Origin: Gracilinanus agilis
Lineage: Eukaryota
Length of the DNA stretch: 64,000 nt
NCBI RefSeq assembly: GCF_016433145.1
Contig: NC_058135.1
Coordinates: 275,260,214-275,324,213, forward strand
Direction: 5' to 3'
In this document: piece by piece, positions 1 to 64,000 of the stretch
Layout: each line of letters opens with the position of its first letter
Numbering within the stretch: position 1 is the stretch's first letter
The notes under the pieces: model-generated
What the model saw: the letters and a program-made list of their open reading frames with translations, nothing else
Told to the model about the DNA's origin: nothing
Database searches by the model: none
Program-made: the position numbers and the translations under genes

Positions 1-36
1 TTGTTAGATTGTGTGTGAGGGGAGGAAGGGAGAGTG

Positions 37-95
37 GTGTGTGTGTGTGTATGTGTGTGTGTGTGTGTGTGTGATTCTGTGTGTGTGCGTGTAGG
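37..95. repeat. (GT)n microsatellite
   Basis: Imperfect GT dinucleotide run read directly. Confidence 0.9.
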
Positions 96-1199
96 TGTAT
101 GCCTGCTTATGTGACATAGAGAGGAAAGTGATCATAATGATATGAAAACATCCTACATAGATCAACAATGTCTAGTAGCCTGTGATTAACCCTAATGTTA
201 TGTATTTGCAGATAAATAGGTAGAATATAAATTATTATAATTGAGAAAGTCTAGAACTTAGCTCTCTGTTGGAGAACTAAAATTTTAGAGTAAGTGATAT
301 CTTCTTTTAGTGGTTTTCCATACCACCCAACATGTATGTATAGGATTTTCTTTATATAACTTCCATGTCTACTTATGTGTACATGAGTTATTTTCTCTAA
401 TAAAATGTAAATTTCTTAAGTACCACACTATTTCTTTATTGCCATTAAATGGAAAATCTACTGTAATTTCTTCATACAGAGAAAATTCTTAACAAATATT
501 TATTGAATTTAATTGGATTGGATAAAAGCTTATCTGACAAAGTTTAGAACAATTCCAAAAAGAGGGGGATGGATGACTTTTGGAAGGAAAAAAATGAAAC
601 CTTCTATGTGTTCCTAAATAGAGAGCAAAATAGAGCTGGACAATTTTAAAGTACAATCACAGTGAATAAAATAAATTAGTAAAAGGTAAATAACTGAATT
701 TTTAAAAGGCTATGGAATAGTCTGGGTTCCACATGCCAAAAGAGGGGAAGGAAAATATTCTCTGTTCTCATTCCTACCATCTATGACTCAATAAAATAAG
801 AAAAGAGATAATTTTGTTGGCTTAAGAGTTTAAGAAACAAATATTCTAGACCTTGATTTCTTATTTCAAAGTTTTTTACTTCAAATAATAACTAATTAAA
901 AAATAAAAGTTATTATAACAGATGGTCCTAATCACAGATTTACAGCATTGACAGGGATAAAGAATTTTTTTTAGGTTAGTCATCCAACTCAACTCCAAAT
1001 TCATCTAATTGTGCTATTTTCTGGTTATGTCTCTTCATCTTTTCCCACAAAAGCAATATATACATTTTTGCAAATGGTTCCTGAATTCTGAGTAAATTAT
1101 ATTTATATCATTTCTTTGACCTGTTTAATCATTCCACCCAAAAAAGAGATGGAAGAAAGGATTATGTTACAATAACTTGATATTGAAAATCTCCTGGCT

Positions 1200-1605
1200 A
1201 TTAAAAAAATTACCCTCTGTCTTCAAATTGATAGTAAGTATCAGTTCCAAGGCTAAAAAGCCAATACTTTAGGTCAGTGATGGGCAAACTTTTTAAAGAG
1301 GGGGCCAAAGGAAAGGAAATGCTCATCTGTCAGTCTGTTTCTACGGTAACTCTTTCAAAGTTTCATTGTATTGTATCCTACTTTTTGTATTCGTTAGATC
1401 AGGAATAATTTCTACAAGCCAGATAGAACATTTCAGAGGGCCCGCATCTGGCCTGAAGACCATACTTTGCCCATTACTGCTTTAGGTAATTGAAGTTAAA
1501 TGACTTGCCCAAGATCACATAGCTAGGAAGTGTCTGAGGCCAAGTTTGAAATCAGAACCTCTCATCTCCAAGCCTGAATCTCTATTCCCTGAGCCACCAG
1601 CCCTT
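1200..1605 (-). mobile_element. tRNA-derived SINE (SINE1_Mdo-like), split by a hAT MITE
   Basis: Reverse complement of the SINE body seen elsewhere in the window (TGACTTGCCCAAGATCACATAGCTAGGAAGTGTCTGAGGCC...); the tail lies at about 1200-1270. Confidence 0.7.
1275..1479. mobile_element. hAT (Charlie-type) non-autonomous DNA transposon / MITE, 205 bp
   Basis: TIRs CAGTGATGGGCAAACT and ACTTTGCCCATTACTG; perfect 8-bp TSD CTTTAGGT at 1267-1274 and 1480-1487. Confidence 0.92.
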
Positions 1606-2053
1606 CTGTGGGTTATATTTTATCAGTGTTAACTTTTCCAGATATTCACAAACCATCTATTAAAATCAGTCTAGCATTTTGACAGGAATTGAAGTCAAAG
1701 GTACTTGGGTAAAATGTTCAAACTGAATTATGTTATTTTTCATGATTTTGAATTGCTTCATTATTTTCCTTTCTCTAGAACAATGGTACTTCTATTCTTG
1801 AAACTTTTTCATGTATATTTGACTATCTCAGAAATCATAACTATAAATTCTTTTTAGTATTTAAAGATAATTTAATCAAGCAAAGTGACTAATTTTTGAG
1901 ATACCTAAGTACCCACTTATTTTCTGTTCATCATCCTTAAAGAATAACTCCATATTCACCACTGTTGTTCTGCCTTTTATAGTCAAAAAAAGTCATTCTT
2001 CCTGGTTAAGAAACTATTAGCAAAGAAGAAACAAAAATCTTTCCCTTTAATTT

Positions 2054-2344
2054 GTGATCCACCACTATCATATCAAAACTCCCATCTTCACTGTTAGATA
2101 GAGTACAAAATCCCCAGATTTGATGTTGTCTGAGGGGACAACTTTTCTGCCCATGCTGTCCTCCCAAGGAACAGCTCCCCATCTGGCTATTCCATCTTTC
2201 TATCCTCCTGGCCATATTCAGCATTACTTTCTAAATTAATAAATTTCTCTTTTTTTATTTTTAAGCTAAGTTTTAGAATCTTGTATTCTTGCAAAAGGTA
2301 CCCTTCTCAAAACCTCAGGGGTTCACCCCTAGAACCCCACAACA
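2054..2344 (+). mobile_element. possible solo LTR
   Basis: TG start, AATAAA near 2238, ends ...CCCCACAACA; no TSD resolved and boundaries uncertain. Confidence 0.35.
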
Positions 2345-2594
2345 AAATCAACATATAGTTTTAAGATAGAGGTAAAGATTTTGACGTGACTAATTAATGT
2401 AGGTAAACACTTTTCAAGATACATAATCACAGTTCTTTCTACTTCCTAAAAGTTACAATGTGCCAATCCTCCCACCATATGCTCTTTGCAAGGATTCAAG
2501 TTCATAGGCTCAGAAAAGTGAGATAGGCTGTGTTCTGGATAGAATTCTTGAATTGGATTGAAGAAAACTTAAATGAAGATCCTGCCTTAAAATT

Positions 2595-2750
2595 TCTGTA
2601 AGTGTGACAGTTGAGAAGTTACTTATATTTCAGTTTATTCATCTGTAAAGTAGGTTTTATAATAATAGTATCTTCTATATATGATTTTTGTGATGATCAA
2701 AAATATGTCAAAGCACTTTGTAAAACTTAAAGCACTATAAAAATGTTAGG
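2595..2750 (+). mobile_element. MIR/CORE-SINE remnant
   Basis: Degenerate CORE (TTCATCTGTAAA...ATAATAGTA) and tail (AAAGCACTTTGTAAAACTTAAAGCACTATAAAAATGTTAG). Confidence 0.55.
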
Positions 2751-3271
2751 TCAAAGGAATCTTAGAAATCTAGTAACATTCTCCTTATTTTACATAAGAC
2801 AAAATTGAGTCTCAAAGGAATTATATTGCCTAACCAAAACTATTACTACTCTGACTTACAATCCAGTCATCTGACCACATAAGGAACTCAAGTCCTCTCT
2901 TGATGACTGTGGAAAGATTCAAGCTGCTATTTTCTTCCACAGAGACATGGTACAGCAAAGAGAAAAAATAATCAGAAGTAGTCTTTGGTTTTGTTCCAAA
3001 AGATTGAAGAGAATTACTTTATTGTTTTTAATTAATTATTCTTAATTCTAAATTATTTCCCAAATACTTTCCATTTTCCAAAGCTCTTTCTTCACAATGT
3101 TTTCAGATGTTAGTTGACTGCTTATACCCAATTTATATGTAGAAATTCAGTTTTCCAAAAGAATTCAAATGAATTGCCAATATTCACTCAGCTAGGAAGT
3201 GGCTGAGCTAAGACTGGAACCAAGATCATCCAAGAAAAAGCCCAAGGGTATTTGCACTATAGCAAGTGGCC

Positions 3272-3332
3272 TCATTAATATATTTTTAGTGCCTCGGACT
3301 TTGAGTCAGAAGACATCAATTCTCATTAAAAA
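3272..3332 (+). promoter_or_regulatory. candidate OR promoter module (two TCATTA homeodomain sites 51 nt apart)
   Basis: Aligns without gaps to 15731-15791; each copy lies about 4.2-4.5 kb upstream of an OR10AG-like gene. Confidence 0.3.
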
Positions 3333-5649
3333 GTGAAAAATTAACTGAGTGTAGGTGAGAAGCTATCCCCACAGAGAAGAGTTGGACAGAAATGCTCTTC
3401 TTAAAGAGCTCTAGTTTAGGATTTTTTAGTGTTTTAGAAAGAGCTTAGTCATTGTTTTTGTTGCATTATTTAAAGAAGGAAAGATATTAGTATAATTATT
3501 AATTACATTATATATGCTTGCTTGTAATATAATATAATTATAATGAAACAATATAATTGATATATGTATATATATATATCAATATCTATCTAAATATCAA
3601 CAAGGAGGTAGCTGAATATGATTTCATCCCATCTGAGAAAGGTAACAATTTTGTTTTCATGACTTTATCTTTTGTTGAAGGGCTCATAAGACTAGATGAG
3701 AGCAAGATCCCATAATCTTTCTAAATATTAAATTCCTACTGAGGGAACAAGTGAATAAAAAATTTACAGAATTATGTATTACTCTGAATAATTTTAAGAA
3801 TATATTTGTTCAAAAGTTGAACTGATATTAAAATAAAAAATTTCCTTGAAGGAAAATAGAGTTTTATGATTTAACCACTATTAGACTACATAAGAACATG
3901 GCTTGGAAAGCTCTTTTAAAGACTTATAATGTAAAGGATTGTGATGCTAATAGTCATGTTAAGGAAAATTCAAGGTTTTCAATCATGTCAAAAAACAATA
4001 TATAAATAATGCAAAAAAGAATTTAGACAAGAATCAATAAAATTATCACCATAATATTTTGTGTATTATGTTTTCATTTAGTTAGTCAATTAGTCAATAA
4101 GCAATATTAAGATTTTAGTATGTGATATTCATAAACTGAAGTTCTGAAGAAATAGAGAGATGACAGACATAAATAATATATAGATCACACATATAGATAA
4201 CATAAAGATAAATTATAGTAACTATATCATTATATTTGATTCCCTTTCTAATCCTATATATTTTATTTTATATTTTAAAAACATTATTCTAAGAATGGGT
4301 CCAAATGCTTCCCCAGACTGCCAAAGGATTATATGACAGGTAAAGCTATTTGAGAACTTTTGCTCTATAAGAAGTAAGTAAAATATTGCATTTTTATTGG
4401 ATATTTTAGATGAGGTGCTGTGGTCTCCTTCCCTTAGCCTGAAAAGCTGTGACTACTATTTGCACTGGTAGAGAAATTCCCTGACCAAGAGTTCCCTGGA
4501 AAGGATTCCATGAAACCCCTACCCATCACTATAGAAAATATCACCCCAAGAGTTCTGATAGTTGTTTCCTAATGATTTAAAGAAGGAATTGTTCTATTCC
4601 ATAAGACACATTAATTAGAGGTATTTTAAGTTTCATAGTTAGTGTTAGTAAACTCTCGGTTCAAAAAACACAAACTGCCAACTTTTTGGAGTTGAGGAGA
4701 TAGATTTTGGCCCTTATGATTGCAGCAAAAACAAACAAACAAACAAAACAAAACAAAACTTGAGAGTTACTTTGCCTTTAATTAAGTTTTAAAAATAGTG
4801 TTGTAAATCATTATTCTTGGAAGGGAACATGGCAATTATAAAGTATAATATTCTCATTATAAAGGTAGGAAAGCTGAAACTCATACTTCAGACAAGGTAG
4901 ATGGATCATTTAAGTAAATAAGAGCTGTATTGCATGTTGCTATTTGATGAAAGGTAAATTTGGTGTAATTTGGATAGAATGAAAATTACATACCACTAGT
5001 GGATGTAGGAGATAAAAGGCCTTAAGTCTATGTCATAGGAAAATCAACTGAAGCACTGCAGATATTGAGTCTGATAATAAATGGCATTGTTCCTAGCTTT
5101 TAATTTTAATCATTTAATGTCTTCTTGTCACTCAGAGGATCTGGAATGACCAGTTTAAAGCTGTAAGGAAATTTAGATGTCATTTGACTGATAGATGAAG
5201 AAAATAAGGCACAGGGAAATTAAAATGACTTAAGGGGACACATAGTAAATAGTATAAATAAAATTAAAACACTAATCCTTAAATTTTAAATAAAACTTTT
5301 TTATTTGTGTTTAATGTTTTGGTTGTACTTTACTGCCTCCTTGACTTCCTAGGACTATCAAAAAAATAATCATCTCAGGCCTGCTTTTTTTTCCACAGTG
5401 ATTAAACTCATGTCTTCTCTGTTGACTTTATTCCCTGTCAGCATTTACTCCCTTATATACCTATTATTTCACTGAGCCACTTGCAGCCAGCTCTCACAGT
5501 GGGAAATCATATGTAATAATTGATTTTCAGATGCTTTTGAAAATAGCCTAATTCATTACCATCTCCAAAGGGTATTAAAATTGCATGACATTCACCTCTA
5601 ATGAATAACTAATTCCAGAATTATAAACCTTGTTCAGTCAAGAAGAAAA

Positions 5650-5840
5650 TTTTTATGCCCTTACCTCATGTCTTAGAATCAAAACTAAGTATTGATTCCA
5701 AGGTAGAAGAGAGGTAAGGGCTAGACAATGGGAGTCTAGTGACTTTCCCGGCATCCAGGAAATGTATGAGGCCAGATCTGAATCCAGGACCTCCCATTTC
5801 CAGGATTCATTTTCTATCCACCAAAGTACTTATCTGTCCC
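5650..5840 (-). mobile_element. tRNA-derived SINE (SINE1_Mdo-like)
   Basis: AGTATTGATTCCAAGGTAGAAGAGAGGTAAGGGCTAG...GAATCCAGGACCTCCC is the reverse complement of the SINE. Confidence 0.7.
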
Positions 5841-7479
5841 CATAATTAAGGAGATATTTTGACATAAAATTTCTTCCTAGTGTCTTTAAAAACTTGGCAT
5901 GAAGATAGCCTACTATTACTAGTATTAATACTGCTACTACTACTACTACCACTAGTTAAAAATAAATTTGTCTACATTTGTCTTCAAGAAATTTTATTTT
6001 AGTAGTAGAAGCATATAAGATAAGGCAAAAGATAATAAATGATATGGGATGGCATATGACTTTTGTCTTGAAAGATGAGAAGATTTCTTATGAATGGAGA
6101 AGTTTAACAATATCACAAGAAAAACCAGAATCAAAACATTTGGAAAGACAGTATTATTCATGGAATTGCATTTCAGGCATCCGTGTTTAAAATCATTACA
6201 AAGTCTGACTATAGATAGATAGACAGATGCTGCCAACTGACAAAATTTCATTCCCAAAGAAGTTGAATTGAGCTTTAGAAAAGAGAACTGAATGTTGAAT
6301 CAAAAGATTAAAGTTAATTTGACCTGTCTTTACCTGAATTTACTAAATTTATATGTCTTTTAGATAATTGAGTGAACATTTTCTCAAATATCACTTTCTA
6401 CTTCTAAATCATCTGAAAACATGATCATAATATTAGCTATCAAGAAAATGAGTTTAATAAGTTTTAATAAAAAATGTAACAGGTGAAGGTTTGGATACTG
6501 CAGATATAAAACAAAAATGTGAATCAGTTTTTACTATCTAGGAGTAGAGTCACCATGCAATATGTAAACACTAGTGAAATACAAATATAGATATATACAA
6601 AACACATTAAACAGATGTAAGAGAACCTCAGGCTTAAAGGAACTATAACTTGGTTAGGATTGAGGAGATCAATAAAATGACTCTTGATGAGAGTTAAGAG
6701 AAATTAGAGCTTTTAAGAGTTGAAGTCAAAGAAACAGAACATTCAAAAGATAAGATACAGTCCATATAATTAGTTTAGAGATATAATAACATATGTTTGG
6801 AACATCAGTATTCAAAAATAGCTAAATGACAGATTTTATAAAGAAAAGTAATTTCTAAGAAGGTTAGAAAATTAGGTTAAATCCTGGTAGTGAAAAATGT
6901 TACAGGCCAAAAAGGAGATTTCATATTTGGAACTAGACATAATAGGAAGCTACTGAATATTATTGATGAGGGTGGGAAGATAACCAAACATCATCTTTAG
7001 AAAAATTATCTTGGTAACAATTTGCTATTTGAATAATAATAATATTTTATATAGTAATAATATATTTATGTATAATAAAATATATACTAAATAATAATAA
7101 ACTTATATAAAATAAAATAATTATTATGCATTAATTAGATATGATTGCATTTTAATAGCAGAAAAATATGGCTCCACATTTCAATATCCATGCTCTAGAA
7201 ACATAGAAGACTTTAACAATATGATATTTTAGAACACAAATGATGAACAGTAAGACCTGGATGCCACATCTTAGATGAAAGTAGACAATGATGATTTTTA
7301 TTGAACTTAAGAGTAGACATTTAAGTGAATGAGTGTTGGAATAATGAACAAAAATATACAATGTCCAGTCAGAAGGGAAATTCAGAAATAATTTAAAATA
7401 AACCTTGCATTTTACAGATAAGAAACCTGTGGCCTAGTGAGGGGGAAATGACTTGTCCATCTTGAACTAATTTCCACCA

Positions 7480-8436
7480 ATGGAATACTCAGGGGGTGAA
7501 ATGGTAAGAGGAAATAATTCTTTTGCAGTAGAATTCATCCTCTTGGGATTCTCTGACCTTCCCCACTTCCATTATATTCTGTTTGGCATTTTCTTAGTTA
7601 TCTACATGAGTATCCTTTTGGGAAATGGCTTAATCATTTTAATAGCCATGGTTGATCCAACTCTCCAAACCCCCATGTATTTCTTCCTTGGAAATTTTTC
7701 CTTCTTAGAAATCTGTTATACTTCAGTAACCATTCCCAGAATGCTGACAGACCTTTGGACCAAGAAGCAAAGTATTTCTCTATTAGCTTGTGCTGTGCAA
7801 CTTGGCTTTCTGCTTATGCTAGGAGCAACTGAGTGCTTCCTCCTGACTGTGATGGCTTATGACCGTTATATGGCTATTTGTAAGCCTCTGAACTATCCTC
7901 TCATCATGAACCATAAAATGTGTGTCCAGCTAGTTTCTGGCTCCTGGACCATTGGGATTCCAGTACAGCTAGGTCTGACATACCAGATTTTCTCTCTCCC
8001 ATTCTGTGGCTCTAAAACACTCAATCACATTTTCTGTGATATACGCCCAGTACTGAAAGTGGCCTGTGGTGATACTTCTGTAAAAGAATTCTCTCTTTAT
8101 GCAATTGTTGTTTTGTTTGGTTTGATTCCATTTCTGTTAATACTCTGGTCTTACATCAAAATCATAGGGACTATTCTGAAGCTGCCATCAGCCATGGGAA
8201 GATCCAAAGCCTTCTCCACATGTTCCTCACATATCATAGTCGTTGGTTTATTCTTTTTGTCTGTCATTATTACATATTTACAACCCAAATCTACTCGTTA
8301 TGAAGGAAATGACAAATTTTTCTCTCTTTTTTATACCATAGTAACCCCAATGTTTAACCCCATTATATATACTCTCAGAAATAAGGATGTCCTAGTTGCA
8401 ATGAGAAAATTCTTTCCAATAGCAGAAGGTCGGTAA
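7480..8436 (+). CDS. OR10AG1: class II olfactory receptor, OR10AG1-like (318 aa; 311 aa if started at 7501)
   Basis: Intact ORF with LQTPMYFFL, MAYDRYMAIC, KAFSTCSSH and PMFNPIIYTLRN, plus an N-terminal NNS sequon. Closely resembles human OR10AG1 as recalled; symbol means -like. Confidence 0.93.
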   Translation: MEYSGGEMVRGNNSFAVEFILLGFSDLPHFHYILFGIFLVIYMSILLGNGLIILIAMVDPTLQTPMYFFLGNFSFLEICYTSVTIPRMLTDLWTKKQSISLLACAVQLGFLLMLGATECFLLTVMAYDRYMAICKPLNYPLIMNHKMCVQLVSGSWTIGIPVQLGLTYQIFSLPFCGSKTLNHIFCDIRPVLKVACGDTSVKEFSLYAIVVLFGLIPFLLILWSYIKIIGTILKLPSAMGRSKAFSTCSSHIIVVGLFFLSVIITYLQPKSTRYEGNDKFFSLFYTIVTPMFNPIIYTLRNKDVLVAMRKFFPIAEGR

Positions 8437-10328
8437 ATAACTGAACTTGTAAAATTTATTTTCTTTTTCAATTGACTAAAAATTTATGTAAAATATTCCC
8501 TGATTTTCTCTTCTATATGCTTCTAAAAACCTGAATATTGCCCATGAAAAACTTAAATTCTGAAATTCTCAAGACACTTCCTTGTATTTTCAATGTCACT
8601 ATGCCAAGACCCCATTTCCCTCTAGATTTTTTTGAAAAGAGTCAACTTAACTCATTTTAATCTCAGAATAAAGGACTTCCTTCCCTACTAAAGAAGGTGA
8701 CAAATTGAGGTAATCATTAGACTTGAATAATTAAACTTGAATATTACTGTCTGTGGACAATGATGTGTCAGAAATACATGGAAAAATAATCAATACATTT
8801 TGGTTAATGGTACTAGAAAAATTTTATATTTTCAGTTTGTATTTATTCTTGTAGGCTGAGAGTTTAAACAATGATTTTAAAAATTGAGATCATTTTTGTC
8901 AAATGGCACTTTTATACCTCCCTCCCCTAACATTTTTGGGCTAACTTTCCCATAGTTTGTACATTCAAATGGCTCATTAAATATTAATTGGTCTCTCCCA
9001 TCTCTTTTCCTGGGATCATTTTGTCTTTACATAAGACTAAATTAACTAAATTTTGTCTTTACATAAGACAATCTGAACATTGTCTTATCTTATAACCTGA
9101 AACCATGAAGATTGCCATTATAGCTTGTTGGTTGTTTGAATAAGAGTGCATGCATTCATGTGTGTGTATGTATGTGTATTTTATGTATGCACATGATACA
9201 TTAGAGGAAAATTTCCCAGAATAGATATAGGACCAGAGTAAGAAATTGCATCTTTCTAATTAATATGGCATCAGTATATATTGCTTGAAGAAAATGACCA
9301 CTAGAAAAGGAATGTATCATGATGCATTGGTATCCATATATATTAGGAAGAGACATTTTAGAAGATTCCCAATACACTGTGCACATCCTTCATAAATGAT
9401 TTATGGAACTATATGGTTTATAGTCACACAAGATACCATGTTTGAATGGGTATTAAGATGGGCAGGGGAAAGACACACTACTGAGATAGTACATAATTAA
9501 AGTAATGAAATTCAGCTAGAGAAAATTTGTATCTTTTACACTTATATGTGAAAATCTGTATAGAAATATGGAATTCCTTCATTTGAGGAGTTTTCAACTC
9601 CAGTAAATCCCACTGCTTAGTCACTGTCTCTGAGAATAGAACGAGAAAAATCTAGAAGATGAGAGTAATTTGGCACTAAATATAACTGAAAATATTTGTG
9701 AGAGAGAATGGAAATAGCACAAGACCTCCCAAAAATGGTAGGGGAATAATGTAAAAGTATTAACAGGGAAAAATGAGTACAAGTACACCTTTTAATAGAA
9801 ATATGAGACCAAAAGTTTTAAACGAAAAATTTTAACACTGCCCCCTTTAATTTTGGGGGGGAAATCTTGAATAAAAGATAGTGAAGAGACATTACTTGCT
9901 CATTTGAAGTTTAGCAATGTCTATCTTGCTTAACACTATTTTACAATATCAGCAGCAGCAGATAATACATCACATACATGTACGTGCTTCTTTATCAACC
10001 ATGTACATAGTTGACTGAATTCATCAATGGTAAGTAATCTTTAAAAAGTTCTGTTCATGTTTTAGATATCAACATATTTCCTCTCAATATTTCTTGCCAA
10101 AGAAAACTGAAGCAAAATAATTGTTGATTTTTCATTTATTACTAAAATTCCAGGCACAACGAAAAATATTTTTCTTTTAAATAATATAAGTAAAAATTAA
10201 AATCAAATGAAATCAACTGTTATTGCTTTTTCCCAAAATATAGTAATACTTTATAAAATTAATATACACTAATTTGTTCAGGAATTACCCAGATTTTGTG
10301 TACAGACATATGTAACACTTCTTTCTCA

Positions 10329-10329
<1 letters not shown>

Positions 10330-10379
<50 letters not shown>
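10330..10379. repeat. (CA)n microsatellite
   Basis: Pure CA run of about 24 units. Confidence 0.95.
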
Positions 10380-10381
<2 letters not shown>

Positions 10382-13300
10382 GAATACGAATAAAATACGT
10401 CTGGAGCTTTTATTCTTTTTTTTTTATTTCATGAGAATGTAGATTTAGTAGTATTATGTCTGAATGAAAGGATAATGTTTGGGGCAAGATTCCAAAGCCA
10501 AAAGTCCAAATTATTTAAATCTGTCTTTATTTGTGTAAAAATTGTTAATAATTGTATTCATAAGATTTGAGTCTATGTTTTGTTAGGGAGACTCTCAACT
10601 ACTTTATCCATTTTTTCATTACTATAATATTGCCAATTTTGTGTGCATTTCCTAGTTTTTGCTTTTAGAAATTTAACCTTGTGTAAAACAATATATTTTT
10701 TTTAATTTTTATGATAAAATTTGTCCATTTTGTCTTTTGGGATCCCTTATATTTTTGTTTACTCCTGAATTATTTCCTGGCCATATATCTAAAAAGTATT
10801 TTTTTTACATTCTACCCTACTTTATGATATTGTATTTTGTATATAAATTATATATCCATCTGGAATTTTTCTTATGTTATAATGTAAGAGATTGGTTAAC
10901 TTTTAGTTCATTCCAGAATATTTTCCATTTCTTCTACCATTTTTATTGAACAGTGAGTTATAATGGATTTTTGGATTTTTCAAATATTTTATTCCTACAT
11001 ATTTTTGCTTCTACAGGTCATGTACCTAAACTACTTCTTTGCTTGACCTCTTTGTTTCTGGAACAATACCAAAATATTTTGATGTTGATCTTTTGTAATA
11101 TACTTGATATTAAGTGATTAATAAAATGTTTTCTATTTATATTGTCAGTTATTTTCTTTAAAAAATTTTGCCATTTGTTTCACCATATGATTTTAAAATT
11201 CTATATTCTAATTCTACATAATATTCCTTGTGTAGTTTGGCTAGTAGAGAAATGAGTAAATCCATTAAGGTATAAAGTTTTTCTACTTTTTTTTAATATT
11301 GGTTTTGCCTTCCAATGAACAATTATTTTTCTAATTATTTAGATGTATTTTTATCTGTTTAAGGAGATTTTGTCATTATATTTATATGCTTCCAATCTGC
11401 AAGGTGATAAAAAATTCCAAACTATTTTAATGTTTTCATTGTTATAAGTGAAGTTTCCCTTTCTGTCTCTTCTTTCCAGCATTTGAAATGCAATAACTTA
11501 TGAGGATATACTTTACATCCTCTTTGAAAATGTTTTCATTTCTCTTTATTTCCTCAGGATTGGTTAAGAGTTGATGAACTCAAAATTTTTACATTCTACT
11601 TTGTCATTTCATAGCCTATTCATGATGTGAAAATATTTCTGTACTCTCTATGAGCTTCTCTTTCAAAGTTTCTACTTTATTCAGACTATGGAATGATTAA
11701 TGTCAGATTTCTATAGATACATATAGATAAAGGGATCTTAATCTTTTAAATACTATCATTTAGTTTTTCTTCTATATTCTTTTACACAAGATGCAGGAAG
11801 AACATGATATGAGGTAGAAATGAAAATAACAGATACCTGTGTTTGCCCTAAAGAAAAAAAAATTAAGGAAAGATTGTGGAAGAAGTTTAATGGTTATATT
11901 GTAAAAAAATTCTAGAAAGTTTTAAAATAAAGTTGTTAAGTCAGGACCTAGTATTAATCATCACATCTATGATTAAGAAGTCACTATCCATACTATGAAA
12001 AAACATGAAAGAGGAAGAGAAGCTCATACAGGCACAGATCACAGGTCATTTATTTGTTCCCCTAGCATTCATAAAATCCTCACTATATCACAGGCATGGT
12101 GTTAAGTGCTTGGAATAAAAAAAGTGGGGAGAAAAAAATGACCATATAATTTTAAGAATAAAAAAGATAATAATTTTCTCTAAAGAAGCAAGAAAATAAA
12201 GTAGTAAGTAAATGATAAATATATTAAATAAATATTTGAATACAGAGAAGATCAAGATTTTTGATACATAAGAAAAAAGCAACTTCAGAGTAATTCTAAA
12301 GAGATTCTTAGACAAAGTAATGTTCTATCCTCCCAAAAAATTACATTAATATGTTGGCAAAAAATAAATAAAGAGCTACAAAGCCAAGGTTAAAGGAACT
12401 GGCAGATTGTGAAGAAAATCATTTAAAGAGAAAGACGAATTTAGAATAGATGATGGTATGCCTAGCCAAAGAATTCATCTCCCGGAAAAACAGAACGTTC
12501 TAAACATAAAACAATGACTCAGGGTTTTTAAGATGCAACAAGGAATATTAAAACATTTTTAAAAGATGGAAAACAAGAAAAGTTAATATGTTTACATTAA
12601 TATGTTTACATAATGGAGTTTTTTAAAAAATCAAACAATCCACTTGTCTTAAACTAAGGGATTCAATTCTCAAATAATCAGAGCGGTTATACATCTTAAA
12701 GTAAATATCACATATTTTTCCCATTTAAGTAGGATAAATAAAATAACAAAAACTTATTCCCGATAAATAGTATTCTACAAGAGTTTACAGATTCCAATAG
12801 ACTATGCAATGCTATTGATATAATGTTCAGTAAAGAAAATTAATTTGAACATATATCAAGAAGAAAGGGGGAAATACATAACAATTTTACTCTGCCTTTT
12901 TTTCTTTTGATATAAAATTGTCTACAAAACTGACCACTTTTACTTATAGACAGAAATGGTTAACACAGCACTGTATCAGGACTCAGTTATTAAACATTGG
13001 TATGTACATTTTACTTGAATTAAGTCATCAGATTATATTTAAGAAAGATTATTATATTAGAATATACACAGAAATAGTTGGCACACTAAATGAAACATTG
13101 TTAGAACAAAGAAAGGTCCTTTCTAATTAATATTTTGGAGCAATTGTTCCTCTCAAACTAATATATACATTAGTTCTTTAGCAGAAAATAGTTGAAAAGA
13201 ATGCAAATCATAATCTTTTTTTATGAAGGAAATAAGGAAATTAGAAGCATTAAGGGGATAGATAATATTGGAAGTGGAGGAATCTCTCTGAAACTTGTGC

Positions 13301-13719
13301 TTAATAAGTTGAGATGTCTAAAGAAGAGGTTTCAAAATATCCTAGATGTCCCTTTCCTTTCTTAGTCTTACTAAATCTTTCTTAGTCTTACTAAATTTAC
13401 TTTCTAAATCTTACTAAAAATAAAATGGTGTTCAATTTAGAGAGAGTATATTAAGCCAAATTGTTACAATTAATTTTTTTAAAAAGAATGCATAACATTT
13501 AAAATAAACATATTAAATAATTTATTAATCAATAACAATGCACCAGACATTGTGATAAATAAATTGCTAAAGTGTACTGGATAAAAAATAAAGCTATTAG
13601 TTATTATTTCAAACAATTTTAGGCTAGAAATAGATAATTTAGATTAAATGGTAATTATTCATGTAAAGTATAGGACAAGTAATATGGAAGACCTTTTAGT
13701 ATCATTTTTTTTTATCTTC

Positions 13720-15410
13720 ATGATTTTAAAAAGAAAAAAATTGGAGGGCCTGGAGACTATACAAGAGAGAAAAGGAAGACATAGTTAATTTAATTATATA
13801 AATATATAAAACAGAGTAAGTATGAAGAATATGGAAGGCAGAGGTTAATAGAAAGGAGGGGAAAAAGGGGTTGTCATTAAAGCAAAACAGTTCTGAGGAT
13901 GGAAATAGTGAAAGGCAAGAGAAAGAGCAGGATTAAAAGGGAACAATAAGATTGAGGGGAATACATCTCATATCTATATCTATATCTATGTCATATCTAT
14001 AATCATAACTTTAAACATGAACATGATGAGCTCATGAATAAAACAGGAGAGGATAGCAAAGTGTATTAGAACCCAGAATTCTGTGATATGTTGTTTAAAA
14101 AACACACATATGAGGCAGGAAGACACATAGAACAAAGGTAAGAGGTTGGAGCAGAATTTATTGTGCTTCATCACAAATAAGGGAGTAGCAATCATGATCT
14201 CAGACAAAGCTAAAGCAAAAAAAATATATAGTTAAAAGAGATAATGAAGGAAATTATGTCTTGATAAAAGGTACCATAGACAATAAAGTAACATTAAGAC
14301 TAAACATCAAAATCAGAAGGGAAATAACAAACTGGGAAAACATCTTTATAACAAAATACTTTGGCAAAGGTCTAATTACTCAAATATACAAGGAGATAAA
14401 TCAATTGTACAAAAAAATCAAGGCATTCCTCAATTGATAAATGGGCAAGGGACATGAAAAGGCAATTTTCAGATAAAGAAATCAAAACTATCAACAAACA
14501 CATGAGAAAGTGTTCTACATCTCTAATAATTAGAGAAATGCAAATCAAAATAACTCTGATGTACCACCTTACACCTAGCAGATTGGCTAAAATGACAGCA
14601 GGGGAGAGTAATGAATGTTGGAAGGGATGTGGCAAAATTGGGACATTAATGCATTGCTGGTGGAGTTGTGAACTAATCCAAAAATTCTGGATGGCCATTT
14701 GGAATTATGCCCAAAGAGCACTAAAATATTGCCTGCCCTTTGATCCAGCCATACCATTGCTGGGTTTGTGTCCCAAAGAGATCAAAAGGAAAAAGACATG
14801 TACAAAAATATTCATAGCTGCACTCTGTGGTGGCAAAAAACTGGAAATGAGGGTATGCCCTTCAATTGGAGAATGGATAAACAAATTGTGGTATCTGTTG
14901 GTGATGGAATACATTGTGCTCAAAGGAATAAAAACTGGAGGAATTCCATGTGACCTGGAATGACCTCCAGGAACTGATGCAGAGTGAAAGGAGCAGAACC
15001 AGAAGAACATTGTACACAGAGACTGCTACACCATGGTAAAAATCAAATGTAATGGAGTTCTGTTCTAGCAGCAATGCAATGATCCTGGACAATCAGGAGG
15101 GATTTATGGAAAAGAACACTATCAATATTCAGAGGAAGAAATACAGGAGTGGAAACACAGAAGAAAAACAAGTGTTTGAACCCATGAGTTGATGCAAATA
15201 TGATTTCGGATGTAGACTCTAAATGACCACTCTAGTGCCATTATCAATGATATGAAAATAGGCCTTGATTGATGACACGTGAAGAAAGCAGTGGAAATGC
15301 GCATCAGTTAAGAGGGGATTGGGGAAGAGTTGGGGGGGGTGGAGGGGAGAGTAAGAACATCCATCACGTAAACATGGAAAAATTATTTTTTATAAAAACT
15401 AAAAGAATTT
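13720..15410 (+). mobile_element. L1 LINE fragment with large internal deletion (EN start joined to ORF2 C-terminus, plus 3' UTR)
   Basis: The EN start at about 13995-14307 jumps to the C-terminal region. ORF 14454-14963 encodes L1 ORF2 C-terminal peptides ([27 protein letters not shown]). A-rich end at about 15400. Confidence 0.9.
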
Positions 15411-15730
15411 TTCAAAAGTGGCAAGAACTTCCTGTGACCAGCTTTAGGTTATTATTTCAAGCAATTAGTCAGACATTTATTATTAGTTTTATAAACAATA
15501 ACACATATATGAAGCTTCTTACCATTTTCAAAACATTGTTCCTAGGAATCCCATGAGACTAGGAGTAAAAGCATCATGAGTTTCATTTTATAGTTTTACA
15601 CAGTGGGAAAGTAACTACTGAACCTGAGAAATTAATTGCCATGGGTCACATATGAATGAAGTAGCCAAGAAGGAGTCAAATCCCCAGATTCTCCTCTCAG
15701 GGTTCTCTCTATGACATCACACTTATTACT

Positions 15731-15791
15731 TCATTAATTGATGTAAGGCTCACTGGACTTGGAGCCTGAAGATTTGGTCTCTCATTAAAAA
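15731..15791 (+). promoter_or_regulatory. candidate OR promoter module (paralog of 3272-3332)
   Basis: TCATTAAT...GGACTT.GAG...GAAGA...TCTCATTAAAAA with the same spacing as the 3272 copy. Confidence 0.3.
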
Positions 15792-17589
15792 TGAGACTAG
15801 AAGAAAAGAGCAGAGCAGGCAGGCAGTCTATTTAAGGACCTTTTCTAAGGGCTTTACATACAAGAATTAAAAGAAGGTGATTGACCAGTTGAGTACCATT
15901 CAATAACATTTTTTGGCAAGAGTAGGATAAATTATTTCATTATATGTATTAATATCTACATCATTTATCCCTTCAGTTTTCTGTATAATTTAAAATAGAT
16001 TCATCACAGAAAGAAAATACTGAAAAAGATCCATTTTTAAAATTAACAATTTTTTCTAACTATGAACTTTTGGGATTAGATACTCTCCAAACTCCCAGAA
16101 AAGTTTATGTCCTAGATGACTTATGTGGAGATTCAGGAAATTATGATAGTACTCTCTTGTAAATGAAAAGTATCAGCTATGTTAATCTGGAAGTAGGAAT
16201 TGCTAGGTTTAGATCATTACCAACCAAGCTAAAAAAGTTAAAGGCTAAATATTTTGACATTTAAAAATTGCAATGACAATGCAAGAGTATCAATAAAGTA
16301 AATATCGTACTCTGGGACTACAAGCCATTCAACAAGATGACTAAAAATTGAGGGGCATAAAGGTCATTGTTCAAATCATATTTGTGTTGCTGAGATTATA
16401 GAAATTATTGCCACTTGACAAGTCACAGAATGAAGTGAATATTCTGAGTGAATTCTGGAATGTCAGGAATAATGTTTTTTTTAATCTTATAAATTCCCAG
16501 TTAAAGGACATGAAAACCCCAATTCCTTTTTATCTTGTTTTCAAGGTTTCTGACAATGAAGTTTAATTATGATTTGTTCAACCTGCTGTGGCTACACCAA
16601 GGGCAAGTTAAGTCGTAGTATACTCACTCGGATGTTATATTGACAGGAGGAAAAAAAGAAACTTTAAACTTCATTGATAGGGTTTCTAATGGATTGGGTT
16701 ATTTTCCCAAGGATCGGTTTCCATTGTTTTTTGCACCTGTGACCAAAATATAGTGTTTTAGGAAATTACCAAGGACACGATTGGGCAGGAGTACATTGGT
16801 AAGGTTTCTGCTCTTTAGGACAGTAAAAATAAGCAAAATGAATTTAAAAAAAACAACAACAATAATATCCTCCATTAGTTGTAGAAATCATGACCTGATT
16901 ATCCTGTATTTATTGTTTGGAAACTGCTATTGTGGATTTATTCAGTCATAAAGATAACAGATACTTGAATATTTTGATAATTTACCAAAACCTGGATCAG
17001 TTGGAGAGGAAGTGAATCACCTCATCTTTTTTCTGATATGAGTTGATTTCCCTCTCTAAAAAGAGTTCATGAACTTCTTTTATACATTCCTACTGCCTTC
17101 AATTCAATTGAATTAAAATATTCATCAGAATTACAGAATTTGAGCAGTTCAATCCTTAGAAACAAATAGTGTGATCCCTTCATTTTACAGATGAGAAAGA
17201 TGAAGCCAACAGATCAGAAAAGAAGAAACCATTTTGTATTGGGATAGGTAGAGCTTCAGCTGGTTTAGTAGTTATTCTTATTATTAAATATTTATATACT
17301 GCTTTAATATTTACGATGTGATACAATAAAGTATGTTCTGTATGATCACATTATAATTTTCTTTTGAACATTTTTCAGAGTTCCATATTTTTCATTTGAT
17401 GGGAAGTAGTAAGGGTAGATATTATTGTTCTTTTTTATAAATGGGGAAACTGAGGAATACTGATGTTGTGTAGATCACTCAGTCTTTATTTGGGATGAAG
17501 TCAAAGTCTGAAACTGCAGAAGTCTAATTGTCTGCATTTATTTGTTCTAGCTAAAATTTACATACTGCTCTAAGATTCACAAAGAGGCA

Positions 17590-18230
17590 TATGTAGAATT
17601 TGAGTTAGAAGGCTCCTCAGTGAATTTCTAATCCAAGGAAGGCATAAATAATTTCTATATTAATATATCCTAAAAGTCTTTGTCCTATCTCTGCTTAAAG
17701 ATCTCCAAGGAGTAGAAAACTACCACTTCCTCAGGTATCGAATTCCACTTTTGGTAAGTTTCAATTGTTTATAAGTTGTATGATAAGTTTTTTTCTTTAT
17801 ATTTATTTATTTTCCAATTATTTAACCTACATTTATTTTTTTCCTAGTATCCATCCATTATTACTGGTTCTCCCCTCTGATTCCAAATAGACAAGGCTAA
17901 TATCCACTCTATATCATAATCTTTCCAATATTTTGACAGACCAGTCCTTGCCATCATTCTGAATCTTTTTTTCCTAAACAATATAATGCCTATGTCCTGC
18001 AATTCTCAGGTTATTTTGACTCAAGGCCATTTCTTTTTATCTTTAGGATTATTTTCTATTTATGCATGTCAAGTTCCTTAAAATGTTATGTGCAGATATG
18101 ATTCCAATATCTGAGATGGGGTCTGATCATAGTAGTTTAAAATGGTATTAATTATCTCTGTTGACTAGAAGCTCCACTTCTATTTAAGCAGCCTGAGACC
18201 ACCTAAAATTTATTTTTTGAGTGCACCTAG
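17590..18230 (-). mobile_element. old CR1/L3-type LINE 3' remnant
   Basis: Degenerate motifs recalled for L3 (TCTCTGCTTAAAGATCTCCAAGGAG...ACCACTTCC; TCCAATATCTGAGATGGGGTCTGA). Confidence 0.45.
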
Positions 18231-18616
18231 ACCTTATTAATCCTTATAATCTTATTAGGCAAGTGATATTATTAAAATAATTTTTATCTGTAAAAACTGA
18301 AACAGAGGTTTGGTAATTGTTTTGCCTGGAGACTCACAACTTACTCATTAAAAGTCAGGATTTAAACTAGTGTTTTGGTGGCCCACACTACGACTTGCAA
18401 GATAGTCAAAGAATTACTGCATGTGGGTGATGAGGAGAGAGAGAAAGAGGAATGACTGCAATGAGAGCAGAAATTCTGGAATTATGGAGTAGACATTCCT
18501 GAATGAAAAGAGATTCTTAGGAGCAAAAGTAAAATTTTGGAAATCTTATTCCTACTTCTGTCACCTCTAATTGCTGATGTTTCCTCTTTTTATACCATTC
18601 CTATACTCCAAATAGT

Positions 18617-18870
18617 GAGGCAACTAGATGGCACTTTGGAGAGAGTGCCAACCCTGGAGTCAGGAAAACCAGAACTCAAATCTGACCTCAGGCACAAATT
18701 ATTACCTATGTGACCCTGGAAAAGTCACTTAACTTTGCCTCAGTTTTCTCATCTGTAAATTGAACTTGGAAAGGTAATAAATAGTAAACCACTTTAGTAT
18801 CTTTGCCAAGAAAACCCAAAAATGTGGTCACAAAGAGCTGGATACATCTGAAAAATGACTGAACAAAATA
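18617..18870 (+). mobile_element. MAR1-type CORE-SINE
   Basis: tRNA-like head, CORE (CCTCAGTTTTCTCATCTGTAAA) and RTE-like tail (AAACCACTTTAGTATCTTTGCCAAGAAAACCC...ATGACTGAACAA). Confidence 0.75.
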
Positions 18871-20235
18871 ACAAAAAGACTTAACTGTCTTCTTGACACT
18901 TATAGAAATTTAACAGTTTAAAAGATGGAATGTGTTTGTCATGTCTTCTAGTCCAATCTATTCATTTTGAAGGAAGGATTTTCTTAGTGTCACATAGGAA
19001 GGCAGTTTCAGAATGAGAAACTTATTCCAGAGCTCATAATACATCTTAATGCTTCCTCAGCAACACGTTGCCTCCTTCACTTTACAAGTCTTTCCTCAAG
19101 ATAGACTCTCTAGGGTCTGACTGCAATGTAAAGTGTCATAGTTCTAGCCCTCTCTGTTATCTTTATTGTCTATTAGAAGTATATTCCCATATGCCCCATT
19201 TTCTTATAACCTTTGACAATAGAAAAGTGCTGAAAAATATATAAATATCACTACTTAATGTGTTACCACCTCTAAAGTGTATTAAAGGAATAAAAATTAA
19301 TTATTTGCTAATGAAGATCTAATGCATGATTTGCAGGCATTGGTTAATCAGGGATTTTTTAAGTATAAAAGTTTTCTTAGTGATAAAATTTGCCATTGAA
19401 TCAATTTAAATCACCTAATTATTATAGAGAAATATTAATTCACTTAATTATAATAGAGAATTATTGATTCATTTCCTATCATAGGCAAGTTATGCAATTA
19501 CACATGGCAAGGGAGACAGACATGTTGAGTGATGCCAGTGGTATTTTACTACACTTTAAAAAGTGAATGTAATTCCAATAAATTGAAGAAAAGCTAGAAA
19601 GGAAGATATATGTAAAATTTGACCACACCAAAAATGATAACTTTTAAAATCATACATAGTTAAGTAGATTAAATTCATTCCCTTTTTTTTCTTCCATGAC
19701 CAATTAAAAATGTATGTGTCATATTCTCAAAATCTTTTATTCTCTTGGGATTGATCCTTTGAAATGCTATATTCTAGTCCAGAAGATTGAAGTTCATTTA
19801 ATGTCTCTCTGTCTGAGTTTAACTTCCCAGTGGTGCTTTTGTAGCTTGAAATTCTATGATAATTTGTTATGAAGCAAAAATGTGTCATGTGATTCTTTTA
19901 TACATAGCTAGCATTAATTATAAGCTAGAAAAAAATCCTATCTTCACAATACAATACAAACATCCTAATATCATGGATTTTTAATTTAAGATAAAATGAA
20001 TTTTATATTTCAAATCACTCAAAAAAATCAGAATTAGGGGATCTTTTTTGCCATGGGAACTTCATACATTTCTGTTGAATTGAATAACCAAAATTAATGT
20101 GTATTAAAGATCTGAATAGCAATAATTAAAATTTAAAAAAATTGTTACAAACCTCATACCCTACAGGAAAGAAAAGAAAATTGAATCCCCAAGAGAAGAA
20201 GTGACTTGACAATCTTTAGTTTTCAATTTTCACAA

Positions 20236-21195
20236 ATGGAATACACAGAAAAAATGGCAGAAGAAAATCTCACCATTGTGGTAGAATTCATTCTCCTTGG
20301 ATTTTCTGACCATCCTAACCTTCAAGGGTTTCTCTTTGTAATGTTTTTGGCCATTTACTTGAGTATTCTAATAGGAAATGGTCTCATCATAATAATAACC
20401 AAAGTGGATTCAGCTCTCCAAACACCCATGTATTTTTTTCTTGGAAACTTTTCTGTCTTAGAAATATGTTACGCATCAGTCACCCTGCCAAGAATGCTGG
20501 TGAATATTTGGACAAAGAAGAGAAATATATCTTTTCTGGCCTGTGCTATTCAACTTGGATTTCTCCTTATTCTGGGAGCCCCAGAATGTCTACTCCTTGG
20601 TGTGATGGCATATGACCGGTATGTGACCATTTGTAAGCCTCTATATTATCCTCTTATCATGAACCGTAAAGTATGTGTCCAATTAGTGGTTGGCTCTTGG
20701 ACTATTGGGATTCCAGTCCAGATAGCACAAACATATCAAGTTTTCTCTTTGCCATTTTATGGTTCTAACAAACTCAATCACATTTTCTGTGATCTCCGTC
20801 CAGTACTGAAGGTAGCCCATGGAGATACTTTTGTCAATGAGCTCTCTATCTATGTTGTTGCTATGCTGTTTGGCATGGCTCCATTTCTGATGATACTGTG
20901 GTCTTACATGAAAATAATTTCTACTATTCAGAAGATCCCATCTGCCACAGGAAAATACAAAACCTTCTCTACTTGCTCTTCTCATATCATGGTTGTTGGT
21001 TTATTCTTTGGGTCTATAATTATTACATATTTACAGCCTAAGTCTAGTCACTCCACAGAAAATGACAAAATTTTCTCTCTCTTCTACACGATTTTGACCC
21101 CTATGTTTAACCCTCTAATATATACTCTAAGGAACAAAGATGTAATTATTACACTGAAAAAATTATTTAAATGTGGTGGGACAGAAAATAGTTAA
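20236..21195 (+). CDS. OR10AG1: class II olfactory receptor, OR10AG1-like paralog (319 aa; 313 aa from 20254)
   Basis: Intact ORF with LQTPMYFFL, MAYDRYVTIC, KTFSTCSSH and PMFNPLIYTLRN, plus an NLT sequon. Two ECL2 cysteines are lost. The track's 20206 start is not an ATG. Confidence 0.9.
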   Translation: MEYTEKMAEENLTIVVEFILLGFSDHPNLQGFLFVMFLAIYLSILIGNGLIIIITKVDSALQTPMYFFLGNFSVLEICYASVTLPRMLVNIWTKKRNISFLACAIQLGFLLILGAPECLLLGVMAYDRYVTICKPLYYPLIMNRKVCVQLVVGSWTIGIPVQIAQTYQVFSLPFYGSNKLNHIFCDLRPVLKVAHGDTFVNELSIYVVAMLFGMAPFLMILWSYMKIISTIQKIPSATGKYKTFSTCSSHIMVVGLFFGSIIITYLQPKSSHSTENDKIFSLFYTILTPMFNPLIYTLRNKDVIITLKKLFKCGGTENS

Positions 21196-21901
21196 ATTTA
21201 TGTCCCTCATTGCCTCTTAATTTGTCACAACATTTCTATTAAATTCAAAAATTTGGAGTCTCTCCGACTTTTTCTTAAAAAAATTTATTCAAATTTTATT
21301 ATTTCTCATTTCTTTTATATTTGTAACATTATATGTGCCCTTTTTTGTTACACTGAATGGCAAAATTAACGTCTCTAATATTTTAAAAATAACCTATCCA
21401 ATTCTGAAATAATGTGGTGAACTAAGGTTATTACTCAATCCAATGGTTGCCATATACTACAATACCTAAACATTAGAACATTGAAAATACTTCATAAATT
21501 GTATTCAAAATAATATCAACTAAATAATTTAAGTATCTAAGTGATTTATATATCTTCAAAGATAGTGTCAAACTAAAATAAAAATGAGGACCTATAAAAT
21601 ATAGTTATTAATTTCCTTAGGCTATATAATTACTTATATTTAAAATTAAATTCAATATATTTTATAATATTTTGATTTATTTTTTAAATATTTACATTTT
21701 AATTTGTTTCCTATTGCACTTGTGTAGGCAATATATAGTAACAGGTTATGTGTTATATAGCTAACTTAAAGGCATTCTTGTAATAGGTAAAAATATCTGG
21801 TGTCCTTTTCTTCTATAATATGGTGTAGCTACAATGAAAAAATATGATTCTATATGGAAAAAATGAAAATAATTAGACTATACTATTTATATATAAGGGC
21901 A

Positions 21902-22510
21902 TGTAAAGGGGAAAATAAGAAACTAGAGTTTTGCAACTTTGGAAACTTAACAAAGGCATGTTTCCAAAAGAGGGTTTGGTCACATGCACAGAACTGCAAG
22001 GGAGTTCTAGAATTTAGGGAAGATATAAAACTAGAGACCAAAAACTGTTGGGGGTTCATTTTTCCTATTTGGACAAGAGAGTGGAGAGTTCAGTTCCTGT
22101 GGCAGTTTGTAGAAGGAGACTTGCCTTTCCTGATACTCGGAGGTCCTGTAGTCTAACTAGTGGGAAGAAATTGAGATCTGTTCCATCACTGTATCCAGTT
22201 GACATCTCCTTGTGATCCTATAGCTGCTGTGTTCCTGAGAGACTCTGACTGTGTTTGTGTGAGAGAGCTGCCAAAACACAGTAACCCTGCCTGTGAGAAC
22301 AGACCAGCCATCTTGGCCTGTGGCCTCTGGTCTACAAGGGCAAACTCATCTGAGCTAAAACTATCTTACCTTGATGAACTGTTTAATTTGCCTATCAACA
22401 ATTTGAGGATCAGTTAAATCAGGGAAGATAGTTAGGTTTGGGAAAGTGAAACAGTGTAGGAATAGTATAGCCTAAAGATCTATGAAGATAGTCTGTGAGG
22501 ACCCATAGAA
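21902..22510 (+). mobile_element. probable ERV solo LTR
   Basis: TGTAAAGGGG start and GC-richer LTR-like composition in an AT-rich background; 3' end and TSD only tentative. Confidence 0.5.
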
Positions 22511-24391
22511 GCATTTGGTGGAGAAATAAGAATATTAAACTTAGCGACTCCTTTCCCATGGTACTCTTCAGTCTTATTCACCTTGTTGAAGAGTCATCCA
22601 TGACTGAAATGACTAATCAAAAACAAGATAATTTTTAATGTAATTTTTTGCTAAACATCTTTGCCAATATTGGGAATGTCCATTTAGAACTTGTTGCAGG
22701 GTCTATAATGAACTATGACACTGATTTTGCATAGTATTTATCTTTGACTTATTCATTGTCTTTCACTTGTTATCTTTCACTCTTGCCATCTGTTCATTAC
22801 ATCTTCATGAACAACATAATCATGATTGGCATTATCAAATGTAATCTTCCTCTTTCTGGTCTTGTTTTCTTGTTATTGCTTTTCTGTTTTTTTCCCTAGT
22901 CCTTGTTGTTCTTGGTCTTCCTCCAGCTCTTCCTCTTCCTTCTTCCTCTTTACATAAAATAATTATATAAAATAAGAAGGCATTGTTGAATGTTTTGTGA
23001 TCTGAACCACTGGAGGGAGTAACTAAACTATCATAATGACAAAGGAATTGAAAGAAATGATTTCTCTGGGGACTTCACCTATATATCTGTGTAAAATCAT
23101 CCAGTTGGAATTCACATTTACATTTAGAAAGAATAAATCAAATGCTCTTTCTTTTAAAATAATGGTCTGTGTCAGTTAATCATGATAATTGATCTAAAAG
23201 AATAAAAATGCTAATGGTATAAATAGTTTAGTAAATAATATACAGTCTCTATCAATATCATGAAAGAAGAAGTGATAAAAATCAACCTTTTGCTTTTTGT
23301 AGAAATATAATAAAATAATTTATAAATATTTTAAGGAATTACTTTCATCTCATCATTAATTTCCTTATATGCTTGATTTCATATTATGAGGTGAAAAACA
23401 ACAATAACAGCAAGAGGGATAGAAAGATATTAGAATACCATAAATTAGTAGGGTGAATAGAAATGTTTACCTCTTCATGTAATGAATGAAATTTCTGAAG
23501 GCTGTTCGTATTACATTTTTAAATTAGTTTATTAAAAGACCACTCTAGCATATCTCTGAATGGGAAAAAAATTATACAGGGAGTCAACTCAGAGACCTCA
23601 CCTTCTCCCAATCACAAGAAAGAGATTATCATCCACCATATTTTAGCCACTGCAATCCAAAATGGCTTCCTAGAACACTCAGATTCAGGCTTGATTTGTT
23701 GGTTGGCCCTACCCTTAATACTGTCATCTACAACAAAGATCTAAACAAAAGCCTGGGAGTGAAACTGTTTGAGCTTTAAAATCAAATTTTTTTCAAGGAT
23801 GCCAAAGAGAAAATTATCTTCCAATAAAACATTCATTTTCAACATCTACCAAACTTCCACAACTATAGTACCAGTGAGTAAATATCACTAGAGATTAAGT
23901 GTTAGGTAAAATCATCAGAAAAATCTATTAGCTAAAGATCCATGAAGAGAGATGGTATATTAATATTAATTAACTTTAATATTAACCTTAAAAATGGAAA
24001 AGTAAGATATATTTTATTATCATTGTCAAATCAATGTTACACAAACTTAAATACACATATATATTTTTCATATCAAATAGGCAAAATTAATTTGTCATTC
24101 TTTCTGCTATGCTTAGAATTAAAGAAAGAACAGCAAATTGGAAGTACTGAAGAGGGATATTTTTCAAGAAGCTGTATTGTCTAGCAAAAGAGTTAAAATA
24201 CAGTTTCCTATCCCTCTACCTCTAGAATAGATTACAGAGAGCTTAAGGAAAGGAATTAAAAAAGAAAAGTTCCAAAAAATATTTTTGAGTAATAGGGTAG
24301 TAGATGTTGGGTATCCACATGGAGATAAGGATAGAGTCTTTCAAGGAGACAACTGAACTCTAAAGGCTAAGCATTTTTGTTTTGTAAATAC

Positions 24392-24582
24392 CTTTTTAAA
24401 CCCTTATCTTCTATCATAAAATAGATTGATTCCAAGGTAGAAATATGGTAAGGGCCAGACAATTGGAGTCAAGTGATTTGCACAGTCACAGAGCTAGGAA
24501 GCATGTGAGGTCATATTTGATCCCAGGATCTGCTCCCAATCTCTAACCTGGATTTCTATGCATTTAACAACCTACCTATCTC
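24392..24582 (-). mobile_element. tRNA-derived SINE (SINE1_Mdo-like)
   Basis: TTTAAACCCTTATCTTC...ATTGATTCCAAGGTAGAA...GGTAAGGGC...GAGCTAGGAAGCATGTGAGGTC. Confidence 0.7.
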
Positions 24583-24587
24583 AGTGG

Positions 24588-25526
24588 TGTAACAAAGAAC
24601 TTCTGGAAAAGAAGGAGAACAGCTTGAGTGACAGGATCATCGGTTACAGAACTTGGAATTTACCCAGATGGCATGAGTCAAAAGAAAAGGCAGTTGGGAC
24701 CACCTCTATAAAAACCCATGGGATCAGCTGCCCAGGGTCTTGGCTTTGAGAAGGGAATCTTGGGAGAGGGTGGTTAAGGAAGGGTAGGCCATAGACCTAC
24801 TAATCCAGCATCCATATCTCATTACCACAAGAAGTTTCATTCACCTTGTTATTAAATTGAGCTGAGAGATAACAATAGCACAGCTGCCAAGAAGAACATC
24901 ACTATCCCTCCCTTTCTTTGGTTCAGGCCACGGCTGGGTCAGACCATGGACTATGAGAGAGGGAAGAGTCTCCAGCCAAATTTCAAGCTACTGTTCTTGG
25001 AGTTAGATTACTTTAGTTTCAATAGACATAGCATAACATTTTCCCAGGACCTCTTTCCTTATCCTGTTCTTCTGTTCTTACCCTTTGAGTTAAAAGCATT
25101 AAAACCTGTTTCAACCTGATTCAAGTGAAGATTGGTATTTCTTCCCCAGGCTAGTAAATATCTGTAGCTATAAGGGAAAGGGATTTATCAACACCACAGT
25201 CTGAATAGCATTATCCATTCAACACATCAACAACCAGCCCATAACCAACCTCTATCATCAAACCCAACCCCAAGCCAAGGAGCTAGAGGAACTGGTGAAT
25301 ATACATATAGCTCCTCACTTGACACTTGGCTTGGGCACTGTTAAAAGGGTGAGGACTTGGCTAAGCTAAACATCTATAAGCCCTAGTGGTTACCAGCACA
25401 TCTTGGTGATCACACAGGCAGCTTTATCCATCACCCAGCCTCAGATCCATCTACTACCTGAGGATCTAGGGCCAGGTTGTCAGGCCAGCTTATAGAGCCT
25501 GGAGCCCAAAGAGAGTGTCTTTAGCA
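24588..25526 (+). mobile_element. ERV solo LTR (939 bp)
   Basis: TGTAAC...TTAGCA with 4-bp TSD GTGG (24584-24587, 25527-25530); TATA-like CTATAAAA and ATTAAA; homologous to 53065-53910. Confidence 0.8.
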
Positions 25527-26469
25527 GTGGCAATAGTCTTGCATGACTGTAATATATAAATTGCTTCTCCATTATATTCTTATTTATCTAGACAATCAAC
25601 AATTCAAGAAATCATGTTTTAATTTGTAGAATTTGGTAATTTCATGGTGTAAGTACAAAAGCTAAAAATTGATTAATTGGTATAAACCAGCTGTAACAAT
25701 CCCCTGATTATATACTAGTAAATATAAGGTGGGTGGAATTTTCTTTTGTTAAAAAAATTATATGATTAGCACAAGAAAATGGAAAAGACTTCCTTTGTAC
25801 CATCTGCTCTGGGAAATTCACCACTGGGAAGTTACATTATTCAGTAAGATCCAATAAACCATGGTGTACATATTTCTTCAATACACTAAACTCTTGTTAT
25901 TTGGAGATTGAATTTATGAACTCCAAAATCTCCATTTAAGGAAGAAGGCCCCCCAAATGACCTCTTCATTTCCTACATGGTTATTCTTAAATGTATTTAG
26001 GGTTCTTGAACATATTCCTTTATCAAGTATGTTTTTATTTTCTTCTTCCTTCACTACATTTTTAGCTTCTTTTTATATGTCTTCTTTCTTCTGTCTGCAT
26101 GTTTGTTATTGGCTTATGTAAGAAATAAAATGGATATAGATTTTAAAATATTATGGTTTTAAAGGATTTATTAATATCCATGAAAAAAATAATACCACAT
26201 GCCATATTAAGAGTTAGTTTGAAAGACTCAACATACCTCCTCCACTATGCTGATTCAGCCTGAAAAGAGAGTGTGCCTTTCCAGGCACTTCCTTTTTATT
26301 CTTATCTCTACATTATTACACTTCCAGTCTATGTGATTACACAAGAGGAATCATGGGAAATGTAGTTTGAAAGAGTCCTAAATTTCCACAGGAAGTTTAA
26401 ATCAGGGACCTCAAAATTAGTTCAAGACCCAAAATGTCCAATATCATACTTATCATAACTTTGTATATG

Positions 26470-26668
26470 GGGTAACGAGGTAGCTTGATGGATAGAGCTC
26501 TAGGCCTGAAGACAGAAGGTCCTGAATTGAAATATGATCACTCACATTTCCTAGCTTTGTGACCCCAGGCAAGTCATTTAATACCAGTTGCCAAGTCCTT
26601 ACCACTCTTCTGGCTTATAACTGAGGCTTAGTATTGATTCTAACAAAGAAGATAAGAATTAAAAAAAC
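26470..26668 (+). mobile_element. tRNA-derived SINE (SINE1_Mdo-like, diverged)
   Basis: GGTAGCTTGATGGATAGAGC...TGTGACCCCAGGCAAGTCATTT...AGTATTGATTCTAA followed by an A tail. Confidence 0.7.
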
Positions 26669-27349
26669 TAAAAGAATAGTACAGAACCTATCACAGAGTA
26701 GGCACTTAATAATGTAAATGAATGGTATTAATGACTATATAGTCTCAAATGTATAGGTATAGATTATTTTGTTTTATTTTATTTTTTAATAGAGGTAACA
26801 TATATGGAAATAATTGTTTTGACTACATAGGAACTAAAAATCAACATAAAAATGTACAGAGCATGGTACATATACAATGATACATATACAGAATTTTTGA
26901 AAGTTTAAAATGGTAGTGGTATCAATCAGTCTATATTGTAGAAGAGAACAAAGGAATTATACATGTATGTAAATATATATGTACATATAAAAGCATAATT
27001 TTAAAAAGAAAACACATTTTTCATAATCACTTGAAAACATGTTCAACCTCTGTAAATGTCAAATAAATACAAGTTGAAATGACTCTAAAGCACAACTTCA
27101 CAGTGCCAGAAATAAAAATTATCATTTCATATATATATATATACATATATATATTCAGAAACAAAGATAACATCCCCTAATCAAAGTTAAGGAAGGTTAG
27201 AAATTAAATAGCTTTTGTTTCCTTAAAAATAATAATAATAACTTCAAAATTTGGAATAATTCAATCTAGTTTATGGTGGGGGAAGAGAACAGCAAATAAG
27301 GGATTTATTTCAAGGGGCTTCTGCACTTGCCTCATTACCTCACCTGTCT

Positions 27350-27550
27350 TTTTGTTTTAAATTCTTACCTTGCATCTTACAATCAATATCGTGTATTGGT
27401 TCCAAGTCAGAAGAATAGTAAAGGCAAGACCACTGGGGTTAATGACTTGCCAAGGATCACACAGTGATTAAGTATCAGAAGTCAGATATGAAACCAGGAC
27501 TTCCCATCTGTGGCCCTGTCTCTCAATCCATTGTATGACCTCTATACCCC
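27350..27550 (-). mobile_element. tRNA-derived SINE (SINE1_Mdo-like)
   Basis: TTCTTACCTTGCATCTTACAATCAATATCGTGTATTGGTTCCAAG...TGACTTGCCAAGGATCACACAG. Confidence 0.7.
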
Positions 27551-29226
27551 CAACAATCCTGTTTTGATCAGAGTACTTTCTTGAACTTTGACTTAGAAAC
27601 TGATTGGCATTTACAATCCAGGATTTCAGACCAGAACACTTTTTTTCCGCTTTCTATTAATGTTGGAGTTTACATCTATGGAAGGGGATCTTGATGGAAA
27701 AGCAATTAGTGCTTCATTTTAGAGGTGCCCATTAGAATTTGGACAGTTAATAAAGAGGTCAATAAGAGGTGGAAGGGATTTAGAGAGGAAGTTGTGGGGC
27801 ACCAATTCCCTTGTTTCATCAGCAATTATGAACTCCTACACTTACCTCTGTAGATATATTTGGCTAAGCCTGTGGAAAATGGGTCCTGTATTTTTTCTCC
27901 ATAGGGTTCAGGATCAAGCTGCTCTGACAGGGACCCAAGTTCTAATTAGTTCCAGGTGGTAAAGGTGAAGGCTTCAGTGTCTTATGTCCACCTCTATTCT
28001 TAAGCAATGGTTCAAGTTATTATGTCACATTCCTATTTTTGCTGTCAACAGATGGGAAGACCTCCTAGGTCCTTAAGCAAGGTACAAGGGCAGTGCTCAC
28101 AAGTATATGGTTTCCTTCCTTCCCCTTCCCCAAGCACACACATATTGACCAAATCTAATTATGGTATTGGATAGACACTCTTCACATCTTAATATGTTGT
28201 TATTTTTAATATTTTCTTGAACTTGAGAATTGGAAAATTGTTCCTTAAATTTAATATTTGATATTAGTTCTTAAACATTTAATAGCCTTAGAATGATTAT
28301 TTGAATATTTGGGCAAACAGCTTATTCCTCTGAGAGACAATGAGCCTGAAAGTCATTAAGATAAATGATTATAATTTGCTACTAGAGAATATCAAGGGGG
28401 GAAAATAAATTTGTTTGTGACATCTTAGAAAGAATCAGTGTAGGTAACAGAAATGTAGCTGTGATGAGAAGTTTTTGATGTTTCAGAGAATCAGTATAAT
28501 CATAGTAGCTATGTTGGAGTTTGAATTTAACAAACCTCTACATATAGCACATCATTTCAAAATCAAAACATAGGAGTATAGTGGATATACAGAACACTTC
28601 TTAATGATGAAGACATGGATACAAATTCCATCTTTGAAATTTAGTAGGCTGTATGACCCTAGGAAAGTACTATCTTATATAAATTGGTAGAGGGAATAAA
28701 TCCCAATGGGGATTTCTTCAAACAAATGAAATCACACATCTCTACAATGTAACAATAGTCCTATGATATAGATAATAAAGTCACAATTATCCTGTGAAAT
28801 ATTGCTTATTAAAGTGTGTAAAGATGATATATGAGACACTGACTACTCTAGAATATGTCATTTTAAACTGATCATCACCATATAACTGTCAGAGATATGA
28901 GGATGCAACATTTGATTCTTAATTCTATTTTCCTAAAGTCTTGATTACTTTTATTCATATATGTATATGCACATATGAATTTTAATACAAATAGTTGTAT
29001 AAATTTTGGCTTAGAGTTCTGCTTTCCAAAGAATATTTAGACTAAGTGAACTCTAAGGTTTCTTTCACATTTTGACGTTTAATGTTTACATATGTTTTAA
29101 ATAATATTGCCATTTAATGACACTTGAAGGGGTTCAAGTGGCTTAATTCTGGTGAATTGAACTCACCCTTCAGATTCCCAATGTTTGAGTAAAATCTCCA
29201 ACTCGCTGAGATAATCACAACATATA

Positions 29227-30156
29227 TTAAGAAAATATTTTACTTTTCAATTTTTCCAGGGCCCCTTTCACATCTTTGTTTCTTAAACTGTAGATAAGGG
29301 GGTTCAACATGGGAATGACAATAGTATAAAACAAGGAGGTAATTTTGTCTTGATCTAATGAATAGGCAGAACTTGGTCTGAAGTACATAAAAAGAATAGT
29401 ACCCTGGAAGATTGTGACAACAGCTAAATGAGAAGTACAGGTAGAAAATGTTTTCCATCTGCCCTCAGTGGAGTGGATTTTCAACACAGATAGAATTATA
29501 TAACAATAAGAAATGAGGACTGCTAAAATAGTGACCATTTCAATAAAACCAAAGACAGTGAAGATCACAAGCTCGTTGACATGGGTATCAGAACAAGAGA
29601 TTAACAAAAGAGGAGGAACATCACAGAAGAAATGATTGATCTCATTGGACATACAGAAACTCAGTGTGAAGGTTAAAGTTGTATGTAGCAGGGCATCCAT
29701 CATCCCCACCATGTAGACCCCAGCAATCATTAAGTAGCAGACCTTGCTAGTCATGTTTACTGTATAAAGCAAAGGGTTACTTATTGCCATATAGCGATCA
29801 AAGGCCATTACTGCTAACAGTAGACACTCAGAATCTGTAAATGTACAAAAGAAATAGAATTGCAAAGCACAACCAATGAAGGAAATGGATTTGTCCTCAG
29901 CAAAGATGTCCACCAGCATCTTGGGGCCAATGGCTGTAGAGTAACAGAGGTCACAGAAGGACATGTGGCTAAGGAAGAAATACATGGGTGAATGGAGTTG
30001 AGAGTCTAACCGGATTAAGATGATCATCCCAATATTTGTTATAAGAATAACCAAATAAATTATGAGAAAAAGAACAAAGAAGGCCACATTTAGTTCAGGA
30101 TCATTGGTAATTCCCAAGAGGATGAATTTAGTTGGAGTGGAATAATTCTTATCCAT
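29227..30156 (-). CDS. OR5W2: class II olfactory receptor, OR5W2-like (309 aa, starts MDKNYS)
   Basis: Intact ORF with [41 protein letters not shown] and [12 protein letters not shown]. Resembles human OR5W2 as recalled. Putative acceptor TCACAG 29 nt upstream of the ATG. Confidence 0.93.
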
Positions 30157-31509
30157 TATTTCTGCTTTGTTTTTTTCCTGTGTTTCTGTGAATAGGAAAT
30201 AGGTAGGTAAAGTAACTGGATTTTTACACTTTTGTAAGAATAATGAGTAAAAAAACAATTTTTGGATCCTTACTCATCTGTAATGTGACAACAGATAGTT
30301 CCACTCCATTAGTCATTAATGCCCAAAAAATACATCAAACTTCATCCTATAGAGATAAGATAATGTAAAACAGAGAAGAAGGAACCAAAGAGATAAAGGT
30401 GCCTTATAAATATAAAAGGAGTGAAGGATTTTTTTTTAAATCCTTAGCATAAATTCAGGAGTATTTCAAATTTTCCTTTGTGAAAAAAGTTGAGACATTG
30501 GAAATGAGAGAGATAAAGACAGAGATAGAGAGGGGGGGGATTACATTTTAGTAACTGGAAAAATGATCATACTCAACATAAAATGGCAGAATCAGAGGGC
30601 ATAAGAGGGAGGGACATGTAAAATGTTCAAAAAACAACATGTGAGCTTAAAAGAGATTATTCATGTGCAGCTTTGTGCAACTTATCAATAAATCTCAGTA
30701 TCAGTTCAATTTAACAAGAATTTCTTGAATACCTGATATATATTTGGTCTCAAGCAATGGCTCAGAATGTGCAGAGAATTACCCTCAGAGCCATAAATCT
30801 TTCCTCTGCCACACAGTGTCTATATGACCAAGGGCAATCAAAGGAATGCTTCTGAGACTCAGTTTTCTCAACTATAAAATATTATTTTATATGGTGTTTG
30901 TCAGGAGGATCAAAAGAAAAGTAATGTTAAACTTTTTTGCACATTTTATTAAATTGTTACTGTCCTTTATATATATTTATATTTATATAAATATATTTTA
31001 TATATTTATATAAATATAAATATTTCTCGTCTCATAGTTATATAAATCTGGTTTCAAGTTTTACCTTTGCTTCATAATAGCTGCCTGATCCTGAACCCAC
31101 TTACAAACTCTAGACATCTCCCTCAGATAAAAAAATTTGAAGAGCAAGTTCTGGTCTGCATTTATGCCAGGAGTTACTTCTTTTAAAATTCCCCTCTTTA
31201 TGAAACATAAGACTAGTCTATAATCATAAAAATTAGCACTTCCAAAAATCCAGTTACAACTTATTGATTTTTCTTTCTTCATTTTTCCCGAAAATCATAA
31301 ATGCATTTGTTTCAGATAAACATAGAAGAAAGCTTACAACCTTTCAATATGTTTTAAAGATTTTTTATGATTCAACATGCTGTCGTGTATTAGAAATTTC
31401 ATCAGTCATTTAAAAAGAATAACAGTTCATCATTTGGTGTCAATTTTAGTGTTTGGGGCTATCTATTTTCATGAGATAGGTTTGTAGAATGTGTTGGAAG
31501 AGTAAATTA

Positions 31510-31547
31510 TGTATGTATATATATATGTATATATATATACATATATA

Positions 31548-31586
<39 letters not shown>
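31510..31586. repeat. compound (TA)n(TG)n microsatellite
   Basis: Read directly. Confidence 0.9.
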
Positions 31587-31588
<2 letters not shown>

Positions 31589-32184
31589 ACAGACACATAC
31601 ATTCTAATTTATGTATTGAGACTTGGAACAGGAATATGAATGATATATAAAAAGAAATGTTAGGTAAAGTGGAAAAGCAATGCTTTGATTTTTTAAAATC
31701 TCACCAAATTATATTTGTAAGAACCTTTAGAAGGTGCTTTCCTGACTACTTTTTGATATAAGTAAAATTTTAATATTCATTATGTCGAAAGAGGAAAATG
31801 CTTCAGTGAAACCCATCTTAAACAGCAATACCTAAGAATTATATTAATTTTTCATTCAGAGAAGGTGAATTCTATCCTAAGGAGAGAAAAACCATCTGTG
31901 ATGTTTAGTACTATGTTCTGACAATCACAGTTACAAAGCTTCAAGGAAAGTACACTTAGTCAAAAATGCCTAGAACTCTCACAACTCTTACTTTTGTGTC
32001 TAGTGCCATTCAACTTGTCCTGCAAAACCATCTCTTAAGATTTCTAAAACATACCTGGTTAAAGAACATCCACATACCTTGTATAATTGGCTCAAGAGGA
32101 GGGAAGTCATTTTTTAAATTTTAGTGATATTAGGAACTTATAGGTTGGAAACCTCTGGGTTATCTCTACACTATTGTGTAAACC

Positions 32185-32321
32185 CTTACCTAATTAACCT
32201 GAAGGGAAAGCTCATTAGTCTTCTCCTCCTTGAGTTATATATTGCCTCAGACTAAGGTGGGAAGTGCAATTGGGGACACGTTTAAATTTTTATTCCCAAA
32301 GTGTTTCCTCAAATTGGTAGA
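32185..32321 (-). promoter_or_regulatory. candidate promoter and non-coding first exon of OR5W2-like copy A
   Basis: 132/137 identical to 59758-59894. Contains TAATTA/TAATGA sites and TATATAA, and ends in donor AG|GTAAGG (GT at 32189-32188). Confidence 0.55.
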
Positions 32322-35300
32322 ATATCTTGAAGAAAATTTCACTTTATCTTACCTTTACAAGTTGGTGATGGAAGATGTTGGGGGAAAGATTTATAGAAGG
32401 GAGAGAGTGGTGTTTAGGGCTAAAACTTTTCCAATTGATTATGAACCACTGTATATCCAAACTTGCAATTTAATTTGGAATTCTTGAATTCAACTTTATA
32501 CAAATTTATTATGGCATTGAAATATACATTGTTTTATGGGAAATAATATTAATAATTTTACACATGAAATTTTGATTAAAGTTTATTACATTCAAAATTA
32601 AAATTCTTTGATTTTGAAAACAAATACAAGTCAGATAATTGGATCTCATTATTCAAAATCCAACACTCTTTTCAAATGTAAATTCCTTTGCTAGAAGGAA
32701 AGAAAGAAGGAAGGAAGGAAGGAAGAAAGAATGAATAAATATTATTTCTTGCCCTCAGGAAATGGAGAAGATAAATATATATTAATCTGAAGATCCACAG
32801 AAAAAAGTAAATATATGAGTATAATAAAATGCATGTGACAACAACTCATCAGGAAAGTGTACATAGATAGAAGTTGTAAAAATAGATAATTTATGGAAAA
32901 ATTAATATATGTTCTTTCCATTCAAAGAAGGAATTACATAAATAAACAAATATAAGATGAAAGTATTGAAGAAAGGTATGTAGACTGGAAAAAGAAAGCT
33001 GATGAGAGGGAATTAGTAAATAAAAGTATTTGGCTGCATTATAGAGAGTTTAGAGGAGACTAGGATTCAGTAAGGCTGGACATAAGTGATTTTAAGGTAG
33101 GTTACAAATATTTGTAGATAAGATCTTATTGTATTTTGAGCATTTTTCCACTACTAAAATCCAAACATTTTTTAAAGGTAAAAATCTCAGCAAAGACACA
33201 GAAGATAGGACACTGCATAATATTAATTTTTGAGACTTTTGGAAAATTGAAAAACTTCCAGTGAAATATCTTTGCTGCCATTCAGATTGAAGGAACAATA
33301 ATAATCAAAACATCCCTCACAAGTCAATATACTCTTACTCACCTTCATTTAAAATTTTAATAGGATAATTCCTGGTTGTACTTTAATCCTTATATAAATA
33401 GTATTCATTAAACTCAAAGTAATACCTTTGCAAAAGCTTTAATTTTCATTGGGTTACCATATCAAATCTTTAGGAACATTGGTCATCTGGATTCTTATGT
33501 CAAACAAATCCTCTAAACCTTTCCTCAAATTCAATAAATTCTCACCAAGGAGTAAGGCTCAGAGATGCTTTTCAGTAAGAATAAAACAGATGTATTGATG
33601 CATTCAGGGCTAGTGAGGATATTAATGATTCCAATGATTCTGGAAAGAAATTTGGAATTAGGCACATTTTCTAAATGGTATGTGAACTTTGTTTCTGTTC
33701 TATCACTGCTAGGCACATGCCATTATGGAATAAATAAAAGATATAAAGATACCATATGTACAAGAAACCTTATTATTTGCCAATTGTAGTATTAAAAATT
33801 AGAGCCAAGACAATGCCAACTGCCTGGGAAATAGCTGAACAACTTGCGCCTTAGGAATACAAAGTGAATGGGGTTTTATTTCAAAGAGACAGGAAATGAT
33901 TCATATGAACCAAATAATATTGAAGTGAACACAACCAGGAAAACAATTTAAATGATAATACAATAAAATACATTTTGAAAGATAAATCAACACTCATACA
34001 TATGATCAAACATGATATCAGAGTACTAAAAAAGAGAAAACTACATTATATGATAGAGAAAACTGATCTTAAGGGTTGAATATTAAATTAATTTTTGATA
34101 TGCAAATATCAAGAGAATGTTTTGCTTAACTGGATTTGTACAATAATTTGCGTAGCGTATTTCTTGTTTTCAGTTTTCAAAGAATTGGGGGAATGAGAAA
34201 AAAAATAAATGAAGTCTATGATTAAAAACAACAAAACTTTTTAAAAAATGAATCACAAGGAAAAAGACATATTTATTCTTTAAACAATAAGTACTTTCTC
34301 AGAACTGAATCCTCAGAGCTTGTTGTATTTAAGGATTATGAGAACTATTAAGTCCTATCTGATAAGGGAAATCAATCCTTGTTTTCATCTGGTGGCTAAA
34401 GTCTTATTATGTTTATGACATTGTTAACAAAAAAAAACACATAAATAAACAAAAATATGAATTTATCTCCATGACTATTGACTCCTATTAATTAAAAATA
34501 ATTAAGCATATAATTGTAATATTCAAAAGTAAATATTTCATTAAGAATTTTAAAGATTGGATTTCTGGGATAAGATGGCCGCAGTAGCAAGGGGCTCTTT
34601 CTCCTCACCACCAAACAATGTGAAAAGCCTCAAAAGGAAAAGGAGCAGAATTAGATAAGCAAAAGGACTCTACTATAGGGGAAAGACTTAAAGGGAGCCA
34701 GTGTTTGGGCATTTCCACACTATAAGGGGATAAAATCACTCATACAAAAGCTTGAACTGATCACCCCTTCCCCATTATACCTACCACACCAGAGTCAGAG
34801 TGAGCACATGAGAGTCAGAGCATGCACAGGGCAATCACTAGGTTGTCAGAGTGCCTGACTGAGGACATCACAAACTTATGCCTGAGAGAAGCGAGACATG
34901 GAACCCCAGGAGACTGAGAAATGTGGAGCTTGGGCAGAGTGGCACTGCCCATAGCAGACATTGGGGAGCCACAAAAAATAGCCACAGGCCAAAACATCTG
35001 AAGCTCAATACACAGAGAGCTGCCGACCTTCCTCACTCAGACTTATGGCTCAGAAGGGAAATAAAAACGAACATAGCAATTCTCACCAAAACCCAAGAAC
35101 TACAATCTATAACTACCAAAAAGATAAAAAAAAAAAGCCTTTGACTCTACATAATTACTCAGAGAAATAACAAACTAAAGAGGAGACAACAGATGATGAC
35201 AAATGAACAAACACATCCAAACTTTAAAAAAAAAATGGAAATTAGTCACAAGCTCTCCAAGAAGTCAGTCTGGAATTTGACAACCAAGTTAAAAGGATAG

Positions 35301-35455
35301 GAGAAAATTGGCAAGAAAAGTGGGAAATAGCTCAAAAAGAAAATTACAGTTTAAAAGAAAGAATTTCCCAGTTGGAATTAGAAGCCCAGAAATCAAATGA
35401 AACGATGACCAACTGAAGACCAGAAATGACCTGCTGAATTAAAAGATTATAGGAG

Positions 35456-35658
35456 GGGGGCAGCTGGGTAGCTCAGTGGATTGAGAGCCAGGCCTAGAGA
35501 CAGGAGGTCCTAGGTTCAAATCCGGCCCCAGACACTTCCCAGCTGTGTGACCCTGGGCAAGTCACTTGACCCCCATTGCCTACCCTTACCAATCTTCCAA
35601 CTATAAGTCAATACACAGAAGTTAAGGGTTTAAAATTAAAAAAAAAAAGAAACAAAAA
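35456..35658 (+). mobile_element. young tRNA-derived SINE (SINE1_Mdo-like)
   Basis: GGGCAGCTGGGTAGCTCAGTGG (A box) and GGTTCAAATCC (B box), A tail, 15-bp TSD AAAAGATTATAGGAG. Confidence 0.95.
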
Positions 35659-36117
35659 AAAAGATTATAGGAGAAAAAAAATGACTTTAAAGATTAGAAT
35701 TGGACAAGTAGAAGCTAATTATCTCACAAGACAGCAAGAATTAATAAAGCAAAGTCAAAAGATTGACAAAATAGAAGGAATCATAAAATATTTCATTGAG
35801 AAAATGAATGATTTGGAAAACAGATGGAGAAAAAAACAACTTGAGTATCATAGGTCTACCTGAAAATCAAGAAATAAATGAAAACTTGACATCAAACTAC
35901 AGGAATTACCCAAGAAAACTGCCCTGTTATTCTTGAACAAGAAGGCAAAATAGACATTGAAAGAGCCTATAGATTACCCTCTACACTAACCTCAAAAGAC
36001 AACTCCCAGGAATGTAATTGCCAAATTCAAGAGCTTCCAAGATAAGGAGAAAATACTAAAAGAAGCCAGAAAGGGATGATTCAGATATCAAAGAACACCA
36101 ATCATGATTTCACAGAA

Positions 36118-37077
36118 TGTAAAGTTGGGGACAGATTTGCAATGATGTAACAGCAGGCACAGAGCCCCTGGCTGAAACTCAAACCTCTAACAGGAGGAGG
36201 GGAATGAGTAGATAGAATTCAACCTCCTCCCCACCACTTTGGCAGTTAGAAGGCTCAAGCAACTGATCTAACAGAATTTCCTCTGCACCAGTAATGGATG
36301 CTCTCTGACTTAACTTTGACAGGGCTAAACTTGCCAGTAAAAAGGGGATAGTCCCACAGAAATTGATTTGTTTAACTGTTTGAGGATTATTCCCTAAACC
36401 AGGATGGATAATTGACTCAGGATGTCTTCAACACAGATTCCTTGGTCTCTGAATCTCAACTACTCACAGAGTCTGCCAAGATGAAAATTTGGCTTAGGTA
36501 ATATATAAATCCTGGCCTATGTGGCTTGGACCACAGAACTTCACACACACAGACATAACTAAACAAGGGTTTATTAACTTGGAGGAATTGGGATGGAGGA
36601 TATCTATTTAGGTAAGAAGGAAAGGCAAAATCTGTCTAATATCTTCAGGTATTGTCAGAATACCTTCCCTACAGAGGGGAGAGCCAAAATTAGAAACTTT
36701 CTTTCCCTAACTCCTTCACAAGCTAAACTGTATCTTGATGTTTAGGGTTTGTTGAGACACTGCTTGCAGGATTTCTCTTCAACAGTAATAGAATCAGCCT
36801 TGGTTAGACAGTCTTGATTATTACCTATATGGGTAAATAGAAATAATTCACCCTGCTCTTTAGGTCAGTGATAAGCTAGGCTTAAAGAAAAGTAGTAATC
36901 CTACCCCTTCTTCCACCCAGCACCCTCTTTGCCCCAAAGAGTGAATCACTTAAGCCTGGGTTGCTCCTTTGTACCCATATTCTTAACTGCACAAACTGCC
37001 CCTCTCTCTTGGGGTTCAGTGGGGTTCTGTGGGGTTCTATGGAGTAGTTCACCTCACTTAGGAGTCTTCAAGTTATA
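36118..37077 (-). mobile_element. ERV solo LTR (960 bp) inserted in L1 ORF1
   Basis: TGTAA...TTATA (decayed TTACA); 4-bp TSD AGAA/AGGA; minus-strand AATAAA near 36570; L1 sequence resumes in register. Confidence 0.75.
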
Positions 37078-37141
37078 AGGATCTGGCAGCATCCAAACTA
37101 AAGGAACACAAGGCTTGTAATATGATATTCAGAAATCAAAA

Positions 37142-37863
37142 TCCATATATATGTTGCCCACCTCAATAAGTCTGTACAAAAACTGGGAGGGGGTTTCATT
37201 GGTATGTTGTTTGGTCTCTCCAAATTTTGGCCAGCTTTTAGGTGTATCAGAGCAGGCTTTCATAGCTGACAATAATGCTTCTCTGCCTTGGTAGAGTTTT
37301 GTGTAATCTAGGTGTGAATTGTAATTCCATTTAGGATTCTGGACCAGGCCAATTAACTACTCCCCTACCTTTCTCCTTATTGACAAGAGAGATAATTCTA
37401 TTTTTCTCACTTCTTGTTAGAAATGCTTTCAATAGATTTTCAGCATCTGTCCAATTGGAGTCATAAGTTTGGAATATATTCTCTAATTTTTTTTCATAAA
37501 GATTGGTTTGTTCTCAAAAGTAGGCATATTTTCTTTGAAACTAGCTAAATCTTGAGGGTTGAAGGGTGTGTGGTGTCTTATGGGCCCCAACTCCCCATTT
37601 TTATTGAAGGTGGGTACTTCCTTTAAGGGGAATAAGTGTTGGGCTGCATCATTTTCTGTTCCTGCCTCTAGGTTCCCTGTTTGGTGATTAGTGGGAAAGG
37701 TAAGGGAAGGGTTTGAGTCAGCAGCAGGGACTACCTCCAGTGGAGTAGTGAGAGGAGCAGATTCAGAATGGGACAAAGATTCTGATAATGAGGAAGTATA
37801 GAGAAGTAAGTCTCCCTTATGCTGGAATTTTCTCATTTTTCGTTTTTTGTTTTTCTTCTTTTT
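37142..37863 (-). pseudogene. class I ERV gag fragment (capsid including major homology region), frameshifted and truncated
   Basis: PLKEVP...RHHTPFNPQDL...YDSNWTDAENLL...WNYNS...KQHTNETPSQFLYRLIE, spread over two frameshifts. Confidence 0.8.
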
Positions 37864-38492
37864 AAGTACTTTTTGTGGAATTCTGGGAAGATGGCGACTT
37901 AGACGGAGAGAAACTTAAAACCTCTACACTCTTACACATTGAGATAGAAAACAATGCACTTTGAGAAGAAAGAGGACCAAATCTAATAATGGGCCAGAGT
38001 AGGGGGAACCTTACTGCAGCACAACTAGAGGTACACCAAGAAAAAGGCTTCGATTCTTGAACTGTGAGATCTGAGGACACAGAAAGGGAATCTCGGGATG
38101 CCTCCCCCACATGCTGTGCAGTCTCCAGCTGGTGTACCCACCCCCCTGGAGATAGGGCCTTGCTGGCTCCAGACTCGGGGAGTTGAACAAAAGCATTGGA
38201 GAGGTGACTGGAGGAGAAAGCCAGAGAAACACACCAAAAATGCCCAGAAGATGGTGGCTTAGAGACAGCCAAACCTCAGACTGAAGACAGCTTGGCTTCC
38301 TTATACCAAGATAGAGAACAAAGGGCTTTAAGAGGAAAGAAAACCAGATCAAACACAAGGACAGATCAGGGGGACCCCATTGCTAGACAGCTCAGCTCAG
38401 CTAAAATGTTCCTTCTTGTCCCCCCACTTTTATTTTTTTTTTCTTTCCTCCTCTCAGGTTTTAGCCTTAGGGCAGATTAAGAAACTAATTCA

Positions 38493-38671
38493 GGGGCAGC
38501 TGGGTAGCTCAGCAGATTGAGAATCAGGACTAGATACAGGCAGTCCTGAGTTCAAATCCGTCTTCAGACACTTCCCAGCTGTGTGACCCTGAGCAAATCA
38601 CATGACCCCCATTGGCCATCCTTACCACTCTTCCACCTAGGAGCCAATACACAAAAGTTAAGTGTTAAAAA
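38493..38671 (+). mobile_element. tRNA-derived SINE (SINE1_Mdo-like) in L1 5' UTR
   Basis: GGGGCAGCTGGGTAGCTCAG head; 14-bp TSD AAGAAACTAATTCA/AAGAAATTAATTCA. Confidence 0.9.
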
Positions 38672-40089
38672 AAGAAATTAATTCAATCAATAAAGGCTTG
38701 ATAACATCCATTAGAGTGACAAGAAGTCTTCAGAGGGCAGAGAATGTAACTACAAACCTCCATTGCCAGCTGAGGGAAGATCTTTCATCAAAGATTATTA
38801 AATACAACTGTTCAACTAGCACAACAAAAAAGGGAAAAAAATGAGTTAGCAACAGAAAAATAGAAAATAAATGACAATTGACAGCTTCTTTCCAGGAAGT
38901 GAAAAGAGAACAAATGAAATAGAAATAGAAGAAGAGGAAGTAATTCCAGCAAACTGGACACAGGCTTTGGAAGATCTCAAAATTCAATTAACTCAAGAAC
39001 TTCAGGAACTCAAAAACCAATCATGAGAGGCAAGAGAGGCTGAAGACAATTTGAAAAAGGAAATACATGAACTAAAACAAGAAAATAAAGTCTTGAAGTC
39101 CAGAATTGGCCAGCTTGAAAATGAATCAAAGAAGGCAAAAGATGATCTACAAAGAAAATCAGACAAGAAGGAGAAGGATGACCAAAAAGCCAGGGATGAA
39201 ATTCAGTCTTTAAAAAAGATAACTCAATAACTAGAAACAAATGACTTCACAAGGCAGCAGGAATATGTTAAACAAAATAAAAAAAAATGAAAAATTTGAG
39301 GAGAATATGAAACACCTCATTGATTCAACCAAAGATCTGGAGAACAGCTAGAAGAGATAACTTGAGAATTATTGGTTTACCAGTACACAGTGATAAAATT
39401 AAAAGTTTAGATAGCATCCTACAAGAAATTATCAGAGACAATTGCCCTGAAATTCTAAAATAAGAGGGAAAAGTGGAAATTGAGAGAATCCACAGATCAT
39501 CTCCTACATTTAATCCACAACTGACAACTTCCAGGAATATTATAGCCAAATTTAAAAACTACCAGACCAAGGAAAAATATTACAAGGTGCTAAAAAGAAG
39601 TCATTCAGATATCAGGGAACTGCAGTTAGGATAACACAAGATCTGGCTGCAACTACATTCAAGGAACAGAAGGCATGGAACACAATATTCCAGAAAGCAA
39701 GAGAACTGAGTCTACAACCAAGAATTAACTATCCAGCAAAACTGACTATATTATTGCAGGGAAAAGTATGGTCATTCAATAAAATCAAGGACTTCCAAGC
39801 ATTCATCAAGAAAAAAACTGGACTTAAACAAAGAGTTTGCTGTCCAAACACAGAACTCTAGAGAATCACCATAAGGTAATTAAGAGAATGGGGGGAGGGG
39901 AAAATAATTTTCTTTAAGGGATCTAATAAGTTCAATCAATTTGTATCCCCAAAAGAAAAGAAGATATTGGCAAATATTAAAAATTATTATTATCTACAGG
40001 GTAACTAGAAGAAGTTTACATAGAGGGAAAAGTAAGAAATGGTATAGGATGAAATGTCAAGTGATATATATATATATATATATATACAT

Positions 40090-40482
40090 NNNNNNNNNNN
40101 NNNNNNNNNNNNNNNNNNNNNNNNNNNNNNNNNNNNNNNNNNNNNNNNNNNNNNNNNNNNNNNNNNNNNNNNNNNNNNNNNNNNNNNNNNNNNNNNNNNN
40201 NNNNNNNNNNNNNNNNNNNNNNNNNNNNNNNNNNNNNNNNNNNNNNNNNNNNNNNNNNNNNNNNNNNNNNNNNNNNNNNNNNNNNNNNNNNNNNNNNNNN
40301 NNNNNNNNNNNNNNNNNNNNNNNNNNNNNNNNNNNNNNNNNNNNNNNNNNNNNNNNNNNNNNNNNNNNNNNNNNNNNNNNNNNNNNNNNNNNNNNNNNNN
40401 NNNNNNNNNNNNNNNNNNNNNNNNNNNNNNNNNNNNNNNNNNNNNNNNNNNNNNNNNNNNNNNNNNNNNNNNNNNNNNNNNN
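40090..40482. other. assembly gap (393 N) inside a (TA)n tract of the L1 inter-ORF spacer
   Basis: N run flanked by TA repeats. Confidence 0.99.
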
Positions 40483-40640
40483 AGATATATATATATGTAT
40501 AAATATATACAAAACTAGAGTGGGGAAAGAAGGTAATAATAAGAAAAATAAAGAAAAAACCAAAAAGGAATAAATTTATATTCCATAAAGAAGCATGTGG
40601 GACCAACAGGGAAAAATAACAATATACTGTAAGGGTAAAG

Positions 40641-41237
40641 TGTAGCAATCCAGGTATACATTAATTGTGATATTATTTTAAGAAGTATTCAAAAAAAAAA
40701 CTTAACTCTTATACTGCTAATGATTGACCTCTGTTATTTTGAGTCAAATTGCCAAATCCCTAGCCCTTCCCTAAGGCTACACCCCAGAAGAGAGTCAGTT
40801 ATCTCAGTCTCCTTACTTTTCCTTCAATGATCAATTAACATAGGTATCAAACATAAGTAGATGCCTTAGGCCATATCCGATCTGGATCCTGATCTTAGCT
40901 CTACTTATTGTTTTAGGTTTTGGCAGTTTGCATTTTATGATGATTACCTCATAATGTTAATGTATCAGGCCACCAGCCTCACCCCTTCCCCCCATACTGT
41001 TGTAACCCCAATAAAAGTGACAAGACATCATTTGACAAGAGAGCTCTTGACCATCAGAGCTTACTCTCTGTCTGTCTACCTTATGCCAAAACTTTCTGTG
41101 TCTGTGTATCTTTATTCTCGCCTTATGTCCTCTTTCCATTAATCCTTAACCCGTAACTCATTTTCACTCAGTCCTTGGTTCCCCTTTCTAAGTGTCCAAC
41201 CCACTAGGAATCTTCGTGAAGCTGCTGGATGGCTTCA
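40641..41237 (+). mobile_element. solo LTR (597 bp) with 5-bp TSD
   Basis: TGTAGC...GGCTTCA flanked by TAAAG (40636-40640, 41238-41242); AATAAA near 41010. Confidence 0.82.
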
Positions 41238-43244
41238 TAAAGAGATTAGAGAGAGGAAATACTTAATGCTTAAGTACATTGAAATCAACTTAAAGAGTGA
41301 AGAACAATCACATCCATTGGGGCAGAGAATTGATTCACGCCCTATAGAGAAGGAGAAGGGTAACAAAAGGACTGCTGGGGAGGGAAGTAACTCTAGGGAA
41401 AGAGAGAGAGAGAAGGTGGCAGTTTAAAAAGATCCAAAAGAAGAATAAGAGGGGAATAAGAAGGGAGAGGGGAGGAAAGGAAGTACAATAAGGGAGGGGA
41501 TCAGGGGAAGTGATTAAAAAGAAAACACTGGTATAGGAGGAAATAGTGAAATAAGAAAGGACAGGACAAGGAGAGAGAATCAAAATGTCTGGGAATGCAC
41601 AGATGATAATTATAACTCTGAAGGTAAATGGGATGAACTCACCCATAAAATGGAAGCAAATAGCAGAGTGGATTAGAAACTAAAATCCTACCATATGTTG
41701 TCCACAAGAAACACACATGAGACATGTAGACATATATACAGTAAAGATGAAATGATGGAGCAGAATCTTTTGGGCTTCAAATGAGAAAAAGAAGGCAGGG
41801 GTTGCCATCATGATCTCAGACAGAGCCAAAGTAAAAATAGATATGGTTAAAAGAGATAGGGAATGTAACTACATCCTAATAAAAGGCAGTATAAACAATA
41901 AAGAAATGTAAGTAGTCAACATGTATGCACCAAATGGTATACCCTCCAAATTTCTAAAGAAGAATCTAGTGGAGCTCAAGGATGAAATAGTTAGCAAAAC
42001 CATACTAGTGGGGGACCTCAACCTTCCCCTATCAGATCTAGATAAATCACACCAAAAAATAAATAAGAAAGAGATAAGAGGTTAATGAAACCCTAGAAAA
42101 ATTAGAGTTAGTAGATATATGGAGAAAAATAAATAGGGACAAAAAGGAATACAACTTCTTTTCAGTAAAAGAACTATTGAATTAATAAATAAGACTAGAA
42201 GCTGGTATTTTGAAAAAAAACAGATAAAATAGACAAAGTACTAGTTAATCTAATTAAAAAAAGGAAAGAAGAACGTCAAATTAATAGTATCAAAGATGAA
42301 AAGGGAGACCTCACCTCTAATGAAGAGGAAATTAAGGCAATCATTAAAAACTATTTTGTCCAATTATATAGCAATAAATATAGCAATCTAGGTGATATGG
42401 ATGAATATTTACAAAAATATAAATTGCCTAGATTAACAGCAGAAGAAATAGAATACTTAAATAATCCCATATCAGAAAAAGAACTTGAACAAGCTATCAA
42501 AGAACTCTCTAAGAAAAAATCGCCAGGGCCTGATGGATTCACAAGTGAATTCTATCAAACATTCAAACAACTAATCCCAATACTATACAAATTATTTCAT
42601 ATAATAAGCAAAGAAAGAGCCCTACTAAATTCCTTTCATGACACAAATATGGCACTGATTCCAAAGCCAGGTAGATAAAAAGCAGAGAAAGAAAATTACA
42701 GACCAATCTCCCTAATGAACATAGATGCAAAAATCTTGAACAGAATACTAGAAAAAAGACTCCAGAAAGTGATCAAAAGGGTTATTCATAATGATCAGGT
42801 GGGATTTATACCAGGATGCAAGAATGGTTCAACATTAGGAAAACCATTCACATAATTGACCATATCAACAAGCAAACCAACAAAAACCACATGATTGTCT
42901 CAATGGATGATGAAAAAGCCTTTCTTAAAATACAACATCCATTCCTACTGAAAACACTAGAAAGTATAGAAATAGAAGAACCTTTCCTAAAAATATTACA
43001 CAGTATATATCTAAAACCATCAACAAGCATTATATGCAATGGGGATAAATTAGAAGCCTTCCTAATAAGATCAAGTGTGAATCAAGGATGCGCATTATCA
43101 CCTCTATTATTTAACATTGTACTAGAAACACTAACAGTAGCAATTAGAGAAGAAAAAGAAATTGAAGGCATTAAAATAGGCAATGAAGAGACTAAGCTTT
43201 CACTCTTTGCAGATGATATGATGGTCTACTTAAAAAATCCTAGA

Positions 43245-43422
43245 GGGCAGCTGGGTAGCTCAGTGGAGTGAGAGTCAGGCCTAGAGACAGGAGGTCCTAG
43301 GTTCAAACCTGGCCTCAGCCACTTCCCAGCTGTGTGACCCTGGGCAAGTCACTTGACCCCCATTGCCCACCCTTACCAATCTTCCACCTATGAGACAATA
43401 TGCCGAAGTACAAGGGTTTAAA
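43245..43422 (+). mobile_element. young tRNA-derived SINE (SINE1_Mdo-like) in the L1 RT domain
   Basis: Typical head and A tail; 14-bp TSD AAAAAATCCTAGAG. Confidence 0.95.
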
Positions 43423-43750
43423 AAAAAATCCTAGAGAATAAACTAAAATCTAGTAGAAATAATCAACAATGTTAGCAAAGTTGCAGGATACAAAATAAAT
43501 GCACATAAATCATCAGAATTTCTTTATATTTCCAACATATCACAGCAGCAAGAGGTAGAAAGAGAAACACTATTTAAAATCGCCCTAGGCAATAAAAAGT
43601 ACTTATGAATCTATTTACCAAAACAAAAACAGGAATTATATGAACACAACTAAAAAACACTTTCCAAAAATTAAAACTAGATCTAAACAATTGGAAAAAC
43701 ATTGACTGCTCATGGGTAGTGTTATGTAGAGATAGAAAGCAAATAAATCT

Positions 43751-45140
43751 TCAATCCCGTACCACATGGCCAATTTTTGAACATAGGAAACATCTCTTTA
43801 CTTTGTTGTTACCACTGCCACTAGATGATTGCCTAGGCCTGCTTTGGTTCCTCTGATTGGTGGACATCAGAGCCATATTTTTAATTTCTTCCACTTCCCT
43901 GGCCTTTTGAGCTTCCCTCAATTGCTTTTTTAGCTCAGCAATCTCTCGATCTTTTTTCAGAGGTTCTAGATGGTTTAGATTCACTATCCTTTGAGTCATG
44001 GATATAAGCCGCTGTCTTCCTCAATTCCTCAATGGGCATGGTCTCCCATTGTGGGCAATGTAGTCTAAAATATGTCTGGATATAGTTCTGACTCCCATTC
44101 ACAAATTTCCTCCTGACATGCTGAATGTTGTCCTCAGCAGTCATGTCCCTAAACCCTAGGATAGTCTCCCCAGCTTCCAGTATTCTGTCTAGGTATATGC
44201 TCGGGTGTTCCTCCTCCCCCTCCTTAAACTTTTCAAATGAGCCCCATGCATTTGATCTTCTAGCATGAAGTCTCATTGCCTCTGCCAAGTCCTCCCTGCA
44301 TCTCCTAATATATGTCATGTTTGCATGGGATGACAGCTCCAGATCTTGATGCTGTTCTGGCCATGATGCTAGATTGGGATTGGTCCTTGTTTCTGCAATA
44401 AATTTAGCTTTCTCACTTGGGGTAAATAGTTCTGATAATAGGAGTTCAGTGTCTTCGAAATTTGGATTGTACAACCTGATTGCCCATTTAAATTCTTTTA
44501 TTGCCTTATGTGGATTTACGAAAAACTGGGGGAACCTCCTTTTTAAAATTTCTAGATCCCCTCCGGTAAATGGTTTGTACCCCTTCACGTGTATGATTCC
44601 AGCATCCAGTTGCACTATTGTCCAGTCTGTAATGGGAAGGATTGTTACAGGAGCTGTCTCTGCCCCTGCAACTTCTTGCTTTTCTGGGTTGTCATGTTTA
44701 ATCTCTTGTAGTATTTCACCCCATTTCTTTGTTGTGACCATGTTTTCTATTATTTCCAACTGCATAATTGTCTTGGCATCTAATTCCTTCCCTTCTCTAA
44801 TTTGCTTGTTAATCTCTATCAGTGTCTTCATATATTCCAACATATGTTCCATAACCAGGTTAGTAACTTCAGCCTTTCCAAATGTGAAAGCTAGAAACTT
44901 CCTCAAAATCATTAGGGACCCATAGCAAGTTGCAGTCATGGCTATCCCTGATGGTACATAAGCCAAGGCATCCCCCACAGTTATCGTTAGCCACAGGTAA
45001 GTATCATAAAGTTCTATCGCTGTTTTAAAAAATTGGGGAACTGTGACAAACCAAAATGTGGCACAAGTCTGCCAAATCCTATACATTAAAACTCCAGAGC
45101 ACCCCAAGGTAATAATTGCTCTATTGATCATGCTGGCCAT
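43751..45140 (-). pseudogene. class I ERV gag (about 460 codons; p30 capsid, MHR, CCHC knuckle) with one frameshift and a terminal TGA
   Basis: KPFTGGDL...YNPNFEDTELLL...TPSEK (Gag_p30-like); EGEEEHPSIYLDRILE (MHR); CFLCSKIGHVVRD* (CX2CX4HX4, last Cys codon reads TGA); one extra A in the run at 43952-43957. Confidence 0.88.
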
Positions 45141-45174
45141 ATATCTCTTCTCCACTAGGTTCTATAGTAAAAAA

Positions 45175-45192
45175 TCCTAGGCTTGCTGGCCA
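45175..45192 (-). promoter_or_regulatory. degenerate retroviral primer-binding site (tRNA-Arg-like)
   Basis: TGGCCAGCAAGCCTAGGA versus TGGCGAGCCAGCCAGGA (complement of the tRNA-Arg(ACG) 3' end as recalled): 2 mismatches and 1 insertion. Confidence 0.55.
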
Positions 45193-46923
45193 AAACAGTA
45201 GATTGAGCTAACATAATAAAAATGACCATTCTACACAAATTAATTTACTTATTTAGTGCCATACTTATCAAACTACCAAAAAACTTTTTTACTGAATTAG
45301 AAAAAACTATAACAAAGTTCATTTGGAAGAACAAAAGATCAACGTTATCAAGGGAATTAATGAAAAAAAATGTGAAGGATGGTGGCCTAGCAGTACCAGA
45401 TATTAAACTATACCATAAAGCAGTGATCATTAAAAAAATATGGCACAGGCTAAGAGACAGAAGGGAGGATCAGTGGAATAGACTTGGGGTAAGTGATGTC
45501 AGCAAAATAGTGTATGATATATCCAAAGATCCCAACTTTTTGGACAAAAATCCACTATTTGACAAAAACTGCTGGGAAAATTGGAAAACAATATGAGAGA
45601 GATTAGGTTTAGATCAACATCTCACACCCTACACCAAGATAAATGCAGAATGGGTGAATGACTTGAATATAAAGAAGGAAACTGTAAGTAAATTAAATGA
45701 ACACAGAGTAGTATATTTGTCAGATTTCTGGGAAAGAAAAGATTTCAAAACCACGCAAGAGTTAGAAAAAATTTACAAAATGTAAAACAAATAATTTTGG
45801 TTATATTAAATTAAAAATTTTTGTACAAACAAAAACAATGCAACCAAAATCAGAAGGGAAACAACAAACTGGGAAAAAACTCTTTATAACAAAAAATTCT
45901 GACAGAGGTATAATTACTCAAATATACAAGGAGTTAAACCAATTGTATAAAAAATCAAGCCATTGCCCAATTCATAAATGGACAAGGGACATGAATAGGC
46001 AAATAAAAATATCAATAAGCACATGGGAAAGTGTTTTAAATCTCTAATAATTAGAGAAATGCAAATCAAAACAACTCTGAAGTATCAGCTCACACCTAGA
46101 AGATTGGCTAAAATGATAGCAGAGGAGAGTAATAAATGTTGGAGGGGATGTTAATGCACTGCTGGTGAAGTTGTGAACTGATCCAACCATTCTGGATGGC
46201 CATTTGGAATTATGCCCAAACAGCAATAAAAGAATACCTGCCCATTTGATCCAGCCATACCATCTTTGAGTTTGTACCACAAAGAGATCATAGATAAATA
46301 GACCTGTCCAAAAATATTTATAGCTGCACTCTTCGTGGTGGTAAGAACCTGGAAAAATAGGGTACGCCCTTCAATTGGGGAATGGCTAACCAAATTGTGG
46401 TATATGTTGGTGATGGAATACTACTGTGCTCAAAGGAATAATAAACTGGAGGAATTCCATGTGAAGTGGAATGACCTCCAGGAACTGATGCAGCTTGAAA
46501 GGAGCAGAGCCAGAAGAACATTGTACACAGAGACTGATACACTGTGGTAAAATTGAATGTAATTGACTTCTTACTAGCAGCAATGCAATGACCCAGGACA
46601 ATTCTGAGGGATTTGTGGAAAAGAATGCTACCCACATTCAGAGGAAGAAGTATAGGAGAGGAAACACAGAAGAAAAACAATTGCTTGAACACTTGGGTTA
46701 ATGCAGACATGATTGGGGATGTAGACTTGAAAAGGCCATACCAATGCAACTGTCAATAATATGTATATAAGTCTTCAATGATGACACATGTTAAAACCAT
46801 TGGATAGACCCATTGGCTATGGGGTGGGGCGTTTGAGGAGGTGAATGTGAAAGTAAAAACATGAATCATGTAACCATGGAAATTTTTTCTAAAAATAAAA
46901 AAAATATATCTATTAAATACTTT

Positions 46924-48140
46924 CCAAGGATATTTATAGAAGCCCTCCTCTCCTCTATACTTTCCTCTATATTGTCCAATCTTGAGTTATTATAAAAATG
47001 ACCTTGTAGTTCCCTGGGCTGTTGTATAGTAGCAGGGGAATTTGTTTGGGTTAGACATGAAGTGTGTTCTTCATGGAGAAGCTGAGATAATCTTCTTATT
47101 ATATCTCCAGCTTGCTTAGGGTATTTCTGAAGTTTTTCTAAGAGAAAAATAGTTAAAAACTCCACATCCTATTATTATAATTATACCTAGGAGCAGTGTT
47201 AAGTATATCCATTGTGGTATACTCTCTGGGAATATGAGCCATTTGGAAATGGTATTAAAACTTATTTTGAATGGTTTTCTCATGTTTAAATTTAAGTAGT
47301 AGAATGCTTATAATTTCAGTTTTTGTCAGTAGAATGCACTATTGGCTAGGTTAGGAGGGCTATGGTTTTAAGGTGAAGGTGTAAGAATTCACAAGTTAGG
47401 GTGTAGTCCCAATAAGTATGCCACACCTCAAGATTTAATTAACTTTGCCTGGGGGGCAGGCTAGGAACCATTTGTCTGAGGATAAGTATAGAATTAAATA
47501 GCTTCTAAGAGTAAAAAAAAACCTCTAGAATCCATAACAATCACTTTTTCTAATAACAAAACTGAGCTAAACTCAATGGCTTTTTTCCAGTTTTTTTAGG
47601 GAGGTTTTTTACTAGATGAAATTGATTGGGATAGGGAGCAGAGATGCTTTCCTTCTAAGAGGGTTTTAAAAGTGTTTCTCTGGGTGTGGCCCTCACAGTT
47701 AGTTAAGAAACAAGTGGCTGTTTTGTTGTCAGTAAGGCAAACTAGTCAGGTTACAACTAAGGCAGCTGAAAGATATAATCCTTCCCAAAATCTGAGGGTG
47801 AGCTAATTGGAAACAATGTGAGATAATAGGTAAGGCCTATATAGCTATTTAAGAAACAAAGCAGCTGCTGCCAGTACTGCCAGCAAAAGATAGTTGGAAG
47901 ATAGAATCCTCTCTCCATTGTGGGAGGGGGTGGTTGGGGAACCAATTACCGAGATGTGGCTTTTTAGGACCCTGAGGCTAAAATTCAAACAGCTGTGTGC
48001 TATTTATTTTAAGGGAAAAGGAGAAAAAAATTGAACTTACCTCTTTACCTGTGTTGAGTTGAGGTTTACAGAGTGAAAGAAGTCAAGAAAATTTCAGAAG
48101 ACTGAGGGTAGTCAGCACAATCTAAGTGGTCAGCCAAAAT
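46924..48140 (-). mobile_element. ERV internal 5' region (PBS-like motif, leader, decayed gag N-terminus)
   Basis: LTR end ...CCCCCTTACA followed by ATTT-TGGCTGACCAC; ORF 46866-47165 reads up to the L1 TSD and appears to continue at 37863. Confidence 0.6.
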
Positions 48141-49683
48141 TGTAAGGGGGAATAGGGGATTTGGGGTTGAATATATTAAGGATGGTTGACAGAGGACTGA
48201 ACAATTATCAATCTTCAATTAAGAATAATCTCAAGTCAAAATTGACTTTTATGGAAGTTTATTTACAATTAAAAGAGAGAGAAAGTAAGAAAATTAGAGA
48301 GAGAATAAGACAGGATAAGTGATCTAACACACTGAGTAAATTGCTCTGGCCTCTGGTTCAAACCAGGCAGATTTTACTAGTCCTTAATTGGAAAAGATCA
48401 AGCCTTGAGCCAAGGGCAGGAGGCCCCAAGGCCCAGGAGGCATATGAAGCAAAGCTTTAGTCACAGAGTCTCTTTGAAAGGAAAGTTCCTTAAGATGCTG
48501 GAAGCCATCGAGGCTGTGAGGTTTAGCACGGCTACTCACAAGCTCTGACAATCCAGCACGGCAGGTTGTCAGGAGGATGGAAATTCTACACTCGGTTTAC
48601 CCCATTTGATTCTTTTTACAGTGACATTCACTTGTATCAAAATTATTGCAATCAATATCCTTATTTGGCTCCAAAGAGACATAAAAAACAATACAGGTTC
48701 ATGGCAAGAGCAATCACCACCATAGACTACCCACTATCCCAAAATAAACCCCTGTACAACCCCCTAAAGTATAGAAATTTCCCCTAAAATCAGCCCAGCA
48801 AAAAACCAACAGTTAGTGAGTTAATGCAAGTTTTTAAAGTTCCCAGCAAGAAAATACCTGGCCTGAGTTTGTTCCCAAACTCCTACAGACCAAAGAAACA
48901 GTGAAACACAAGGAAATTAAGGCAATGACAAATTAGCACAGAATCACCCTACCAGAACTGCATTCTTATTAACCCTATAGCAGAAAGAACAGCATGGGAA
49001 CAAAATTTGGACCAGACTGATATTATTGTATCTTATTGAATGTCATCAACTACCATAACTATCTCTTTGATTGATGATGGGAATGAATAGTATAATGTAA
49101 TTATATATATGATATAATTGGTTAAAATATGATTAACTATTATGCTTAGCTAGGAACTGATGTTATTGAAAAGAATAAGTTCCAACTAAGCCAGGCCATA
49201 ATGAATAATTCTTGACAAGCTTGCTTCTTTGTTTAACCACAATAAGATAATTAGTAAACGCCAATCTTGTGATGTTTCAAAAGTTAATATGTGATTTTGA
49301 AAGTATGGGAAAAACAAAACCTGTATGAGATCATAAAGAAAAAAAGGGTATAAAAATAAAAATCAGCAGATGGCACTAGAAGGAATAGCCTCTGCAATTT
49401 GACTTGCACTCTGGCGCGTTCTCACTCCATTCTTCACCACACCATCCCACCTCCAGAGACCCAACCAAGCAAAGAGCAGGCTCTTCACATTTAAGAGAAG
49501 TTCAGGAAGATTCAGTCTTACCACTCACCACATGAACAGTCTTGGTCATGAACCAGCAGAGCTTCCTCAGGTCCCCTTCACAAAACCAGATGCCCCTTGA
49601 CTCACTCAACACTCTCTTTTTAAAGGGGTCATTTATGTGTCACTTCCTGTGCCTCCCTCCTAGTTTCCATGTCCAATCACCAC
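48141..49683 (-). mobile_element. LTR sequence (5' LTR of the split ERV, possibly composite)
   Basis: Minus-strand TGTGGTG... start at 49683, ...TTACA end at 48141, AATAAA near 48260; internal structure unresolved. Confidence 0.45.
49096..49489 (+). mobile_element. possible nested solo LTR (394 bp)
   Basis: TGTAAT...TTCACA; imperfect 5-bp TSD TATAA/TTTAA; TATAAAAATAAAA motif. Confidence 0.45.
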
Positions 49684-49684
49684 A

Positions 49685-50985
49685 CAAAAAAACAGAGAAA
49701 GAAAACTAAAGACAAATCTCCTTAATAAACACAGATGCAAAAATCTTAAGTAAAATACTAGCAAAAAGACTCCAACAAGGTTTCATGAGGGTTATTAATT
49801 ATGACCACTTGGGATTTATACCATGAATGCAAGGATGGTTCAATATTAGGTGACCATATCAACAAGCAAACCAACAAAAATCACATGATCATATCAAATA
49901 GAGGCAGAAAAAGCCTTTGACAAAATACAACATTCATTCCTATTGAAAACACTGGAAAGTATAGGAATAGAAGGATCTTTCCTAAAAATAATAAACAGTA
50001 TATATCTAAAATCATTAGCAAGCATCATATGTGATGGAGACAAATTAGAAGCATTCCCAATAATATTAGGACTGTAACAAGGATGCCCATTATCACATCT
50101 ATTATTTAACATGGTACTAGAAACACTATCAGAGAAGAAAAAATTTGAAAGTATTAAAATAAGCAATAAGGAGACCAAGATATCACTCTTTGCAGATGAT
50201 ATAATGGTCTACTTAAAGAATACTAGAGAATCAACTAAAAAGCTAGTGGAAATAATCAACAACTTTAACAAAGTTGCAGTATACAAAATAAATGCACATA
50301 AATCATCAGCATTTCTATATATCTCCAACACATTCCAGTAGCAAGAGTTAGAAAGAGAAATTTCATTTAAAATCACCCTAGACAATATAAAATACTTAGG
50401 AACCTATCTACCAAAACAAACACAGGAATTATACGAACACAACTACAAAACACTTTCTACACAATTAAAGCTAAATCTCAACAATTGGAAAAACATTACT
50501 TGCTCTTGGATAGGACGAGCTAACATAATGAAAATAACAGTCCTTCCAAAATTAATTTAATTATCCTGTGCCATACCTATCAAACTATGAACAAATATTT
50601 TTACTGAATTAGAAAAAAAAACTATAACAAAGTTTATTTCGAAGAACAAAAGATCAAGCATATCAAGGGAAATAATGAAAAAAATGTGAAAGAGGGCAGG
50701 GTAGCAGCACTAGATCTTAAACTGTACTCTAAAGGAGTGGTCAGTGCAACAATATGGTACTGCTTAAAAAACAGAAGGGAGAATCCATGGAATAGACTTG
50801 GAGTAAATGAGCTCAGCAAGATAGACTATGATAAACCCAAAGAGTCCAGCTTTTGGGACAAAAATCCACCATTTAAAAAAAAAATCTGGGAAAATTGGAA
50901 AAAAAAGTATGTGATAGAATAGGTTTAGATCAATATCTCACACCCCACACCAAGATAAATTCAGAATGGGTGAGTGACTTGAATC
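49685..50985 (+). mobile_element. L1 ORF2 RT-region fragment
   Basis: Decayed RT peptides ([28 protein letters not shown]); homologous to 42670-45665. Confidence 0.9.
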
Positions 50986-51484
50986 TTTTATGTGTCCAAA
51001 TGATGAATAGAAATAATTTCTTACAGGGATCAGTGAAGTGATGCAACATCTATAAAGTTTGAACTTTGAATTAAGTTTTAATGAACACAAATGTATTGGA
51101 TGAAGGGCGTTCAGAGGCCTTTCTTTGAGAGTAGAGTTGTGAGAGGAAGTTTGCTGTTATGCCCCATTGGTTTGAGCTGGCAGCTTATTTAGTGTTATCC
51201 ATATAAATGTTACAATGCTCAAAGCAATTTAAGAAGTTAAAAATTAGGAATAGCTATTATTGTATGCATGTTTTAGAGAAACAGGAAGAGATATGGAATG
51301 GGAAAGAAAAAAAGACCATGTCTAATTTCATTCCCACTCCATATAGCCTTTCCATGACAATTTCAAATTAATTAGATGATATAAGCTCGCTAATGGGAAA
51401 TTTCAAATGTCCTCTTTTTAATACTCACACAGTTCCCTATGCATATGTGTACACATATTTTTATATATGCAAATGTACATATGT

Positions 51485-52095
51485 ATTGTTAACTTAGAAA
51501 AAAATGCAGAACTATTAAATAGTCATAAAACCACTCTTTAATCAAGGGAAAGGGAGATGAGGGCTACTTGGCCTCTTATGCAGAGCTGCGCCTTGTGCAG
51601 AGTCTAAAGGAAAGGAACACTGCTTCGCTCTGCTCCCTGATCCCCCTGGGAGTGCCACCACACTAGATGAGGACTCCCCTGAACAAAGGAAATTGGGGAA
51701 TTTATATACCATTTGGGAAGATCCTGGGGCTGGAGAAGATGATTGACATTATACTGACAGGACACAATCAAGCTAGAGAAAGGGATCATAGCCAGAGGCT
51801 AGGGTGTAGGTGAAAGGGACTGCTTACACAATGGAGACTAAAGGAATGGTCCCCCTGCCCAGGTAGTCTTCCTGGGAAGGGTCTTTGATACAATGGGGAA
51901 GACTACCTAGGACAAAAGGGTATTTAGCATTTACCCTAGGGTCCCTTATTCAGTCTGCAACTGCTAGCCTGAGATTTCCTTCAGGGTGGATTCTCACTGG
52001 AACAGGGAACAAGCACAAGCTTTTGGGGTCTCCAACCTACAAACTATTTCTAAACTTGGGGTTCATCATACCTCATTAAGCTACAAGTTTGGGAA
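51485..52095 (-). mobile_element. probable ERV LTR
   Basis: GC-richer block with minus-strand TATA and ATTAAA, ending ...GATTTCA on the plus strand; no TSD resolved. Confidence 0.45.
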
Positions 52096-52968
52096 CTCTA
52101 GATTTCATGTCGACAGTATCATTCATATATTTCCTGGAATACACACATATGTACTTATAGCTATTGTTACAGAAATATATGCATAAACATGTTTGATATA
52201 TGTATATACTTATATGTGTATAAACACACATTTGATTATATACATGAATACAAATTTCATTGCTAACCATAAAGAAGGAGAAGAAGAACAAGAACAAGAA
52301 GAAAATATTGATACAGGATTTTGAGATCTAAGAGGATTTGTCATTTCATCCTGAGAACATTATAGTGAAGTAGGTATTATGGGTATTCATATACTCATAT
52401 AAATGATAAAAACAGTTTTAGAGTGATTAATTAATTTTCTTCTTACTTCACATTATGTTAACAATAAATTTCATATCCAAATATTTCCTGAATTTAAATT
52501 TAGCAAGTTTCCCCCTTCTAGCAAGTATTACCACACTACCAGAAAGTTTTGTTAATCACTAAAGTTTAGAAATATTTTAGCTACCCCACAGCATCATGTT
52601 AAAATCTTAGAAAGAACAGATCTAGAGAGTTTATGTAATTTATGAAGTATCATACAGGTATTATAAGAAAGAATTAGGATTAAAACTCATGTACTCTATC
52701 CATTGTTATTTTGTTTTGTTTTGTTTTTACTTTTTTTCCCCACACTATATAAATCTGCTGAATAGTTCTTAATAGATAATAGAAATGAGTACAAGACTTA
52801 TAGTACAGTTCACAGAAGCAAAGGTAGTATTAGAGAGGAAAGAATTTGTTAGTTCTACTTGCTGCTTTCACAAACTTGGGGATTTTACCTCCAGGGGCTT
52901 ATTTTGATATTTGAAAATGAGAATGTAAATAAACTTTCATGTTTCACTACTAAAAATATATGATCCCA

Positions 52969-54010
52969 GGGGCAGCTGGGTGGCTCAGTGGATTGAGAGC
53001 CAGGGCTAGAGATGGGAGGTCCTAGGTTTAAATCTGGCCTCAGACACTTCCTACCTGTGAGACCTATAATAAGGAATTTCTGTGACAAGATGGAGGACAC
53101 CTCGAGAGACAGGAATGTAGGTTGAAGACCTTGGAATGTGCCCAGGGTAGCATGAGCCAAAGCCAGAAGACAGTTGGAAGCACCCTATAAATGTCCAGGA
53201 GCAACAGCACACTGGGTCTCTAATGGAGAATTTCTTGGGAGGAGGGTGGATTGAAGGGAGAGTAGGCCTATACCTGCAATCCAACATCCATATCTAGCTG
53301 TCATAAGAAATCAATTACCTGCTAATTAATAGAGCTGAAAGAAACATCATCACAACCAACAAGAAGAATATCATTAACCTTCCCTATCCTTTGGCTTGTG
53401 CCATGGCCAGACTAAGCTAGGAATTGTGAGAAGGAGAAGAGAGCTCCAGCCTATTACCAAACCTATTATCAAATTGATTTCAATTCACCTCTGTTTATTT
53501 AGACCTAACTTAATATTTTCCAAACCCATTATCCTACTTCCTTGTTCTTAACCCCTTGTTTAGTAAGAAATAAATCCTGTTAATAAGTTCAAACCAAAGA
53601 TTGGAGTACCTTTCCTAATTAGTGAAACATCTAAGCTATTAGGAAGGGGAATTTGTTTCATGCAGTCAGAATCTTATCATTATCCAACTAACCTATTAAT
53701 AACAGCCCATATCTACAACAAACCCAACCCCAAGAGCTACAGAAGTTTGCAACACACATACAACTTTTCATTGTTTACTTGCTTAGGCAACTGTTAAAAG
53801 GAGACAGCTTGGCAGACTCAGTCCAGTAGAGTCTGTCAGGCTGAAAGAGGCACATGCCCTTCTATTATCAATAATACAAAGCTCATTGTTTCCCCATTAC
53901 CTTTTTAACAGACCCTTGGCAAGTCACTTTACCCCCATTGCTTAACCCTTATCACAGTTCTGCCTTGGAGCCAATACATAGTATTGACTACAAGATCAAA
54001 GGTAAAGGTA
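52969..54010 (+). mobile_element. tRNA-derived SINE split by an LTR (head 52969-53064, tail 53911-54010)
   Basis: The head GGGGCAGCTGGGTGGCTCAG...CTGTGAGACC rejoins GACCCTTGGCAAGTCAC. Confidence 0.85.
53065..53910 (+). mobile_element. ERV solo LTR (846 bp), same family as 24588-25526
   Basis: TATAAT (decayed TG)...TTTAACA; 4-bp TSD GACC; shared blocks such as CATCCATATCT, AAACCCAACCCCAAG and CTGTTAAAAGG. Confidence 0.8.
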
Positions 54011-55022
54011 TATAGATATGTAGATATATAGATATATAGATATATAGATAGATAGAAAATCCCTTTCTAATTTACCTTTATTGTCTGTATCCTTTAAAAT
54101 ATACTTCCAATCTCCAAGTACAGTATATGAAGCATACATATGAAGCTATCTTATCTAATTGTAGCCAAATTGTGCTATCATAATTGCAAACAAGCATGTT
54201 GAATTTAAGTTATTGTTGATTTCTCACATTTTCACCATCAAGCTATTATTTTAACCTATATGGCATTTCTGACTCTTCTCTGGAAAGACAATATTTATTT
54301 TAATTTACCTTAAATTTTTTATTAAAAACAGATACATTTTGCTTTGACGTGAACTTTATTCTCAATTAATACTTTCTCTCTAATGTCCCCAGAAAGCCAT
54401 TCCTTTACCTAAGAAGAAGAGAGACAGATACACAGAGAGAACAATAATCACAACAAAAGTTACACTATTAAAACCCAATACTATACAAATTAAATGTGAT
54501 AAGACAATATTCCACAGTCATAATCCATAACCTCTGCAATGACAGAAAGAAAATGCATTTTCTCAAATCACCTTTTAGATCAAGTTTGGGTGCATAAAAA
54601 TCATCACCATTCCTTCATCCTTCAACTTTGTGCCTGTGTTAACATGATCTTGGCTTATACTTTATTTGCCTTAATAATCTAATATTAACAATTCCCATCC
54701 TCCACAAGTATCTAGTTTTATAAAATATCTAATTTCTGTATTCTTTATACAAATGAAGGACAATTTCTTTGGCCTGAATTGTAATTTTTAAAAAGTTATA
54801 ATACAGAAGAAAGATGGAAGGACAGGTGAAAAAGTTGCATACAAAATATGTGTTCCTCTACCATTTTCCATTTTGTGTAAAAAGTGAAAAGGAAGAGAAA
54901 TTTTTATCATCTAGAAATCAAAAAAAAATTAAGTTCCCGCTATAAAATGCTGCCTGGAAATAGAGCTAAAGTTTTTATATCCCAGTTTAATCTCCAAATC
55001 ACTTAGATAACAGCAACTTATA

Positions 55023-55952
55023 TTAAGAACATATTTTATTTTTCAGTTTTTTCATGGCCCCTTTCACATCTTTGTTTCTTAAACTGTAGATAAGGGGGTT
55101 CAACATGGGAATGACTAGAGTATAAAACAAGGAAGTCATTTTGTCTTGGTCTAATGAATAGGCAGAACTTGGCCTGAAGTACATAAAAAGAACAGTGCCC
55201 TGGAAGATTGTGACAACAGCTAAATGAGAAGTACAGGTAGAAAATGTTTTCCATCTGCCCTCAGTGGAGTGGATTTTCAATACAGAGAGGATTATATAAC
55301 AATAAGACATGAGGATTACTGAAATAGTGACCATTTCAATAAAACCAAAGACAGTGAAGATTACCAACTCATTGACATGGGTATCAGAACAAGAAATTAA
55401 CAAAAGAGGAGGAACATCACAGAAGAAATGATTGATCTCATTGGACTTGCAGAAACTCAGTGTGAAGGTTAAAGTTGTATGTAGCAGGGAATCCATCATC
55501 CCCACCATGTAGACACCAGCAATCAATAAGTAGCAGATGCGGCTAGACATATTTACTGTATAAAGCAAAGGGTTACTTATTGCCATATAGCGATCAAAGG
55601 CCATTACTGCTAACATTAGGCACTCAGAATCTCCAAATGCACAAAAGAAATAGAATTGCAGAGCACAACCAATGAAGGAAATGGATTTGTCCTCAGCAAA
55701 GATGTCCACCAGCATCTTGGGACCAATGGCTGTAGAATAGCAAAGATCACAGAAGGACATGTTGCTGAGGAAAAAATACATGGGTGAATGGAGTTGAGAG
55801 TCTACCTGAATTAATATGATCATCCCAATATTTGTTATAAGAATAACCAAATAAATTATGAGAAAAAGAACAAAGAAGGCCACATTTTTTTCAGGATTTT
55901 TGGTGATTCCCAAGAGGATAAATTCAGTTGGAGTGGAATAATTCTTGTCCAT
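55023..55952 (-). CDS. OR5W2: class II olfactory receptor, OR5W2-like paralog (309 aa, starts MDKNYS)
   Basis: Intact ORF with all canonical OR motifs; 282/309 aa identical to copy A; putative acceptor TCACAG 28 nt upstream of the ATG. Confidence 0.93.
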
Positions 55953-57337
55953 TATTTCTGCTTTCTTCTTTCTTGTATTTCTGTGAACCAAAAACAGTTA
56001 AGTTGAGTAATAGAATTTTTATTCTTTTATAATGATAATGAATACATCACTTTTGGATTCTTACTCATTTGTGAAGAGACAGATAATTCTTCTCCATTAG
56101 TCACTAATACCAAAGAAAGACATCAAACTTTAACTTATAGAGATGAGATATGTGCAAAACAGAGAGGAAGAAACAAAGATATAAAGATGGATGCCTTACA
56201 CATGTAAAGTGCTTTACAACATTTTTAAAAGATACTTAGTAGTATTTCATACTTTGTGAAAAAAATTTAAAGATGTTAGAAATGAGAGAGAAAAAGAGAG
56301 ATAGAGAAACAGACAGAGACAGAGAGAGAATAAATAACATCCTTGGATATAAGTCTTAGTGAATGGAAAAAAATGATCATACCCTCAAACATAAGATGAA
56401 AGGTGGGATCAGAGGACTTGAGGGAGGAACAAGTAAAATCTTCAAAAAACAACATGAGAGCATAAAAGAGATTATTCATTTTCAGCTATGTGAAAATTAT
56501 CAATAAATCTCAGTATTAGTTCAATTTAACAAGAAATTCTTGAATACTTGATATTTATGTGATCTCAAGAAATGGCTCAGAATGTGCAAAGAACTACCCT
56601 CGGAGTCACAAATCTTCCCTCTGCAACACAGCGTCTATATGACCAGAGTAATCAAAGGAGTGCTTCTGAGACTCAGTTTTCTCATTTATAAAAACATATA
56701 TATATATATATATACATATATACATATATGTATATATGTATATATATATATAAGGTTTGTCAGGGGGATCAAAACAAGTCATGTTAAGCTTTTTGCAAAT
56801 TTTATTAAAGTATGTTACAGTACATTTAATTTAACAAATATTTATAAAATGCCTATAAATGCCTCTATATGAAGAGGCCTTGGATTTTTAGTATATATCA
56901 TTTTGGTCTCAGAGTTAGATAAATCTGGCTTCAAGTTTTACCTTTGATTCATAATGGCTATGTGATCCTGAATCCACTCACAAACTCTAGGCATCTCCAT
57001 TAGATAAAAATGTGAAGAGCCATTTCTGTTCTGCATTTTTATAGGGAGTTACTTCTTTGAAAATTCCCTCTTACCAAGATAAATTCAAAATGGGTAAATG
57101 ATTTAAATATAAAGAGTGAAGTTATAAATCAATTATGTGAACATAGAATAGCATACATTTCAGATCTGTGGGAAAGGAAGGAATTTAAGTCCAAGCAAGA
57201 CATAGAGAACATTGCAAAATGTAAAATGAATGACTTTGAATATATTAAATTAAAAAGGGTTTGTACAAACAAAACCAATGCAACCAAAATCAGAAGGAAA
57301 GCAACAATCTTGGAGAATGTTTTTTTTTTTTAATAAC

Positions 57338-57701
57338 TGTGTTAGTTAAAATCACCTGGGGTTCTATTTGGAAGGATTGAACCTCAATATAGTGTTTGAC
57401 AAACTTCTGTGGACCTGTGGGGGTCCTTAAAACTACATTTCCCGTGGTCCAACGGGTTTCATGGGTTTCCTGTTTTGGATGATGTATTAAAGGTGAGGGA
57501 CTATTTTAAGTAGGGGGTAGTGATTGGAACTTCCTCTCTTTAGTTACCTGAGCTCGAGGAGAGAGGAAGGGAAATGGCTGAGGTGAGGTTGGAATAGGTT
57601 TTTCTTACAGGCATGTGGTCAGTTTATCTCTATCAGCATGGCTTTTATTAAAATACAATTCTCCCTTTTGATCTCGGCCTTCTTCATTTTTAATAATAAC
57701 A
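57338..57701 (+). mobile_element. ERV solo LTR (364 bp)
   Basis: TGTGTT...AATAACA; 4-bp TSD TAAC; ATTAAA near 57648. Confidence 0.85.
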
Positions 57702-58464
57702 TAACAAAACTCTCTGACAAAGGTTTAATTTCCCAAAAATATAAGGTAAAAAAAAATCAAGCCCTTTCCCAATTGACAAATGGTAAAGGGACATTAATAG
57801 GCAATTTTCACAAGATGAAACCAAAACTATGTATAAGCACATGAAAAAAATGTTCTAAATCCCTCCTGATTAGAGAAATACAAATAAAAAACAACTCTGA
57901 GATACCACCTTAAACCTAATTGACTGGCCAATATAGCAACCAAGGAAAGTGATAAATGTTGGAGGGGATGTGGCAAAATCAGGACACTAATACACTGCTG
58001 GTGGAGTTATGAATTGGTCCAACAATTCTGGAGGGCAATTTGGAACTATTCACGAAGGGTTTTAAAGACTGCCTGCCCTTTGATACAGCCATACCACTGC
58101 TGGGTTTGTACCCCCAGATAATAAGGAAAAAGACTTGTACAAAAATATTTATAGGTGCTCTCTTTGTGTTGGCAAAATTTGGAAAATAAGGGAGTGTCCA
58201 TCGATTGAGGAATGACTGAATAAATTGTGGTATATGTTGGTGATGGAATATTATTGTGCTGAGAGGAATAAGGAATTGGGGAATTCCATGTGAACAAGAA
58301 AGACCTCCTGGAATTTATTCAGAGTGAAAGAAGCAGAACCAGGAGAACATTGTACACAGAGATTGATACATTATGACACAATTGAATGTAATAGACTTTT
58401 CTACTAGGGGCATTGCAATGATGCAGGACAATACAGAGGAACTTATGAGAAAGACTACTTTCCA

Positions 58465-58647
58465 GGGGCAGCTGGGTAGCTCAGTGGATTGAGAGTCAGA
58501 CCTAGAGTCAGGAGGTCCTAGGTTCAAATCTGGCCTCATACACTTCCCAGCTGTGACCCTGGGCAAGTCACTTGACCCCCATTGCCCACCCTTACCACTC
58601 TTCCATCTATGAGCCAATAAACAGAAGTTAAGGGTTAAAAAAAAAAA
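58465..58647 (+). mobile_element. tRNA-derived SINE (SINE1_Mdo-like) in L1 3' region
   Basis: Typical head, B box and A tail; imperfect TSD AAGACTACTTTCCA/AAGAACACTATCCA. Confidence 0.9.
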
Positions 58648-59757
58648 GAACACTATCCATATCCAGAAAAAGAAATGCAGAAACAGAAATGCAGAAGATA
58701 AACATATGATTTATGACATGGTTAGATGGGGATATGATAACAATTTTAATGTTAAGGGATCACTCTATTGTAAATATGAATAACATGGAAATAGGTTTTG
58801 AACAATGATACATGTATTACCCAATGGAACTGCTTGTCAGCTTTGGGAGGGGGGAGGAAACAGATTGAGGGAGGACTCAGGAATCATGTAACCATGCTAA
58901 AATATTCTAAATTTAAAAAATCTACTTATCCCCATTAAAACTCTACTAAATTTTCAAGAGACAACAAAAGAAAATTCCCTCTTTATGAAACATAACACTA
59001 GTCTATGAACATGAAAAGGACCACTTCCAAAATTCCTAGTTGCAACTTATTGATTCTTCTTTCTTCGTTTTTCCTGAAAATCATAAATGTTTGTCTGTTT
59101 TCAGATTAGTGTAGAAGAGATCTTACAATAATCCTGACAGACTTTCAATAGTTTTTTAATGATATTTTTTATGGTTTAACATCCTCTCAGTTTTAGAAAT
59201 TTCATCAGACATTTAAAAGAATAAGCTTGTTCATAGGTGTCAATTTTGGTACTTGGGGCTATCCGTGTTTATGAGATATTTTGAAGAATGTGTTGGGAGA
59301 GGAAGTCACAAAGTAAATGTTTTTCAAGAAGATTGTGTCATGTATGTATATGTATGTGTACACAGACACATATATACACACTCTCACATATGTGTTGAGA
59401 CTTAAAAAAGGAATGTGCATGATACAAAAAGAAGAGCCAGAGAAAGAGGAAAAGTAATATTTTGATTTTTTTAAATCTCAGCAGGAAAATGTGACATGTA
59501 ACCCAACTTCATACAAATTTATTATGGCATTGAAGTATGCACTGTTTTATGGAAAACAATAATTTTACACATGAAACATACTTTAAAGTTTATTACTTTC
59601 AAAATAACATAGTTTAAAACATACCTGGTGAAAGAACATCTACATGCCTTGTATAATTAGCTTGAGAAGAAGGAAGCCATTTTAAAAAAATATTTAGTGA
59701 TGTTTGGAACTTATAGGTTGGAAAACTCTGAATTATCTCTACACTATTATGTATACA

Positions 59758-59894
59758 CTTACCTAATTAACCTTAAGGGAAAACTCATTAGTCTTCTCCT
59801 CCTTGAATTATACATTGCCTCAGACTAAGGTGGGAAGTGCAATTGGGGACACATTTAAATTTTTATTCCCAAAGTGTTTCCTCAAATTGGTAGA
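59758..59894 (-). promoter_or_regulatory. candidate promoter and non-coding first exon of OR5W2-like copy B
   Basis: 96% identical to 32185-32321; ends in consensus donor AG|GTAAGT (GT at 59762-59761). Confidence 0.55.
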
Positions 59895-60574
59895 CTATTT
59901 TGAAGGAAATCTCAGTTTATCTATAGTAGAAAGGCATACAGACTGGAAAAAGAAAGATGAAGAAAGGAAATTAGTAAATAAAACCATTTGGCTACATTGT
60001 AGAGAGTTTTAAGGAGACTAAGATTTGATAAGGTGGAAGTAAGAGATTTTAGTAAAGGGTACAAATATTAGTAGATAAAATCTTATCATATTTTGAGGCC
60101 TTCCCACTCTGCTAAAGTCCAAGTATTTTTTGAATGTAGAAATCTCAAAAATGGCACAGAAGATATGAAATTGCTTAACATTAATGTGTGAAACTGTTTT
60201 GGCAAATGGAAAAACTTACAGTGTCTCAATGTTCTTTTCATTTTCTGTACTCAACTAACATAGTGTCAGAAAACCATACCACTTTTTCTTATTGTCCATT
60301 ATTATTTAGCCAGGTAATGTTAACTCTATGGGATTATTTTCTTATCTGAAAATGAGAAGTTAAATAACCTTTCATCTTTCTCTAGTAAAAAATGACCTAA
60401 TTATCTTTACCCATTCAAATGGATACTCCAATCCCCGAGTATATGAAGCATTTATGTGAATCTATCTGATCTGAGTGTAGCCACCTATGCTATTGTTATT
60501 GTAAACACATATACTGAATTTAAGTTATTGTTGATTTCTCACATAAGCTATAATTTTAAACAATACCGAAAGAC

Positions 60575-60770
60575 TTAGCTACTCTGATCAAGAAAATTCC
60601 AAAGAATCCACGATGAAAAATGTTATGTACTTCCAGAGGAAGACTGATGAATTCTGAATGAAGATGCTTTGTATCCTTTTTTTTTGTAACATGGCTAATA
60701 AGGAAATATCTTTTTCATGACTTAAAATATATAGCCAATTTCAAATTGCTCATCTACTAAAAATTAAAAA
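60575..60770 (+). mobile_element. older L1 3' UTR remnant
   Basis: GATGAAAAATG...TTCCAGAG...ACTGATGAATTCTGA...AACATGGCTAAT motifs recalled from marsupial L1 3' ends. Confidence 0.45.
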
Positions 60771-61441
60771 ATAAAACACCTATAATTTGAAAATATTGGA
60801 TGACATTATATATAGAGATACGTGAAGGGAAAAATAGCTTGGCTTATGTAATTGGTAATTAGGATATTATTTTTATCTCAAATGGCAACTTGTGTATTAA
60901 TATTATTTGAAAATTTCTCACAATTTGAAAAAAAATCAATAATATTTTTTCCCTCGAAAAATGTTACTTGAACTATTCTGTCAGAGAAAAGATTCTATGG
61001 ATTGGAAGTCAGGGCTTTTTTTGGTGAGTCTGGACAAGGGCTCATCTATACATTAGTGAATATTGGAGCCAAGAGTCCAATTCAAATATGTTATGACTGA
61101 TATACCATGATGATTTAGAAGTGGAAATAAAAAAAAATAAATGAAACACAGCATATTCTGTGTCATCAGTCAGAAGCATAAAAAGATAAATATAGCATTA
61201 CTACATAATATAAATGAGAAACATATGAAGAGAACTTTATTATAGGGTATAAACATATGCCAAAAAGGCATCAGACAATAGAAAACATATTGATAGAATG
61301 GATGGGAATCAGAATTCTTCAGAGGTGCTCTCTGCTCTGGGCATTCATGGAAATTTGCACTGAACCATTTAGCTGTCAAATTAAGAGATTGTACTAAGTA
61401 GTTTCTGAAGTCCTTAAAGATTTCATAAGGGATATACAAAG

Positions 61442-61442
61442 C

Positions 61443-61510
<68 letters not shown>
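61442..61510. repeat. (CAA)n microsatellite
   Basis: About 22 pure CAA units. Confidence 0.97.
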
Positions 61511-62180
61511 AAGCAAGGCAGACTCTGCTCTCAAGGAGATCACAATCCAGTGAGGCAGATGGCATATAAAATGTTTCAGCTGCCAATAATTAGGAAAATT
61601 CCCATGGTCCTTATGATGCAATGGAACATCTCATGCTAAGGCCTTTTATGCCTTTTATTTAATGTCATTTTAACTGAAAAAATCACTCCATTATCTGATT
61701 CCATTACCTGATACTGAACAATTTGACACTGCCAAGGAATTTAATGGCAAGATTTTTTTAAATCTGGATCTTCCATTGTTGTAGCTATAGCACCTGCTGG
61801 AACAGTTGTCAGAAAATTGCCACAGTTGCTGTTTCTCAGGATGATGTTGGATGATTTCTTCTGCATTCATTGTACAATACACTAGGCAAATTGAGGAAAT
61901 GTAAGAATAATCCATAATCTTGCTTCCTTATGACAACTAAGAAAGACACAGTCATAAAAATGACCTTTCAATTTAAGTAAGAGAAGGCAGATTTATATGC
62001 CAGCATTACCAGATCTGTACTGATCAGTTTATGTAAATTGTTTCTACCATGCTTCTTACTAGTCCCAACTGATACTTATTTTGTTATATTCATGTCCTCA
62101 TATAACTTAAGAAAAACTTGCTATACTCATATATATCAATTAAAATGATACGTTGAAGCCTTACACTGTGCATTTCCTTG

Positions 62181-62797
62181 TGTAATAAAGGGGGGTGGCT
62201 GCACTAGTGAAGTAGAGGATGGAATTAGGCAAGCACTCCCAGGGCTCCAGGCTAGTGTAGGAAGTGGAATATGTTCCAGGGGGCTTGAACCAAGCTGGCT
62301 GTGAGATGGTTGAAACTCTCTTACTACCAACCTAAACTTTAAGCTTAGGGTTCTATGACACTGCCCAGAGAAATGGTAGTATCCTATTGGTTAATAGGTT
62401 GGGTCAAGAAGGAAGAAGGTTGGCATTTCCTGGTCCTAACTGATTATGGAGTTTGTTAGCTGTATCCAATAGAATGTTCAAGCTAGTGATGTTGGTTGGC
62501 CTTTGGTCAAGGTAAGGCAAGTGACTTCAAGACCTTAGCTTAGGAACAAAGGGGTTTACTGGTGATGAGTTGAAATAAGGTAAAGGGGATTGGTAAGAGG
62601 GTGAGGTGAGCTAAAACTTGCAATGACTAATTTCAATAAACTGCTTTAAGTAATGCTGAAGATCTTCTCAAAGGTACCGAAGAAAGGATGCCTTGTGGAC
62701 AAATTTAATTCTGATCGGCTTGGTTGCCGACCCAGGGCTGTGAAGCCCTGGGCCAGATGGTGATGTCTTGAGGATAGTAATAATCTCTTGTTTCCTA
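62181..62797 (+). mobile_element. probable ERV LTR
   Basis: TGTAATAAAG start, GC-richer composition, AATAAA near 62635; 3' end uncertain. Confidence 0.45.
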
Positions 62798-62802
62798 TAA
62801 AG

Positions 62803-62932
62803 CAGGGGTCAGCAACCTTTTTGGCTGTGAGAGCCATAAACACCACATTTTTTAAAATGTAATTTCGTGAGAGCCGTAGAGTGGTCACAGTATGAGCTCC
62901 TCTAACAGTGCATGCTCCTGTAACAGCACCTG
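62803..62932 (+). mobile_element. hAT DNA transposon left end (truncated)
   Basis: CAGGGGTCAGCAACCTTTTTGGC hAT-type terminus; no matching right TIR seen. Confidence 0.55.
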
Positions 62933-63049
62933 GAGCTATACTCTGAAAGACTTAAATTACAGTTAAATTTGCATTATATTTTCATGGCAAAAAGGAAGCT
63001 GGAGTTTATTGAAACAGAGAAAGATATGTTGATTCCAGTGGTATAGAAG

Positions 63050-63440
63050 TCCTTTTCTATCTATATGAAAGTTGGAAAGGTGATGAGTGAGATGTAAGGC
63101 AAAGAGAACAATTAAAAATATACTAAAACAGTCCAAGAAGATACAACATGGGCTTGAGTGGTGACCATATAATTAGAGACAATGGGATAGATGCATATAA
63201 CAAAGATCATTGATTAGATATATAGTTTAAAGATTTTAACATAAATCTGGAGTTGAGAATCTGAATGTTTGAAATGATATTGTTGTACCTCAAAGAAATA
63301 AGGAAGTTGGGCAAATTTATTGGGAAAGAATGAGTTCAATTTTGGACTTAATGGTTTGAAATTTCCAAAGGAACTCAAATTTTGAATGTCAAATATGTAA
63401 TTGGCAATGTTGCACTGAAATTCAAGAGAAAAAGTGATTA
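63050..63440 (-). mobile_element. L2 LINE remnant
   Basis: Degenerate motif ATGAGTTCAATTTTGGAC...GGTTTGAAAT typical of L2. Confidence 0.4.
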
Positions 63441-64000
63441 GGGCTGCATATATGTATATATATACAGTAAATTATCTGAATTAAGACAATCATTTAAATT
63501 ATAATATATGAATAAATATGTGTGTCTTTCCAGTTATTATTAAATAATTATGAGTAATAATAATAGGGGAAATAATGATATCAACTGTAAAATTTATAGT
63601 GGTGAACCCAAAAGTCATAAAAATATTTTGCCCTAAGTTTGTCTTAACACCTCTACAATTTATCTGAAGTGTTTTGGTTGACAGAACATGTGTTGTGCCT
63701 CATTTATCTCATAATTAAAATAAGTAGGTTGAAATAAAGGCACTTTTATTTGACAATTTATGAAACCTCTTCTCTGTGACCAGGACAGCATTATTCTTTG
63801 TAAAAAGAAATAAAAATATAAGTGGAAATGTCATAGAACCTGCTCTCAAAGTGCCTTCATTTATCTCCTTTGGTTTGAGGAAGAAAATTCAATTTAGTTT
63901 TATAATATTTATTAAGTTCTTGATACATCTAATGCACCATGTTATCTGCTGGGGATTTAAAGGAAATAGTGAAAAAATTATCTTTGCCTTTCAGGAAATT

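What the first reader, a model, noticed from the sequence alone, without database searches (positions are those of the whole stretch)
43720..45197. A 1.48-kb gag-only element with integrase-style ends but no LTRs
Seen: a clean insertion into L1 ORF2 with exact TSD GTAG, TG..CA ends forming a 6/7 inverted repeat (TGTTATG/CAAAACA), no terminal direct repeats, and about 94% of its length taken up by gag. Established: TG..CA with a 4-bp TSD is the footprint of class I ERV integrases, which normally yields LTR-internal-LTR proviruses or solo LTRs, not bare gag. Inference: this is either a minimal non-autonomous capsid cassette mobilised in trans using att sites only, or a provirus that lost both LTRs but kept the att ends.
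Basis: partly seen in the sequence, partly recalled or inferred. Interest (0 to 1): 0.8.

Follow-up and report, generated by a model that had tools for sequence, protein, structure and literature searches.

The report
Defective provirus with two U3 ends
This is not a new mobile gag element but a single broken copy of an abundant marsupial endogenous retrovirus that ends in a back-to-front piece of its own terminal repeat, as 13 of 100 sampled sister copies also do, likely a copying error made before the virus inserted itself.

Summary
The insertion is real: 1,478 bp in L1 ORF2 with an exact GTAG duplication. It is not a mobile gag-only family. Bases 43744-45196 are the first 1,452 nt (PBS plus truncated, frame-broken gag) of a high-copy class I ERV with 874-bp LTRs and 4-bp TSDs; no other copy examined shares either end. 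The left 22 nt are the LTR's U3 tip, inverted relative to gag. The right end is the PBS spacer plus one base, a 5' LTR collapsed to 1-4 nt. Both lesions recur independently. 13 of 100 PBS-anchored sister copies end in an inverted U3 cap (10-790 nt) followed by a direct TSD (9 exact). Several copies have 5' LTRs reduced to 6-68-nt tips. Integrase therefore likely inserted molecules with two U3 ends. Best mechanism (0.55): a short plus-strand strong-stop DNA re-primed on genomic RNA. Main rival (0.25): a U3/U3 intasome with host end-joining. Aberrant proviruses are known, but my limited literature searches found no description of this two-U3-ended class. Reads across the junctions were not checked.

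The parts
43716..43719 (+). Left copy of the 4-bp target-site duplication GTAG (host L1 ORF2)
43720..43741 (+). First 22 nt of the family LTR (U3 att tip), inverted relative to gag
   Evidence: LTR 22-1; 1-3 mismatches to 21 LTR starts among L053-L082, 9 mismatches to the inverted U5 end
43742..43743 (.). 2-nt filler at the inversion junction, no microhomology
43744..45196 (-). ERV internal sequence nt 1-1452 (PBS spacer, PBS, leader, 3'-truncated gag); 87-94% identical to at least 39 other places
43751..44020 (-). 89-aa frame with the nucleocapsid zinc knuckle, out of frame with the capsid part; ends at a stop
   Evidence: (zf-CCHC E=0.093, weak)
43935..45140 (-). Open gag frame from the ATG (401 aa), including an MLV-like capsid; private changes fit neutral decay
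45175..45192 (-). Primer-binding site, tRNA-Arg-like
   Evidence: a recalled tRNA 3'-end motif similar to the PBS complement hits two tRNA-Arg(ACG) genes in L218
45193..45197 (-). LTR/PBS spacer GTTT plus one base; in gag sense TGTT equals the first 4 nt of the LTR, i.e. a 5' LTR collapsed at a GTT microhomology (U3 and U5 tips cannot be told apart over <=7 nt)
45198..45201 (+). Right copy of the target-site duplication GTAG
42214..46047 (+). Decayed host L1 ORF2 (target), also carrying a SINE copy that starts at 43244

Best explanation
The element is a single-copy fragment (PBS plus truncated gag) of a high-copy class I ERV, capped by an inverted 22-nt U3 tip and flanked by the family's 4-bp duplication; it likely arose by template jumps during reverse transcription and was likely inserted by the family's integrase using two U3-type ends. 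Shown: origin of each part, orientation, TSD, single copy among those examined, recurrence of both lesions. Inferred steps: (1) a PPT-primed plus-strand strong-stop DNA left its template after 22 nt and re-primed on the second genomic RNA inside gag; (2) RT copied back to the RNA's trimmed 5' end at the PBS; (3) the usual partner for the second transfer, another strong-stop DNA, had slipped from U3 nt 4 to the PBS spacer at GTT, so the left 'LTR' is only TGTT (or the strand simply gained one A); (4) integrase accepted TGTTTTG as an att site (6/7 match) and inserted both ends together. The element has no promoter, poly(A) site or PPT, so it would not replicate again. The broader claim, that a molecule with two att tips was rearranged before or during integration, I put at about 0.85.
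For: Family anatomy. Inverted U3 caps in 13 of the first 100 PBS matches. Direct 4-bp TSD exact in 9 of 13, inverted in 0 of 13, cross-pair matches 0 of 156. Empty-site paralogues give a 4-nt overlap for L091, L151, L155, L158 and the window. Caps match their own 5' LTR best or tied-best in 6 of 8 tested, and 2nd-3rd in the other 2. Collapsed 5' LTRs with intact TSD: L130 (11 nt), L039 (6 nt), L042 (68+14 nt). U3 stubs of about 17-180 nt joined in the direct orientation to internal sequence occur in 5 of 33 new PPT-anchored copies. L044 carries 426 nt of antisense gag inside its 5' LTR, and L040 carries a second LTR-less two-tip element. Six of 100 copies start within 4 nt of the PBS spacer with host DNA upstream. 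Asymmetry: an inverted U5 cap appears in 1 of 40 PPT-anchored copies (L113); inverted:direct stubs are 13:5 or 13:7 versus 1:7 (Fisher p=0.009 / 0.033).
Against: The direct rate comparison 13/100 versus 1/40 is not significant (p=0.068), and the two samples differ in sub-lineage mix. Junction signatures (0-14 nt microhomology, one about 23 nt imperfect, or fillers of 2-78 nt) fit host end-joining equally well; the window's own junction has no microhomology. Six of 14 caps (the window included) are <=22 nt, about an intasome footprint (recalled), which favours resection. Four of 13 TSDs are inexact. For 8 of 13 caps no empty-site paralogue was held, and L183 gave 2-3 nt overlaps. No reads were laid on the junctions.
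Confidence: 0.55

Rival explanations
1. Integrase paired the U3 ends of two separate DNA molecules or fragments from one particle. After concerted insertion, host end-joining resected and joined the free inner ends, leaving a long arm and a short inverted arm.
For: Many caps are very short (10-22 nt). Junctions show short microhomology or filler. Host repair of viral ends is common in this family: 9 of 100 copies have one normal end and a large host duplication at the other (at least 14, up to at least 133 bp), like the one-ended integrations in PMC5041404.
Against: It predicts U5/U5 pairs at a similar rate unless integrase prefers U3; 1 of 40 was seen. No cap runs past the LTR. It does not by itself explain antisense gag inside an otherwise complete 5' LTR (L044) or ends that stop at the PBS spacer.
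Confidence: 0.25
2. An ordinary provirus was rearranged after integration (replication-fork template switching), inverting PBS-gag and deleting the rest while both outer tips survived by chance.
For: For the window alone the topology is allowed: U3 tip, inverted internal part, last 1-4 nt of U5 with AAC microhomology.
Against: It needs one breakpoint at the PBS spacer and within 4 nt of the LTR end. In the 13 sister copies an inverted U3 tip abuts the downstream TSD, which needs an exact LTR flip plus a deletion each time.
Confidence: 0.12
3. A minimal non-autonomous gag cassette that is mobilised in trans through att sites only.
For: TG..CA ends, 4-bp TSD and a 401-aa open frame.
Against: No second copy with these ends. 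No LTR, PPT or promoter. Private changes 5 synonymous: 11 non-synonymous fit neutrality (expected ratio 2.72, p=0.78). Caps of sister copies have different breakpoints each time.
Confidence: 0.03
4. Assembly artefact (collapsed or mis-joined LTRs).
For: The assembly is fragmented (60,714 contigs), with an N gap about 3 kb away. Junction reads were not seen.
Against: No N in 43000-46000. L1 continues exactly across the TSD. Thirteen other loci show the same design, each with its own TSD.
Confidence: 0.05

Closest known systems
HTLV-1 proviruses lacking the 5' LTR, formed before integration (review PMC6950816, one passage read)
   Same: An LTR is lost yet the integrase-length repeat flanks the provirus, read as integrase accepting an internal sequence.
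   Different: There the 3' LTR is intact and in normal orientation; here the 3' LTR is absent and replaced by an inverted U3 tip.
HIV-1 proviruses with asymmetric LTRs (PMC9278108, passages read)
   Same: LTRs made unequal by RT misalignment with two packaged genomes; 26 of 88 proviruses. Matches the direct U5-stub class seen here (5 of 100 with TSD).
   Different: Deletions in direct orientation. Inversions were rare and no inverted U3 cap appears in the passages read. [quoted passage not shown]
One-ended aberrant integrations of HIV/ASLV (PMC5041404: passages, section 10, supplement searched)
   Same: One normal end; the other truncated and sometimes joined to viral DNA in either orientation. 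Matches 9 of 100 sister copies with large host duplications.
   Different: Those carry large duplications, deletions or inversions of host DNA; the window and its class carry the normal short direct TSD.
RT 'deletion with insertion' and strand-transfer errors (Pathak and Temin; Pulsinelli and Temin; recalled, papers not held)
   Same: Short strong-stop DNAs jump to wrong templates and can copy antisense pieces.
   Different: Not read here; whether they report two-U3-ended integrants is unchecked.
Class I (gamma-like, ERV1) endogenous retroviruses
   Same: 4-bp TSD, MLV-like capsid and integrase C-terminal domain, tRNA PBS, PPT, stop codon between gag and pro-pol.
   Different: No env found; long (about 420-codon) stretch between the gag stop and the protease; Repbase/Dfam name not testable.

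Membership tests
Class I ERV family (parent) | LTRs with TG..CA ends and a 4-bp TSD | tested here: met
   874-bp LTR; 19 of 30 loci with exact 4-bp TSD, 2 with 5-bp; the rest are non-solo, truncated or mismatched
Class I ERV family (parent) | tRNA PBS after the 5' LTR and PPT before the 3' LTR | tested here: met
Class I ERV family (parent) | MLV-like gag and pro-RT-RNase H-IN | tested here: met
   RVP, RVT_1, RNase_H, Integrase_H2C2 and MLVIN_C above cut-off in sister copies; Gag_p30 below cut-off but MLV capsid hit E=1e-4
Class I ERV family (parent) | env gene | tested here: not met
   5 copies: ORFs <=102 aa in the 1.36-1.47 kb after integrase, no CX6CC or QNR motif; no profile scan of this stretch
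Class I ERV family (parent) | Identity with a named Repbase/Dfam family | not testable with these tools
   no repeat library held
Non-autonomous mobile family (TRIM/LARD/MITE-like) | Several loci with the same ends and different TSDs | tested here: not met
Non-autonomous mobile family (TRIM/LARD/MITE-like) | Cis signals for re-mobilisation (terminal direct repeats, PPT) | tested here: not met
   only the PBS and 22 nt of U3 remain
Ginger-type DNA transposon (TGT..ACA ends, 4-bp TSD; features recalled) | Own terminal inverted repeats and transposase | tested here: not met
   ends derive from the ERV LTR and PBS spacer; no transposase
One-ended aberrant integration | Large host duplication, deletion or inversion at one end | tested here: not met
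   exact 4-bp duplication; met in 9 of 100 sister copies
Autointegration product | att tips joined to viral DNA | tested here: not met
   window tips join host L1; only the L040 mini-element sits inside an LTR
Domesticated gag | Intact frame under purifying selection after insertion | tested here: not met
   frame break, truncation, private S:N 5:11 against 77:220 in other copies
Domesticated gag | Expression and conserved orthologues | not tested
   no relatives held; the one run search was for DNA

The most novel reading that the evidence does not exclude
Two-U3-ended proviruses are a general, overlooked product of retroviral replication: PPT-primed strong-stop DNA acts as a rogue minus-strand primer, and integrase inserts U3/U3 molecules in vivo about as often as this family left copies that still reach a 3' LTR. 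LTR-pair finders and HIV provirus assays that need a 3' U5 would miss them, and the window's element is the minimal form, needing only 22 nt and 4 nt of att.
Probability: 0.35. Interest if true: 0.7.

Novelty: new variant of a known kind. Interest (0 to 1): 0.45.

Why it matters
The locus itself is a dead fragment. The class it reveals is the point. In 100 sampled copies, 13 end in an inverted U3 cap while 10 reach a normal 3' LTR within the 9 kb held. That is natural, countable evidence that a germ-line retroviral integrase accepted two U3 ends and very short att tips. A genome-wide census can test RT error against host repair as the source of defective proviruses, an open question for HIV and HTLV-1 reservoirs (10.64898/2026.03.31.715508, passages). 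It also predicts a blind spot in assays that need U5 in both LTRs (PMC9278108).

Tried and rejected
5-bp TSD reading (GGTAG/AGTAG by CpG decay): possible (2 of 30 loci have 5 bp) but disfavoured, since the family norm is 4 bp. Left 24-mer as a U5 end: 9 mismatches against 1-3 for U3. L084, the other T+PBS start: internal nt 1-436, no tip or TSD found. L082 as the same insertion by segmental duplication: rejected; 85-91% flank identity, no SINE at the same place, opposite orientation, 5-bp TSD. One search used the wrong stretch (downstream of gag) and was redone. The loose motif scan for inverted tips gave many chance hits; only those next to the end of internal homology were counted. One search stopped at L172; the rest was covered. 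Sequencing-run search: best share 0.34, others <=0.10, none laid, so no evidence either way. Earlier-findings look-ups were empty. Literature: 10 searches. 'U3-U3'/'two U3 ends' and 'inverted U3' with four other terms gave 0 papers. Subscription papers and older scans are not searched, and four classic papers were not held. The supplement of PMC9278108 was not opened, and bioRxiv supplements are closed; either may hold such structures.

Full report
1. Observation. The window holds a 1,478-bp insertion at 43720-45197 in a decayed L1 ORF2, flanked by GTAG on both sides, with ends TGTTATG and CAAAACA. Empty L1 sites show the two flanks overlapping by exactly 4 nt in 16 of 16 flank-pair hits. On the minus strand a 408-aa stop-to-stop frame (ATG at 45140) matches MLV capsid weakly, and an 89-aa frame carries a zinc knuckle. 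The gag, however, is frame-broken near 43957, has a stop at 43751 and lacks about 75 C-terminal codons present in four sister copies. That the host is a marsupial rests on recalled resemblance of its L1 and SINE.

2. What it comes from. A search of the own genome scored 40 of 1,207 candidates and listed 42 matches; nearly all cover query nt 25-1477 at 87-94%. None of the 29 non-self loci fetched has either of the window's ends. 26 of 29 run on into at least 190 nt more gag, and 27 of 29 run into LTR sequence beyond the PBS. The parent is an ERV with 874-bp LTRs (TGTTATG..CATAACA), a GTTT spacer, a tRNA-Arg-like PBS, about 7.9 kb of internal sequence and a PPT. Protease, RT, RNase H and MLV-type integrase domains pass Pfam cut-offs in sister copies. 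No env was seen in 5 copies. TSDs are 4 bp (19 of 30 LTR loci exact).

3. Anatomy. Bases 43744-45196 are internal nt 1-1452 on the minus strand. Bases 43720-43741 are LTR nt 1-22 on the plus strand, so the U3 tip is inverted relative to gag. The tip has 1-3 mismatches to 21 LTR starts and 9 to the inverted U5 end. Two filler bases join the parts. At the other end the PBS spacer is preceded, in gag sense, by one T. That gives TGTT, the first four bases of the LTR, as expected if the 5' LTR collapsed at GTT; over 7 nt or less the U3 and U5 tips are indistinguishable. The left 24-mer has one other genome match at <=1 mismatch, unrelated to the ERV. Five PBS matches lack the LTR's final A against 318 that have it. 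The other four are two LTR-end variants, one 13-nt tip and one fragment with no TSD found. The element is single-copy as far as tested. Its private changes (5 synonymous, 11 non-synonymous in about 360 codons) fit neutral decay.

4. The lesion recurs. I fetched 10 kb around each of the first 100 of the 318 PBS matches (contigs C1 and part of C2; L160 and L161 look like duplicates). Thirteen end in an inverted U3 cap of about 10, 14, 14, 16, 18, 33, 67, 98, 160, 232, 355, 607 and 790 nt: L151, L091, L155, L158, L183, L132, L105, L118, L167, L150, L131, L120, L098. The 4 nt after the cap repeat the left flank directly in 9 of 13, never as a reverse complement, and cross-pairing gives 0 of 156. 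Empty-site paralogues confirm a 4-nt overlap for four of them; eight had none held, and L183 gave 2-3 nt. Caps match their own 5' LTR best or tied in 6 of 8. The class occurs in young and old sub-lineages (72-96% to the reference copy). In the same 100, 10 reach a PPT and 3' LTR, 5 end in a direct U5 stub with TSD, 9 have a large host duplication at the cut end, and 6 start at the PBS spacer with no LTR. Most of the rest could not be classed in the DNA held, so 13 is a lower bound for the sample. Collapsed 5' LTRs with intact TSD are L130 (11 nt), L042 (68+14 nt) and L039 (6 nt); L039 and L042 came from the gag-similarity set, not from the 100. L040 holds a second LTR-less two-tip element of about 145 bp with TSD ATAC.

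5. Mirror test. Of 143 PPT matches I examined the first 40: 33 new and 7 already held. One has an inverted U5 piece at its 5' end (L113); 7 have direct U3 stubs. 13/100 against 1/40 gives p=0.068. Inverted:direct 13:5 or 13:7 against 1:7 gives p=0.009 or 0.033. The PPT pattern catches only younger sub-lineages, so this is suggestive, not proof.

6. Mechanism. A direct short TSD after an inverted U3 tip requires two att ends at the moment of insertion. Copying from the already integrated end would give an inverted flank (inference from established integrase chemistry). I favour RT (0.55): a short PPT-primed plus strand re-primes on the second RNA, copies back to the PBS and is completed against another strong-stop DNA, here one that slipped at GTT. 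L044's antisense gag inside a 5' LTR, the U3 bias and the ends at the PBS spacer fit this. The rival (0.25) is pairing of two U3 ends followed by host end-joining; the many caps of 22 nt or less, the junction fillers and the 9 one-ended copies fit that. Post-integration rearrangement (0.12), misassembly (0.05) and a mobile gag family (0.03) follow. All mechanistic steps are inferred; none was tested experimentally, and no reads were laid on the junctions.

7. Known systems. It works like HTLV-1 proviruses that lost an LTR before integration (PMC6950816, one passage) and like RT-made asymmetric HIV-1 LTRs (PMC9278108, passages). It differs from one-ended aberrant integrations, which carry large host rearrangements (PMC5041404, passages, section 10 and supplement search). 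PMC6894440 (passages) and two preprints (passages) did not describe inverted caps. Ten searches found no description of two-U3-ended proviruses (notably), but the library lacks most subscription and older papers, so prior description is not excluded.

8. Verdict. The proposed gag-only mobile element does not exist as a family. The locus is the minimal member of a frequent class of defective proviruses with two U3-type ends. New variant of a known kind; interest 0.45.

Noticed in passing
L040:~851-1007 (gag-sense numbering): A mini-element of about 145 bp (5-nt tip, internal nt 71-166, inverted 45-nt U3 tip) with its own 4-bp TSD sits inside the 5' LTR of a sister copy; it may be integration into co-packaged viral DNA.
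   Followed up: partly
L044:662-1331 (gag-sense numbering): 5' LTR made of U3 1-103, LTR 714-782, 426 nt of antisense gag and LTR 804-874; 3' LTR normal, TSD GGAA.
   Followed up: partly
L036, L090, L096, L124, L140, L143, L144, L168, L174: One normal U3 end and a large host duplication (at least 14, up to at least 133 bp) at the truncated end: natural one-ended integrations, 9 of 100.
   Followed up: partly
L091, L120, L124, L113: An internal TAACA near LTR nt 380 behaves like a U5 end: three 5' LTRs stop there and join the PBS, and one 3' LTR stops there.
   Followed up: no
L037, L042, L048, L113, L192, L208: The att sites lie 4-5 nt from the PBS and PPT (spacers GTTT and TTTAC), and some ends keep the spacer or PBS bases; integrase may clip more than 2 nt in this family.
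   Followed up: no
L034:2841-4976 and L038:2758-5139 (numbering): About 420 codons separate the gag stop from the protease domain, unusually long for a class I element; no Pfam match in the about 300 residues scanned before the protease.
   Followed up: no
L082:1500-2380: An independent solo LTR of the same family at the same L1 ORF2 position as the window's element (opposite orientation, 5-bp TSD); GTAG/CTAC-type targets recur.
   Followed up: partly
L043, L108, L129, L157, L172, L178, L084: Copies that begin at the PBS spacer with host DNA upstream; L172 has a 25-bp duplication, so some are likely captured cDNA rather than integrase products.
   Followed up: partly
L160, L161: Two loci about 60 kb apart on C1 with the same upstream 60 nt and the same match pattern; a segmental duplicate or an assembly duplicate.
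   Followed up: no
window 40064-40508: Assembly gap (N run) between (TA)n arrays, about 3 kb upstream of the element.
   Followed up: no
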